This document shows positions 1 through 64,000 of a stretch of DNA of 64,000 nucleotides, piece after piece. The DNA comes from Macrostomum lignano (taxonomy: Eukaryota), in assembly GCA_002269645.1 (NCBI GenBank), contig NIVC01000741.1, positions 62,001 through 126,000 on the forward strand, written 5' to 3'. The translations under genes and the position numbers were made by a program. The notes under the pieces are model-generated. The model saw only the letters and a program-made list of their open reading frames with translations, ran no database searches and was not told where the DNA came from. The stretch's first letter is position 1. Each line of letters starts with the position of its first letter.

Positions 1-137
1 CCCTCCTGCCGCTTCAAAGATAAGAGACTGTCTGGCAAGAGTACCCGGGGTTTAGTTGGGGGGGAGGCTCCTCGGGGTTGCCACGGCCGTGGGGGCGGTC
101 ATTCGACCGGTTTTTTGGCTTTTCTAACCCTGGAGAA

Positions 138-363
138 GGCACGGGCTTCCCTGAATGGTTCACTCAACCCCCTCTGGCCTCGGGGAGGTTTTTGATTTGT
201 ACCCGGGGGTGGTGGGCGGTCGGCCCCAGCCTGGATGCCACGGCTCTCGGCCTTCGGGCCAACCCTAATAGGCTAGGGGTGTCAAACCTGGATTTTTGGG
301 CACGGGCTCCCTGACTGGTTCGTCGAACCGCTGTCACTGTCCCCCGGGAAGGTTTTGATTTGT
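138..363 (+). repeat. Two diverged direct copies (138-200, 299-363) of a ~63-nt structured motif ending in TTTTGATTTGT; probably the 3' UTR/tail of a retroelement entering from the left edge
   Basis: GGCACGGGCT(T)CCCTGA..GGTT-loop-AACC..GGG(G/A)AGGTTTT(T)GATTTGT is present twice; the GGTT/AACC stem is kept while the loop differs. Confidence 0.45.
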
Positions 364-1092
364 GATTTGTTACTTGCCCTTTACACAGTACTCTCTCTAG
401 CTTACGAACCTAGTGTACATACGTACACTCCCAACTTGGAACTTATATCTTTCTAGTGGCGTAAGAGCCTTATTCAATAGGCTGAGGCGCCGAGATTACT
501 TATTTAGTTAGTTAGTCAATGACTTCTTCAACCATGGCATACTTGGAGCAGTACTGGATTCGTCCTCGCATTCAGAGCCATAGCTGCTGAAGCTGCCAAT
601 TTGTCAATATTCCGGAAAAGGACGAGTTAAGGAGACTAAATAATTTTTGCTAGTCCCGGTGTTAGAGTTTTTAATATCTCCGCGTTTTAGGGTCTCCGGC
701 CCGGAGATCACAAACTGAAAATTGTGTCATTTTAAGATCGCCCACACGGAGATCGGAAACCATAACATAAGATAGAGTTACAGGTCTCCGCCGTGTTAGG
801 ATCTCCGCGGTTCTTTTCTATATGAAAATTATAGCTACTTCTATGTACATCGAGATTGGCACCCCAAAGTGTGAGCAGTCTTGCGTAACTTTCAATAGGC
901 TTTGCACATTTTGGAGATCAGCTTTGTACTCATATTTTATGGGTGGCGGGAAGCGCTGTAAACATTTATATTGGGCAGATGATAAGAAAGGTTTGTGCTG
1001 TGTGATTTTCGTCGATTTCTGCATTTCAAAGCTTGATGGCTTCGCTCAATCAAATATTTTTCTACGTCCTAAGCAATGAATATACGCAGCCG

Positions 1093-1319
1093 TAGGGATT
1101 CCAATCCTCCTAGCCTGTAGCCTGGATCCCGGGATTGGGGCCAAGAATCCGGGATTTGAATCCCGGGATTTTTTTGGGAATCGAATCCCGGGATTTTTAA
1201 TCCCGGGATTGCAAAAGCACCGGGATTCCGGGATTTTGAATCCCGGGATTTCAACAGCATCGGGATTTCGGGACTATTCAATCCCGGGATTGTAAAATGT
1301 CGGGATTTTGGAATCCCTA
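1093..1319. mobile_element. MITE with TAGGGATTCCAA TIRs and internal AATCCCGGGATT palindromic repeats, nested in the Ginger element
   Basis: TAGGGATTCCAA...TTGGAATCCCTA; 8-bp direct repeat ATACGCAG at 1082-1089 and 1319-1326 (offset 3 nt from the left TIR). Confidence 0.7.
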
Positions 1320-1329
1320 TACGCAGGTA

Positions 1330-1903
1330 CCAGCCAGATTGGACGCCAAAGATAAGGCCAACTTAAAAAGACGTATTAGAGAAAAGAGCAAGCGTTTCTC
1401 CATCCATGACGGAGCGCTTTACTACAGGGTGACTAATAAGGACGACAGTCAGCGAATGCGGCCTGAAGACCATCGCAGAGTACTTTTCACAGAGGAAGAG
1501 GTACGGGATAAGATCCGCACCTTCACTCGCAAGGAAGTCACGTGGGTGTCAACAGCACAGTGAGCCTTTTTACTGCACGATACTATGCTGACATCCCCGT
1601 CGCACCGATTGCCAAGGCAGTGGTCGAGTCTTGTGACAGGTGCGAGCTGGTCACACCGTGGGAGCAGCTGGGGTTCAGGATCTGAAGCGAGGGGACAGAG
1701 TTAGGCTTCGCAATCTTCGCAGGGACGATCGGAAGGGTGGTAAGATGCGATACACTTTGAGTCAGCAAGTCTACATCGTGACCAGGTGTCTTGGTCAAAA
1801 CGTGTACAGGCTAGGAGGACTAACCAGGTGTGTCAATGGGAAACACCTCAAGAGATGCTTCCTCCAAGCACCGGCTGAAAGTGCATCACCGGTTTTTCAC
1901 TAA
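1330..1903 (+). pseudogene. Gypsy/Ginger integrase remnant: N-terminal HHCC zinc domain joined to the C-terminal GPY/F-like domain, catalytic DDE core missing
   Basis: FSIHDGALYY..RVLFTEEE; shifted frame HSQGSHVGVNSTVSLFTARYY..VESCDRC; then KRGDRVRLRNLRRDDRKGGKM..VNGKHLKRCF. Confidence 0.75.
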
Positions 1904-4129
1904 GCGGACATTTACTTCATTACTTTAACAGTAAACAGTTTTCCATTTAAATACACAGTTGTGCGAGCATATACGTATAAAACTAATGCTATGTTGATGA
2001 TAAAAATGCCTTTCCACTTCTTATACATGTACGCGTTCAATACCATGACCATTGGTTTTACACAAATGGGGGGGGGGAGATCGGAAACCGGAGATCCTAA
2101 ACCAGGACTTTGTTTTTGCGGCCCTGACGGAGAGCTGAAACTGGTTTAGAGTCTCCTGGGGGGAGATCAGAAACTGGTTTAAGATCTCCGGGTGCGGAGA
2201 CCTGAAAATGCCCCGGAGACCCTTAAACGGTTTCAGATCTCCTACCTCGGAGACCCATAACCGTTAGAAGTCTCCAGGAGAGATCCTAAACGGTTTAGGG
2301 TCTCCGGGCGGAGATCCTAAACCGTTTAGGGTCTCCGCCCCGGACACCCTAAACTGACCGGACCCCCGGAGATCCTAAACCATAACACCGGCCTTGTCCT
2401 TTTATTCAGCTGATTCAGATCCAAGGGCCTCTGACAGTTGCTAAGAGATATGCTATATCTTTTTATTGTATGGTCTGTATTGAAAATTTTAATGTTTGTC
2501 TTAGACTTATTCTACCAAGCTTAGAAGGCCCATCATTATCGTTCCTGAATATACATCATTACATGCATGGACATCCGAGACGGCTTGTTGTCTCTTCCAT
2601 ATCTCATGGCCTTGCATTTTGTAGCGGGAAAATCAATGTATCGACTCAGAACTCTGGAATCAGAATTTAATGTAACTTAATTCGATCATCGCACCGTTTA
2701 AAATATGTTTTTTTATTCGAAAGTTATGACTAAAAATTATAAATATAACATCTGGGGGTTAAGGGGTTTAGTTTGACTAGCTATAGACTTGATCTTTTGC
2801 AACGAGGAATGTAAAATGAGCAGAAGGAGCCAAGGAAAAACAGAAGCATGTATAGAAGAAAATAAAAAAAACAAGAGAGAATGGAAACGTAAGCACCATG
2901 ATATGGTCCAGACAGGATCGAACAACAAATAAAAAACCGATCGCAGTTGCGGAAAGAAATCGTGCTGCGAGAGCAAATCGACTCTAAGAGAGGTAATCTA
3001 CAGGGGAATGTTTTCATTTTCTTTTTCAGTTGCTTAAAATATACTTGGTGGTTTTTCTTCCAAATATTCAACGTCAATATTCTCTACTGCAGTGGAAACT
3101 GGGGAAGCGAGGAAGCAATTAATAAATGTTGTTACGGTAGCCATGTAGCTGTATGACTATATGCTGTCTATGACTATGACTATGTATATATCTCTGGCTT
3201 GAGGTGCGCTTCATCATTGGACGTACAGATGATACTGCATGACACAGCCCAACCGTGATGATCATCCGACCTCTCAAGTAACAATGGCTGATGCAGAGTT
3301 AAAGTGAAGGAATTCAGTGAAGGAATTACAGATGTAGTGATGAATCACCATCAGTAGATGGCGATGGCGGTGCTGTAACAGACTTTATTTATTTAACTCT
3401 CCCCACCTCTTGTTATATTTTAGTCATAGCTTCTAAAGAGATTAACATTTTGAAAGAAGTAAAAAAGTGATAGAACTATAACATTTTTATTTACCCAATT
3501 CAGTTGACGCAAATTGCATTAAATTACATCGATTACTGCTTCTGTTTTGGGACAGCTTTGGTACACTGCAGTACGATCTAGATGGGCTACCGTTTGTTTC
3601 AGTTAAACAAATGTGTCTTTGAAACAAAAGCAATCATGCAGCGATGCTAAAAATTCACTTATACTGTATGAAAACAGTGTGCATACATGCGCAAATGTGA
3701 AATGATTCTGCAGAATATTCGGGTGGTCGCTATCTCTGCCAAAACGGTCACGCGGGGGTCTGCAGCTACCTTTAGTCGACTGCACTGCAGGAGCGCGTTA
3801 TCAATTGATCCCGCTGCCATAAGTCGTCCACCATGAGATCTTAGCAAGCTACTCGAGAGACGCGCTACTCAGTTGAGCTGTACGACGAGTATACGAATAG
3901 CCATGCTAAGAGATTGGCAATCTCAACACACCTGCTTATCACCAGCTTTCAGTTTCATTGGCCTCTTTGCAACTGCGTAAAATCTTCTTGATCTTTTGAA
4001 TTAGGTAGGTTTTTCAGTTTAAAAGAAAGAATTGCTCCTCCAAATATCAAATTTCATAAAAAAACTCTTGGCAGCAGCAGAGATCCGGAGAGATAAGTCG
4101 ATCAAGTCGTCCGAGGATAATTTAAAAAA

Positions 4130-7100
4130 ATGCAGCGCGGCAAGAAGCAACCGAGCTGGGGATACGACAATGAAAATGGTGAGAAGCTAAAGTTGGGCTA
4201 TGCGCACCGGGGTGTCCCATGGATGCCTGCGTGCGAGAGTATAATGTACATGTAGATATAGTACCTGTATGTGAAAGAAGACTAAATGAGAGTTGCAGTT
4301 CTGAATCGCTAGGACGACAAGACTCTGATAGAAAGTTATTAGCACGTTTCGACGACGTAAAAATGCGCACCCACATTTAAGGTCGGATGGGTTTTCAGTA
4401 GGAATCTTAGTCAAATCGAATTCTAACGGACATTCTCCAGTAATTTTGGAGAACAGATGTTTTGGTGTTCAACAGAACAATGCAGAAATTGTTCCGATTA
4501 CAAGAACACAAACTCATTTTGCGTCGATCTAACATGTTCATGCACATCCTACGTCTCATTGTCATTACTACTACCACTTTGCAGGCAGCTGGAAAAATGA
4601 CTCATGGTGCACCCCTGTCAAAAATGGTGCCCCGCAAAAACCCACATGTTGAATCTATAAAGAAAAAAATTAATTCCGTTTTATTTGAAATTTTCGATGC
4701 CGCAAACGACTTTAAAAAAATTCAAAGTCCTTGGCTGAATTTCAAATCCTTTGAATTTGCGCTTGCGCTACGCAGGACCGCACACCTGGTCCCGGTTCTT
4801 TCCAAAGGCCGCGGGGGCGTTTCAGTCGCCAGTGAACCTGGATTTCGGGCAGGCGGTGTTCTCGGCTAAGCTCAACAATCCGCCGCTGAGGTGCGCCTAC
4901 CAGGACCTGCCCGACTGTCAGCTGAGCAACACCGGCCACAGCTTCCAGGTGGCCAGCGGGAGCGGCGATCGGGCCAGTGAGTATTGAATATTTGAGCGGG
5001 ATTGATGGCAATTAAGCAAGAAATTTTGCATGCAAGTCTATGGGAGTCTCACTGTGTTTGGAAATTGCATTATCTACGCTCGTATAATTGAACCAACCAA
5101 TAATCCTTCCACTCAAACCCGCACTCAGCCGTGGAAGGCGGACCTCTTCTGTGCCGCTACCAGTTTGCCCAGTTCCACATGCACTGGGGCTCCGGAGACT
5201 CCTGGGGCAGCGAGCACGCGCTAAACGGTCGGTTGTTCCCAGCGGAGCTGCACCTGGTGCACTGGAACGCTGGCAAGTTTTCCAGCTTCCAGGAGGCTGC
5301 CGCCATCAAGGATGGACTCGCCGTTTTGGGAGTTTTCGTAGATGTAAGAGTAGATTGCCGATATACCGTATGCATTGCGGGCCGCGTACTTCACGCTGGT
5401 CTGTCGGTTAAAAAAAGGTCTTAGACCTCGCCTAGGGCGCTAAATATGTACATCTGACACCAAAATTACGCCCCTATGTACGCCTCTGTTAGCATACGCT
5501 TGGTAGTTTTGGGTTGGCATGTTGCATCAAGCCTGTTTAGCTTAAACGTATAGTGCCTGTCCCAAAAGTAAGGAATCGTTTGTCTTCGTCTATACGCAGT
5601 ACACGTGTATTTTACTTTTTAACTGCAATGACTAGCTGCTTGAATTGGAAACCCATTTCTATTTATAGTAGCCAACTCACACTAAAAACTCAAATCCCCG
5701 CGGCCACAGATAGGAGCGGAGCACCCGGCCATGGCTCGGGTGCTGCAGCACTTCGACAAGATCCGGGCTCCTGGCTCGAAAGTACCGCTCGCTGAGCCAA
5801 TCAACCTGGCGAACTTCCTGCCGGCCAATCTGACCGAGATTTTTTCGTACGAGGGCTCGCTGACCACGCCGCCGTGCTTTGAGTCCGTGCAGTGGACCGT
5901 GTTTCGGGAGCCAATCACCATGAGTGCCGAACAGGTGAGCAAACTTAATTACATGTAGCTATTTCGCAGCTCGAAAACATGAAGAGATTGTAACTCGATC
6001 TCCTGAGGTAAAGATCCGGACCAATGCAGTCGACTAGAAACGCCTAGACATTGCAACAGCGTTCAGATCCAATGGTCCATCCAAATAAGGATCTCTTCTC
6101 AACTCAAAACTCTAGAATTGAACCCATAGTTCGCGTAGAAACTGACAGGATCACACAGGATCTCTCAGAGTTTTGTCGTTCTCAAGTAACAATTTGAGGA
6201 TATCATGTAGATTGTAGTGTCTCAGTCTAACATTGAATGATCTGCATCCACTTTGACCATCGGACCATTGTATGGTTTTGTAAGTTGACCCAGCCGCACA
6301 ACGATGTCTGCTTTAAACTTCTTACATGTACTTAAAAACCGCTTAGCATCGCGAACTGTGTTTGCGTTGAGTCTAATTAGCTACGATCACGCCGACTGGT
6401 CCAGCATTGGCTAGGCCAATTCTTATTCAGTTGTCCTTGATGACTCGTGTTGTGCATTAGAGCTCAGCCTATCGTGCGTAGCGCACAAGTGCCATAGACC
6501 ATTGAAGCACAAAGAAGCTATATATTAGTTACATTATAATACAACGAATTACCATAGACAAAAGATTGCAGTTAGTTGCGTTAGATGCACGTTGAAGAGG
6601 AGAGGATAGAGGAGGACAAAAGAGAAAAATATAGAAGAGCTTTACTGACTCAAAAAGAGACATGGAACCTCCAAGAAAAGTAAAACTGCTAGACCTGCGG
6701 CAATTTCCCAACGAAATTATTTCTGGAATGACCACGGATCAAATCGAGGATTTCTTGAGTGAGCCGGACGAATTTTCTGAGTCCAAGATTTCTAGCGACG
6801 ATCAGCAATTTCTGGATTCGATTTTCCAATCATTACCTACAGAGGAGAATGAAATGGAATACCTGGAAAAATTGTCCAGGAACTAGAGGACACTGCTTCT
6901 TGTAATAATGTTACCCGTGCCACGGAGTATTGGGTAAAACGACTAAAATCCTTTACGGACGACCATCCGTCAACGCAATGTGACTTACTGACTGTGACCC
7001 GGATGAAGCTTGATTCCACGCTACGTTACTTTTATGGTACGCTGCGTCGGAAGGATGGAGAATACTATGCTCCGGCTACTCTCGTCTGCATTCGTGCAGC

Positions 7101-10100
7101 ACTATACCGTCATTTCATCAAAACCAGAAAATTGAACATCCTAACTGGTGACGTGTTCCATCGGTCGAATGAAACGCTGAAGTTTATGGGTCGCATCTTC
7201 ATTGCTAGAGGCGGTAAAGTCCAGCACTACCAAGCGATGGAGACCGTAGATTTGCGACGCCTATCGGAATATTTGGATCGTAAGTCCCCGACTGCCCTAC
7301 AACATGAGGTGTTCTATAGCATTGTCTATTACTTTGGCAACCGAGGATGGGAATGGTTTCGTTCAATGGACTAGGATTGATTTGTGTTCAAAACCGACTC
7401 TGATGGCTGTGAAGTTGTCGCCTTTGTAACTGGAAAGGTTAAGAACGTTGGAAACGATCTGTCACGAATGTCTTGCGAGGATGTCAAGGAAGCTGTAATG
7501 AATTCGTTGCCAGGTAAGAGTCGTTTCCCTGTCGAAGCACTCAAGCTATATCTTACCAAGCGTCGTGAGTCCATCCCTGGTGACAGTTCTGGTAAGATCC
7601 GAAAGCATGCATTCTGGCTGCAGCCTAAACTGAGCGGCTGGGAGAATGGAGCGTGGTACTATCCCAATAAGCCTGTGGGCGTCAACACACTAGGACAAAT
7701 GATGACGATCATTTCAAGGAAGGCAACTTTGACAAAAAAGTATACCAATCACCGCATCCGCTCTACTGTTGTGAAAGAGTTGGCTGATGCCGGCTATAGC
7801 GTCTCCGACATTTGCAAGGTGACTGGACACAAACAGACGAGGACGGTAGAACGCTATTTGAGATTTAAAGATCTCTGTTCCCGTTCCCAGCGTGTGTATA
7901 ATGCCTTACGAGTATATGCACGCTGCCTGCGTTATATGCCCGCTGGTGTATCTGTTCAAATACATAATGAATATCACGGTTTGGCCATAGACTATGTTGT
8001 TAACTGCACACTTCGTCGTGTTCTAATGTGACTTATGCTTCGCTCAATTTTCGTTCTATTATTGTTTAGTCTATGGCAGTATACTCTTTCTTTCGCAGAG
8101 CTCCCCTCTCAGTTTCAGCCCTTCTTCCCCTCAAGACCCCGCCTAGAGCTATGCCCTTAAGATTTCTGATTCTACCGTCAAATACAAACGATAACTTTGC
8201 ACCGCTTGTCATCTTAATCTCGACAAACATCAACTCGCTTGTCGGTGGACAAATGTGATATACTTGAGTAACGTTAAGGTATTCGTATGTTTGCGAAATA
8301 CGCACAAAAGATTATAAAATTGTAAGCAAATTACAAAAGCAGGTTTATGCAAAGATACATGTAGACGCGGAACGACTCCGAAGAAGGCAGAAGGCACAAA
8401 AGCAGGAAGATATGCAAAACACAGAGAGGTCAATGGTAAAGAAAGATGGAGGTCATAAAAGCAGTTGGAGGTCATACAAGAGAGAGGTCACGCAAAACGC
8501 TGATACTGCTGTGATACATGTACAAAATGCAAAAGGCGCACTCATAGAAAATACGGTGTGTGATGTACTTCATATTTTACACAGGGACTACTAAAACTAG
8601 GGATGTGAAACTGGCCAAATCATGCAGAAAATAGTTGGAGGCTGGTTTTTTCTAGCGCTTCCTAGAACTTATTATTGAACGTAGAAGGCTGGTTTTTCGC
8701 CATCCTGTACAGAATTTATCCCTCTACAAGAGGGCGGTAGCAGCATGCCGAGGAACCACTTCACCTCTTCGACCAACTTTGGACTAGGGATGCTGCGAAT
8801 GACCTCAAACTTGCTGGGGTCCGGTGCAACCCTGCTCGCTGATCAGGTGTCCCAGGTACAGCACCCGGCGATGGCCGAACACGCTCTTCGCCTTGTGCAG
8901 TTTGAGACCCGCATCTCGCAGCCGTTGAAAAACGTGCTCAAGCCTCACTAGATGCTCGTCGAAGGTCCTGCTGAAGACGACGATGTCGTCGATGTAAGTC
9001 AGCACGGGTCCCAGGACAGACCGGACATCACCAGCTCCATCAGCCGCTGCAACGTTGCTGGGGCATTGCAAATTCCAAAGCCCGTCTTGCGGAACTGCAT
9101 CAAGCCGCAGGTCGAATAGAAGGCAGTTTTAAACCGGTCCTTTTCCGCCACCTCCACCTGGTGGTCGCCCTGGGTCGATGGTGGAGAACCAGGAGCACCC
9201 GACCAGAGCATTCATGCTTGCTGCATGTGCAGCAGCGGGTATGCGTCCTTGACCGTGCAGGTATTCAGCTGCCGACAGTCCGTGCATTTTGCCGTTCTTC
9301 TTACGGACCACCAGCAGGTTGCTCGCCCATGGCGACGACGACGGCTCGATGATGCCGCTGTCCAGCATCTGTACGATCTTATTATCCACCTGGTCTCGCA
9401 CAGACAGAGGCAGACGGCGCTGCTTGGATTTGCCGGTGCGGCCGCGTTCCCGTTTCCAGTTCGACCTGGTGCTGCAGCAGCTCCGTCGTGCCCAGGTCGA
9501 ACTCGTGCTTGGCGAACAAGTTCTCTTTGCACTCTAGCAGCTGCCGCAGCCTCGCTACATCCGGTCCGGGTAGCTCTGCGTTGATGTTCTACCCGACGGG
9601 GGTCTCGTGAGCTTGGCTTGAAAAAAGTTGGCTTGCTAGAGTTTCTTTCGCCTTCAGCTAAGTTCTTCATTCTTATACATGCATCAGGGTCTATCAGTCA
9701 TCAGACAGACTAAAGCCAAGCCTTCGTTGCATGCTCAATTGATAAAAAAGTGTTACATGTATAGTGATGCGTTTTATACCATAGACAACAAGCCGTCTGA
9801 CTGCAGACTTTTATAAGGCATTCTCTATATAAAACACTGGGAAAAAGGGAGTCCTGTACAAAAAAGCTCACTGCTACTCTCAAAATGAAGCTTGATAAAA
9901 AGTAAGTTGTGCATCTTGTAGAGGGATAAATTCTGTACAGGATGGCGAAAAACCAGCCTTCTGACGTTCAATAATAAGTTCTAGGGAGCGCTAGAAAGAA
10001 CCAGCCTCCAACTATTTTCTGCATGATTTGGCCAGTTTCCCCTCCCTAGTTTAAGAAGTCCCTGATTTTACTTTACTTCGTAGTAAGATATGTAATTAGA

Positions 10101-10295
10101 TAACGCAAACAAACCGACACTCAACTCCGAATTCCTCCGCAGCTCGCCCAGCTTCGCAGTCTGTCCTGCGGCCACCCTTCGCCGACCGGCGACCGGGAGC
10201 AGCAGATGGTGGACAACTATCGCCACCTGATCCCGCTCGGCAAACGGCGGCTGGTGACCTCGTGCTCGCCTGAGGTTCTTCGCGACGGAAAATAA
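4130..10295 (+). CDS. Alpha-carbonic anhydrase, cytosolic type, 280 aa; exons 4130-4178, 4776-4976, 5129-5343, 5710-5934, 10143-10295
   Basis: WGY, QSPVN, NTGHSFQV (His64 equivalent), QFHMHWG and ELHLVH zinc ligands, YEGSLTTPPC, terminal MVDNYR..PL; all introns GT-AG and phases join to 843 nt. Confidence 0.93.
6662..8031 (+). mobile_element. Crypton-like tyrosine-recombinase transposon, decayed, in intron 4 of the carbonic anhydrase
   Basis: LRYFYGTLRRKDGEYY..IRAALYRH (DUF3504/ZMYM-KCTD1-like), FGNRG, NHRIRST (HxxR), TGHKQTRTVERY; frameshift in an A-run near 6870 and in-frame stops at 7372 and 7378. Element ends not found. Confidence 0.8.
8582..10064. mobile_element. hAT-like non-autonomous element with ~150-bp TIRs (8582-8731, 9914-10064)
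   Basis: CAGGGACT...AGTCCCTG termini; long near-identical inverted arms; flanks ATTTTACA / ATTTTACT (7 of 8 bp match). Confidence 0.8.
8732..9600 (-). pseudogene. Gypsy/Ty3 pol fragment (reverse transcriptase), multiply frameshifted
   Basis: IIEPSSSPWAS, KDAYPL, WFSTID, KTAF..GLMQF..FGICNAPATLQRLM, LTYIDDIVVFS, YLGHLIS spread over several frames. Confidence 0.88.
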
Positions 10296-10983
10296 TTACT
10301 CAACTGACTACTCGAGCTCTTGTCGATAGGTACATACTGAAAATGATGGACAGCAAAAAATACCCGACGAAAATGAATAGCTAGCCATACACACGTACAT
10401 TTTAGTTGATAAATTTATATGCAGGAACTATCGAAAAAAGTATCAGATGCAATGTACCGTGTTGTAAAATGCGTGTATACCACGCATTATGGGACAATTG
10501 TAGCTTAAGTCCCGTTACATATGTGCATGTACTGCTGTACATGTACATGTACATGTACAGCACAATGTAATAAGGCAATTTCTTCTACTTTTGAATTCTT
10601 TTATCTGAAAAAATGAAACATGTAGGGTACGTGTCTCAATAAGAAGAGACTATAATAAATGCAATTTGTGACACTCCCTCGCACCGGATAAGTTCAAAAC
10701 TTCAGTTAAGTAGTAAATACTTGGTTGTTAAGCTTCAGCTCCAATTGACACTGCTATGCTATGAAAGACTGACAATACATCAATACACACCTCTCGTAGA
10801 GAGCAATTTTGCATATTTGCTGCTGCCACACATTGCCTCAGACATCAGCAGTCCTTGGAGGCAACCTCATGAAAACAGCAGTTGCAATCTTGCAGCACTG
10901 TACACATGTATGTATAAGCTGCAGAGGTACAGCGATGCAGAGTTACTCGAGCAACCTTTTTTGAAGGATCGATTGGCACAACA

Positions 10984-11076
10984 TAGGCGTCGGAACTTTT
11001 TAAAAAGTGGGGCAGGGGGCTGGTACTATTAATGTTATGATGCCATGGCCCCCCCCACCCCCCGTTCTGACGCCTA
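10984..11076. mobile_element. ~93-bp MITE (TAGGCGTCGGAAC...GTTCTGACGCCTA)
   Basis: 13-bp imperfect TIR; a related end is present at 18660-18731. Confidence 0.55.
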
Positions 11077-11785
11077 ATAATTGCTGATTTGTTATAATCA
11101 ATTAATTGCTGATCCTATATGGATCTCGGATCCTGAATCTGACCCGATCCGTATTTTAGTCTCCACTCTCATAAGAAAGTAGCAAATACTTCTATGAATT
11201 GATGAGGACGCACTTTTTTTCAAATTTCACGCTTGCACATGGGTTCCAAACTTGTTAGCCTACTAACAGCAGGCTATGGGCATTTTTATGTAATTTTCCT
11301 AGAATTCATACCAGTAGGATCTTTGTAGCTATATGATTTTGCCATACCTGTAGTCATAATAACATAGGCGCGGTCTTCGGTACTTTTGGGGTCATAAATC
11401 ATTGTTTGTGAGCATGTCTGACAGCCACCTGCGCCTCAATCAGTGTTGGGGCTGCAGCGCCAGATGGTCTGAGATGATGCGGGTGGTAGCTTTTTTTCTC
11501 ATCATTTTTGACAGGCCATCAGATTTATGAGGGCAGGGTCTATTGTTCATGTTGACTCAAGCGTTTGACAGCTTTGACAGCTATGCGTTTTACCACTAAA
11601 GGTACTTTGGGATTAGCGATTTCTCTTCACCATCTTCAGTTTCTGCCAAATAATGCATATTTTTTCATTAATTTTTGTAATTCCTACGCGAAAGGTCATA
11701 AATTATAATTTAGCGATTTTGAGTGATTTATGACTGCACCTGGCGTATTTTTATGGCCCCGAGGGAACTGATAGGATCTTTTCGT

Positions 11786-11920
11786 CACGTGAGTTTGGGT
11801 GGCAACAAGCTCAGCCAATCAGAAAATTTGACGTCAGTTATAACAAATCGGCTCAGCCAATCAGCGTCGAGGTTTTTGATTATAACAAATTGCGGTCCAG
11901 TTGGCGGCTATATAAACTGA
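11786..11920 (+). promoter_or_regulatory. Promoter-like cluster: CACGTG, duplicated GCTCAGCCAATCAG (CCAAT) boxes, TGACGTCA, TATATAAA
   Basis: Motifs read directly, in CCAAT-CCAAT-TATA order; no downstream ORF identified; possibly an LTR-like promoter. Confidence 0.35.
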
Positions 11921-12568
11921 TGTTTTTGGCCCGTTCGGACTCAACCTTTTGGCGCCTCGGAAACTCCTCTGGCTCCCGGTACTCGACCTATTCCGGAGTC
12001 ACGACCGTCGTCTCTTGATCCCCGGATTGCAACAACCCCGTCATCATCAAGGACGAATCCCCCCAGTCGACGGCATCAGCCATTAAGGTTAAGAGCATCA
12101 CCTGCTAGCTATCAGCAAAGACTGCGACATCATCATCCCGGGCCTACAGCTGCGAAGCACTGAGCCGATTCGGTCACTGTGGATTACCTGATCTCCGGCT
12201 GTTGAGTTTCTGATTGGTTGGGTGAGAGGCTACCTAGACTTGCTTGATTGGGTGATCCCTTATCTGTCCCCTATTTCAGTAGCTGGATTAGGCGCACACT
12301 TTCGCTCATTTTGTTCAGTAGTGCTGTTATTGAGGCAGAAATCATTCAATAATACGGTTAGTAGTCTGAAACTCCGATTCAATCTGAAGTTTGAAGTGAT
12401 TCGGTGAGGAGGTTAAAACTGACAGTTATTTTTATCGGTTTTTCGGATGACTCAGATGAGTAGCTAAGCTTACTTACTTACTTACTTACTACCGACGGGG
12501 GGCAGAGCGCCGCGAACAGGCCGCGAGGCCCCTATCGCAACCCCAAGCTAAACAGAAACAGAAAGGCG

Positions 12569-15500
12569 TTAGCCTTGGGGCTGCGCCCACCCCTCGCCGG
12601 CAGAAGAGCTCGCGAGAGTGGCGTCTGCGATCTTCATCCGCCCAGAATCCCGAACGAATGCACGTAGATCACGGATACGGTCCGGAGTGGTGAGCTCGTC
12701 AAGCCTTAGCGGGTGACCGAGGTGACGCCTCCGCGCCTCGTTGAAGTGCGGGCAGAAAGTGACGTGGTGCGTCGAGGTTTCCTCCTCTAAATCACAGAAT
12801 GGGCAGATAGGGGAGCAGCCACTTTGCAGTGAAATATGTCTCTGGAAGAAGCCATGGCCAGTAATGACCATGCACATCTCCCTCAGGTCCGTTTTACTTA
12901 AGGAGATTAGATATTCTGATACTTCCCGGTTAATCGCAGGCATAGCCTTTCGTGCTTGCCGGTATTCGGAGCAGCTGTCCCAGTGAGTCTGATGCTGGCG
13001 GTTCAGCCAATCTTGAATGGCGCGGTTGATTGATGACTTCGGAGAAGGTAACTTGACTGAGCGTTGCGCTCCATCAGGGGTGCAACCCCGCTTGGCAAGC
13101 TGATCCACAAGCTCGTTGCCGAGGATGTTGCTATGGCCTGGTGTCCAGATAACATTGATCCTGTTGAGAATCGCTAGAGTCTGCAAGCTTTTGAGGCAGT
13201 CTGAGACTGACTTGGTTGAGAGCTTGATAGAAGACAAGGCCTTAATAGCGGCCTGGCTGTCAGAGTAAAAATAAATGTCAAAGCTGCTGATGCCAGCTTT
13301 GTGCAAATGCTCAGCGCACTGGTTGATGGCTACAACTTCGGATTGAAAAACCGAGACATTCTCACCAAGATGAAGACTCTCTTGTAAGATCGCTTCACCC
13401 TTGTGGAAAATGGCAATGCCCGCACCAGCGAGACCGTCACACAGGGATACGTCAGTGAAGCAGTAAATACCCTGGCTTCTCCGGTTGATGCCCACGTCCA
13501 GCGGGTGACTCCCTCTCGGTGGAAGAGAACACTTGAAGCCTCTCCTGAGGATGAGAGTGGGGGATCTGCAGTCCACCTCGTCTAAATTGAGGTGGATGCG
13601 TTGAAGATCGCGACGGATATAGTCCAGATGTGGTAAAAGAGTCTTCTCGGGCATGAAGCCCGAGGGCGTGTTAGCAATAAATTTATCACAGATGAGACGC
13701 GCGGCGCCCTTCATCGCCTCAGCTCTAATGAACAAATGCAGCGGAGGCATGCTGAGGATGGTGTTGAGCCCCTCGTAAGGGGTGGATGGATACGCACCGG
13801 TGATGGCTCGGCAGATGTTACCCTGCAGCTGGTACAAACGGTCCCGTACAGTCTTCAACTCCAACGCACTGGACCAGATAACACACGCGTAGGTAATACT
13901 GGGCCGGATGATGCCGGTGTAGATCCATCTGACCGTCTTGGGAGAAAGACCCCAAGTAGGCCCGATGGCTCTCCTCACCTGCGCAAAACAGCGCCTGGCG
14001 CGCCCGATGACATTGTCAGCGTGCTTGGTCCAACGCAAATCGTGGGTGAGCGTCACACCTAGATACTTAGTTTCCTTGACTAAGGGTATGTCCTTACCGT
14101 AGATGGTGAGGTTCCGCATGCTCCACTTCCGCTTCCTGGTGAAGATAATGGACACCGTCTTGGCGGTGCTAATGGTTAGGCCGTGCCGGGTAGCCCAGGC
14201 TTGCGCCTTATCGGCGAACTGCTGCATTAAGCTTCGGAGGGTGCTGGTGTCAGGGCCACTGACAATAGCAGCGACATCATCAGCGTAGCCAGCCTTGACT
14301 ATGCTGCTGGGGACGTCAGCCGTCAGGAGCTCGTCCATCACGAGATTCCAGAGCAGCGGGGTGAGCACTCCACCTTGGGCTCCGCCCTTAGTAACCGTAT
14401 GAGTGCAGGTGGCATCCATGAGGGAGGAAGTCACCTTCCTGTTCCGGATCATAAAGTCGATCCAACGCACAATGCTGGGTCGGACCTTTTTCTGCAAAAG
14501 GGAGTCACTAAAGGAGCCAAACAAAACGTTATTGAAGGCCCCATCGATATCGCAGAAAAGCCCACAGGCAATCTGCTTACTCAGGATAGCTTTCTCAATG
14601 GCTGAGGTAATAACATGCAAAGCGTGCTCGGTGGTTTTACCTGGCTGGAAGGCGAATTGGTGCTTACTTATGGGTGCCGTCCTTAACTCGCAGTCGCGCA
14701 GCCTCCACAAGATGAGTCTCTCCATCAGCTTAATGCAGAAGGATGTAAGGCTGATGGGGCGGAAGGATTTCACATTAGTATAGTCGCCTTTGGCAGGCTT
14801 GGGGATGAAGACCACCCGAGCGGTCCTCCAGATAGTGGGAATGTACCCAGTGGTGAAACAGTCGATGATGAGCTTAGAGAAAAAGGCAGAGAAGCTCTGC
14901 AGCTTAACCGCTTCCTGGAGAACACAGGGGGCGATATTGTCAATGCCGGGGGCTTTGAACGGCTTAAAAGTGTTGGCGGCCAGCTGAATTAAGTTCTTGG
15001 TGGCGCACTGCTCGAAAAGCTGTCGATCTTTTGGGTTGTGATCAGCAACGATTTGCTCAGGATGCTCGCATGTGGGGAAACAAGCCGAGAAAAGCAGATT
15101 GAGGGATTCCTCGGCGGTTCTGGAATAGTTGCCATCCAAATGGAGGAGGGAGTTACACTGGTCGAGAGGTTGTCATGCCTGAGGGACTTGACCAGCCGGG
15201 CAGTAGTATGCTGGCCCTCTAAACCGGCGCAGAAGGCCTTCCAGGTGTCCTTTTTGGCCTTCCGGATACAACTCTTGTAGATTCTCAAAGCAGAGTGGTA
15301 GTTCTCCCAGTCTTCTGGGGTGTTGTTCCGGTTGGCAATCCGATGTAGCCGACGGGAGGCCTTTTTTAAACGGGTGAGCTCCTTGTTCCACCAAGGTGAG
15401 TACTTCTTTCTACTGACAATCGGAGGAGCGTTCTTAATCGTGGCCGCATTAAGCAGCTCGACAAGTTTGTTGCAGCGTGCTTCAATGCTCGGAATATCAT

Positions 15501-16365
15501 CGCAGCCTTCCAGGTCATCGGCTGGTTCGCTGCTGATCAGAGACTCAAGGTCCCTTCTGAAGCCAGTCCAGTCCGCCCTTTTTAAATTGGGACGGTTCGC
15601 CTTGGTGACGCGAGCGCCGCCAGCTGTGACGCTGAAATGGATGTAGAAATGGTCCGAGAGCGAGGGGATGTCGTCTCTGACCCTCCAATTTTGAATCCGA
15701 TTAAGGATGCTACTGGACGCAAGGGTGAGATCAATGACCTCTTTCCTGCTAGCATTCGCAAAGGTGGGTTTACGCCCCAAGTTGCAAATATGCAAATTCG
15801 AGGTGTTAATGAAATCAATAAGCATACTACCTCTGAGGTTAGTGTTACTGCTAGCCCACGCAGTGTTGTGAGCATTAGCGTCGCAACCAATAATGAGGTT
15901 CCGGTTCTCGATGGTACAAAAGTTTGCAAGATCCTGCAGGAGGGGTGACGGAAGTTCATCCTGAATGTCCATGTACACGGATGAGAAAATCATCCCGTTC
16001 ACGGTGAAGGTACAGATGTCTTTATTGCAAAACATCGGCATGAGCATGGCTGCGAGCTCGTACTTGACCAGGGCACTGGCCCTAGGGGTTTCCCCTCCAG
16101 AGAGGAAGAGGATCTGGTAGCCTTTCGGCAGCAGGGTGGGCTTTCCTCTCACGGTGTAAGGCTCCTGGATGAGGTAGATGTCAACACCGGTGCCATCGAG
16201 GGTGTCGGTGAGGCTGCTGGAGGCTGCGACCGCGTGGTGCAGATTAATCTGCACGATGTGCAGGTTAGGACCACTGTTTTGCGTGAGTGTGGTGAAATCA
16301 TCATTGGACCCACCCGCCGGGTTGGTCCTCAGACGGTCACGCCTCATCATTGAAGATCTGGGCAT
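12569..16365 (-). CDS. LINE ORF2: AP endonuclease (16365-~15600), reverse transcriptase, RNase H, C-terminal CCHC; one frameshift near 15150-15170
   Basis: QINLHH, LIQEPY, GCDANAH, SDHFYI; [22 protein letters not shown]; [35 protein letters not shown]; [18 protein letters not shown]. Confidence 0.9.
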
Positions 16366-16382
16366 GGCGGGTCGAGAACAGC

Positions 16383-17618
16383 TTAAGTCTCGCCCTCAGA
16401 GCTATCCGGGCTCTCGGGATCGTCTCGGCGCTGCTCACCGCCGGCGTTGCGCTTCTTCCTCGGGATGAGGTGGAAGACTAACTTCCATGCCCCAACGTAG
16501 GCGGCGTGGTCTTTGCCTTGCATGTGGCGCTCCCAATCAGCGGAGAGGTCCATGTAGAGGGTCTTCCCGTTGCCGTCCTTGGCCGTCACCTCATTGTAGG
16601 CCCGGAGGCCGTCCACAGGCAACTCGGGGTGCTTGGCAACAAGACGACCACGGATCTCCTCGATCGTCCTGTGCCCGGAATAGAAGGCCCTATACCTCTT
16701 ACATGGAGGCGGAGGACGGGCCTTCTCAACGACCAGCTCCGGGAGCTGTGCCGTGGAGGTACTCCAGTCGATGCTGGGCAGGTTGGCTAAGGCAGTGCTC
16801 AGATGGACCTCACTTTTGAAAGCGAGGATGAGATTGCCGTTGGCGAATCTGACTGACTCGACCTCAACACCGAGATGGTCGTTATCCCAGAGGAAGTCGT
16901 CAACGAGGGCTACAGCACCTTCCATCTGGGCGTCACTCAGCGTCCCGCTGGCCGCACGGACGCAGATTTTATGGAGGGGCTCAGCAGCCACCTTGGCATA
17001 GGAGCCGGCTGTCCCCCTGCCCTTAGAGCGCTTCGGGTCCTGGGGGGTAAGCGTGCGGTCCTCAGGCTGCTGCCTCTTGCGGACAGTGCTGGGAGCCGCG
17101 TTAGCCTCGCTGTCGCGGTACGTGGTTGTGTCACCACCAGAATCTCCACCAGTGGGAGTCGAATTAGCCCCACTAAGGGTAGTAACCGCGGGGTTCGCGG
17201 AGAGAAATACCTCCGAGCTGGAGGGTTGGGGGATTTTCGGACCCCCGGCCGCGGGAGTTGCCGGCTCCCGAGCCGGAAGAGATTTTTGTTCAGAATCCAT
17301 AGAAGCTGAAACGGAGAAGAAACACAAATTAGAAAAAGGCAGACCGACCGCTCGGGGACTGGGTATACCCCCAGCCAGCTCCGAGGAGCTACCCCCTGCC
17401 ACGGCGAACAGCAGGAAGGCTTTGGGTTGCCATCTTTCCCCAGGATTGCTCCCAGGCGAGGCTCCGGCAGGCCCCCGGTCCACACTCTGCAAGATCAGGG
17501 GGCGGGAGGCCGGCTGCGGGCTTGGGACACAGGCGCCAGGTCGGGTTGACAGCCGACGCCCGAGCCCTCCCCCACAGGAGCGGCCCTCGAGAACCCGTGT
17601 GGTACCAGTTGCAACCAT
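16383..17618 (-). CDS. LINE ORF1 (411 aa; disordered N-terminus, folded C-terminal domain, no CCHC knuckle)
   Basis: Open ORF ending 17 nt upstream of the ORF2 start, within the TSD-bounded element. Confidence 0.82.
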
Positions 17619-18659
17619 GGGCTGTCGATGGGTAGTTGGCGCTTAGCCAGCGGCCAACTACTTAGCAGCCACCTGCCCTGCAGAAAAGCAGCAGGGGGGA
17701 TCCGTCCTCCACCAGCAGACCAAAACGAGGAAGCTAGCCGCTTCCACGCCAGGCCAGAGCGAAAAAAGGAGGGGGAAAAGCCTCCTCGAAAGACGAAAAG
17801 CTGGCAGATGTCACAGAGTCCCTCGGTTTAGGTTGCCGTTTGCCCCCCGAGTAGCTAAGCTAGTAGGCGCCGGTCACAGTGGACCAATGGCAAGGCAGTT
17901 CTCAGTCGATCAATCTATTAAATCAGTTAGCGAAATTGCCAATAGTGCAAAATCGGCGCTGGAGATGTACTCTGTGCACTCTAGGTTCGCCAAGCGGCTC
18001 GGGTAATGAATCATGCGGAATCTGATGTTCGAGTTAGTCTATCATCAGCGCTACGAGAGGCTGGTTGGCGCGTTGAAGGCCAAAAGTACAATTCTTCGTA
18101 TTTAGCAATGTAATAGTACATGTAGCTACCCCATAGACTCGCCACTGCAAGAATCCCCTGCACAAGTCCCCTCTGTACCTGCATGGCCAATGCGATCTAG
18201 TCCCAGCAGTGTCCCTTAACATCGGCTGTGACTTCGTGATTGAAAGCAAAAAGACACTAGTTGGCAGGTAAGTGCTAAGCCCCCTCTAGTCGGAAGCCCG
18301 ATTTAGAAAGTTCCGGTTTGGTGAGCCAGGACGCACGGGCAGCGGGTTAGTTAATTTGCGGATTAGCTGATCTCTACCTTCAAAATTCTCCCTGCTTGTC
18401 TCTCGCTGTCCCTCTCTTAGCTATAGGACCTAGACTGCTCGCCACAAAATCAAGCTACCATGGGGCTGACCATCTGACAGGAGTGGGGGGCCAGGACTCT
18501 AATTGATTCATCTCCGAGACCTGATCGGCCCATACGCTTTTCCCAAAAAAGCCGAAAAGGCCGAAACCCATCAGAATTAAAAAATTAAACAATTTTAGCT
18601 CTCTTTGTGAAGAAAAGTTAATCAAAAATTGCTAAAAAATTGGGGTGAGGCAGGTACCA

Positions 18660-18731
18660 TTTAGCCCCCCTGCTTTAAAAGTTGGGGGGGGGCATGGCCC
18701 CCCTGGCCCCTCCCTCCGTTCCGACGCTTAT
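18660..18731. mobile_element. Partial MITE related to 10984-11076
   Basis: Shared TTTAAAAGT..GGGG..CATGGCCCCCC..CCGTTC(C/T)GACGC end. Confidence 0.4.
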
Positions 18732-21150
18732 GCACCTGGGCTCTGGGAATCAGCGTTTGCATGAACCATCCGACTTGATCATTGATAGCCAGTTGGCATA
18801 GTACTGTACGTGGATGATTGATGGGTCGCTTAATTTCACAAGCTCGAAATTTCACGTTGATCGAAGACCGCTAGTAAACTCCAATTAGCTCGAAACAAAA
18901 ATTCATCACATCATAGAAAACAAAATTTTTTTGTCGATTTCACAAGCTTGAAGCTTAATTCATACATGTACATGCATACGTATAATTGTCGAAAAGTTTA
19001 TTGATTTTTTACCAGCTTCAATTCAGTTTAAGCTTTTGAAATTACAGGGCATGTGAATTTTCGAGCTTGTAGAAGATCCTTATAAACGCCTCACTCCAAT
19101 TAATGGCTAAGCCAAAGAAGGACTGGGCCATACACTTCAAGGTAGGCCTAGTACATGTACGAGTACAATGTTAATCCAGTAGCTAAATTGACTTGGCTTT
19201 GCAATCCAGATCTCTCGAATCAAAGCATGCTACTATACTGCTCATCTGCATGGAAGAGCGCACGAGTAGCTAGATTTATCTTTATTTTCGAAAGCCTTCC
19301 TGAGGCGACACGTGCACAGTATGTACATATGGGGCCGTCGCCATCGTCGCAGGCACGATCATTTTGGTGCCGCAGGCACTCACATTTTGGTACTCAAGCG
19401 CTATACATGTATATACTTTGTCACTCGAATTGCAAAATCATAGATTTCCATAACCGGTCACAATTAATTGGTTAGGTGGGGGACAAAGAATTGGCATTGT
19501 CCCCCCATTAGCTTTTATTGGGAGGGACATGTCCCCCCAGTGGCGACACGCCTGTGTATACATTTACTTGCATACATATCTCTTTTATATGCATATCTCT
19601 ATCTCTGTATGCATATCTTTTGTATGTATATCTCTGCACTGCATATAAAATGGCATGCAACAACAAGGGCAATACGAAAAGACCACGGGACGTTCTGTTG
19701 TCGTGTCATCGCCTTCGTAATGCACCCACACAGCAAATCGCCGAAAACTACATGTAGTTAGCAGCTGGGGCAAGTGTGCAACCATATATATTGAATCACC
19801 TCCTGAGCTATTTGTTTAAATGTGCTGAGGTAACACATTAAGTATTAATAAACGTATGAAACATTCGCCGACACTTATTCAGACACTTCTACAGACACTT
19901 TATTTTCTGTCGTACGGTTAGGAACAAGCATTAAATTTGTCTAGGACACTTCCTAATTCATATTTAATGAAATAAAGCAGTCCATGCATAGTTTTAATTT
20001 TGCAATTTTGTTTTTGTGCACTCGTTCCAGACTTTCAAATTATGGCTTTTATCGCGTAGTGTGCGTGCATGCATCGTGTACAACGATTAGCTGCAGCGTG
20101 CTAAATAGTTCAATTAGGTATTAAAAGCGTACAAGGTATTTGTACAATAGTATTTGTACATTTTAGTTGAAGTTAAAAGTTCAAGCTTTTAGTGAATCAT
20201 TGGAAAATAAAACTATCCGTTTTAAATCGTGCAACATATTGTTTTGTCTCGGACATTTGTGACACTGTCACTTAGGGTTGCAAGGTTTTTTAAAAGAGAA
20301 ACTGTTGCTTTTCCAATGCTGAAGTATTTGTGTTGTATGGATCAGGGTTTTTCGTCAAAATTTGGATGCATGTATACATCTAAACATATAAAAATGATCA
20401 AGGTTGAAGATTACCCTATGGTATAACTGTTTTCTCCATTTTACTATTTCAAAGTGCCCACGTGAAGTTAGATTTAGCATGCCAGCCTTAAAAAATAAAA
20501 AAATCTACATAGTGTAGAATTGTATACTCTTTTATTTAAGACTATATTATATTCCCAATATATTTGCTTAGATAAATCGAAAAGTATTTACTTTACTTGA
20601 AAAAAATAATGTTCACTACAAATATTTCAATGTAGAAACCAGGAAACATAAACCTATCAAGTGTTATATAGAAATGAAGGATAAAGATATGGATAGAATA
20701 TAATAAAGCCATTGTGGGCATTAAATATAAAACAAAAGAATCACTTAAGGCAAAATTTGAAAAAAGTGAATTTTTGGCATGCTCCAAGAAAAGAGGCTTA
20801 TAATTTGAAATATTTTTGCTTTTGTTTGACAAAAAATATGTATAGATTTATACTTTTGGGCAAGGTTTATTTTCTCTTAAAATTCTAATTGTAAATTTGC
20901 CAGTAAGCTTAAAAATTGTTGTAAGTTGAAGCTCAAATAAAATTAGTCTTAACTCCAATCTGACTTTCCAAAGTAAATCCCTAAATTATTTGTTACAATT
21001 GCTTTAAAAACTTGCCATTTCATTTATTCATTAATCAAAATTTTGTTCTAGAAACTGATACCTATAGAAGGTTTTTAGTTTTTAAGAAATCTAGTAACTA
21101 GTGTCAGAGAAATATGTTTATGTAGGTTTTATATATATATATATCAACCT

Positions 21151-21217
21151 TATATATAAAAAAGGTTGCACACTGAGATTTAAATACAGCTTCTAACATG
21201 TGTGTCCAGAGGTGAGA
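21151..21217 (+). promoter_or_regulatory. Inward-facing TATA box (21151-21160) and splice donor CAGAG|GTGAGA (21211/21212) in the left TIR; mirrored at 30804-30816 and 30756/30755 on the - strand
   Basis: TATATATAAAAAAGG followed ~50 nt later by a consensus donor immediately before the satellite. Confidence 0.55.
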
Positions 21218-21222
21218 TTGTG

Positions 21223-22235
21223 GCCAACTGCACACCAATAGCATACCAACTCTATACCAAATCCATACTGACATGCCAACTGTATACCAACTGTATACAA
21301 ACACCATATCAACTCCATACCAACTGCATACCAACCCCATACCAATATGCCAACTGCATACCAACTCCATACCAATATGCCAACTGCATACCAACTCCAT
21401 ACCAACATGCCAACTGCATACCAACTACATACCAACATGCCAACTGCATACCAACACCATACCAACTCCATACCAACTGCATACCAACTGCATACCAACT
21501 CCATACCAACTACATACCAACATGCCAACTGCATACCAACACCATACCAACTCCATACCAACTGCATACCAACTCCATACCAACTATACTCCAACATGCC
21601 AACTGTATACCTACACCATACCAACTGTATGCCAACTGCATACCAACTCCATACCAACATGCCAACTGCATACCAACTCCATACCAACATGCCAACTGCA
21701 TACCAACTACATACCAACATGCCAACTGCATACCAACACCATACCAACTCCATACCAACTGCATACCAACTACATACCAACATGCCAACTGCATACCAAC
21801 ACCATACCAACTGCATGCCAACTGCATACCAACTCCATACCAACATGCCAACTGCATACCAACTCCATACCAACTGCATACCAACTCCATACCAACTCCA
21901 TACCAACATGCCAACTGCATACCAACACCATACCAACTGCATACCAACTGCATACCAACTCCATACCAACATGCCAACTGCATACCAACTCCATACCAAC
22001 TGCATACCAACTGCATACCAACTGCATACCAACTCCATACCAACTATATTCCAACATGCCAACTGTATACCAACACCATACCAACTGTATGCCAACTGCA
22101 TACCAACTGCATACCAACTGCATACCAACTGCATACCAACTCCATACCAACTGTATGCCAACTGCATACCAACTGCATACCAACTGCATACCAACTCCAT
22201 ACCAACATGCCAACTGCATGCCAACTCCATACCAA
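21223..22235. repeat. Satellite of ATACCAAC(TGC/TCC/ACC/ATGCCAACTGC) modules, left TIR
   Basis: Shuffled short CCAAC-core modules; source of the stop-poor spurious ORFs in the track. Confidence 0.95.
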
Positions 22236-22361
22236 GAATGTTAAATTGCGAGACTCGTAGGAACTTTTAGGTTCTCTTTTTGTACAACTCTTGGGATACT
22301 TCTGCCATGTTGCCATCTTTCCTGACTCTTTTGATGACTAAAATCGCACTCTTCCATATGC

Positions 22362-23501
22362 ATGGACCAGTTATTACAAGGCCCACCAGATGCTGTTCTG
22401 CCTTGTGTAGGTGCGGTCCTACCATGCCCTTCTCTTCCTGTCATTGTGACGTTCAACAACAGCGATGAACTATCGATTCAGTCGGTTTGCCAGAGGCTTT
22501 GCGTTTGCACACGTTCATTTAATCATTCTAATATCCGTGTGCGAGACGGATTTCGTAGGTGCGGACGTGATCGAGTGTCTGTTGTCCAATTAATAACCGA
22601 TCCTAGCAAGGTTGCATTTTTGCACGGTGTATATGGTTGTGGAAACAAAGACCACCGTGGTAATGGCATTGCTTGGCTGCAGCGTGTAACTAAGCCACAT
22701 CTGACGCAGTCAGTTGTCCTACGTCGAGAGGTTCCGGGTCACCATTTTCAAAGTTCAAAGCGACTGCGGAAGCAAGTTTTGCAGAGCTTTCGGCTCCTTA
22801 TTTCTTCATGTGATGTGTCTGTTCTTCGTTCTCTGCTCGTTGTCTCGCGCGGCTTCAGTCAGCTACAATCGACTGTGCACCGTCGGCGTTTCATGCAGCG
22901 GCGATCACGCCCAACTGATGAGGAGCAGCGGCAGCACGCGCTGCAAGACGAGCAGCGGCATCTCGAGCTGGATGAACAGCGGCATCCGCAGATACAGGAC
23001 GGCCAACGGCAACTCGCACTGCAGGAGCCGCGGCAGCTCGAGCTGGATGAACAGCGGCATCCGCAGATACAGGACGGCCAACGGCAACTCGCACTGCAGG
23101 AGGAGCCGCGGCAGCTCGAGCTGGATGAACAGCGGCATCCGCAGATACAGGACGGCCAACGGCAACTCGCACTGCAGGAGGAGCCGCGGCAGCTCGAGCT
23201 GGATGAACAGCGGCATCCGCAGATACAGGACGGCCAACGGCAACTCGCATTGCAGGAGGAGCCGCGGCAGCTCGAGCTGGATGAACAGCGGCATCCGCAG
23301 ATACAGGACGGCCAACGGCAACTCGCACTGCCAGAGGAGCAGCGGCAGCTCGAGCTGGATGAACAGCGGCAGTCCCAACAGTACGAGTGTCCCGCTCTTG
23401 GACCACTAAAACCAATGCGTCGGAGATCGCAGAGGCCCCAGAGATCTTTAAGGTCGGTCCAACCAGCGATGTCATTGCGCTCGCGAACGAGGCATGAGTA
23501 A
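22362..23501 (+). CDS. Transposon second ORF, 379 aa, unknown function; ~185-aa unique N-terminus plus 4-5 copies of a 28-29-aa Q/E/R-rich repeat
   Basis: Long open non-repetitive frame starting ~130 nt inside the left TIR; followed by an AT-rich spacer with AATAAA signals. Confidence 0.55.
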   Translation: MDQLLQGPPDAVLPCVGAVLPCPSLPVIVTFNNSDELSIQSVCQRLCVCTRSFNHSNIRVRDGFRRCGRDRVSVVQLITDPSKVAFLHGVYGCGNKDHRGNGIAWLQRVTKPHLTQSVVLRREVPGHHFQSSKRLRKQVLQSFRLLISSCDVSVLRSLLVVSRGFSQLQSTVHRRRFMQRRSRPTDEEQRQHALQDEQRHLELDEQRHPQIQDGQRQLALQEPRQLELDEQRHPQIQDGQRQLALQEEPRQLELDEQRHPQIQDGQRQLALQEEPRQLELDEQRHPQIQDGQRQLALQEEPRQLELDEQRHPQIQDGQRQLALPEEQRQLELDEQRQSQQYECPALGPLKPMRRRSQRPQRSLRSVQPAMSLRSRTRHE

Positions 23502-24343
23502 CAGACTAGGATGATGCGTGACGGAATATCGGATGCGTGTCTGTTCAGTTTGCGAGTTCGTTATGCGAGTTTGCCAGCTTCTTTTGCACGAAAATAAGAA
23601 CGCTGGTATTCGAGCATTAAACAAAGTCATACCGTTCGTATAGCTTATTGGCTTATCTATTGTACCATGCAACAATTTTCATTGCAACAAAGTATGTAGT
23701 TGAATGACTTCAGCGTAGTAGTAACTATGAGACAAGTATCTTATGTGGTTTTTAATCTATACTTCCTTGAACGATTAATTGTAGTTTATACTTATATTTG
23801 AACAGTTTCATTTCCTTTACCCGTATTAGTTGTCAGTCCTTGTGTTGAAATAAATTCTTTCGGATAAATAAAGCAAAGGAATGTTTCATGGCACGTATTT
23901 CGTTGAACAATTTTTTCTTTTGTGACATTTATTGGCCTAAGTGATAAGTGACAGGTGTACAGGTTTCACAGGCCAAAAACAATTACGATTATACTCAAAT
24001 GGAGAGTATTTAGCTGCAAGAAAAGAGTATATAGTTGACACTATAAGTTTTAGAACTCACGTTGTCTAAACGGTTTACTAACGGCGTTTAGTCCCAGCTT
24101 TTAGCGCATACAGAAAAATAGAGAATTAAAATGGCGGTAAACTATAAAATGCAAATCCGTACATGTATATATGTAGACCTTTTCAACACAGTTAAAAGTT
24201 TTTGTTATAAATACATTACACAGCACGATCATCAGTTATGAATTTATACTTTCAACGGCATGAGACCATTACAAACACGAATAAACTCAAGAAAATAAGT
24301 AAACCGTCCACATTATGTTAATAACACGGAGATCACCAGCACG

Positions 24344-25423
24344 TTAGCCGTAAAAAAGAGCGCAGCAGTTTCGCTTCACGTCATTGAATGCCGCTGACAA
24401 AGATACTTTTCGTACAGTCAAATCACTGACACAGTAGCTAGTGCGGCCACAGAATACGTATGCAATATAGTGACCACTATTCACGCGACTACCAATGTGA
24501 ACGATGGCTGCACGAAGCTTGTAGCTTCTGCCACTCAAAGTAAGCTTCATCTCGATGGGTACAACTTTAGTGTTCTTCTCGAATAGTACAGTTTGTCCCT
24601 TTCTGCGCTTGACAGAGACTCGGCTAATTCCCATGCATATGTGCTCCGACGTTGTTGCAAGTGTTTGTGCATAGCTGCACCCCCGACGTCGCAAGTCGGA
24701 CAACGGATGTCGGTGTGGTCTTGAGTAGAAAACAGTGACTGTCTAATGAGTGCCGGGAAATCAAGCGAGTCGTCGTGATCAGGAATTGATAAACGTAGAA
24801 TAGTTGCCGTGTCTCTAGGTAGCAGTCGTGTCACTTTGAAACAGGCGGAACAACTCAAAGTTGTAGAAATCTACGAAATAAAAAAGATGGATAGGAACAG
24901 TACTCATGGTGCAACTGTGAAGACCAACACACAGTGGAAGCGCGATTGAAAGGTATTCTTTGCCTTCCAGCAAAGTATATACTGTCTTCGAAGGTAACTT
25001 ACAAATAAATTTAGATTCAGGATGCAGGCTTAAATCACTTTACTAAAACGCATTTAAATAGTCATAAACTTAATAAACCGTTCACCCTTACCTCGCAGCT
25101 GAATCGCAGTTTGAGCTCAGAAAGAAACAGCATTCCGGTCAGAAACTCTAAGGCACAGTTTTGTGCCATAGGATCCATATGAAATGCTTTACTGCACCAC
25201 TGAAACGCGGCTGAATGCAGCAACAGAACGTCTTTGCCTGTCATTAGGCAGTTAAGGAACAATGCAAGTGGTGAATCTGCATCACACGATAGTGCGCTCG
25301 TTAATGTTGCAACCAAGCATTGACTGGCGGCATTGAAAGCACAATACGTGCCCGTCGGATTCGGTAGCCCCTCTGGCGACCGTGGCGATAGTGCAGGAAA
25401 TGACACTGCAGTGTCGGCGCGTC
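24344..25423 (-). other. USP-family cysteine protease (deubiquitinase-like) domain carried by the transposon
   Basis: Cys box GLPNPTGTYCAFNAASQCL, QNCALEFL, zinc-finger CxxC pairs, His box YKLRAAIVHIG..SGHYIAYV and downstream D; candidate triad residues present. Confidence 0.85.
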
Positions 25424-28400
25424 CTAATAAAATTGGCGGTTAGGAACGAATTTACCATCAAAATGTCCCAGTGAACAGCCCAGTCACATCCATTTAACAA
25501 CAAAAAATGGCGCCTCGACGTAAGCAAAAGAAACGAAACTTAAAAGTACAAATACTTATGGAAAGCAACATGTTGAATGCTAATTCATGGAAATTAGTAA
25601 AACTTAAAAGGGCATAATCGGTGACACGAAAAGCAAAAAAATGATAGAATCATAAACTTTAGATCTCTAATCAGAGAACAATCACGTAACAGAGACGTGC
25701 ATCATACGGAACATGTTGGATTGTGCAATATAAATACCTGTGCCAGTCGAGACGGAGGAGGCCTACAAAGAGAGTTGATTGATAAGGTTGCACCTTACCC
25801 ACAAGTTGCTGAGACATGGCACATACATTACTACGACAGATCTAGTGGGAGACGCAAATTGTGGCGGAGTGAGTGTACGGCGCATACACAATACGTAAAC
25901 CAATACAAGGGTTGACTGAAGGTATTTCTAAACTGAAAAAATGCAATTTCATCACTCACAATTTGCTCATCTGGTAGGCTGTGACAGGTGGTATTCTGTG
26001 CTGTTGGTGCAGGTGAAATGCCCGAGCGAGACCCACTTGCAGCAGGCGCAGCTAGTGTACAGGTCGTGGGTGCAATAGCAGGCCGAACCTGGACAATGAC
26101 GGGCTGGCTGCCCCAGCGAGACCCACTTGCAGCAGGCGCAGCTAGTGTACAGGTCGTGGGTGCAATAGCAGGCCGAACCTGGACAATGACGGGCTGGCTG
26201 CCCCAGCGAGACCCACTTGCAGCAGGCGCAGCTAGAGTACAGGTCGTGGGTGCAATAGCAGGCCGAACCTGGACAATGACGGGCTGGCTGCCCGAGCGAG
26301 ACCCACTTGCAGCAGGCGCAGCTAGAGTACAGGTCGTGGGTGCAATAGCAGGCCGAACCTGGACAATGACGGGCTGGCTGCCCAAGCGAGACCCACTTGC
26401 AGCAGGCGCAGCTAGAGTACAGGTCGTGGGTGCAACGGCTGGCGGAATTGATAATGCCGATTGAATGAAGCTGGTTCTTCGTCTTTTTGAGGCTCCTGAC
26501 CTTTTCCAGGGATCTCCAGGTGGGTTTAACGGAGCATCAAAGCCACATTTGCGTCCTCTAGCACGCTTTGGGGGGCGAATTGGATGTTGCTCGTGCTGCA
26601 ACCGCTTCAGTTGCAGTTTTACGGTTGTTAGTTGCGCACGGACAAATCTTGGTAACCTGAGCCGAGAACTTGGAGAAGGCAGTGCTTCGCTTTTGCACCA
26701 GCTGAACCATGATTCAACAGCGGCGTTGGTCACGTGTGCGCTACGATTTCCTCCAAACACTGCCACACTCCAAAGAGGAAACAGTGGCATCCACTTTCGC
26801 AATACAACCTGAACAGCCTGAGGGTAGAAAAGATTGTTCAGCACGCCATTGCCATCGCTTGCTGTCACTTCGCTTGTCAAATCGTTGAAGTACTTCGCAA
26901 AAGGTGATGAGGCTCGTAGTCCAGTCTCCAATTCAGCCAATGCGACGTCTTCTTGCACTGCATTTGAGACATTAGCAGAATCTTCAGCCACTTGGTTTTC
27001 ATCAGGAATCTCCAACGAACTGAAGTCGAACCTACCATGTAGAATTTGTAAAGCCTTCAAAGTGGCAGGATTTACCCGCCTGGAGGTAAACACCTCGACC
27101 ATTGCCTTCCAAACAGCTTGGGCGCAACGCAAAGTTTTCGACGTCACTAATAGTGCAAAAGAGAGCATGAACTCGCGATAAGTAACCTTATCGATTTTAT
27201 CTGGTGACTTCAAAGTCCTGGCAACAGCGCGCAGCAAATGCGAGCTACAGATAAACACAACAGGAGATTCAGGTGGCTTCAGATCAGCACTCCGAAGTCG
27301 ATTGTACTGTACACGCAGGTAGTCTGTAACACAGGTCGTGCATGCGGCTCGGAGAATACCATGAATGAAAACCCAGCTAAAGTCAGACACGTAGATTTGC
27401 GGACCTTTCTTGGGTAGTTCCCACAGTCCTATGTTGCAGTGACGAGCGAAATCTGCTAAAAAATGCATTAGCCAACTGGACACATTTTCCGAGCGCGTGA
27501 CCTCCATGATGCTTTCTGATACAGCTGTTCTCTTTATATCCGGGGTTGCAACAACAGCACTGCACAGAAGTACAGTGCTCGGCACGTTCTGGGTCTGTCG
27601 CACAATTCCGCCGGTGGCGTCTAAGTGGAGAGGAGCAAGCTGATTGCCTTTCAGCACGTCGCGAAGCAAATCCAACTGCATGGAGGTATGGAGAATCACA
27701 CTAACTGGTGCAACGTCAATCTTTTGGATATAGCCGCTAATGACTCCATCCTCGTTTATAGTCAACTTCCAGTCTTTCATTTGGAGTCTTAAATCTCTTA
27801 TGTCGTCTGGAGACTTGTCGTCGGCAGCTTTTGTCCGACTAACAGTTGTACGGACAGCAGATAGAGAGCATGCTTCGCTACCAAACAGCTCGATTGCTTT
27901 CACATAGATCTGCGTTGGCTTGGCAGCAGGGTTGGTGGCCTGAGATAAAACAAAGTTACGGCACTCTTGTGAACCTCGTTGCAACAGATAGCGATAAGAG
28001 GAACAACTTGATGGAACATCATGCCCCGAGTGCTCTGAGATTCTTCGTAGCGTCAGTGTAGAGGACTGCCCATCAGTCGGCGCCTTGTTTAAGGTGACGA
28101 CGAATGCCATACTGCAACCAGAGCCTTCGGCACAGACTAGGCGCATCCAAAGAAAACTGCAGTCCTTCCTATGGCGCTTAAATGCACGCAGTCTAACCTT
28201 ATTCACTGAGAACTGACAATACTCACCATGCTGTCTTAACAGTGGATAAATGACTTGATCCAACCAAGAAGGCTTAAGTTTACAAGTTCTTGTATCAAAG
28301 TGATTCACGAAGAGATTAGTTGATATGCATGATTCCACAAAAAAACCTCCAGCAGAAAAAACTTGTGCACCAGCAGCACCTGAATGGTCACCGCTAATGG

Positions 28401-28437
28401 CTTCAGAAGTGTCGTTCACACTTTTCTTCGCTGCCAT
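24344..28437 (-). CDS. NOF-like MULE transposase with spliced C-terminal USP (peptidase C19) domain, ~1120 aa; exons 28437-25960, 25762-25738, 25423-25092, 24870-24344 (one base short, probably in the C-run 24680-24684)
   Basis: LHLDATGG (D1), YVSDFSW (D2), ICSSHL (CxxH), TNAAVESWF (E); then GLPNPTGTYCAFNA, CSAC..CPTC, HIGSRVNSGHYIAYV, VSD. GT-AG introns with matching phases 0,1,0. Confidence 0.8.
26010..26450 (-). repeat. 90-bp coding tandem repeat (APAASGSRxGSQPVIVQVRPAIAPTTCTLA, ~4.7 copies) in the transposase-USP linker
   Basis: In-frame repeat visible in ORF 25831..28437. Confidence 0.9.
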
Positions 28438-28513
28438 GCAAAGAAGCCTGAAACATGAAACAATGGTATGAATTTGCCATGTTTTCGTTTAGTGTGGCAT
28501 AATATAAGTTGTC

Positions 28514-30744
28514 ATGTTGGTATGTAGTTAGTATGTTGGTATGGAGTTGGTATGCAGTTGGCATGTTGGTATGGAGTTGGTATGCAGTTGGCATGTTGGT
28601 ATGGAGTTGGTATGCAGTTGGCATGTTGGTATGGAGTTGGTATGCAGTTGGCATACAGTTGGTATGGTGTAGGTATACAGTTGGCATGTTGGAATATAGT
28701 TGGTATGGAGTTGGTATGCAGTTGGTATGCAGTTGGTATGGAGTTGGTATGGTGTTGGTATGCAGTTGGCATGTTGGTATGTAGTTGGTATGGAGTTGGT
28801 ATGCAGTTGGTATGCAGTTGGTATGGAGTTGGTATGGTGTTGGTATGCAGTTGGCATGTTGGTATGTAGTTGGTATGCAGTTGGCATGTTGGTATGGAGT
28901 TGGTATGCAGTTGGCATACAGTTGGTATGGTGTAGGTATACAGTTGGCATGTTGGAGTATAGTTGGTATGGAGTTGGTATGCAGTTGGTATGGAGTTGGT
29001 ATGGTGTTGGTATGCAGTTGGCATGTTGGTATGTAGTTGGTATGGAGTTGGTATGCAGTTGGTATGGAGTTGGTATGGTGTTGGTATGCAGTTGGCATGT
29101 TGGTATGTAGTTGGTATGCAGTTGGCATGTTGGTATGGAGTTGGTATGCAGTTGGTATGGTGTTGGTATGCAGTTGGCATGTTGGTATGTAGTTGGTATG
29201 GAGTTGGTATGGTGTTGGTATGCAGTTGGCATGTTGGTATGTAGTTGGTATGCAGTTGGTATGTAGTTGGTATGCAGTTGGCATGTTGGTATGGAGTTGG
29301 TATGCAGTTGGCATGTTGGTATGGAGTTGGTATGCAGTTGGCATGTTGGTATGGAGTTGGTATGCAGTTGGCATACAGTTGGTATGGTGTAGGTATACAG
29401 TTGGCATGTTGGAGTATAGTTGGTATGGAGTTGGTATGCAGTTGGTATGGAGTTGGTATGGTGTTGGTATGCAGTTGGCATGTTGGTATGTAGTTGGTAT
29501 GGAGTTGGTATGCAGTTGGTATGCAGTTGGTATGGAGTTGGTATGCAGTTGGTATGGAGTTGGTATGCAGTTGGCATGTTGGTATGGAGTTGGTATGCAG
29601 TTGGTATGGAGTTGGTATGGTGTTGGTATGCAGTTGGCATGTTGGTATGTAGTTGGTATGCAGTTGGTATGGAGTTGGTATGCAGTTGGCATGTTGGTAT
29701 GGAGTTGGTATGCAGTTGGTATGGAGTTGGTATGCAGTTGGCATGTTGGTATGGAGTTGGTATGCAGTTGGCATACAGTTGGTATGGTGTAGGTATACAG
29801 TTGGCATGTTGGAGTATAGTTGGTATGGAGTTGGTATGCAGTTGGTATGGAGTTGGTATGGTGTTGGTATGCAGTTGGCATGTTGGTATGTAGTTGGTAT
29901 AGAGTTGGTATGCAGTTGGTATGCAGTTGGTATGGAGTTGGTATGGTGTTGGTATGCAGTTGGCATGTTGGTATGTAGTTGGTATGCAGTTGGCATGTTG
30001 GTATGGAGTTGGTATGCAGTTGGCATGTTGGTATGGAGTTGGTATGCAGTTGGCATACAGTTGGTATGGTGTAGGTATACAGTTGGCATGTTGGAGTATA
30101 GTTGGTATGGAGTTGGTATGCAGTTGGTATGGAGTTGGTATGGTGTTGGTATGCAGTTGGCATGTTGGTATGTAGTTGGTATAGAGTTGGTATGCAGTTG
30201 GTATGCAGTTGGTATGGAGTTGGTATGGTGTTGGTATGCAGTTGGCATGTTGGTATGTAGTTGGTATGCAGTTGGCATGTTGGTATGGAGTTGGTATGCA
30301 GTTGGCATGTTGGTATGGAGTTGGTATGCAGTTGGCATACAGTTGGTATGGTGTAGGTATACAGTTGGCATGTTGGAGTATAGTTGGTATGGAGTTGGTA
30401 TGCAGTTGGTATGGAGTTGGTATGGTGTTGGTATGCAGTTGGCATGTTGGTATGTAGTTGGTATGGAGTTGGTATGCAGTTGGTATGCAGTTGGTATGGA
30501 GTTGGTATGGTGTTGGTATGCAGTTGGCATGTTGGTATGTAGTTGGTATGCAGTTGGCATGTTGGTATGGAGTTGGTATGCAGTTGGCATATTGGTATGG
30601 AGTTGGTATGCAGTTGGCATATTGGTATGGGGTTGGTATGCAGTTGGTATGGAGTTGATATGGTGTTTGTATACAGTTGGTATACAGTTGGCATGTCAGT
30701 ATGGATTTGGTATAGAGTTGGTATGCTATTGGTGTGCAGTTGGC
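28514..30744. repeat. Satellite (GTTGGTATG modules) of the right TIR, ~2.2 kb, with a 282-bp higher-order repeat
   Basis: Reverse complement of the left satellite; identical track ORFs 29921..30175 and 30203..30457 are offset by 282 bp. Confidence 0.95.
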
Positions 30745-32112
30745 CACAATCTCACCTCTGGACACACATGTTAGAAGCTGTATTTAAATCTCAGTGTGCA
30801 ACCTTTTTTATATATAAGGTTGATATATATATATAAAACCTACATAAACATATTTCTCTGACACTAGTTACTAGATTTCTTAAAAACTAAAAACCTTCTA
30901 TAGGTATCAGTTTCTAGAACAAAATTTTGATTAATGAATAAATGAAATGGCAAGTTTTTAAAGCAATTGTAACAAATAATTTAGGGATTTACTTTGGAAA
31001 GTCAGATTGGAGTTAAGACTAATTTTATTTGAGCTTCAACTTACAACAATTTTTAAGCTTACTGGCAAATTTACAATTAGAATTTTAAGAGAAAATAAAC
31101 CTTGCCCAAAAGTATAAATCTATACATATTTTTTGTCAAACAAAAGCAAAAATATTTCAAATTATAAGCCTCTTTTCTTGGAGCATGCCAAAAATTCACT
31201 TTTTTCAAATTTTGCCTTAAGTGATTCTTTTGTTTTATATTTAATGCCCACAATGGCTTTATTATATTCTATCCATATCTTTATCCTTCATTTCTATATA
31301 ACACTTGATAGGTTTATGTTTCCTGGTTTCTACATTGAAATATTTGTAGTGAACATTATTTTTTTCAAGTAAAGTAAATACTTTTCGATTTATCTAAGCA
31401 AATATATTGGGAATATAATATAGTCTTAAATAAAAGAGTATACAATTCTACACTATGTAGATTTTTTTATTTTTTAAGGCTGGCATGCTAAATCTAACTT
31501 CACGTGGGCACTTTGAAATAGTAAAATGGAGAAAACAGTTATACCATAGGGTAATCTTCAACCTTGATCATTTTTATATGTTTAGATGTATACATGCATC
31601 CAAATTTTGACGAAAAACCCTGATCCATACAACACAAATACTTCAGCATTGGAAAAGCAACAGTTTCTCTTTTAAAAAACCTTGCAACCCTAAGTGACAG
31701 TGTCACAAATGTCCGAGACAAAACAATATGTTGCACGATTTAAAACGGATAGTTTTATTTTCCAATGATTCACTAAAAGCTTGAACTTTTAACTTCAACT
31801 AAAATGTACAAATACTATTGTACAAATACCTTGTACGCTTTTAATACCTAATTGAACTATTTAGCACGCTGCAGCTAATCGTTGTACACGATGCATGCAC
31901 GCACACTACGCGATAAAAGCCATAATTTGAAAGTCTGGAACGAGTGCACAAAAACAAAATTGCAAAATTAAAACTATGCATGGACTGCTTTATTTCATTA
32001 AATATGAATTAGGAAGTGTCCTAGACAAATTTAATGCTTGTTCCTAACCGTACGACAGAAAATAAAGTGTCTGTAGAAGTGTCTGAATAAGTGTCGGCGA
32101 ATGTTTCATACG
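28514..32112 (-). repeat. Right TIR: satellite plus ~1.37 kb unique arm
   Basis: Inverted copy of 19853-22235. Confidence 0.93.
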
Positions 32113-32597
32113 TATTAATAAAAAGGTTGTGCTACTGTTTTCGTCGGTACAAATTGTGAAAAACGGTAGATTTTGGGGCTGGAGGGAAATTATGAGTCTT
32201 TTAACCTTTTGACTACAGCTCTGTCTGTCAAAATCACTAGCTAGCCAGGCCTATTTTTCGTTAACTAAAAATTGCATTCTCTTTCTAAGAAAGGTTTGAA
32301 ATGCAAAGTTTCACGATCACGTTCGAACTGTGTTGATGTTGTGACGTTGTGTGGTGTCGTGGTGTTACGTGGTGACGTGGTGTGTGGTTGCAGTCTACTT
32401 TGTTCCCACGCCCAGTAAGTACTTCTTACTATCACTACTTTCTGTCTGTCTGTAGTGCTGATTTAAAAATTGAATTTAAGAATGAAGTAATAAAGCTTAA
32501 AAAGTCTGTCTCGTGGACTGTGACTCAGTGACTGATTTTCTCGAAATTCGAAATTCAAAGTTGTTAGTAAGCAAGCTTGTGTTTTTAGGCTGATTGA

Positions 32598-35500
32598 ATG
32601 GATAAAAGATTTGCTTTAGGCTGGGACTTTTCGACTCAGCAGGTCAGGATATTTTGCATGATTGATATTTTTGCTGATCCTTTCAAGTAGGTCTATTGTT
32701 AATGTTTTTGTTAGCTAGGCTAGGCCTACTTAGGCAACAAATACAATATTCAAACCCAATGGCTATCTAATTGTGATGAAATATGCTTAAGCCTAAGAAT
32801 ATGTCAGGCTTAGACTAGAGCCTAAGGCTCTGTTCAAAGCATGGATTAATATATTAATAATAGGCCTAATAGTTGGCCTATTTGCTAATTGCTAAAAATA
32901 TTTTGCTAGGCCTATGTAATAAATTTATTTCAAATTTTGGGTCCTAAAATTAAAAATATAAATTATATAAATAATTAATAACTATAAATAGGCCTACATA
33001 AATATGATAATGAAACTTTCAATAATGAAACTTGATATTTTAATATTTTGCAACATAGCCATAGGCCTTGGCCCTAGACCCAAGGCCTTAATAAAAAAAA
33101 TAAGCCTTTACTAGGCCTACATACATAGGTTGTTTAGTCTCTTGCCCCTCTCCCCCCTTTTTTAAAGTCTATAATCAAACTTGCATATTTTCTATATAAA
33201 TACTTTCTATCATAAATAAGCCCTAACTTACTAACTATTTATACCAAAGCCAAGACATTTTAAATAAAAGGCAATCGTTTTTACTAAAAACTGTTTTGAA
33301 GGTTTATGCAATAAAAGACTTTCTTTTTTGGCTACTAGCCAACAATTGAACAAAAAAACCAAGCTAAATACTTTCCCTAGAAAGACTAATAATTATATAA
33401 TTTAACTAAAAAATCAATTTTTCTAAATAAATTGGGTTGGTACTGCTAAACGTATAAAAAATTAGGGCTAGGGCTAAATTTTATATATATAAAAATTTAT
33501 TGTAGTAGGCCTTATGATAAAAAATACATGTAGGTAAATCATTATAAATATATATAAAGGAAGTCCTTTCCTAAACAAGTAGTATTTCCTTAGACTTTTT
33601 AGCTATCCAAGACCTAGGCCTATTTTTTTATATTTTGCTTAGTTATTAAATAAAGCAAAGTATGATTTGGTCTTTATAGAATCAAAGGAAAACAATAAGC
33701 AGAAATTCTATATTGTCTATAAGCCTAAAGATAATAGGCAATAAGTAAGTTATAGTAATTTAAAGATTTACTAAAAGAGAATCTTATTTACTAAAGAAAT
33801 AAGAGATAATTAAGGATTTTCTATTAGATAGATTGACTTGCTATCATAGTCAATGAGTCTAATATTGAGCTGGTATATCTTGCTCTGGTCTTAGATATTA
33901 ACAACTAAGCTATAATATAAGTTAGCTAGCTACTATTGGCATATTGTCAATGCCAATTCATATTATTCAGTTGAACTTAGAATATCATTGGTTTTTGCTT
34001 AATAGGTTCTAAAAACTTTTAATAGACCAACAATAATAAGAGTGAGTCTGAGTATGTCTAAGCTCCTTTAGGCATATTGTATTGTAATTGCTCATATACT
34101 GACGATCATTTAAGATATTTTAAATAATAAATATAGGTTAACAAGACCAGTAGCAATCTAGGTGGTGCCAGAAGGTTGCATGCATGTTTGAAATTTCGTC
34201 CTTAAAGTTGACACATTTTGGAATGCTAATTTATGCCAATGTTTTGGTGTATAAAACAATATAGGAACAAAATATAAGTGGGACAAATTAAAAACATATT
34301 TAGTAGGCTACAGTTGTCACTTGACTAGATACTTATTAGATTTTAGTTTAAAATGTTAATGCCATCGTGTCAAAAATAATATGGCATAATTTTAAGTATT
34401 TGAATCTTCCCAATCAAAAATGTCTTCAAAGCATTTTTCAAAAACTACCAGGTGAAAGCCATTGGAGTTGGCCTGACTACTGGGGAAATCTTATTTGAAG
34501 AATTCCTAAAATTCGATGAAGCTCTTCCGCATTACAAGTGAGTAGGATTTGCACCTGCTTGCTGTGGGGTTGCTAGACTGTTCTTCTAAAAGCAGTCAGA
34601 ATCGTCTCAAAAAACTGCTCGCAGAACCAAAGGCGGCGTGCGCGTCCACCCAGATGGTGCCACCATCACCTCCCCGACGCTGATGTGGGTGGAGGCGCTG
34701 GACCGCCTGCTCGCCCAGCTGAAGGCCCGCGGCGTTGAATTCGGCCAGGCCGCCGTCATCTGCGGCTCCGGGCAGCAGCACGGCAGCGTCTACTGGCGCA
34801 CCGGAGCGCGCGACACGCTTCGCCAGCTGAAGCCGGAGCTGCCCATGGCCGAGCAGCTGGCCGCCTGCTTCAGCACCGCCGACTCGCCAGTGTGGATGGA
34901 CTCCAGCACCGGCGAGCAGTGCGCCCAGCTCGAGGCCTTCGCTGGCGGCCCGGAGGTTCGTTTTGATTGAACTCTTGGTTGCTGCGAACCTGCGGTATTG
35001 AATCCTTAGCTGCTGGGCCGCCAGCATCCCAGACCCTCAGTCTGGGCTGCCAGCTTTCCAAACCTTCAGCCAGCCTCCCAAACCTTCAGCCAGCCTCCCA
35101 AACCTTCAGCCAGCCTCCCAGACCCTCAGCCAGCCTCCCAGACCCTCAGACAGCCTCCCAGACCCTCAACCAGCCTCCCAGACCCCCAACCAGCCTCCCA
35201 GACCCTCAGACAGCCTCCCAAACCTCAGACAGCCTCCCAGACCCCCAACCAGCCTCCCAGACCCTCAGCCAGCCTCTCAAACCCTCAGAGACAGCCTCCC
35301 AGACCCTCAGCCTGGGCCGCCAGCAGATTCCTCCCTACTCGCCACCGACCGCCCCGCCTTACCCCGCAGGCCCTGGCCGCCCTGACCGGCGCCCGCGCCT
35401 TCCACCGCTACACGGCTGCCCAGTTGATAAAGCAGCGCCTCGCCGGCACTCTGGCCGACACCGAGCGAGTCTCCCTGGTCAGCAGTTTTGCTGCCTCGCT

Positions 35501-38500
35501 ATTTCTCGGCGACTACGCCAGCATCGACGAGGCCGACGGGTCCGGCATGAATCTGATGTCGCTGGCTGAGAGAGCCTGGGTGCCCCGCCTGTGCGATTTC
35601 GTGCAGCCCGGACTGGAGGTGCGGACCGTTAAGCTTTGAGTCCTGCTTTTCCGCTTCTCATCTATCGCCACTTGAAAATTTACTCTACGGAATCGTAATA
35701 TACTCTGCAGTCTACTCCCTAGTGACCCACAGTCTACTCCCTAGTGACCCACAGTCTACTCCCTAGTGACCCACAGTCTACTCCCTAGTGACCCACAGTC
35801 TACTCCCTAGTGACCCACAGTCTACTCCCTAGTGACCCACAGTCTACTCCCTAGTGACCCACAGTCTACTCCCTAGTGACCCACAGTCTACTCCCTAGTG
35901 ATCCCACAGTCTACTCCCTAGTGACCCACAGTCTACTCCCTAGTGACCCACAGTCTACTCCCTAGTGACCCACAGTCTACTCCCTAGTGACCCACAGTCT
36001 ACTCCCTAGTGACCCACAGTCTACTCCCTAGTGACCCACAGTCTACTCCCTAGTGACCCACAGTCTACTCCCTAGTGACCCACAGTCTACTCCCTAGTGA
36101 CCCACAGTCTACTCCCTAGTGACCCACAGTCTACTCCCTAGTGACCCACAGTCTACTCCCTAGTGACCCACAGTCTGCTCCCTAGTGACCCACAGTCTAC
36201 TCCCTAGTGACCCACAGTCTACTCCCTAGTGACCTCACAGTCTACTCCCTAGTGACCCACAGTCTACTCCCTAGTGACCTCACAGTCTACTCCCTAGTGA
36301 CCCACAGTCTACTCCCTAGTGACCCACAGTCTACTCCCTAGTGACCCACAGTCTACTCCCTAGTGACCCACAGTCTACTCCCTAGTGACCCACAGTCTAC
36401 TCCCTAGTGACCCACAGTCTACTCCCTAGTGACCCACAGTCTACTCCCTAGTGACCCACAGTCTACTCCCTAGTGACCCACAGTCTACTCCCTAGTGACC
36501 CACAGTCTGCTCCCTAGTGACCCACAGTCTACTCCCTAGTGACCCACAGTCTACTCCCTAGTGACCCACAGTCTACTCCCTAGTGACCCACAGTCTACTC
36601 CCTAGTGACCCACAGTCTGCTCCCTAGTGACCCACAGTCTGCTCCCTAGTGACCCACAGTCTACGCCCTAGTGACCCACAGTCTACTCCCTAGTGACCCA
36701 CAGTCTACTCCCTAGTGACCCACAGTCTACTCCCGAGCCTGACTGATTCCAAGTGACCCCGGCCCCACCTTGTACCTAAGCTGGCCCCAGCCTCAGTTCC
36801 TCATCTCCCCGCCCCAGAGCCTCCTCGGCCCGATCGTCCCTGGCCGCACGATCCTCGGCCGGGTGTCGGCCTACCTCTCTGCTCGGTGGGGATTCTCGCC
36901 CGACTGCCGCGTGGCCGCCTTCACCGGCGACAACCCGGCCACGCTGGCCGGACTGCGGCTGCAGCCGGGCTGCCTCGCCGTCACTCTGGGCAGCTCCAGC
37001 TGCGCCCTGCTGAGGTCACCCGGCCGCTGCCTGCCCGCCGGGGCCGCCCTGCCAAGCCTGGGCTGCGTGGTCATGGCCTGCGCTGTGGACACCGAGTCCT
37101 GCATGCCTATTGTTGTGTGAGTCCGCTAGCTGAGCAGCTGGCTGCAGTGTGAGTCCGCTAGCTGAGCAGCTGGCTGCAGTGTGAGTCCTCTGGCTTAGTG
37201 AGCAGCTGACTGGAGCTCGAGCCCAGGACCTTGCTCAGTGCCGAATCCCCAACCCAACCAGCCTTAAGAACGGCGCGCTGACCCGCGAGGCCATCAGGGA
37301 CCGGTTCGCTGGCGGCTCTTGGGCCGAGTTTGACCGGCTGCTGGACTCGCGGCCTCCCGGCAATGGCGGGCTCGTCGGGCTGTACTTCGACTCGCCGGAG
37401 ATTGTGCCGGAGGGCGCGCTGGGTCGCTACCGGTTCGGCGCCGACGGAGAGCCGCTGCCAGACGGCGCTGACTTTGTCGAAGGTCCGGCCGCCGAGGCTC
37501 GAGCCTGTCTGGAGAGCCACGCCATGTCGCTGCGGCTGTTCGCTGAGAGCCTCGGCTTCCGGCCCGGGGAGCCCGGCGCCAGGGTGCTGGCCACTGGGGG
37601 AGCCTCGGCCAATCCGCGGGTGGCTCAGGTGAGCTGCTGTTGGTCAGGCTTTGGGACGGCGCTTAGTAGCTAAGCTGATTTTGTTTAATTTACCTGTTGC
37701 TGCTGATGTATCAGTAGTTAAATAGAGGTAGCTCAATAGGTACCCGATGGGAAAAGGGCAGCCTCTAATTTTTACCCTAGCCTCAAACGCAGCCTCGAAT
37801 GAAGCTCAAAGCGGATTTTTCGAGGCTGGTGTGATGCTAGCCTCAAAAGTCAAAAATAATCTTCAGCATTGAAAGAGATTGTATTTGATGCTGGATTCGA
37901 GGCTGGAGTAGAGGTTTAAATTAGAGTCTGAAGTAGAGGCTGGATTCGAGACTGGATTAGAGGCTTTATTTGAGCCTGGATTTGATGTTTAATTTAGAGG
38001 CTAAATTCGAGGCTAGATTGGAGGTGGAATTCGAGGCTGGAATAGAGGCTGGTTTCGATGTTCAAGTTAGCGGCTGGATTCGATTTTTAAGTTAGAGAAT
38101 GGATTAGAGGTCGGATTAGCGGTTGGATTCGAGGCTGGATTCGAGGTCGAATTAGAGGCTGGATTAGAGGCTGGATTCGAGACTGGATTAGACTCGATTT
38201 TAGAGACTGGATTAGACTCGATTTTAGAGACTGGATTAGAGGCTGGATTAGAGACTGGATTAGAGGTTGGATTCGAGGCTGGATTCGAGGCTGGATTAGA
38301 GGTTGGATTCGAGGCTGGATTCGAGGCTGGATTAGAGACTGGATTAGAGGCTGGATTCGAGGCTGGATTAGACTCGATTTTAGAGACTGGATTCGAGGCT
38401 GGATTAGAGACTGGATTAGAGGTTGGATTCGAGGCTGGATTAGAGACTGGATTAGAGGTTGGATTCGAGGCTGGATTAGAGACTGTATTAGAGGCTGGAT

Positions 38501-40144
38501 TAGAGGCTGGATTAGAGGCTGGATTCGAGGCTGGATTAGAGACTGGATTAGAGGCTGGATTAGAGACTGGATTAGAGGTTGGATTCGAGGCTGGATTAGA
38601 GACTGGATTAGAGGCTGGATTAGAGGTTGGATTCGAGGCTGGATTAGAGACTGGATTAGAGGTTGGATTAGAGGTTGGATTCGAGGCTGGATTAGAGGTT
38701 GGATTCGAGGCTGGAAGAGAAGCTCAAGTTGGAGGCTTAATGGTGTGTGCCTGCAGCTCGCAAATAGAGGAGCAAATATCCCTCCCACAAAAATGTGAGC
38801 TCTGTATATACTCGCCTGTACCCAGTAAGACACCCGTCTCTGTATAAGCGAATGCGTTCTTTGCACTGTATCTTAAGGAGGGAAAATATACTATGCAGAT
38901 ATCTGCGTGGCAGATAAGCATAAGCAATATTTCATAATTCCATATATCGTTATTGTTTAGTATGTTACAATACAATTCATATGACCGATTATATGGCCTT
39001 TTAACATCTTTTTGAACAGACATTGTCTAACTGTTTAGTATTGCCTTTGAAAAAAACTACGCCAGTCTCGAATCCAGCCTCTAATTCCGCATCGAATCGC
39101 CAGCCTCTAATCCAGCCTCTAATTGAGCCTCTAATTGAGCCTCTAACTGAGCATCAAATCGCCAGTCTCGAATCCAGCCTCTAATTCAGCATCAAATCGC
39201 CAGTCTCGAATCCAGCCTCTAATTGAGCCTCTAACTGAGCATCAAATCGCCAGTCTCGAATCCAGCCTCGAATTCAGCATCGAATCGCCAGCCTCTAATC
39301 CAGCCTCTAATTGAGCCTCTAACTGAGCATCAAATCGCCAGTCTCGAATCCAGCCTCTAATTGAGCCTCTAATTGAGCCTCTAACTGAGCATCAAATCGC
39401 CAGTCTCGAATCCAGCCTCGAATTCAGCATCGAATCGCCAGCCTCTAATCCAGCCTCTAATTGAGCCTCTAACTGAGCATCAAATCGCCAGTCTCGAATC
39501 CAGCCTCTAATTGAGCCTCTAATTGAGCCTCTAACTGAGCATCAAATCGCCAGTCTCGAATCCAGCCTCGAATTCAGCATCGAATTGCCAGCCTCTAATC
39601 CAGCCTCTTATCCAGCCTCAAATAGCGAGCATCAAATCTGCATCATTTTTAGAGGCTGCCACACTCAAGAGTCGAGCCTTTAACCTAGCCTCTAGCCTCC
39701 CATTAGTTTAGTGTAACCAAATAAAACATCTTTAGAGGCTAGCGCCAAAAAGTGAGCCTCCAACACCCCTCCAGATTTGCCATCGGGGTAGTATTTTCGG
39801 TAGATGAATTCAAAGTAGATGCTGCGGCTGAATGAGTAGTTGAGTCGGCAGCTGCAACAGCTCCAGCCGCTCCGCAGGTGCTGGCTGACGCCCTGGCTAC
39901 TCCGGTGATTGTCCAGCCCGGCCTGGGCAACTCGGCTGCCCTCGGCGCCGCTCTACTTGGCGCCAGCGCTCTCGCCGGCCCAAGCGCCGATTTTCTCGCC
40001 TCTCTGCCGCCCGAAGTCGAGTCCAGGACGTTCGAACCCAGGCCGGAAGCGGCGCCGGCTTACCGGTCGATGCGCGATCGATTTCCGGGCCTGCTGGCGA
40101 GGGCGGCCGAGCTGCAGGCCGCTCGACTTGGTGGCTCCGCTTGA
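32598..40144 (+). CDS. XYLB: Xylulose kinase (FGGY family), 547 aa; exons 32598-32642, 34452-34537, 34625-34955, 35370-35618, 36818-37116, 37262-37628, 39878-40144
   Basis: LGWDFSTQQ, GSGQQHGSVYW, PVWMDSST, ERVSLVSSFAASLFLG, GSGMNL, FTGDNPA, LATGGASAN; phases join to 1644 nt. Confidence 0.94.
35040..35310. repeat. Degenerate ~21-bp minisatellite (CAGCCTCCCAGACCCTCAGC) in XYLB intron 3
   Basis: Repeated CAGCCTCCCA(G/A)ACC motifs. Confidence 0.8.
35708..36734. repeat. 22-bp minisatellite CAGTCTACTCCCTAGTGACCCA, ~46 copies, in XYLB intron 4
   Basis: Near-perfect tandem array. Confidence 0.97.
37115..37200. repeat. 32-bp repeat (~2.7 copies) duplicating the XYLB exon-5 donor GTGTGAGTCC
   Basis: GTGTGAGTCCGCTAGCTGAGCAGCTGGCTGCA in tandem. 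Confidence 0.8.
37743..39788. mobile_element. Non-autonomous foldback element (CCC...GGG termini, TA flanks; CMC/EnSpm-like) with inverted arrays of a 12-bp GAGGCTGGATT(A/C) module, in XYLB intron 6
   Basis: TA|CCCGATGGGAAA ... TTTGCCATCGGGG|TA; array ~37900-38715 and its reverse complement ~39060-39660 flank a unique AT-rich core. Confidence 0.65.
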
Positions 40145-40489
40145 TGCGGCTGAGAGGCTGATTTTAGTTTTGCATTGCGGATCAGGGGCGCAATGCTAGT
40201 TGTAGGAGGTTCTGGTAGCGTTTCCCTACAGACCATGACTTTCACTATAATTATGTAAATATTTCTATTTGATTTTAAGGATGATTTTCTTGTCTAGACT
40301 GATTTTCCAATAAATGGTGAATGTGAACTGATTATAGATTTCTGTGATGAGAGTCCACATTTTTTTATTTTCAGTTACAAAAAGGCGCTAAGCTTTATGT
40401 TGGAAATAAAATAGAAACTGATCTTTAGGTAGGATCGAGGCCCAGATTCAAATTGGAGAGCTTCTTGTTAGATAGAGATTAAGCTTCAG

Positions 40490-41460
40490 ATTGGATAAAG
40501 ACCCAAAATCAGGCTGGGATAAAGACCCAGAATCATGCTGGATAAAGACCCAGAATTAGGTTGGATAAAGACAGAATCAGGCTGGGATACAGACCCAAAA
40601 TCATGCTGGGATAAAGACCCAGAATCATGCTGGATAAAGACCCAGAATTAGGTTGGATAAAGACAGAATCAGGCTGGGATACAGACCCAAAATCATGCTG
40701 GGATAAAGACCCAGAATCAGGCTGGGATAAAGACCCAGAATCATGCTGGGATAAAGACCCAGAATCAGGCTGGGATAAAGACCCAAAATCAGGCTGGGAT
40801 AAAGACCCAGAATCAGGCTGGGATAAAGACCCAGAATCAGGCTGGGATAAAGACCCAGAATCAGGCTGGGATAAAGACCCAAAATCAGGCTGGGATAAAG
40901 ATCTAAAATCAGGCTGGGATAAAGATCTAAAATCATGCTGGGATAAAGACCCAGAATTAAGTTGGATAAAGACCCAGGATCATGCTGGATAAAGACACAG
41001 AATTAGGTTGGATAAAGACCCAGAATCAGGCTGGGTAAAAACCCAGAATTTAGTCGGATAGAGACCCAGTATCTGGCTTGGATAATTGGTTGAGTAAAAC
41101 CCAGAATCAGGTTGGATAAAGACCCAGAATTAGGTTGGATAATGACCCAGAACCAGGCTGGAATAAAGACCCAAAATCAGGCTGGGATAAAGACCCAAAA
41201 TCAGGCTGGGATAAAGACCCAGAATTAAGTTGGATAAAGACCCAGCCAGGATCATGCTGGATAAAGACACAGAATTAGGTTGGATAAAGACCCAGCCAGG
41301 ATCATGCTGGATAAAGACAGAATTAGGTTGGATAGAGACCCAGAATCAGGCTGGGATAAAGACCCAGAATCAGGCTGGGATAAAGACCCAGAATCAGGCT
41401 GGATAAAGACCCAGAATCAGGCTGGATAAAGACCCAGTATCAGGCTGGATAAAGACCCAG
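40490..41460. repeat. 23-24-bp minisatellite (GCTGGGATAAAGACCCAGAATCAG) filling most of the XYLB-METTL16 spacer
   Basis: ~40 degenerate copies ending ~30 nt before the METTL16 ATG. Confidence 0.95.
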
Positions 41461-41492
41461 CTCCAGAGTCTCAAGCCGCCCAGCCCGCAGCC

Positions 41493-44400
41493 ATGTCCAT
41501 GAACCGCTTCATGCACCCTCGCAATCGCTACCGCCGGGAGAAGCCGGACTTCGCCCAGCTGGCCCGCGACAACCCCAGCTTTGCGGCCGCCTGCCAGCTG
41601 GACGATCGCGGCCGAGTTGTGGTCAACTTCAAGCTGCCCCACCAGCTGGCCGCCCTCACCCGAGCCCTGCTAGAGCGCGACTTCCAGCTGCGCGTGGAGC
41701 TGCCGCTGGACCGCCTGATCCCGACGCTGCCGCTGCGGCTGAACTACCTGCACTGGCTGGAGGACATCCTGGGCGTTGATTGCTCCGCTCCCGAGGGTGA
41801 GTCGGGGTTTGTTTAAGATGAGTCTCACAATGAAAAATCCCTGTTCCCTGTCTCCCTGTTTTCACACACGCAGCCTCCAGCAGCACTCTTCGCGGCATCG
41901 ACATCGGCACTGGCAGTTGCTGCATCTACCCGCTTCTGGCGGTCCGCTGCCACCCCAGCTGGCGGTTTGTAGCCACTGAAGTGGACAAGAGAAACGCAGC
42001 CTATGCTGAGGAGAATGTCGCCAGCAACGGCCTGCAGGATCGCGTCAGGGTGGCGTTGGCGACGCCGGACGCCGGGCCGCTCGAGTTTCCATTGAGTCTG
42101 GCGGAGCCGCAGGAGCAGTTCGACTTCTGCATGTGCAACCCACCGTTCTTTGCGGATGCGGCCGAGGCTCAGGGCCTGCTTAACACCAGGTGAGGTGTGC
42201 TCAGGGCCTGCTTAACACCAGGTGAGGTGTGCTCAGGGCCTGCTTAACACCAGGTGAGGGGTGCTCAGGGCCTGCTTAACACCAGGTGAGGTGTGCTCAG
42301 GGCCTGCTTAACACCAGGTGAGGGGTGCTCAGGGCCTGCTTAACACCAGGTGAGGGGTGCTCAGGGCCTGCTTAACACCAGGTGAGGTGTGCTCAGAGCC
42401 TGCTTAACACCAGGTGAGGTGTGCTCAGAGCCTGCTTAACACCAGGTGAGGTGTGCTCAGGGCCTGCTTAACACCAGGTGAGGGGTGCTCAGGGCCTGCT
42501 TAACACCAGGTGAGGGGTGCTCAGGGCCTGCTTAACACCAGGTGAGGTGTGCTCAGGGCCTGCTTAACACCAGGTGAGGTGTGCTCAGAGCCTGCTTAAC
42601 ACCAGGTGAGGGGTGCTCAGGGCCTGCTTAACACCAGATGAGGTGTGCTCAGGGCCTGCTTAACACCAGGTGAGGTGTGCTCAGGGCCTGCTTAACACCA
42701 GGTGAGGGGTGCTCAGGGCCTGCTTAACACCAGGTGAGGGGTGCTCAGGGCCTGCTTAACACCAGGTGAGGTGTGCTCAGGGCCTGCTTAACACCAGGTG
42801 AGGTGTGCTCAGGGCCTGCTTAACACCAGGTGAGGTGTGCTCAGGGCCTGCTTAACACCAGGTGAGGTGTGCTCAGGGCCTGCTTAACACCAGGTGAGGT
42901 GTGCTCAGGGCCTGCTTAACACCAGGTGAGGTGTGCTCAGAGCCTGCTTAACACCAGGTGAGGGGTGCTCAGGGCCTGCTTAACACCAGGTGAGGGGTGC
43001 TCAGGGCCTGCTTAACACCAGGTGAGGTGTGCTCAGGGCCTGCTTAACACCAGGTGAGGTGTGCTCAGAGCCTGCTTAACACCAGGTGAGGGGTGCTCAG
43101 GGCCTGCTTAACACCAGGTGAGGTGTGCTCAGAGCCTGCTTAACACCAGGTGAGGGGTGCTCAGGGCCTGCTTAACACCAGATGAGGTGTGCTCAGGGCC
43201 TGCTTAACACCAGGTGAGGTGTGCTCAGAGCCTGCTTAACACCAGGTGAGGGGTGCTCAGGGCCTGCTTAACACCAGGTGAGGGGTGCTCAGGGCCTGCT
43301 TAACACCAGGTGAGGTGTGCTCAGGGCCTGCTTAACACCAGGTGAGGGGTGCTCAGGGCCTGCTTAACACCAGGTGAGGGGTGCTCAGAGCCTGCTCAAA
43401 TCAAGTGATGGGTTCTCATAGCTCAACACCAGCAGAGATCACGCCCCCCCCCTCTCTGCAGATCGGACAGCCGGCACCCTCCAATGTCTGCCAGCACGGC
43501 AGCCAGCGTCGAGAGTTTCTCCTCAGGCGGCGAGGTGATGTTCGTGAGCCGCATCGCGCAAGAGTCAAGCCGACACCGCGACCGCTGCCGCGTCTTCACC
43601 TCCATGCTGGGCCGCAAGCCGTCCCTGAAGCCGCTGAAGCGCCTGCTGGAGCGGCTCGGCGTTACCAGCTACGGCACCTACGAGTTTTGCCAGGGCCGCG
43701 TCATGCGCTGGGGCATTGGCTGGACTTTCCAGTCTGGCATCAGTTTTCCAATGTCGGAGTTCAAGCGGCGCAAGCTGCAGTCCCGGCCGCCGCTGACGAT
43801 GCAGCTGCCGCAGCGGCCAGCTGGCGAGGCCGGCCAGGCCAGCCCGGACTACAGCCTGGACTCCGTGTTCGCCTGGTGCAAGCGGGTTCTCAAGCGGCGA
43901 CTTCGCATCGACTGCTGGGACCAGCTGAACAAGCAGGGCGCCACGGGCCGCCGGTTGCGCCTGTCGGCCAAGGAGGTCACCTGGACCCGGCAGCGGCATC
44001 GGCGCCGGCATCCGGCAGCAGGCGCCGACAGGGGCGACGCCGCTAATCGAAGCCAGGAAAGTGAGCTGAGTGAAAGCGACAGCATCAAGGGCCAGGGAGT
44101 AAGCCGACTTTCCGATGACGTCATCGGAGGTCAGGGTGATAAAGATTGCGACGTCGCTAAAGGTCAAAAAGACAATAAAGGTCATGACGCTGCTGACGGT
44201 CAAAGTGACTCAAAAGATCATGACGTCGCTGAAGGTCATAGTGGCAATAAAGATCAAGACAACGTTAAAGGTCACGATGTCACCAAGAGCGAAAGTGACA
44301 GCAAAGGTTGCAAGAACGACACGGAAGGCTGCTCGCCGCCTGCAGAGAAGCGTCCCCGACTGGAAGCTGCCGCCGCCGATGCCGGCCGAGGACCCCCGCA

Positions 44401-44704
44401 GCCGCGTCGTCAGCGCAGCCCGCGCAAGCTGGCGGCCTCGTCCAGCCCGTCCAAGCAGGCGTCTCAGCCGAAAGAGCCGCCGGTGCTGGTGGCGAATCTG
44501 GCGCTGGATTATAACGACAGCGGCGTCATCGAGATGCAGCTGAGCTGGTTGGATGGCTCCGGCAGGGAGCTCATGCACCAGCTGCTGCTGTGCGTGAAGA
44601 ATCTGTACGCCGCTGCGGCACCTTCTGACGAGGAGCAAGCCGAGGACGAGCATCAGAAGGCGAAGGCGGCTTCGGTCAGTGCGGAGGAGGCAGCCAAGGA
44701 ATGA
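41493..44704 (+). CDS. METTL16: METTL16-family U6 snRNA/mRNA m6A methyltransferase, ~620 aa; exons 41493-41796, 41874-42189, 43462-44704
   Basis: MHPRNRY, LIPTLPLRLNYLHW, GIDIGTGSCCIYPLL, catalytic CMCNPPFF, FTSMLGRK, EFCQGRVMRWGIGWTF, C-terminal LSWLDG..ELMHQLL; phases join to 1863 nt. Confidence 0.95.
42167..43396 (+). repeat. 32-bp minisatellite, ~38 copies, spanning the METTL16 exon-2/intron-2 junction
   Basis: Unit GCTCAGGGCCTGCTTAACACCAG|GTGAGG(T/G)GT = 23 exonic + 9 intronic nt. Confidence 0.97.
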
Positions 44705-45601
44705 CCTTCAGTTAGCTGTGTTGTGCAGCTGGAGCGCATTTAGCTAGAGTATTTCTGTGTTCATCTATTTGCAGCTGGTTTGCTTGTAAACTCAAATAAA
44801 TTTCATTCAAAATCAAGCTTTGTTGGAGCCATTATCCTGTGGAATTTTATAAATACCCATAGTGCACTTGCAGTGTACAGATTGGCTTGTTCCTTTCACT
44901 CTAGCCATCCAATCCACATATATACAGACTTTACTCCGGAGGCCGAGGGGCAGGGTAGTCTATGGCCCAGACCGACAAAATCCAACGGTGGATTAAATTC
45001 GACTTTCACTTTACAAGCTCGAAATGTCACATCCGCGAAGACAGTGGTTACAGGTTTATTGTATCGGAACTGGCATTCAGGTTTGGCAGTCTTGATCCCT
45101 TAATTTTAAAAAGAAACAACAAAGCCATAAAGACATGCAGAAGTTTCAATAGAAAAAGTACAGATGAAAACTTATTGGCATCCTACCCAATTCTATGTAC
45201 TTTAAAAAATATTGCAGACATAAATTAATTGCCAGGCAAGAGTCTGGAAAGAAAAATCAATTCAAGCCTCGGCCGTAGAATCGATGGATTGCGATGAGGC
45301 GCAGCGTTGCTCGAAAAAAAGTGAATTATAGGTTGAAATAATCGGGATAATAATTAGCATTTCAAGCTTTGGATAACAGGTCACTACACAAAAGTAAACA
45401 TAATATTAATATTTATTCAGTTTGTATTAAGAAGCCTGGAATAAACTGCTACAAAATAGCCAGCTATCGATAACAAATTAATTAAAGCGCTAAAAGTACA
45501 CGCAGCATGAGTAAAGCGGGGACGAATAAAATAGTACAGCACAGAGGCCTCTACAATTTTCAGACAGCTACTGCCTATTTTAGCATGTACACCCATTAAG
45601 T

Positions 45602-45875
45602 TTGGGAGTTTTAATGCCTGTCAAGGTGTCTGTTTTAATGCCTGTCAAGGTGTCTGTTTTAATGCCTGTCAAGGTGTCTGTTTTAATGCCTGTCAAGGTG
45701 TCTGTTTTAATGCCTGTCAAGGTGTCTGTTTTAATGCCTGTCAAGGTGTCTGTTTTAATGCCTGTCAAGGTGTCTGTTTTAATGTCTGTCAAGGTGTCTG
45801 TTCTAATGTCTGTCAAGGTGTCTGTTTTAATGCCTGTCAAGGTGTCTGATTTAATGCCTGTCAAGGTGTCTGTTT
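45602..45875. repeat. 24-bp minisatellite TGTTTTAATGCCTGTCAAGGTGTC, ~11 copies, between the convergent 3' ends of METTL16 and TMEM62
   Basis: Near-perfect tandem array. Confidence 0.95.
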
Positions 45876-45957
45876 AAGAGGCCGGTCTGGCTATCAACTA
45901 AATTGGGGCCAGTCCATAATCTACATACAAGATCTCAGCAGTTTGCAGCAGAGCCGC

Positions 45958-46925
45958 TCAGTGCTGCGAGCCGCTATGGGCCAGCATGGCAGCCTCGTTG
46001 CGGCAGACGGTCCTGTGCAGGTACCAGCCAAAGCCGACCTGCCACAGGCGGCAGGGGCTCAGCAGGAACACCGTCAGGTCGTAGGTGGCCAGCAAGAAGT
46101 TGACGGACAGCCACAGCTGCCAGGCCAGCAGCGGGTAAATCCAAGAGCGACTGTCAAGGATGCACGCCAACCGCTGCCAACGGGTTGCCATGGCAGGGGG
46201 CGTCCTGTCAACCTGCCTGCCGAGCCGGTAGCAGAGCAGGGCCAGCAGCGGCAGGTGGAAGGCGCACAGCTGGATGAACTCGCTGACGTAGATCAGGCTC
46301 TCCGGCAGCCAGGTGCCGCCAATGTAGAGCCCGCTGAGGAACATCACGCCGAAGCTGTCGTCCACGAAGTAGCCCATCATCAGCGGGCCTGGCGGGTTGG
46401 CAACGGGGCGCAAATGAAGGCAAGCCGGACTCCCGGTCAGGGAACCAGTGTGGACTGGACATTCCACTCATACTATAGTAGTAGGCAATGTCCTAAAGAC
46501 AGCATTTCTACTGAATGAAGTCTCAGGCATTGCTATCCGATTCTTTAATCCGCTGTGCCCCGGGACCCCAGACTCACCGCATCCCATGTAGAGAAAATAG
46601 ACAATCCACGGATAGAACAGGCCGTCGCTGAGCACAAATCTGTACAGGCCTCGGGTGATTTCCGGATGAAACCAGCTGCACATTGACTGCACCAGCGAGT
46701 CTGCAGAGGCGAACACGCGGGGTTCGGCTGGTCACGGAACATTTAAATACTGTTTTCGGATAAGATTTTCTATCTGTACTAGAAAATGCCAGCTAGTCAG
46801 CTGTCTGTCTGTCTGTCTGTCTGTGAGTTTATCAGTGTCTGTGTCTGTCTGTCTGTCTGTAGTGTCTGTGTCTGTCTGTCTGTCAGTTTATCAGTGTCTG
46901 TCTGTCTGTCAGTTTATAGTGTCTG

Positions 46926-46992
<67 letters not shown>

Positions 46993-49900
46993 GTCTGTCT
47001 GTCTGTATGTCTTTTTTTCTTCAATCTGACTGCCATCTACGAACATCTGATGCACATCTGTTTTAATGTTTGAGAAGATGTCTGGTTTACTGTCCGTATC
47101 AAGGTATCTTGCTCACAGCAGACAGGTAGGCCAGGCGCAAATTACTTACCCGCAAATCGATATCTGGCCACGCGAATGCCGATCAGCGGCGCGAACAGGG
47201 CCAGCCAGGTGGTGTAGAAGACCAGCCGAACGAATTTGGTCACGTCGCCCAGCAGGATGAGGTTCTGCAGGCGGCCGAATCGCCAATTCGGCTGGCCTGT
47301 CTCAGGCGGGAAGGGAGGCGAGGTCTTGACAGACTGCCGGTTGTTACCTGACCTCTCAGTGACCCACCTGACCTCTCAGTGACCCACCTGACCTCTCAGT
47401 GACCCACCTGACCTCTCAGTGACCCACCTGACCTCTCAGTGACACACCTGACCTCTCAGTGACCCATCTGACCTCTCAGTGACCCATCTGACCTCTCAGT
47501 GACCCATCTGACCTCTCAGTGACACACCTGCCTCTCCGTGCCCCACCTGACCTCTCAGTGACACACACACACCTGACCTCTCAGTGACCCACCTGACCTC
47601 TCAGTGACACACCTGACCTCTCAGTGACACACCTGACCTCTCAGTGACCCATCTGACCTCTCAGTGACCCATCTGACCTCTCAGTGACACACCTGCCTCT
47701 CCGTGACCCATCTGACCTCTCAGTGACACACCTGCCTCTCCGTGACCCACCTGTCATGGAGAACTCCTGCTCCACGTAGGCCTCACGGCCGATGGCGTCT
47801 CGGACTCGAACCTCTAGCCGGTGTCGGTCGCCGGCATGCGCCCCAGGTTGCCATGGCAACGAGTAGAGCCCGGCCACGCCCACGCCTGGCTGAGGCGTCG
47901 CGTTGCCAAGGTAACCGCCGTCGAGCCACACCTTTACGAAGGCGATCGCGTCGGGCGAGAAGGCCAGCACGCGGATCTCCAGGCTGCGGTTCAGCCAGGC
48001 CGCCGGCTCCTTGTGCGGCAGCAGGTACCTGGCGTCCTTCGGGCTGGTCACGTGCACAGCGGGCCAGGTGCCCAGGCGGAGGTCGCGGAAGCTGACAACG
48101 TCGTTGTCAATGGCAACAATGCGGTACAGCCGGTTGTCCATCCAGTCGCCCAGCTCGAGCTCCAGGAAGCCCTCGGGGTGCAGGCCGTACATGTTGGGCA
48201 CGGAGCCGCCCAGGGTGTGCAGGTGGCCGCACATGTACGAATAGGCGTGCCGGCTGCGGGCCACATGAGCTCGTAAAACTCCGCATAGCAAGCATAGAAA
48301 CCACGCATAGCAGGCCAATTCAGCATCAATAAAAATCAATACGTTGAGCTCTAAAAGTACTCACCCAAGAAAGCTGTGCAAATCGAAGCCCTGGCTAACA
48401 ATGATCGACAGCGGGTAGTGGCCGAACCAGAACGAGTGGTTGCTCGTCCGAGCTTTGCGAGCGAGGCGCTGCACATCCAGGATGGCGGTCTGCGGCAGTG
48501 GTGAGACAATCATTTTAACTGGTTTGATTTTGGTAGGTTGCTGCCCCCAGGTGCCTGTTAGTCCCTAATTTCTAGGGCTTAGATATTAAAGAAGTAAGAC
48601 AGGACATCAAGATAGGTTTTAAACTGTTTACAAAAGGTGTTTACATTAAATTGTCCTAGTATTTTTCCTTTTTATTGTGCTTTGGGCAAGACTCCCAGTT
48701 ATGCTTGCCTATGTTTGTCTATGCTGGTCAATTATTATCCCTTTACCTTAATGCTTTTTGGCTAGATTTTCTGCTCTTTATTTATAAAGAATCCTGTAAA
48801 ACCCCAACTACCCTAATTACCAATTCTTCCGCAACTGAAAACTACTATCAGTAGCGTAAAAGCAAATACTATTCGCATTCCTAAACTATACCCTACTACA
48901 CTTAGGCGTCTGCGGAATGAGCAGAATTGCAATGACGCTGGTTTTCGATGTCGCCAAAGGCTGCGCGCCACAGTGGCGGCAGCCCTCCCACAATTTTTGA
49001 CAACTCGGAAAATCCGACCGTTTCGAAGGAATCGTTGAACATCTCGACAGTGTTGAATGCTTGAGACTTGCAGTACAAGTACTTGCTGATAAATATGCAG
49101 AACAAAATTATACATACAAATTTACGTGTACACATGTGCCCCGGGCTGTACTTTTACCTTACCTAGAATTTCGACTCAAATTTGGTAAGCAAAGGGAGAA
49201 TTATCCCCAACCGCAACAGGGATCTCACCGTATCCAAGAATCCAAAAAAGTTATACGGCCGCTTCGGGCCCGGCATCGGCACCACGTCAAGCGCCACGAA
49301 GCTGTACTGACCGAACGGCTTGCGCACCGTGTGCATGTAGGACCTGGGGCTGTCCTTGCCGCGGCGCGAGTACTTGGCGAAGAAGTTCTGCCTGGCGTCC
49401 AGGGAGAAAATGTTGAATGCGTCTGCGGTGCGGGCGGGAGGCTAAGAATTAGTTGGCCAGTTGGCACACGGCTGGGTTGGGCCCTGGTATCAGGGAGAGG
49501 GAGGCTAAGGATTAGTTGGCCAGTTGGCACACGGCTGGGTTGGGCCCTGGTATCAGGGAGAGGGAGGCTAAGGATTAGTTGGCCAGTTGGCACACGGCTG
49601 GGTTGGGCCCTGGTATCAAGGAGAGGGAGGCTAAGGATTAGTTGGCCAGTTGGCACACGGCTGGGTTGGGCCCTGGTATCAAGGAGAGGGAGGCTAAGGA
49701 TTAGTTGGCCAGTTGGCACACGGCTGGGTTGGGCCCTGGTATCAGGGAGAGGGAGGCTAAGGATTAGTTGGCCAGTTGGCACACGGCTGGGTTGGGCCCT
49801 GGTATCAAGGAGAGGGAGGCTAAGGATTAGTTGGCCAGTTGGCACACGGCTGGGTTGGGCCCTGGTATCAGGGAGAGGGAGGCTAAGGATTAGTTGGCCA

Positions 49901-52332
49901 GTTGGCACACGGCTGGGTTGGGCCCTGGTATCAGGGAGAGGGAGGCTAAGGATTAGTTGGCCAGTTGGCACACGGCTGGGTTGGGCCCTGGTATCAGGGA
50001 GAGGGAGGCTAAGGATTAGTTGGCCAGTTGGCACGCGGCTGGGTTGGGCCCTGGTATCAGGGAGAGGGAGGCTAAGGATTAGTTGGCCAGTTGGCACACG
50101 GCTGGGTTGGGCCCTGGTATCAGAGAGAGGGAGGCTAAGGATTAGTTGGCCAGTTGGCACACGGCTGGGTTGGGCCCTGGTATCAGGGAGAGGGAGGCTA
50201 AGGATTAGTTGGCCAGTTGGCACACGGCTGGGTTGGGCCCTGGTATCAGAGAGAGGGAGGCTAAGGATTAGTTGGCCAGTTGGCACACGGCTGGGTTGGG
50301 CCCTGGTATCAGGGAGAGGGAGGCTAAGGATTAGTTGGCCAGTTGGCACACGGCTGGGTTGGGCCCTGGTATCAGGGAGAGGGAGGCTAAGGATTAGTTG
50401 GCCAGTTGGCACGCGGCTGGGTTGGGCCCTGGTATCAAGGAGAGGGAGGCTAAGGATTAGTTGGCCAGTTGGCACGCGGCTGGGTTGGGCCCTGGTATCA
50501 GGGAGAGGGAGGCTAAGGATTAGTTGGCCAGTTGGCACGCAGCTGGGTTGGGCCCTGGTATCAGGGAGAGGGAGGCTAAGGATTAGTTGGCCAGTTGGCA
50601 CGCAGCTGGGTTGGGCCCTGGTATCAGGGAGGGGGACTGCCTGCCACAAGCAACAGCCAGGCAATGTCAAAAGTGCATACTTTCAGAAAAATTCATTCTC
50701 GAAGTCAGTGACTGATTCATTGCTTTTTAGTTATCCATATTGAATTGAACAGGAAAGGTCTACGACTACTGACTGCCGCAATTTGACTGCCGAACCTAAA
50801 TCTAACCTAAATCAAGATCCTAACCTAACCTAAACCCTAACCTAAACCTTAACCATAACCTTAACCATAACCTAAACCCTAACCATACAATCTAACCTAA
50901 ACCAGGACCCTAACCTAACCTTAAACCTTAACCCTAACCTAAACCTTAACCCTAACCTAAACCTTAACCCTAACCTAAACCCTAAGCTAAACCCCAACCT
51001 AAACCATAACCAGATGACCTAACCTAAAACCTCACCCAAGAACCTAGCCTAAACTCCAATTCCTAAACCCCAACCATAACCCGATAACTAACCTAACCTA
51101 AACACTAACTTAACTCTACCATAAAACCAGTTTGTAACCAGCCCTAACGCTAACACTTGATCCCTGCAGCTAACAAAGAAGGTCAAAAGCAGTCACCATG
51201 GTTGCCGCGCAGATCAAGCCACTTCGTGACCTCGTCGACCTTGAACTCCTGCAGCAGGCCGTGGTAGATTTTCCACTCCTCCTCGTACTGTCGGGAGGCC
51301 TTGAAATCCGGCAGCTTAGCATCGGTGAGGTCACCGGACACCACCACCAGCTCGGGCCGGATGAGCCGCAGCTCATTGGCCAGAAACTGGCGCAGGTCGG
51401 GCACGCGGGCTGGGTCGCGGAACAGGCTGACATGAATGTCGCTCAGCTGGGTTGGCAATAATGCATTTCTGATTTGTGATCACTGTGTTCGCTAGTTACA
51501 CTACAAGTAGGCTATTGAGTACATTTTTATTAGGAATGGTAACTTAATGCATTTTCCTAACACTTCTAATATTAGTACCAAGATTCATACATGTAGGGTA
51601 TGAAATAAAAGCTTCTTTAAATAAAGTAATCTTATACAAGGTACATGTAATAATCTATTTGATATTAACAAAATGCTTATTAGTAGGAGTTCATATCCAT
51701 TAAAAGTTTTATTCGTGTGTATTAAATCATAAATCTTGCAGTTTTACATATATATTACTATTACTTTGGTGGCCTAGTCAAACATCTATAAAAACAAACA
51801 TGCAAGTATTGCATCAGTATATTAACAGCTAAACTTTTCTAACCAATACAAAGCATTAAGATTTGTTGAAGCAAAATGGTTATGCAAGTTATATAAGAAG
51901 CAAATTGGTTTGCTCATATAACTAACTGAGTTTTGAGGTCTTGACAGTTTTGTCAAAATAAAAAAATGAGAGTTATTATAAAAACATGTTTCTTGATATA
52001 GTAAAGCCTAAAAAAGAAAATTATTTATTTAATTATTTAATTGATTTACTTATATATAAACTGGGGCATGGGTAGAGTGTATAGGAACCCTATATGCTTA
52101 TATATATTAAATTAAAGGATTGTCTTTTAACACTACAAAGATTTTAAGCACTTGCAATAAAGGTGCTACTTATATGTTGTTATTAGAATAGTGTATGATT
52201 ATATCATATGTTATAAATGATTAATAATTTGTTTATAAAGAAGCTTATTGTAGCCAATGAATATTTTTTATAAACAAAATAGTCTTGTATCAATAAAAAT
52301 TGTTTGGCATGTTAGGTACAAAGACTCTAAGA

Positions 52333-52363
<31 letters not shown>

Positions 52364-55300
52364 GACCGGTATTCCAGTCTACAGCCTGAATGCCTGAACT
52401 GATTTTTTTCAAACTTGCTTTATTCAATTGCAAATTCTTGTGAGATTGTGTGGGTGTAATTGCATTGAAAAAATCGAATGGGAAGATGGTTAAATATTCG
52501 AAAAACGAGTTTTCCCAATGCTTTCAATGGGAGGCTAGAAAAGGTCAAAATCTGACTAACTGAATTTCAATTCCAATTAAGATTGCACCACAACTTTTCT
52601 CTGTTCACTGTGTACGCCTCAATACTGGCTGCAATAAGGGAGAGGAAAATAATGCTCAGTGGCTGCGTGTGTACATTCTGACCCTGGCTGACTGGTGGAC
52701 TGCATAGACAATTGCTATTAATAGATTTCACTCAACTGTGCATTGGCTCTGCCTGCATACAACCTGTGCACACTGAGCAGCCTATCACTGCTATGTATTT
52801 GACTGCAGTGCCGAAGCATATATGGCTGATTTTTGCGCCCTCCGATCAGTAGGCGGAATAGCCGCAGTGTAGGCACTAGGACTAGGTTTAGGCTAGGCAA
52901 TAAGGTCCAAGGTTCGAGTCCGCCTCCCCAGCGGATAATTAAAATTAAATAAATTCATTCATAAGTAGCTTCTGCCTCGACTATTTTGAACATTTTTTGA
53001 TTAATTGTAATTAAATTTTTTTATTAATTACAATAATTTATTTTGCTACTTGCACAAGCCACTAAGCAAATTTGATTTGATTTGTAAAATCCTAAGATCC
53101 CATTAATTGTTATTATCTAGGTTTATAGAAGTAGATATTACTAAACTGCAGGGGATTAAATTACTAAACTGCAGATGATGCTGCTAAACTGTATTGCTAA
53201 ATGCTGAGTGGTGCAAAAGATTGCTGATATGTATCGAAAATCGATCAGTGAGCCATAAAATGCTGAGCTAATTTCTACATTGTTGAAAGGATCATTGCAG
53301 TAGACGATGCTGCTAAACTGCTGAGGTATTGCTAAATGCTGAGTTGCGCAAGACTGCCAATATGTATCGAAAATTGATTAGTGCGCCATCGTAAATGCTG
53401 AGCAAATTTTTAAATCATTGAAAAGATCATTGCAGTTTGCTGAGAATAAAGTACTGAGGGGCCAGCTGAGAGAACTGCAGACTGCTGAGGGGATAAATGA
53501 GAATTGACTGCAAATGAATTGACTGCAGACTGCTGAGGGGAATGGCAGTTAGTTTCTCGAGACTTATGAGCATATGCTGCAAACTGCCTAGGGGATAGCT
53601 GCAGACTGCTAGGATAATAATGGCAGACTTCTGAGGAGGATATCTAACTGTGAATAATTGTAGCTTGCTGAGGGGACAATTCTGGGAGGTGGAAATAATC
53701 TGGGAAGCGGCGGTAATCTGTGGAGCGGTGCTAATCTGGGCTGAGTGCTAATTTGGGCTGAGTGCTAATCTGTGCTGAGTGCTAATCTGGGCTGAGGGCT
53801 AATCTGTGCTGAGTGCTAATCTGGGCTGAGTGCTAATCTGGGCTGAGGGCTAATCTGTGCTGAGTGCTAATCTGGACTAAGTGCTAATCTGGGCTGAGTG
53901 CTAATCTGGGCTGAGGGCTAATCTGTGCTGAGTGCTAATCTGGACTAAGTGCTAATCTGGGCTGAGTGCTAATCTGGGCTGAGGGCTAATCTGTGCTGAG
54001 TGCTAATCTGGGCTGAGTGCTAATCTGGGCTGAGGGCTAATCTGTGCTGAGTGCTAATCTGGACTAAGTGCTAATCTGGGCTGAGTGCTAATCTGGGCTG
54101 AGGGCTAATCTGTGCTGAGTGCTAATCTGGACTAAGTGCTAATCTGGGCTGAGTGCTAATCTGGGCTGAGTGCTAATCTGGGCTGAGTGCTAATCTGGGT
54201 GCAGTGCTAATCTGGGGGAAATGGGGCTAATCTGGGAGTGTGCGGCTAATATAGGGGTGTGCAGCTAATATGGAGGTGTGCGGCTAATATGGGGGTGTGC
54301 AGTTAATATGGGGGGAGTAATGCTAATCTGGGGGAAGTGGGGCTAATCTGGGGGTGTAGGGCTAATATGGGAGAATAGCGCTAATCTGGGGAGGATTTGA
54401 ATATAACGAATAATCATAAAAGAACTATAAATGAATTGACATTGCAAAGTTTCAAACATAAGGAAATGTAACTTTTTAGAACTTTTTGTCTCAGTAAAAT
54501 TGGTGTACAACTGCTTAGAGATTTGCTACTGCAGAACTGCTTGGAGATTAGTGAGATATGCTTAACGACTATGCAAAACTGCTTATAGACAAGCGCTCAA
54601 CTGCTAAGAAGCCACCCGGAAGGGGGCTAAATGGCTAGTTATATACTAAAAACTGACAATATAGTATGTCTACTTTGTCTACCTTGTTGTTACTAATAAA
54701 ATTTCATTATAGTACATTGGGATATAGTAATGCTGCTTTTTTAACTAAAGCAAAGGCTACAGTAATTGTATAAAATGATACAGTTAATGACTAACATTAA
54801 CAGACCCATATGCTTTAAAAGTTTTGTTTCTTTAAGTTTTATTATTGTAAATATCTCATTGTCATAAGCCTAACAAAGAAGTCTAACTATATTTAATCAA
54901 AATTATTTTGCTACTTTCTATTAGCTTGTAGACTTATTGTAAATAAGGATAAGTTCCTATTGCATTTTTTGTTTATAGGCCTAACTTTTATTTTCATTTC
55001 TGTTTTTAAAGATGGTAAAGTTTATTTGGAAAACTGTTACAGCAAAAAAGATAGAGTATGTTTTCTAGTGTATTTAGGCCTAAGAACTATCTAAGGCTAT
55101 TTGGTATAACTAAAATAAGATCATTGAATAGATTAAATTATTATTTAAAAAATTAAAAGGAAAAAATAAGAACTTAGCAAAAGTAAATAATATAGTAAAA
55201 ATGGTCCTAACTATGCCAAGGTCATTTTGGGTTTCATATTTTATGCTAGGAATTTCTTGAATAAACTAGGCCTATATGATCTAGATTGTGTAGGACCAAG

Positions 55301-56635
55301 ACTGCCACACTTAGGGGAGCTAATGGGAGAAATTAGACTCAATGTGTTATTGGATAGTGTTTGGGACTGGGGGGGGGGGTGCATACAAATTTGGCAATAA
55401 ACAAACTCAGCAATTGAAATTAAAGATAGACAAATTTGGCAAAAGCAAATTGGCAACAATTTAGGCAAACTTAGCAACAAGTATTTTTTAAGTCTGATTT
55501 ATTGACTACAACTAAGGCTTCAGATATAAGCTGTCTGCTGTTAGACCAACCCTCCCCACACTTTTTGTTAATAGTACAACACATGACTTCAACTTAAGTA
55601 TGATACAAAGTGTGCATTGTCAACTAAGTGCATTGCAGAAAAATGTATATAAGAACAGAAGTACTGTCAATTGATATAATTGCTGTATATGTATGTTGTA
55701 TATAAAACTTAGACTTCTATGGCAAGTGCTACAAGACTCTAGCCACTTAACTCCCACACAAATGACCTTTGATATAAAAAAATGTATCAAAGGCATTGCA
55801 CATCTTCAATAATAAAGGAACATTTTTTAGAAAACACATTTGAATTAAATTTCAAGATAAAAAAATGGGTGAAACAAACTCAATTGAAAAAGAAAGCTAA
55901 TATGTATTATCTAATACCATTGTACCAAAATAGTTAATAAGATTATACAGAATTATTATATTGCCAAATTTTAGGAAATTGTTGCCAAATTTGCTTTTGA
56001 CAAATTTGTCCATAGGGAATCTCTGTTACTAAATTTGTTTGTTGCCAAATTGGTCAATACCTAGACTAGGCCTAGGAAAATGCAAGAAGGTAGGGAGAAC
56101 TAGCAAAACAAGGCTGCCAATGTGAGGAAAGGAATTGTACCTGTGAGCCCTTATGCTTCTCAATTCTAATAGCCAATAAGATTTATGGCAGTCTTGATAT
56201 ATGATGGTCTTAACTATTTGCCATTTAGATTATACTAGCTAAATTAGCATAATACTAAAGCTAGTAAAAGGCAATATTTTCTGTGGCTAAAATGATTTAA
56301 GGAAAAAAATCACTAGCTACCACTTAAGACCTATCTTTGTCTTTAGGCCAACTCAAATAATTAAAAAAAATAATTACAATCCCTTTTTATATGTTTTTAA
56401 TTTAAAAAAATGATTTAATATAAAAAAATTAAAATTGACTTACCTGTAGAAATACAAGAATATTCTTTGAATTCCATTCATATGCTTTATATTTCTCTAA
56501 TATTGAATTTTTGTTTTGTAGCTCAAAATTCTTTAAAACAGCATATGACCTAAGATCAAGGTATAATAACAAACAATAACCAGCCAAACAACCAAAACAA
56601 AGAAGAATTACTAGCTTTCCAATAAGCTTGAGCAT
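45958..56635 (-). CDS. TMEM62: TMEM62 (calcineurin-like metallophosphoesterase plus C-terminal TM domain), 663 aa; exons 56635-56444, 51446-51197, 49422-49229, 48489-48365, 48253-47751, 47296-47150, 46727-46578, 46388-45958
   Basis: LSDIH, SGDLTDAK, WLDLRGNHD, PGPKRPYNFFG, WFGHYP, YMCGHLHTLGG, LELELGDW..NRLYRI; phases join to 1992 nt. Confidence 0.94.
46795..47000. repeat. (CTGT)n-type microsatellite in TMEM62 intron 6
   Basis: Directly visible. Confidence 0.9.
47347..47752 (-). repeat. ~20-bp minisatellite (TGAGAGGTCAGGTGGGTCAC on -) in TMEM62 intron 5, containing copies of the exon-5 donor
   Basis: The true junction ACAG|GTGGGTCAC is echoed in many units. Confidence 0.9.
49433..50635. repeat. 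63-bp minisatellite, ~19 copies, at the 3' end of TMEM62 intron 2
   Basis: Unit GGGAGAGGGAGGCTAAGGATTAGTTGGCCAGTTGGCACACGGCTGGGTTGGGCCCTGGTATCA; explains ORFs 49061..50743 and 49225..50670. Confidence 0.96.
50790..51155. repeat. Degenerate telomere-like (CCTAA/CCCTAA)n tract, interstitial
   Basis: AACCCTAACCTAAACC runs. Confidence 0.75.
52852..52930 (+). other. tRNA-derived (SINE-head-like) sequence with Pol III A/B boxes; not a foldable tRNA
   Basis: TAGCCGCAGTG (A-box-like) and GGTTCGAGTCC (B box, from 52911); T-stem does not pair. Confidence 0.35.
53116..54638 (+). mobile_element. Candidate non-autonomous Helitron carrying a 17-bp minisatellite
   Basis: 3' hairpin GCCACCC-GGAA-GGGGGC then CTAG|T at 54635-54639; possible 5' A|TC at 53115/53116 (weak). 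Confidence 0.55.
53720..54390. repeat. 17-bp minisatellite GCTAATCTGGGCTGAGT (~28 near-perfect copies, degenerate flanks)
   Basis: Directly visible. Confidence 0.93.
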
Positions 56636-58344
56636 TCTTTATAGGTTTAATTGTTCTTTAAAGTTCAAGTCTATTTACTTAGGGGCCTAGTCAAGAAAGG
56701 TAAAAGATCTAAGTGAGTAGGCTTATTATTAATAAAGCAAAGCCTAAAGGCTAACCTAGCTAGAGCTAGGCCAAAGTTAATTATAGCAATAGGCCCAGGC
56801 CTGATAGGCCTATTATGTTTATTTGTAACAATAAAATACTTTGCTAATCTTTAGGGCTAGGCCTATAGCCTAATGCAATGGTCCTAACTTCCTAAGCCAA
56901 TATGTTGTCAGTATCTCAGTAACAATGATTGGGCCTAAAAATCAAGCACAAAAAGTTTTTGGAAAGTTTAATAATATTTGTATCTATTATCATGACTTTC
57001 TTAAACTTACACTTATGATAGAGTAGGCCTAGTAGTAATACCTAGCCATAGCTACAGGCTACAGCCTATGCTATGAAATTGAGGGGCCTAATAAATGTTT
57101 ATCAGGTGATTCAGTATTTAAATTTAATGTCACAAATTTTCTAGACTATAGTATGGTTGTATCAAGCAGGTGGGCCTGTGATGTGCTCAGTTGTGTTGTG
57201 TTTTATGTGTGTAAGGCCAGGGGTATCCAGTCAGTCAGCTAGGCCTACCTATAATCTAAGTAAATAAGAATGTAAAGTTAAAGAAGGCTAAAGCATCAGT
57301 CATCGGAGACAGTGTTTCTGTGACACTAGGATATACTATGGCCTACTCTATAACCGCTTCTAATAGTATTATGACAAAGGCAAAGTACTATCAGCATCAC
57401 CTCTGACCTCACAAGACAAACAACGAACGTCGCAGTTTCTTAGAAAGTTAAACCTAGCACGTGGCTTATAAAACTAGAATATATGATTTATAACGAACTC
57501 TAAAAATAAAAACCATTCTGGTAAATTCTTTTTAATATCTCAAAAAATCTAACTGTACTTGCTTTTGACTGTTTAAAAATTTTTATAGTTAAAACAATAA
57601 TTAAACCCTGGGATTTGCGACTCTCTGAACCGGCTCTTGCAATGATTAGTTGTCTATATATATGATTTTTGATATGGACAATGCTCGAATTGTCATTGCC
57701 AATTAGCAATATACCATAGGCAATTCGAGCATTGTCTATGGAAGAAATCATATACTAAATGAAAAAGTATAGATATCAGGCTATCTGTGGAGCTATCAAA
57801 CAAGTCAGAGGCCAGAAAATGGCCATCTTTAAAATGCTGTCTCAACAATAGAACAACAATACGCAGTTAGCGTCACGGGGCGCGCCTCAAGGCCAGTGTC
57901 GTAGTTTGAACGAATCTGTCGGCACTTTAGCGTTAATGTTCGAGTGGCACAGAGTTTATTCAAGCATAGAAGATTATGGGCCGTATGCAGCTAAGCTCTG
58001 TCTAAGGTAGTCCGGTCTTGAAAAGCTACACCTTTTTCCATTCTATTTTGGCAAGCGTGCAATCAAAGTCAAAATCTTTTCATTCAATTCAGACAGTTTA
58101 TGGTAGTTCACTCCATAAACTGGAGTCTTCACTCGGCATTCAATTCCGACTAATGTGCTTTCAAAAGCGACAATTTTCAAACAAAGCAAACAAACCTACC
58201 ACGAGAAATCGACACTTTGCAATCAATTCAAACAATTTTGCAATCAATTCCGACAGTTGGCTATGAATTGGCTTTTTCTGTCCTCCTATCTATGGCTCAT
58301 ACAGCGAAATTTCCAATCAATTCCGACAAATTTCAAAGCCACTA

Positions 58345-58605
58345 GCCGATCTTGAAGGCGGCGCGCAGCAGGCCAGCGTGCGCCGCGTCAACTTGTTGCT
58401 CGAGCGACTCCGTCAGCGTCCAGGTCTCTGCGTGGTACAGCAGGACGGTCTCGATCACCGTCACCGCCTGGAGCAACGCCGCGCCTTTGGCGGTCAGGTA
58501 AGGCCTCGGAATGCCCTCACAGAACAAAAAGCAGCTCAGGCAAGCCCACGGCGACGCAGCAAATCCTCGTGGACGCCGGGAACAAGACCGCTGGGGTAGA
58601 CGAAC
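58345..58605 (-). pseudogene. Short non-LTR retrotransposon RT C-terminal fragment
   Basis: VIETVLLYHAETWTLTESLEQQVDAAHAGLLRAAF matches the LLY.AETWTL thumb motif of RTE/CR1-type RTs. Confidence 0.75.
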
Positions 58606-58608
58606 TGC

Positions 58609-59054
<446 letters not shown>

Positions 59055-59717
59055 CAGTAAAACCATAGTTAAAAGCTGCTTGACAAGAAAAATTAAAAGG
59101 AAACAATGTATTCTGATGCCTGTGAAATTTTTCAAATTGTAGAAATCCCCAGCCCCGCTGAGCAAAGAAGCTCTAGTTTAGTATTGTTTAACCAAACGTT
59201 AGAGAGATCTCGCCAACCCAAGTACTGTGTGCTTGTTGCTCTGCTATGAGCGCTTCTCTTTCGACGCCTTATTAGATATGATATGCATGTCTCACTTAGT
59301 TCTGCCAGAGCAACTGTCGCAGCGCTGCTCCCCCCCCCCCCCTACCCCCACTCAGATACAAAACTGCCAGCGCCAACCCGAGAAACACGTGAACCGAACG
59401 CGTGCAGCTCCGTCGCGGCTGCATTGTGCCTGGCTGCACTGGAAAACAGCACAGCCGCAGCGCCGAGTGGGACACTCACTGTTTACACTCCGCCATAAAC
59501 CTCTCTGTCCCTCTGGACTCACTTGTACACTCGCAAAGTTGCGTACATTGGCGCTAAATGAATTTGCTTCGCTCGATATAAGACCGCGTTATAAACTACC
59601 TTGTAGGCGAGCAAGCAGGTGACCTTCGCAAGCAATAGAGACACAATTATTTTGCTATTTCTCTGGAAGAGAAAACCAGATTGGAATATTTTCCGAGTAA
59701 GCCACAAGCGCTGAAAA

Positions 59718-60263
59718 ATGGGCGCCATCTGCATGGTGGTCTGCATGGCCTTTCTGGCCATCGTGTCCTTCTGCCTCAGCATAGCCGAGATCGTCATGGG
59801 CGCGATGTATTTCAACCGCTGCCCTATAGAGCACTACATTCCCATTTACCTGGTTGTCAGCGGCGGCGTTGGGGTGATCCTGGCGCTGACCAACGGCTCG
59901 GACGCGCACAAGACGCACAAGAAGTCGCGCGACGCATCGGCAAACGAAGGCGGCGAAAGCGACCGGCTGCAGGGCGGCATGGAGGAGATGAACCAGCAGA
60001 GCGCCGGTGAGAAGTGCTGGTCCGGCATCCGCAGCCTCCTGACTCTGTTCGCCTTCATCTGGATGATCATCGGCATGTACTGGGTTCTGCATGTGCGCGG
60101 CAACGTGAGCGCGGACTCCTCTAGTTCGCAGTACTGCAACCCGAATCTGTACCTGTTCGCCCTGGTGATGGTGTTCATCCGGCTGGCGCTCATCGTCGCC
60201 ACTCTGGTTGTCGCGGTGTGCGTCTGCTGCGGGCTGGTCTGCTGCGCCGTGTGCATGGCCTGA
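59718..60263 (+). CDS. TMEM272-like four-TM membrane protein, 181 aa, single coding exon
   Basis: G..Y..RCPIEHYIPIYLVVSGG, FIWMIIGMYWV, YCNPNLYLFA, Cys-rich C-terminus; GC3-rich codons. Confidence 0.8.
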   Translation: MGAICMVVCMAFLAIVSFCLSIAEIVMGAMYFNRCPIEHYIPIYLVVSGGVGVILALTNGSDAHKTHKKSRDASANEGGESDRLQGGMEEMNQQSAGEKCWSGIRSLLTLFAFIWMIIGMYWVLHVRGNVSADSSSSQYCNPNLYLFALVMVFIRLALIVATLVVAVCVCCGLVCCAVCMA

Positions 60264-61265
60264 ATCTCCTGCAGAGCCGGGCATTGGTGCATGCATTGTT
60301 CCGGAAACTGAAACTGCTTTCATGTCTGTCTACTTTCTCCTCTACTTTCTCAACCCCGATCGGTTTAGGCGTGCTGGGCACCCATGACTTGCGGCTCAGA
60401 TCGTTGGAAGACAGTTTTTGGTGTCGATGTCGCATGACCTACTAAAGCCGTTTTTTTCTTTTTTTGGCGTTGGAAAAATCTCTTTAGCTCTCACCTCCTG
60501 ACTATGAAATATTTAATCTAATTCTCTACAAAGACAAGTATAAAAAGCTTGCTAATATTTTTCTGTCATCACAAGACGCAGTTTGATGTGACTCATCCAC
60601 ATCACTCAGCAATTTCCTCAGTTCGCTGGTTGATGCTTCATGTTGTTTTGACAGTTCGACTGTATACTTTCGGAGGAGTGTGCACAAAGTACTTTGCGGA
60701 CTCTTATTCTTCTCGGTCGGTTTGACTAAATTCTGTAACAAAGACTCTACCTGTACGAGCACAGCAGTTCGTCACGAAACTGATTGACTACTTGTTCACG
60801 TAGCTGAGAACTCTCCTCAAGTTTAAAGCTCATCTGAAAAAGTAGGACAGTATGAAATAAATCTGAAGGGACAAGGAATTGGGCTGTAATAAAATACATT
60901 ATGAACTGTTTAAAGGAAATTCGTTGCTTGGTAATGCAAGCGTACGAGCTACATGTAATTTTAAATCTTAGAACGCATCAAAACTATACGCGTTAAAATC
61001 AAAATTGCTACAGTAGCTCGTAAAACTGTCAGGTCCTGCATCGCAGAGCGATCACGAAAATTATTCTTCAAGAGAAAAATTCAGTTGTCTGCATGGGCGG
61101 CCGCACCACCGGCCTCGCCGCCATGGAGCGCTTTCGTGCTCGTTCGGCGCCCCGCAGCTTCCCCCGGCCGTCTCAGTCCACCCGGTCACCTCAGCACGTA
61201 AATTACTGCCACCGTCGCGGATCGCACATCTCGCAGTCTGCACCGCCACCTCGATCAGCGCGCAG

Positions 61266-61505
61266 CTCGGTGCTGGGGGAGCTGTGTGGCATGCAGCTCG
61301 GTGCTGGGGGAGCTGTGTGGCATGTAGCAGGGTGCTGGGGAGCTGTGTGGCATGCAGCAGGGTGCTGGGGAGCTGTGTGGCATGCAGCAGGGTGCTGGGG
61401 GAGCTGTGTGGCATGCAGCAGGGTGGTGGGGGAGCTGTGTGGCATGCAGCTCGGTGGTGGGGGAGCTGTGTGGCATGCAGCTCGGTGCTGGGGGAGCTGT
61501 GTGGT
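61266..61505. repeat. ~29-30-bp minisatellite GGGAGCTGTGTGGCATGCAGC..GGTG(C/G)TGG, ~8 copies
   Basis: Directly visible. Confidence 0.9.
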
Positions 61506-62483
61506 ATGCCCCGCCGATCCGTGATTGGTGCAGCGCAGGTGAACTTGCACGCGAAACCCCTGACCAGATGGCTGGTCATGAAAGTTGACTGAGTCACGTC
61601 ACATGTTGGCAGCACCTGCTACCGTCAATCTCAAATGTACATGCATGCAATGCGTGCACCGTTATTTCACTCTGACAAAGCAAGGACCACTGGTAGTTTT
61701 TAAGGACTCAAGAAGCAGCTCGTACTATTAATTAATCCCTTTGATTTGTAAGCCGCCAGCGGAAGCAGCTCACGAGGTGCGTTCCACTTTTTAAGTGGGA
61801 TGGCTTAGATATCTGCTGTTACTGAGAAGTCAGACTGATTTTGGGGTACACACGACCTTTAGACCCACGTTGGCCTTCCGACTGGTTATACTTATACTCT
61901 AGCCGGCGACAGATCGATCAATATCGCAAACAGATATGTACAAAACAGATGTAAAAACATGCAAACCAACTACACAACAATATCTATGGCAATTCTCGAC
62001 CGATTTTCTTGTGTAATGCTTCAGAGCTCTAACTTCGATGTAATACACCATTTTACCTCTTGTTTTGAACAAAGTCTTGTTGGCTCAAGTTGACCAACTG
62101 ACACTGACTCATTCCTGTTCTACATTTTATTCTTATGTTCGTTGACATCTTGGGCCGCATGCAGAAAGCTCTGTCTAGGGTAGTCCGGTCTTGAAAAGCT
62201 AGTCTGGACTTGGATTTGGTATGCAGAAACACAAAGTTAGACCGGTCTACTATAGCATAACTAGGCTAGCTAGACCATAGACTATAGACTGAACTACTCA
62301 AGTCCGGACTAGCTAGTCTGGAAAATAGTTAATAGTTTATCGATTGAACTCGATCAATTCAAATAAACTAAAATCATCACCACCTCTAAGTATGGCGCAA
62401 CGGGTTAACAATGATTGGCCGTATGCAGAAAGCTTAGTCCAGACTAGCTAGTCCGGACTGGGTAGTTTTGTCTAGGGTCTTAA

Positions 62484-63240
62484 CCACTACAAGACTGCCT
62501 TTGCCTGCTAGCATACCCGTTCCCGACGGCTTGGTCCGAAATCGGGCCATAGACAAATTAGACAAATTTTCTTAGTCTAACTTTCACACCCGTAGACGTC
62601 GGGAGCTGTTAAAGTCAAATGCATTCCATAGAGTTCTAGCATAGATGAGTTTCCAAGATCCATTCAAACTAATGTTTATCAACAAGCCGGAGTCAGCTGA
62701 TTCGTCTAGCTATTACTCAACTGCTGACGAGGCCGTTGATGAGTTTGAAGATGAGGTAGAGAACCCAGGAGTCGAACACGTTGGTGAGTGGCACATGGTT
62801 CAAGCTGACACTGATAATCCTGACCATCAGCCTTGCCTTAATTCCTCGGTACCCCCGGTGCACGACCTGATTGGCATTCTCCACATGCTGCGGATGAAAA
62901 CGAAGAAGCTTTTCTGAAGCTATTTCTGACGGATCAACTGTTTGAAGATATTAGCCGATGGACCAACGCAAAAGCTTGGAAGATCTTTCAGGAGGCAGAG
63001 ACTCAGGATGCTGTACCGAAGCTGGTGTTAAACTGGCGTGATTGCTCCACTAATGAAGCTCGAAAGTTGGTGGGCATTGTGCTGCTCATGGGAGTCGACA
63101 AGAAGCCAGAAATAGCCAGCTACTGGTCAACCGACCTGATCTTTCACTGCCCGTTTCTTTCCAAGCCTTTCTCTCTATCAAGAGACCGATTTAAGCAGCT
63201 CCGTCGTGTCTCCGTTTCTACGACTGCTCCGAGGCTTTAG
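62484..63240 (+). mobile_element. piggyBac-family element remnant (left end and N-terminal half of a PGBD-type transposase, frameshifted)
   Basis: TTAA|CCACTAC at 62480-62490; acidic N-terminus 62645..; FLKLFLTDQLFEDISRWTN, LVGIVLLMGV..PEIASYWS, SRDRFKQL..LRF. Confidence 0.78.
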
Positions 63241-64000
63241 GTGCTGGTCCTGAAGTGAAACGAAGGCGCCGTTAGCAAGAGGATGGGAGAAATCAGCCGA
63301 CACGCGCGTGATGCGTGAACAAGCATCCAGCCTTGGCAGCAACTCCCCAGATGCACAAGATCTGCATGCCTAAAAATAGTCCTGATGATCGGCGAGCAAG
63401 AAGCCCAGCCATGCGACCCTCGCGTGATGCATGCACAACCTCTGACCGACACTGCCTATTGGGCCTCGAAATCCCACTCTCTCTCCCTACTGCTCCTATT
63501 CCTCGTTGCTCGCGTACAGTGTGCTAGCTTATAAAATATACTGATTGAAGAGGAAAGATCCTCGCCTGAAGTTTGAGAATGTGACTCTAGAGATCACACA
63601 GAGAAAGTTACCATCGAAGTCCATTGTTCGTTGTTTTCCTGAACTGTTGGCAGAAGGAAACGATAATATGGGAAAAACCCATATAAATTTTTCGTTTCAA
63701 TTGGTTCCACTGACCGCGTGAGTCGCCGCTAGACAGAAGTCTCAGACACCATGCAGTTACCGCTCTGCTGCATGTCTTCAACAGCCATTCGAATGAATCG
63801 AGAACTGAGACTTTCCTGCCTTCAGTAAAGGAAAACTTCGAACTAAACAAGACCAATGGACGAAGATCAAGAAGCGACGCAGTTTACCCTTCCAAGAAGA
63901 AACTTTCGTTGAGAGATCTACACAATCAATTTGGTCAAGACGGTATTTTTCCGACGTCCTATTTAACTGCAATGTACCTTCAGCCAGCATCCCGATCTGA

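What the first reader, a model, noticed from the sequence alone, without database searches (positions are those of the whole stretch)
19843..32122. 12.3-kb Foldback/NOF-like Mutator whose transposase is spliced to a USP-type deubiquitinase domain
Seen: 10-bp TSD, near-identical multi-kb TIRs, MULE D-D-CxxH-E motifs, and three phase-compatible GT-AG introns linking the transposase to a domain with USP Cys box, zinc fingers and His/Asp box. Known: some MULEs carry Ulp1 (C48) or OTU proteases, and Drosophila FB-NOF pairs modular TIRs with a ~120-kDa protein. Inference: this is an autonomous element encoding a ~1120-aa transposase-DUB fusion that could protect the transpososome from ubiquitin-dependent turnover or remove chromatin ubiquitin marks (anti-silencing). 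I do not know of a described C19/USP fusion, but cannot exclude that NOF-like proteins already have it.
Basis: partly seen in the sequence, partly recalled or inferred. Interest (0 to 1): 0.9.

Follow-up and report, generated by a model that had tools for sequence, protein, structure and literature searches.

The report
Flatworm Rehavkus transposon carrying a deubiquitinase
This is a recently active 12.3-kb "foldback"-type DNA transposon (Rehavkus group, a distant ally of Mutator) in the flatworm Macrostomum lignano; its transposase gene is followed by exons for a ubiquitin-specific protease, but in this copy a one-base deletion breaks that protease.

Summary
The element is real. It spans window 19852-32113, with 2.4-kb and 3.6-kb terminal inverted repeats (TIRs). 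The outer ~1.9 kb of the TIRs is identical; the inner parts are arrays of an 11-nt repeat. The window is M. lignano contig NIVC01000741.1. Five more copies (99.3-99.97% identical) sit at other loci with their own target duplications. These copies show the true termini are ACGTATG...CATACGT and the TSD is 8 bp (9 in one copy), not 10.

The 868-aa ORF is a Rehavkus-type transposase: 105.9 bits (E 2.5e-32) to published Rehavkus cores, no Pfam MULE hit, and D273/D352/C397xxH400/E575.

The downstream exons encode a genuine USP/C19 domain (Pfam UCH 38 bits) with Cys box, QxxxxEF, two CxxC pairs, and His and Asp boxes.

A G5 run (G6 in four of six copies) frameshifts the last exon between the Cys and His boxes. 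Sister copies L001 and L007 are intact.

The splice link is unproven. The annotated model joins 25960 to 25423 out of frame; a 25-nt micro-exon or in-frame donors in the coding repeats would restore the frame. Distant relatives carry transposase plus USP in one uninterrupted ORF. A paralogous M. lignano family carries Ulp1 in the same position.

Verdict: a new variant of a known kind, of moderate interest.

The parts
19844..19851 (.). Left target site duplication, ATTAATAA (8 bp)
Evidence: With the termini ACGTATG...CATACGT defined from five copies, the duplicated flank is 8 bp.
19852..22235 (.). Left TIR (3' TIR in gene orientation). Unique outer part 19852-~21220; inner array of about 96 copies of an 11-nt unit (CCAACTCCATA) at 21224-22235.
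   Evidence: I1 1291 nt 100%, I2 653 nt 100%; TRF.
22362..23501 (+). Convergent 379-aa ORF of unknown function. It spans a 78-nt x 5.7 minisatellite (22929-23371).
   Evidence: No significant Pfam hit. The equivalent ORF is annotated as a gene (299-377 aa, opposite strand to the transposase) in copies L006, L007 and L008. A minisatellite before the 3' TIR is a described Rehavkus feature (PMC6446971).
24344..24870 (-). USP exon 4. Contains zinc-ribbon CSAC (24841-24852) and CPTC (24691-24702), the frameshift site (G5 run at 24680-24684), the His box YKLRAAIVHIGSRVNSGHYIAYV (24455-24523), the Asp box CVSDLTV (24413-24433), and the stop codon at 24344-24346.
   Evidence: frames. (L001 has G6 at exactly this site). 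(G6 in 4 of 6 copies; exon 4 is open in those four). (Pfam UCH).
24871..25091 (-). Intron 3 (GTAAGG...TTTCGTAG), 221 nt
   Evidence: The Pfam UCH alignment runs across the exon 3/4 junction (residues 81-293 of the 294-aa query), and the motif order ...QNCALEF...RFSCE|ISTTLSCSAC... is that of USP domains.
25092..25423 (-). USP exon 3. Contains the Cys box GLPNPTGTYCAFNAASQ (25320-25370, catalytic Cys codon 25341-25343) and QNCALEF (25143-25163). The USP frame opens only at 25439, and there is no in-frame ATG before the Cys box.
   Evidence: The acceptor at 25424/25423 is used by both database models, P0001 and P0002.
25738..25762 (-). It converts phase 0 to phase 1 and so puts the USP in frame.
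   Evidence: It is the best-scoring AG...GT candidate of length 1 mod 3 in the intron (donor 7/9, polypyrimidine fraction 0.7). It is not used in P0001 or P0002, so it is unverified.
25960..28437 (-). Transposase exon 1 (826 codons to the annotated donor ATT|GTGAGT; the unspliced ORF runs on to the stop at 25831, giving 868 aa). Contains an N-terminal Cys/His-rich region (about aa 74-139), the catalytic residues D273 (27607-27630), D352 (27373-27393), C397xxH400 (27238-27249) and E575 (26704-26727), the basic GDPWKR tail motif (26500-26517), and a coding 90-nt x 4.6 repeat (26019-26435) that holds five in-frame phase-1 donors CAA|GTGGGT.
   Evidence: (632 homologues at E<=1e-3). (Rehavkus HMM 105.9 bits). 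(donors). (TRF).
28516..32113 (.). Right TIR (5' TIR in gene orientation). Inner array of about 213 copies of the 11-nt unit at 28516-30743; unique outer part to 32113.
32114..32121 (.). Right target site duplication, ATTAATAA

Best explanation
Window 19852-32113 is one copy of a young, low-copy Rehavkus-type cut-and-paste DNA transposon of Macrostomum lignano. Rehavkus is a foldback-like group allied to Mutator.

The element's single long gene, on the minus strand, encodes a DDE/RNase-H-type transposase with the D-D-CxxH-E signature. A variable linker built from 30-aa tandem repeats follows. After one or two introns come two exons encoding a complete USP (peptidase C19) deubiquitinase.

In the family's intact copies (L001, L007) the USP can be joined in frame to the transposase, giving a protein of about 1090-1120 aa. 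That domain order (transposase, basic tail, linker, USP) is the architecture seen as single ORFs in distant relatives. The window's copy has an intact transposase ORF, but its USP is split by a 1-nt deletion in a G-run. It can therefore make only the transposase and a truncated USP that keeps the Cys box. It may still be mobilised using protein from the intact copies.

Inferred mechanism (not shown): the transposase binds the reiterated 11-nt subterminal repeats and cuts at the ACGTATG termini, making 8-9-bp staggered target cuts. The tethered USP removes ubiquitin either from the transposase or transpososome itself (protection from proteasomal turnover or extraction) or from chromatin and repair factors at the donor and target sites. 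A Ulp1 deSUMOylase occupies the same C-terminal position in a paralogous M. lignano family, and Ulp1 in other relatives; an OTU domain also occurs in one relative. This points to a general need of these transposases to erase ubiquitin-like modifications.
For: Mobility and youth:
- Six copies on six contigs, 99.3-99.97% identical internally, each complete copy flanked by its own 8-9-bp duplication.
- TIR outer parts are 100% identical.

Family:
- phmmer against published Rehavkus cores gives E 1.5e-16 (Rehavkus-3_TC), 7.9e-15 (-1_TC) and 1.1e-10 (-1_HR).
- The Rehavkus HMM scores 105.9 bits on the element and hits 149 of the 152 proteins tested.
- The structural hallmarks in the literature match: long TIRs with subterminal tandem repeats, a minisatellite before the 3' TIR, and a 9-bp TSD.

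USP:
- Pfam UCH 38.1 bits against a cutoff of 23.9.
- Cys box, QxxxxEF, two CxxC pairs, and GHY and Asp boxes are all present.
- Exon 4 is open in 4 of 6 copies, and the whole fusion is open in L001 and L007.
- There is no in-frame ATG upstream of the catalytic Cys in its exon, so the domain must be spliced onto upstream coding sequence.

Fusion architecture in relatives:
- P0037 (Mercenaria mercenaria XP_053374366.1) has the transposase core at 74-461 and Pfam UCH at 645-842.
- P0086, P0139 and P0142 have C-terminal tails that hit USP15/USP4/USP14 as a profile (E 9e-7), and P0086 translates as one uninterrupted ORF on its contig.
- Nine relatives have a canonical NxCWLNSxLQ Cys box 50-150 aa after the transposase core.

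Module swapping:
- Peptidase_C48 is found in 7-8 of 51 relatives and OTU in 1.
- The 40%-identical M. lignano paralogue family has Ulp1 exons downstream of its transposase (Pfam 31.4 bits).
Against: - The cis-splice that would fuse the USP to the transposase is not demonstrated. The only NCBI model (P0001) joins 25960 to 25423 in the wrong phase and stops 40 codons later without the USP.
- The micro-exon has no support from either database model, nor from the paralogue.
- This particular copy cannot make an active USP.
- The element's USP is not detectably similar to the relatives' USP tails (phmmer E>0.3; hhalign probability 6%). The modules may therefore have been acquired independently rather than inherited.
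- AlphaFold without an alignment gave an unusable model (pLDDT 34), so there is no fold-level confirmation.
- No PHD finger, listed as a Rehavkus hallmark, is detectable in this protein.
- All functional statements about the USP are inference.
Confidence: 0.72

Rival explanations
1. There are two products rather than a fusion. The transposase (868 aa unspliced, or about 866 aa with the annotated splice and an out-of-frame tail) is the only protein made from the long ORF. The USP is a separate accessory protein of the element. It would be translated from its own short first exon (ATG at 25817 plus donor TGG|GTAAGG at 25799, giving MSQQLV-GRADT...) or from an SL-trans-spliced downstream cistron.
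For: - P0001's junction leaves the USP out of frame.
- The same thing happens at the Ulp1 exon of the paralogue's model P0153.
- An ATG at 25817, only 14 nt after the stop codon of the 868-aa ORF, with a 6/9 donor in phase 1, gives a 292-aa open USP ORF on L001.
- From my own knowledge, not tested here: M. lignano uses spliced-leader trans-splicing and operons.
Against: - Relatives from other phyla carry the transposase and USP in one polypeptide or one uninterrupted ORF.
- Several in-frame cis donors exist, and one is used in a UniProt model (P0002).
- No promoter or SL evidence is available.
Confidence: 0.18
2. The USP exons are a captured or decaying host-gene fragment (Pack-MULE-like passenger) with no role in the element. 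The transposase alone is the functional product.
For: - The USP is frameshifted in 2 of 6 copies, including this one.
- L006 also has a T->M change beside the Cys box.
- The annotated transcript model does not translate it.
- The domain is very divergent from cellular USPs (no PDB hit by phmmer).
Against: - All five USP signature motifs and the catalytic Cys/His/Asp are intact in the G6 copies.
- A protease module (USP or Ulp1) recurs at the same C-terminal position of Rehavkus transposases in molluscs, flatworms and unnamed metazoan samples, including single-ORF fusions. A random passenger would not be expected to show that.
- Transposase ORFs are broken just as often (L008, L009) as USP exons, as expected for neutral post-insertion decay.
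Confidence: 0.07
3. The G5 'frameshift' in the window copy is an assembly error in a long-read homopolymer, and this copy really encodes the intact fusion.
For: - The difference is a single base in a 5-6-nt G run.
- From my own knowledge, not tested here: the Mlig_3_7 assembly is PacBio-based, and homopolymer indels are the typical residual error.
- The rest of the 6.3-kb internal region differs from L001 by only one synonymous substitution.
Against: A second copy (L006), which differs from the window copy at about 20 other positions, shows the same G5. That could reflect shared descent of a real mutation. No reads are available to decide.
Confidence: 0.35

Closest known systems
Rehavkus DNA transposons (Repbase: Rehavkus-1_TC, -3_TC, -1_HR, -2_NVi, -1_DY, Rehavkus1_AP; grouped with MULE by Yuan & Wessler 2011)
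   Same: - The transposase core is homologous (HMM 105.9 bits).
- Shared motifs: (L/I)xxDATGS, DFS(W/F)A, CxAH, SPF, P(L/M)W(S/T), TNxxVE.
- Long TIRs with subterminal tandem repeats, a minisatellite before the 3' TIR, large size (5-18 kb), and an 8-9-bp TSD.
   Different: - The host is a flatworm. The literature lists only insects and an annelid; my search also finds a bivalve member.
- No PHD finger is detectable in this protein.
- The TSD is mostly 8 bp rather than 9.
- A USP domain is not mentioned for Rehavkus in any paper I could search.
Drosophila Foldback FB4/NOF
   Same: Foldback-type architecture: very long TIRs built largely of short tandem repeats, a large internal ORF, and a TSD of about 9 bp. 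This rests on my own knowledge of FB-NOF. From memory, RepeatMasker labels Rehavkus-type entries DNA/MULE-NOF.
   Different: No NOF sequence was available, so homology was not tested. I do not know whether NOF has a USP domain.
Protease-carrying DNA transposons: Ulp1/C48 in plant MULEs (KI-MULEs, CUMULE) and Ginger1; OTU in Ginger1 and Helitrons/Helentrons; VTD deubiquitinases in Helentrons; Peptidase C19 plus an IS5-type transposase in Trichomonas vaginalis XP_001314237.1
   Same: A cysteine isopeptidase for ubiquitin or SUMO is encoded by, and often fused C-terminally to, the transposition protein. The same functional speculation applies: protection from degradation, DNA-repair modulation, or anti-silencing (PMC2836005; PMC9741609).
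   Different: Here the protease is a C19/USP and the transposase is Rehavkus-type. Within this one clade USP, Ulp1 and OTU modules occur, and USP and Ulp1 occupy the same C-terminal position, even between two families in the same genome.
Cellular USP deubiquitinases (e.g. USP15, USP4, USP14, USP2)
   Same: Pfam UCH family. The Cys box, QxDxxEF-like motif, zinc-ribbon CxxC pairs, His box GHY and catalytic Asp are in canonical order. The relatives' tails align to USP15.
   Different: - Very divergent: phmmer against PDB finds nothing.
- One extra residue in the Cys box (NPTGTYC versus NxGNTC).
- Minimal size (about 285 aa).
- Located inside a transposon and lacking its own start codon.

Membership tests
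Rehavkus (MULE sensu lato) | Transposase core homologous to Repbase Rehavkus transposases | tested here: met
   Six cores were taken from the published alignment (PMC6446971 supplementary file 2). phmmer gives E 1.5e-16, 7.9e-15 and 1.1e-10. The HMM scores 105.9 bits, E 2.5e-32.
Rehavkus (MULE sensu lato) | [quoted passage not shown] | tested here: met
   The TIR arms are 2.4 kb and 3.6 kb, with 11-nt arrays of about 96 and about 213 units.
Rehavkus (MULE sensu lato) | Minisatellite before the 3' TIR | tested here: met
   A 78-nt x 5.7 array at 22929-23371 lies between the gene's stop codon and the 3' (left) TIR. The feature is described.
Rehavkus (MULE sensu lato) | 9-bp target site duplication | tested here: inconclusive
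   The TSD is 8 bp in four copies and 9 bp in one. That is close to, but not the same as, the 9 bp tabulated for Rehavkus.
Rehavkus (MULE sensu lato) | PHD finger in the transposase protein | tested here: not met
   No PHD hit in the 868-aa ORF or the fusion, even at E<=10. PHD is present in only 9-12 of 51 relatives, so it is not universal in the clade.
Canonical Mutator/MuDR (MULE sensu stricto) | Match to the Pfam MULE/Mutator transposase models or to MuDR cores | tested here: not met
   No Pfam MULE-family hit for the element or any of 51 relatives at E<=10. An HMM built from five MuDR cores reaches at most 14.5 bits on the clade, and the element is not among its top hits.
Canonical Mutator/MuDR (MULE sensu stricto) | D...D...CxxH...E catalytic signature | tested here: met
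   D273, D352, C397xxH400 and E575 fall on invariant or nearly invariant alignment columns. From my own knowledge, this signature is shared with hAT, P, Kolobok and other superfamilies, so it is not diagnostic by itself.
Foldback FB-NOF | Homology of the internal protein to Drosophila NOF | not testable with these tools
Literature searches gave no usable sequence or statement.
USP / peptidase C19 (Pfam PF00443 UCH) | Score above the Pfam gathering threshold | tested here: met
   38.1 bits against 23.9 on the exon 3+4 product as encoded by L001. The window's own His-box ORF alone scores 30.6 bits.
USP / peptidase C19 (Pfam PF00443 UCH) | Catalytic Cys (Cys box), His (His box) and Asp/Asn in one reading frame | tested here: not met
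   All three residues are present, but in the window copy the Cys box and the His/Asp boxes lie in different frames because of the G5 run at 24680-24684. The feature is met in copies L001, L007, L008 and L009.
USP / peptidase C19 (Pfam PF00443 UCH) | USP fold (fingers-palm-thumb) | tested here: inconclusive
   The single-sequence AlphaFold2 model had pLDDT 34.1, so no fold search was attempted.
USP / peptidase C19 (Pfam PF00443 UCH) | Deubiquitinating activity | not testable with these tools
   This needs a Ub-AMC or Ub-probe assay.

The most novel reading that the evidence does not exclude
Rehavkus-type transposases may depend, as a rule, on a cis-linked ubiquitin-like-modifier isopeptidase. 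USP, Ulp1 and OTU modules would have been swapped repeatedly at the same C-terminal position. In M. lignano, production of the protease-bearing isoform may be controlled by a frame-switching splice choice. The phase-0 donor would give transposase only; a 25-nt micro-exon or the phase-1 donors reiterated in the coding minisatellite would give the transposase-USP fusion. That would be an isoform switch comparable to P-element transposase versus repressor. The switch might be tunable through the copy number of the 90-nt repeat, which ranges from 3 to 9 units among copies.
Probability: 0.15. Interest if true: 0.8.

Novelty: new variant of a known kind. Interest (0 to 1): 0.55.

Why it matters
Cysteine isopeptidases (Ulp1, OTU, VTD) keep turning up in unrelated eukaryotic transposons and DNA viruses, and nobody has shown what they do for transposition. 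This element offers a tractable case for four reasons:

- It belongs to a young family with at least two fully intact copies.
- Its host, M. lignano, supports transgenesis and has germline and regeneration biology.
- Natural USP-defective copies exist (this one and L006).
- A sister family in the same genome has Ulp1 in place of the USP.

That combination makes the question "why do transposases carry deubiquitinases or deSUMOylases?" directly testable.

The work also extends Rehavkus, so far described only from Repbase entries of insects and an annelid, to flatworms and molluscs. It shows that USP (C19) is one of the clade's recurrent accessory domains.

For genome annotation, it flags that the M. 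lignano models for both families enter the protease exon out of frame.

Tried and rejected
- Pfam on the 868-aa ORF and on 51 relatives found no transposase family at all. Classification therefore had to come from published Rehavkus cores.
- The word-indexed protein search with the whole fusion and with the USP alone returned only the element's own M. lignano proteins.
- phmmer of the USP against PDB gave no hit.
- Single-sequence AlphaFold2 of the USP gave pLDDT 34, which is unusable, so no Foldseek search was run.
- phmmer and hhalign of the element's USP against the relatives' USP tails found no significant similarity beyond the His box. I cannot say whether the modules share ancestry.
- The commonest tail type in relatives (W-GG...NTC(P/T)xDN, 15 members) looked like a Cys box. 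It gave no PDB hit and no significant hhalign match to the verified USP tails, so I did not count it as USP.
- tblastn of the USP against the paralogue locus L003 found nothing. Three-frame reading then showed that the locus carries Ulp1 instead.
- A short intron across the frameshift site was considered. It was rejected because the sister copies restore the frame with a single extra G.
- Yuan & Wessler 2011 could not be retrieved.
- No literature link between NOF and Rehavkus was found.

Full report
**Source and copies**

The window is Macrostomum lignano. The 868-aa ORF is 100% identical to NCBI protein PAA77430.1/PAA89770.1 (BOX15_Mlig004567g1; P0001). Locus L002, fetched through that protein, is the window itself: NIVC01000741.1 of assembly GCA_002269645.1, 100% identical over 22.7 kb.

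The 90%-identity cluster of P0001 holds five proteins from six loci. I fetched all of them: L001, L006, L007, L008 and L009, on five other contigs. Their internal regions are 99.3-99.97% identical to the window. Similarity to the window starts exactly at the element's ends, and the flanking DNA is unrelated. So this is a low-copy family that has transposed recently.

**Ends, TIRs and TSD**

Arms 19852-21142 / 30823-32113 are 100% complementary over 1291 nt. After a 2-nt offset a further 653 nt are 100% complementary. Further in, both arms become arrays of an 11-nt unit (CCAACTCCATA). There are about 96 units on the left (21224-22235) and about 213 on the right (28516-30743), with 63- and 74-nt higher-order periods.

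A 10-bp direct repeat TATTAATAAA does flank the arms. In all five copies with readable ends, however, the base before CGTATG is A and the base after CATACG is T. The termini are therefore 5'-ACGTATG...CATACGT-3'. The duplicated target is ATTAATAA (8 bp) here. It is CTTCAGAA, GCGACTTT and TTATTTTC (8 bp) in L006, L007 and L008, and GTACACTGT (9 bp) in L001.

**The transposase**

The ORF at 28437..25831 (minus strand, 868 aa) has no Pfam hit. An exhaustive HMMER scan of 1.84 billion representative proteins with its first 640 residues found 632 homologues at E<=1e-3 and 201 at E<=1e-10.

An alignment of 51 long homologues has invariant G, D, C, H, N, N and E columns and a nearly invariant first D. 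The consensus motifs are LYLDATGS, DFSWA, CxAH and TNAxVENWF. In the window protein the corresponding residues are D273, D352, C397-x-x-H400 and E575.

No relative hits any Pfam Mutator/MULE model, even at E<=10. The MULE review of Dupeyron et al. (PMC6446971) uses "Rehavkus" as the outgroup to MULEs. It describes Rehavkus as having a 9-bp TSD, long TIRs, a PHD finger and a minisatellite before the 3' TIR. A Tribolium study describes Rehavkus as foldback transposons with long TIRs and variable subterminal tandem repeats.

The review's supplementary alignment contains six Rehavkus cores. Against the window transposase, phmmer gives E 1.5e-16 (Rehavkus-3_TC), 7.9e-15 (-1_TC) and 1.1e-10 (-1_HR). 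An HMM built from the six scores 105.9 bits (E 2.5e-32) and hits 149 of the 152 proteins tested. As a control, an HMM built from five canonical MuDR cores of the same alignment reaches at most 14.5 bits on the clade, and the element is not among its top hits.

The element is therefore a Rehavkus-type element: Mutator-allied, foldback-like, but not canonical Mutator. The 78-nt x 5.7 minisatellite at 22929-23371 lies just before the 3' (left) TIR in gene orientation, which matches the published hallmark. No PHD finger is detectable in this protein. PHD occurs in only 9-12 of 51 relatives. Homology to Drosophila NOF could not be tested.

**The USP domain**

Downstream of the transposase ORF on the same strand, exon 3 (25423-25092) encodes GLPNPTGTYCAFNAASQ (Cys box) and QNCALEF. 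Exon 4 (24870-24344) encodes CSAC and CPTC (zinc ribbon), YKLRAAIVHIGSRVNSGHYIAYV (His box) and CVSDLTV (Asp box).

The His-box ORF alone hits Pfam UCH at 30.6 bits. The joined exon 3+4 product hits it at 38.1 bits (E 1.7e-9; gathering cutoff 23.9), with the alignment running across the exon 3/4 junction. The intron between them (25091-24871) is GT-AG and phase 0. The USP call is solid at the sequence level.

Fold-level confirmation failed. phmmer against PDB found nothing, and a single-sequence AlphaFold2 model was unusable (pLDDT 34).

It reaches a stop at codon 1053, before the His box. The His/Asp boxes lie in frame +2.

The internal 6.3 kb of L001 differs from the window at only two positions. 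One is a synonymous G/T at 28204. The other is one extra G in the run at window 24680-24684, exactly between CPTC and the His box. With G6 the frame is continuous (…CPTCDVGGCSYAQTL…).

Across the six copies the run is G6 in L001, L007, L008 and L009, and G5 in the window and L006. Exon by exon:

| Copy | Transposase exon 1 | USP exon 3 | USP exon 4 |
|---|---|---|---|
| L001 | intact | intact | intact |
| L007 | intact | intact | intact |
| Window (L002) | intact | intact | frameshifted (G5) |
| L006 | intact | intact, with a T->M change beside the Cys box | frameshifted (G5) |
| L008 | frameshifted, first stop at aa 637 | intact | intact |
| L009 | multiple stops | one stop | intact |

So the family encodes the domain intact, and this copy does not. 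It cannot be excluded that G5 is a long-read homopolymer error.

**Is the USP fused to the transposase?**

The USP frame of exon 3 opens only at 25439, and there is no ATG before the catalytic Cys. The domain must therefore be joined to upstream coding sequence.

The NCBI model P0001 joins the strong donor ATT|GTGAGT (exon end 25960, phase 0) directly to the acceptor at 25424/25423. That reads exon 3 in the wrong frame and stops after 40 codons (…PDEQI-DAPTLQCHF…LQH*). The model also lacks 270 nt (three 90-nt repeat units). I take that to reflect a collapsed de novo transcript mapped to the genome; this is my inference.

The UniProt model A0A1I8HZW9 (P0002) instead uses a phase-1 donor CAA|GTGGGT inside a 90-nt repeat unit and the same acceptor. 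It reads …AAPAA-RRADTAVSFPAL…GTYC… in the USP frame. Such a donor occurs once per repeat unit, at five positions, each scoring 7/9 against the consensus, the same score as the annotated donor.

An alternative donor 4 nt downstream (exon end 25956) would also work.

On L001, three models give uninterrupted transposase-USP ORFs: the micro-exon (1120 aa), the 25956 donor (1113 aa) and the repeat donor (1086 aa). Only the annotated junction does not.

A stand-alone USP is also formally possible: ATG at 25817, donor at 25799, giving a 292-aa ORF.

The model of the paralogous family (P0153, L003) also enters its protease exon out of frame: the donor is in phase 2 and phase 0 is needed. Again a skipped exon of length 1 mod 3 would repair it. 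That locus has only a weak 16-nt candidate. Either short exons were lost when transcripts were mapped, or the default isoform is transposase-only. RNA reads are needed to decide.

**Comparative evidence for the fusion architecture**

Among the 150 best transposase homologues:

- P0037 (Mercenaria mercenaria XP_053374366.1) has its transposase core at 74-461 and a Pfam UCH domain above threshold at 645-842.
- P0048 has a Cys-box UCH hit.
- Nine proteins have a canonical G-x-x-N-x-x-N-x-C-W-L-N-S-x-L-Q box 50-150 residues after the core.
- P0086, P0139 and P0142 have C-terminal tails with STCGFDS…CxxC…CxxC…GHYIGY…W…DDL. As a profile these hit USP15, USP4, USP14 and USP2 in the PDB (best E 9e-7). 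P0086 translates as one uninterrupted 1063-aa ORF on its contig.

So transposase-USP single polypeptides exist in this clade. The USP modules of different lineages are too divergent to align with each other or with the window's. Common ancestry versus repeated capture therefore stays open.

A further 15 relatives share an unassigned tail (W-GG…NTC(P/T)xDN…). I could not link it to USPs.

**Module swapping**

In the same set of relatives Pfam finds Peptidase_C48 (Ulp1) in 7-8, OTU in 1, YqaJ/alkaline exonuclease in 2-3, and PHD in 9-12.

The closest paralogue family is also from M. lignano: P0003/P0153, 40% identical in the transposase, with the same layout of transposase followed by a coding tandem-repeat linker. 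It has Ulp1 exons (HFMLLFVD…DPL and QQDGNSCG) downstream of its transposase (Pfam 31.4 bits against a cutoff of 20.7) and no USP. Two sister families in one genome thus carry a deubiquitinase and a deSUMOylase in the same position.

**What is known**

Ulp1 in plant MULEs, Ulp1 and OTU in Ginger1, and OTU in Helitrons are established. The Ginger paper also notes a Peptidase C19 fused to an IS5-type transposase in Trichomonas, and proposes that the ubiquitin and SUMO pathways are broadly involved in transposition (PMC2836005). VTD deubiquitinases in Helentrons were shown to be active enzymes, with protection from proteasomal degradation proposed as their role (PMC9741609).

I found no paper that mentions a USP/UCH/C19 domain in Mutator-like or Rehavkus elements. 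Repbase Reports are not searchable here, so prior description there cannot be excluded.

**Mechanism**

Shown:
- The element's structure.
- Its recent mobility.
- The transposase family and catalytic signature.
- The presence and integrity status of the USP in each copy.
- The fusion architecture in relatives.

Inferred:
- The transposase recognises the reiterated 11-nt subterminal repeats and makes 8-9-bp staggered target cuts.
- The USP travels with the transposase, in cis in the intact copies.
- The USP removes ubiquitin from the transposase or transpososome, or from chromatin and repair factors at the transposition site.

The apparent interchangeability of USP and Ulp1 at this position, and the frequent PHD finger, favour a chromatin- or complex-directed "eraser" role. 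This has not been tested.

**Verdict**

The family is Rehavkus. The fusion is plausible and has precedent in relatives, but it is unproven here and is broken in this copy. This is a new variant of a known kind (protease-carrying DNA transposons) and is moderately interesting.

Noticed in passing
window 22362-23501 (+): A convergent 379-aa ORF inside the element overlaps a 78-nt x 5.7 minisatellite (22929-23371). It has no significant Pfam hit, but the equivalent ORF is annotated as a gene (299-377 aa) in three other copies (L006 15019-16152, L007 15292-16425, L008 14930-16063). It could be a second element gene or an ORF created by the GC-rich repeat.
   Followed up: partly
window 25960/25423 and L003 13150/14652: The NCBI gene models of two different M. 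lignano Rehavkus families both splice into their protease exon (USP and Ulp1 respectively) out of frame. In both cases a skipped exon of length 1 mod 3 would repair the frame. This may be a micro-exon mapping artefact or a real transposase-only default isoform.
   Followed up: partly
L003 14648-16174 (NIVC01001607.1): The paralogous M. lignano Rehavkus family (transposase 40% identical) carries Ulp1/C48 exons (Pfam 31.4 bits) and a PHD-like CWMCG...H motif where this element has a USP. That element (67-nt TIR match at 3453-3519 / 21836-21902, about 18.4 kb) also contains a nested mariner-type transposase gene (L003 6499-7266).
   Followed up: partly
window 26019-26435 (-), and the equivalent region in the other copies: The linker between the transposase and the USP is a coding 90-nt (30-aa) tandem repeat. 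Its copy number varies from 3 to 9 among the six copies, always in frame. Each unit carries a potential phase-1 splice donor (CAA|GTGGGT) that would put the USP in frame.
   Followed up: partly
relatives P0032, P0038, P0042, P0045, P0049, P0052, P0056, P0066, P0068, P0069, P0074, P0075, P0113, P0123, P0125 (alignment A3): Fifteen Rehavkus-type proteins share an unassigned tail domain of about 140 aa (W-GG...NTC(P/T)xDN...W...GSE...CSxxxCP) after the transposase. It has no Pfam or PDB match and no significant profile match to the USP tails. It could be a very divergent or truncated thiol protease, or something else.
   Followed up: partly
window ~32598 onward (+): The annotated 5' end of an FGGY-family carbohydrate kinase gene (Pfam FGGY_N/FGGY_C) lies about 485 bp from the element's right end. 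The element is therefore inserted just upstream of a host gene.
   Followed up: no
relatives in alignment A1: Two or three Rehavkus-type proteins also carry a YqaJ-like or viral alkaline exonuclease domain, another accessory module for DNA-end processing in this clade.
   Followed up: no
L006 (NIVC01000031.1), exon 3: Copy L006 has a Thr-to-Met change three residues before the catalytic Cys (NPMGTYC) in addition to the G5 frameshift it shares with the window copy.
   Followed up: no
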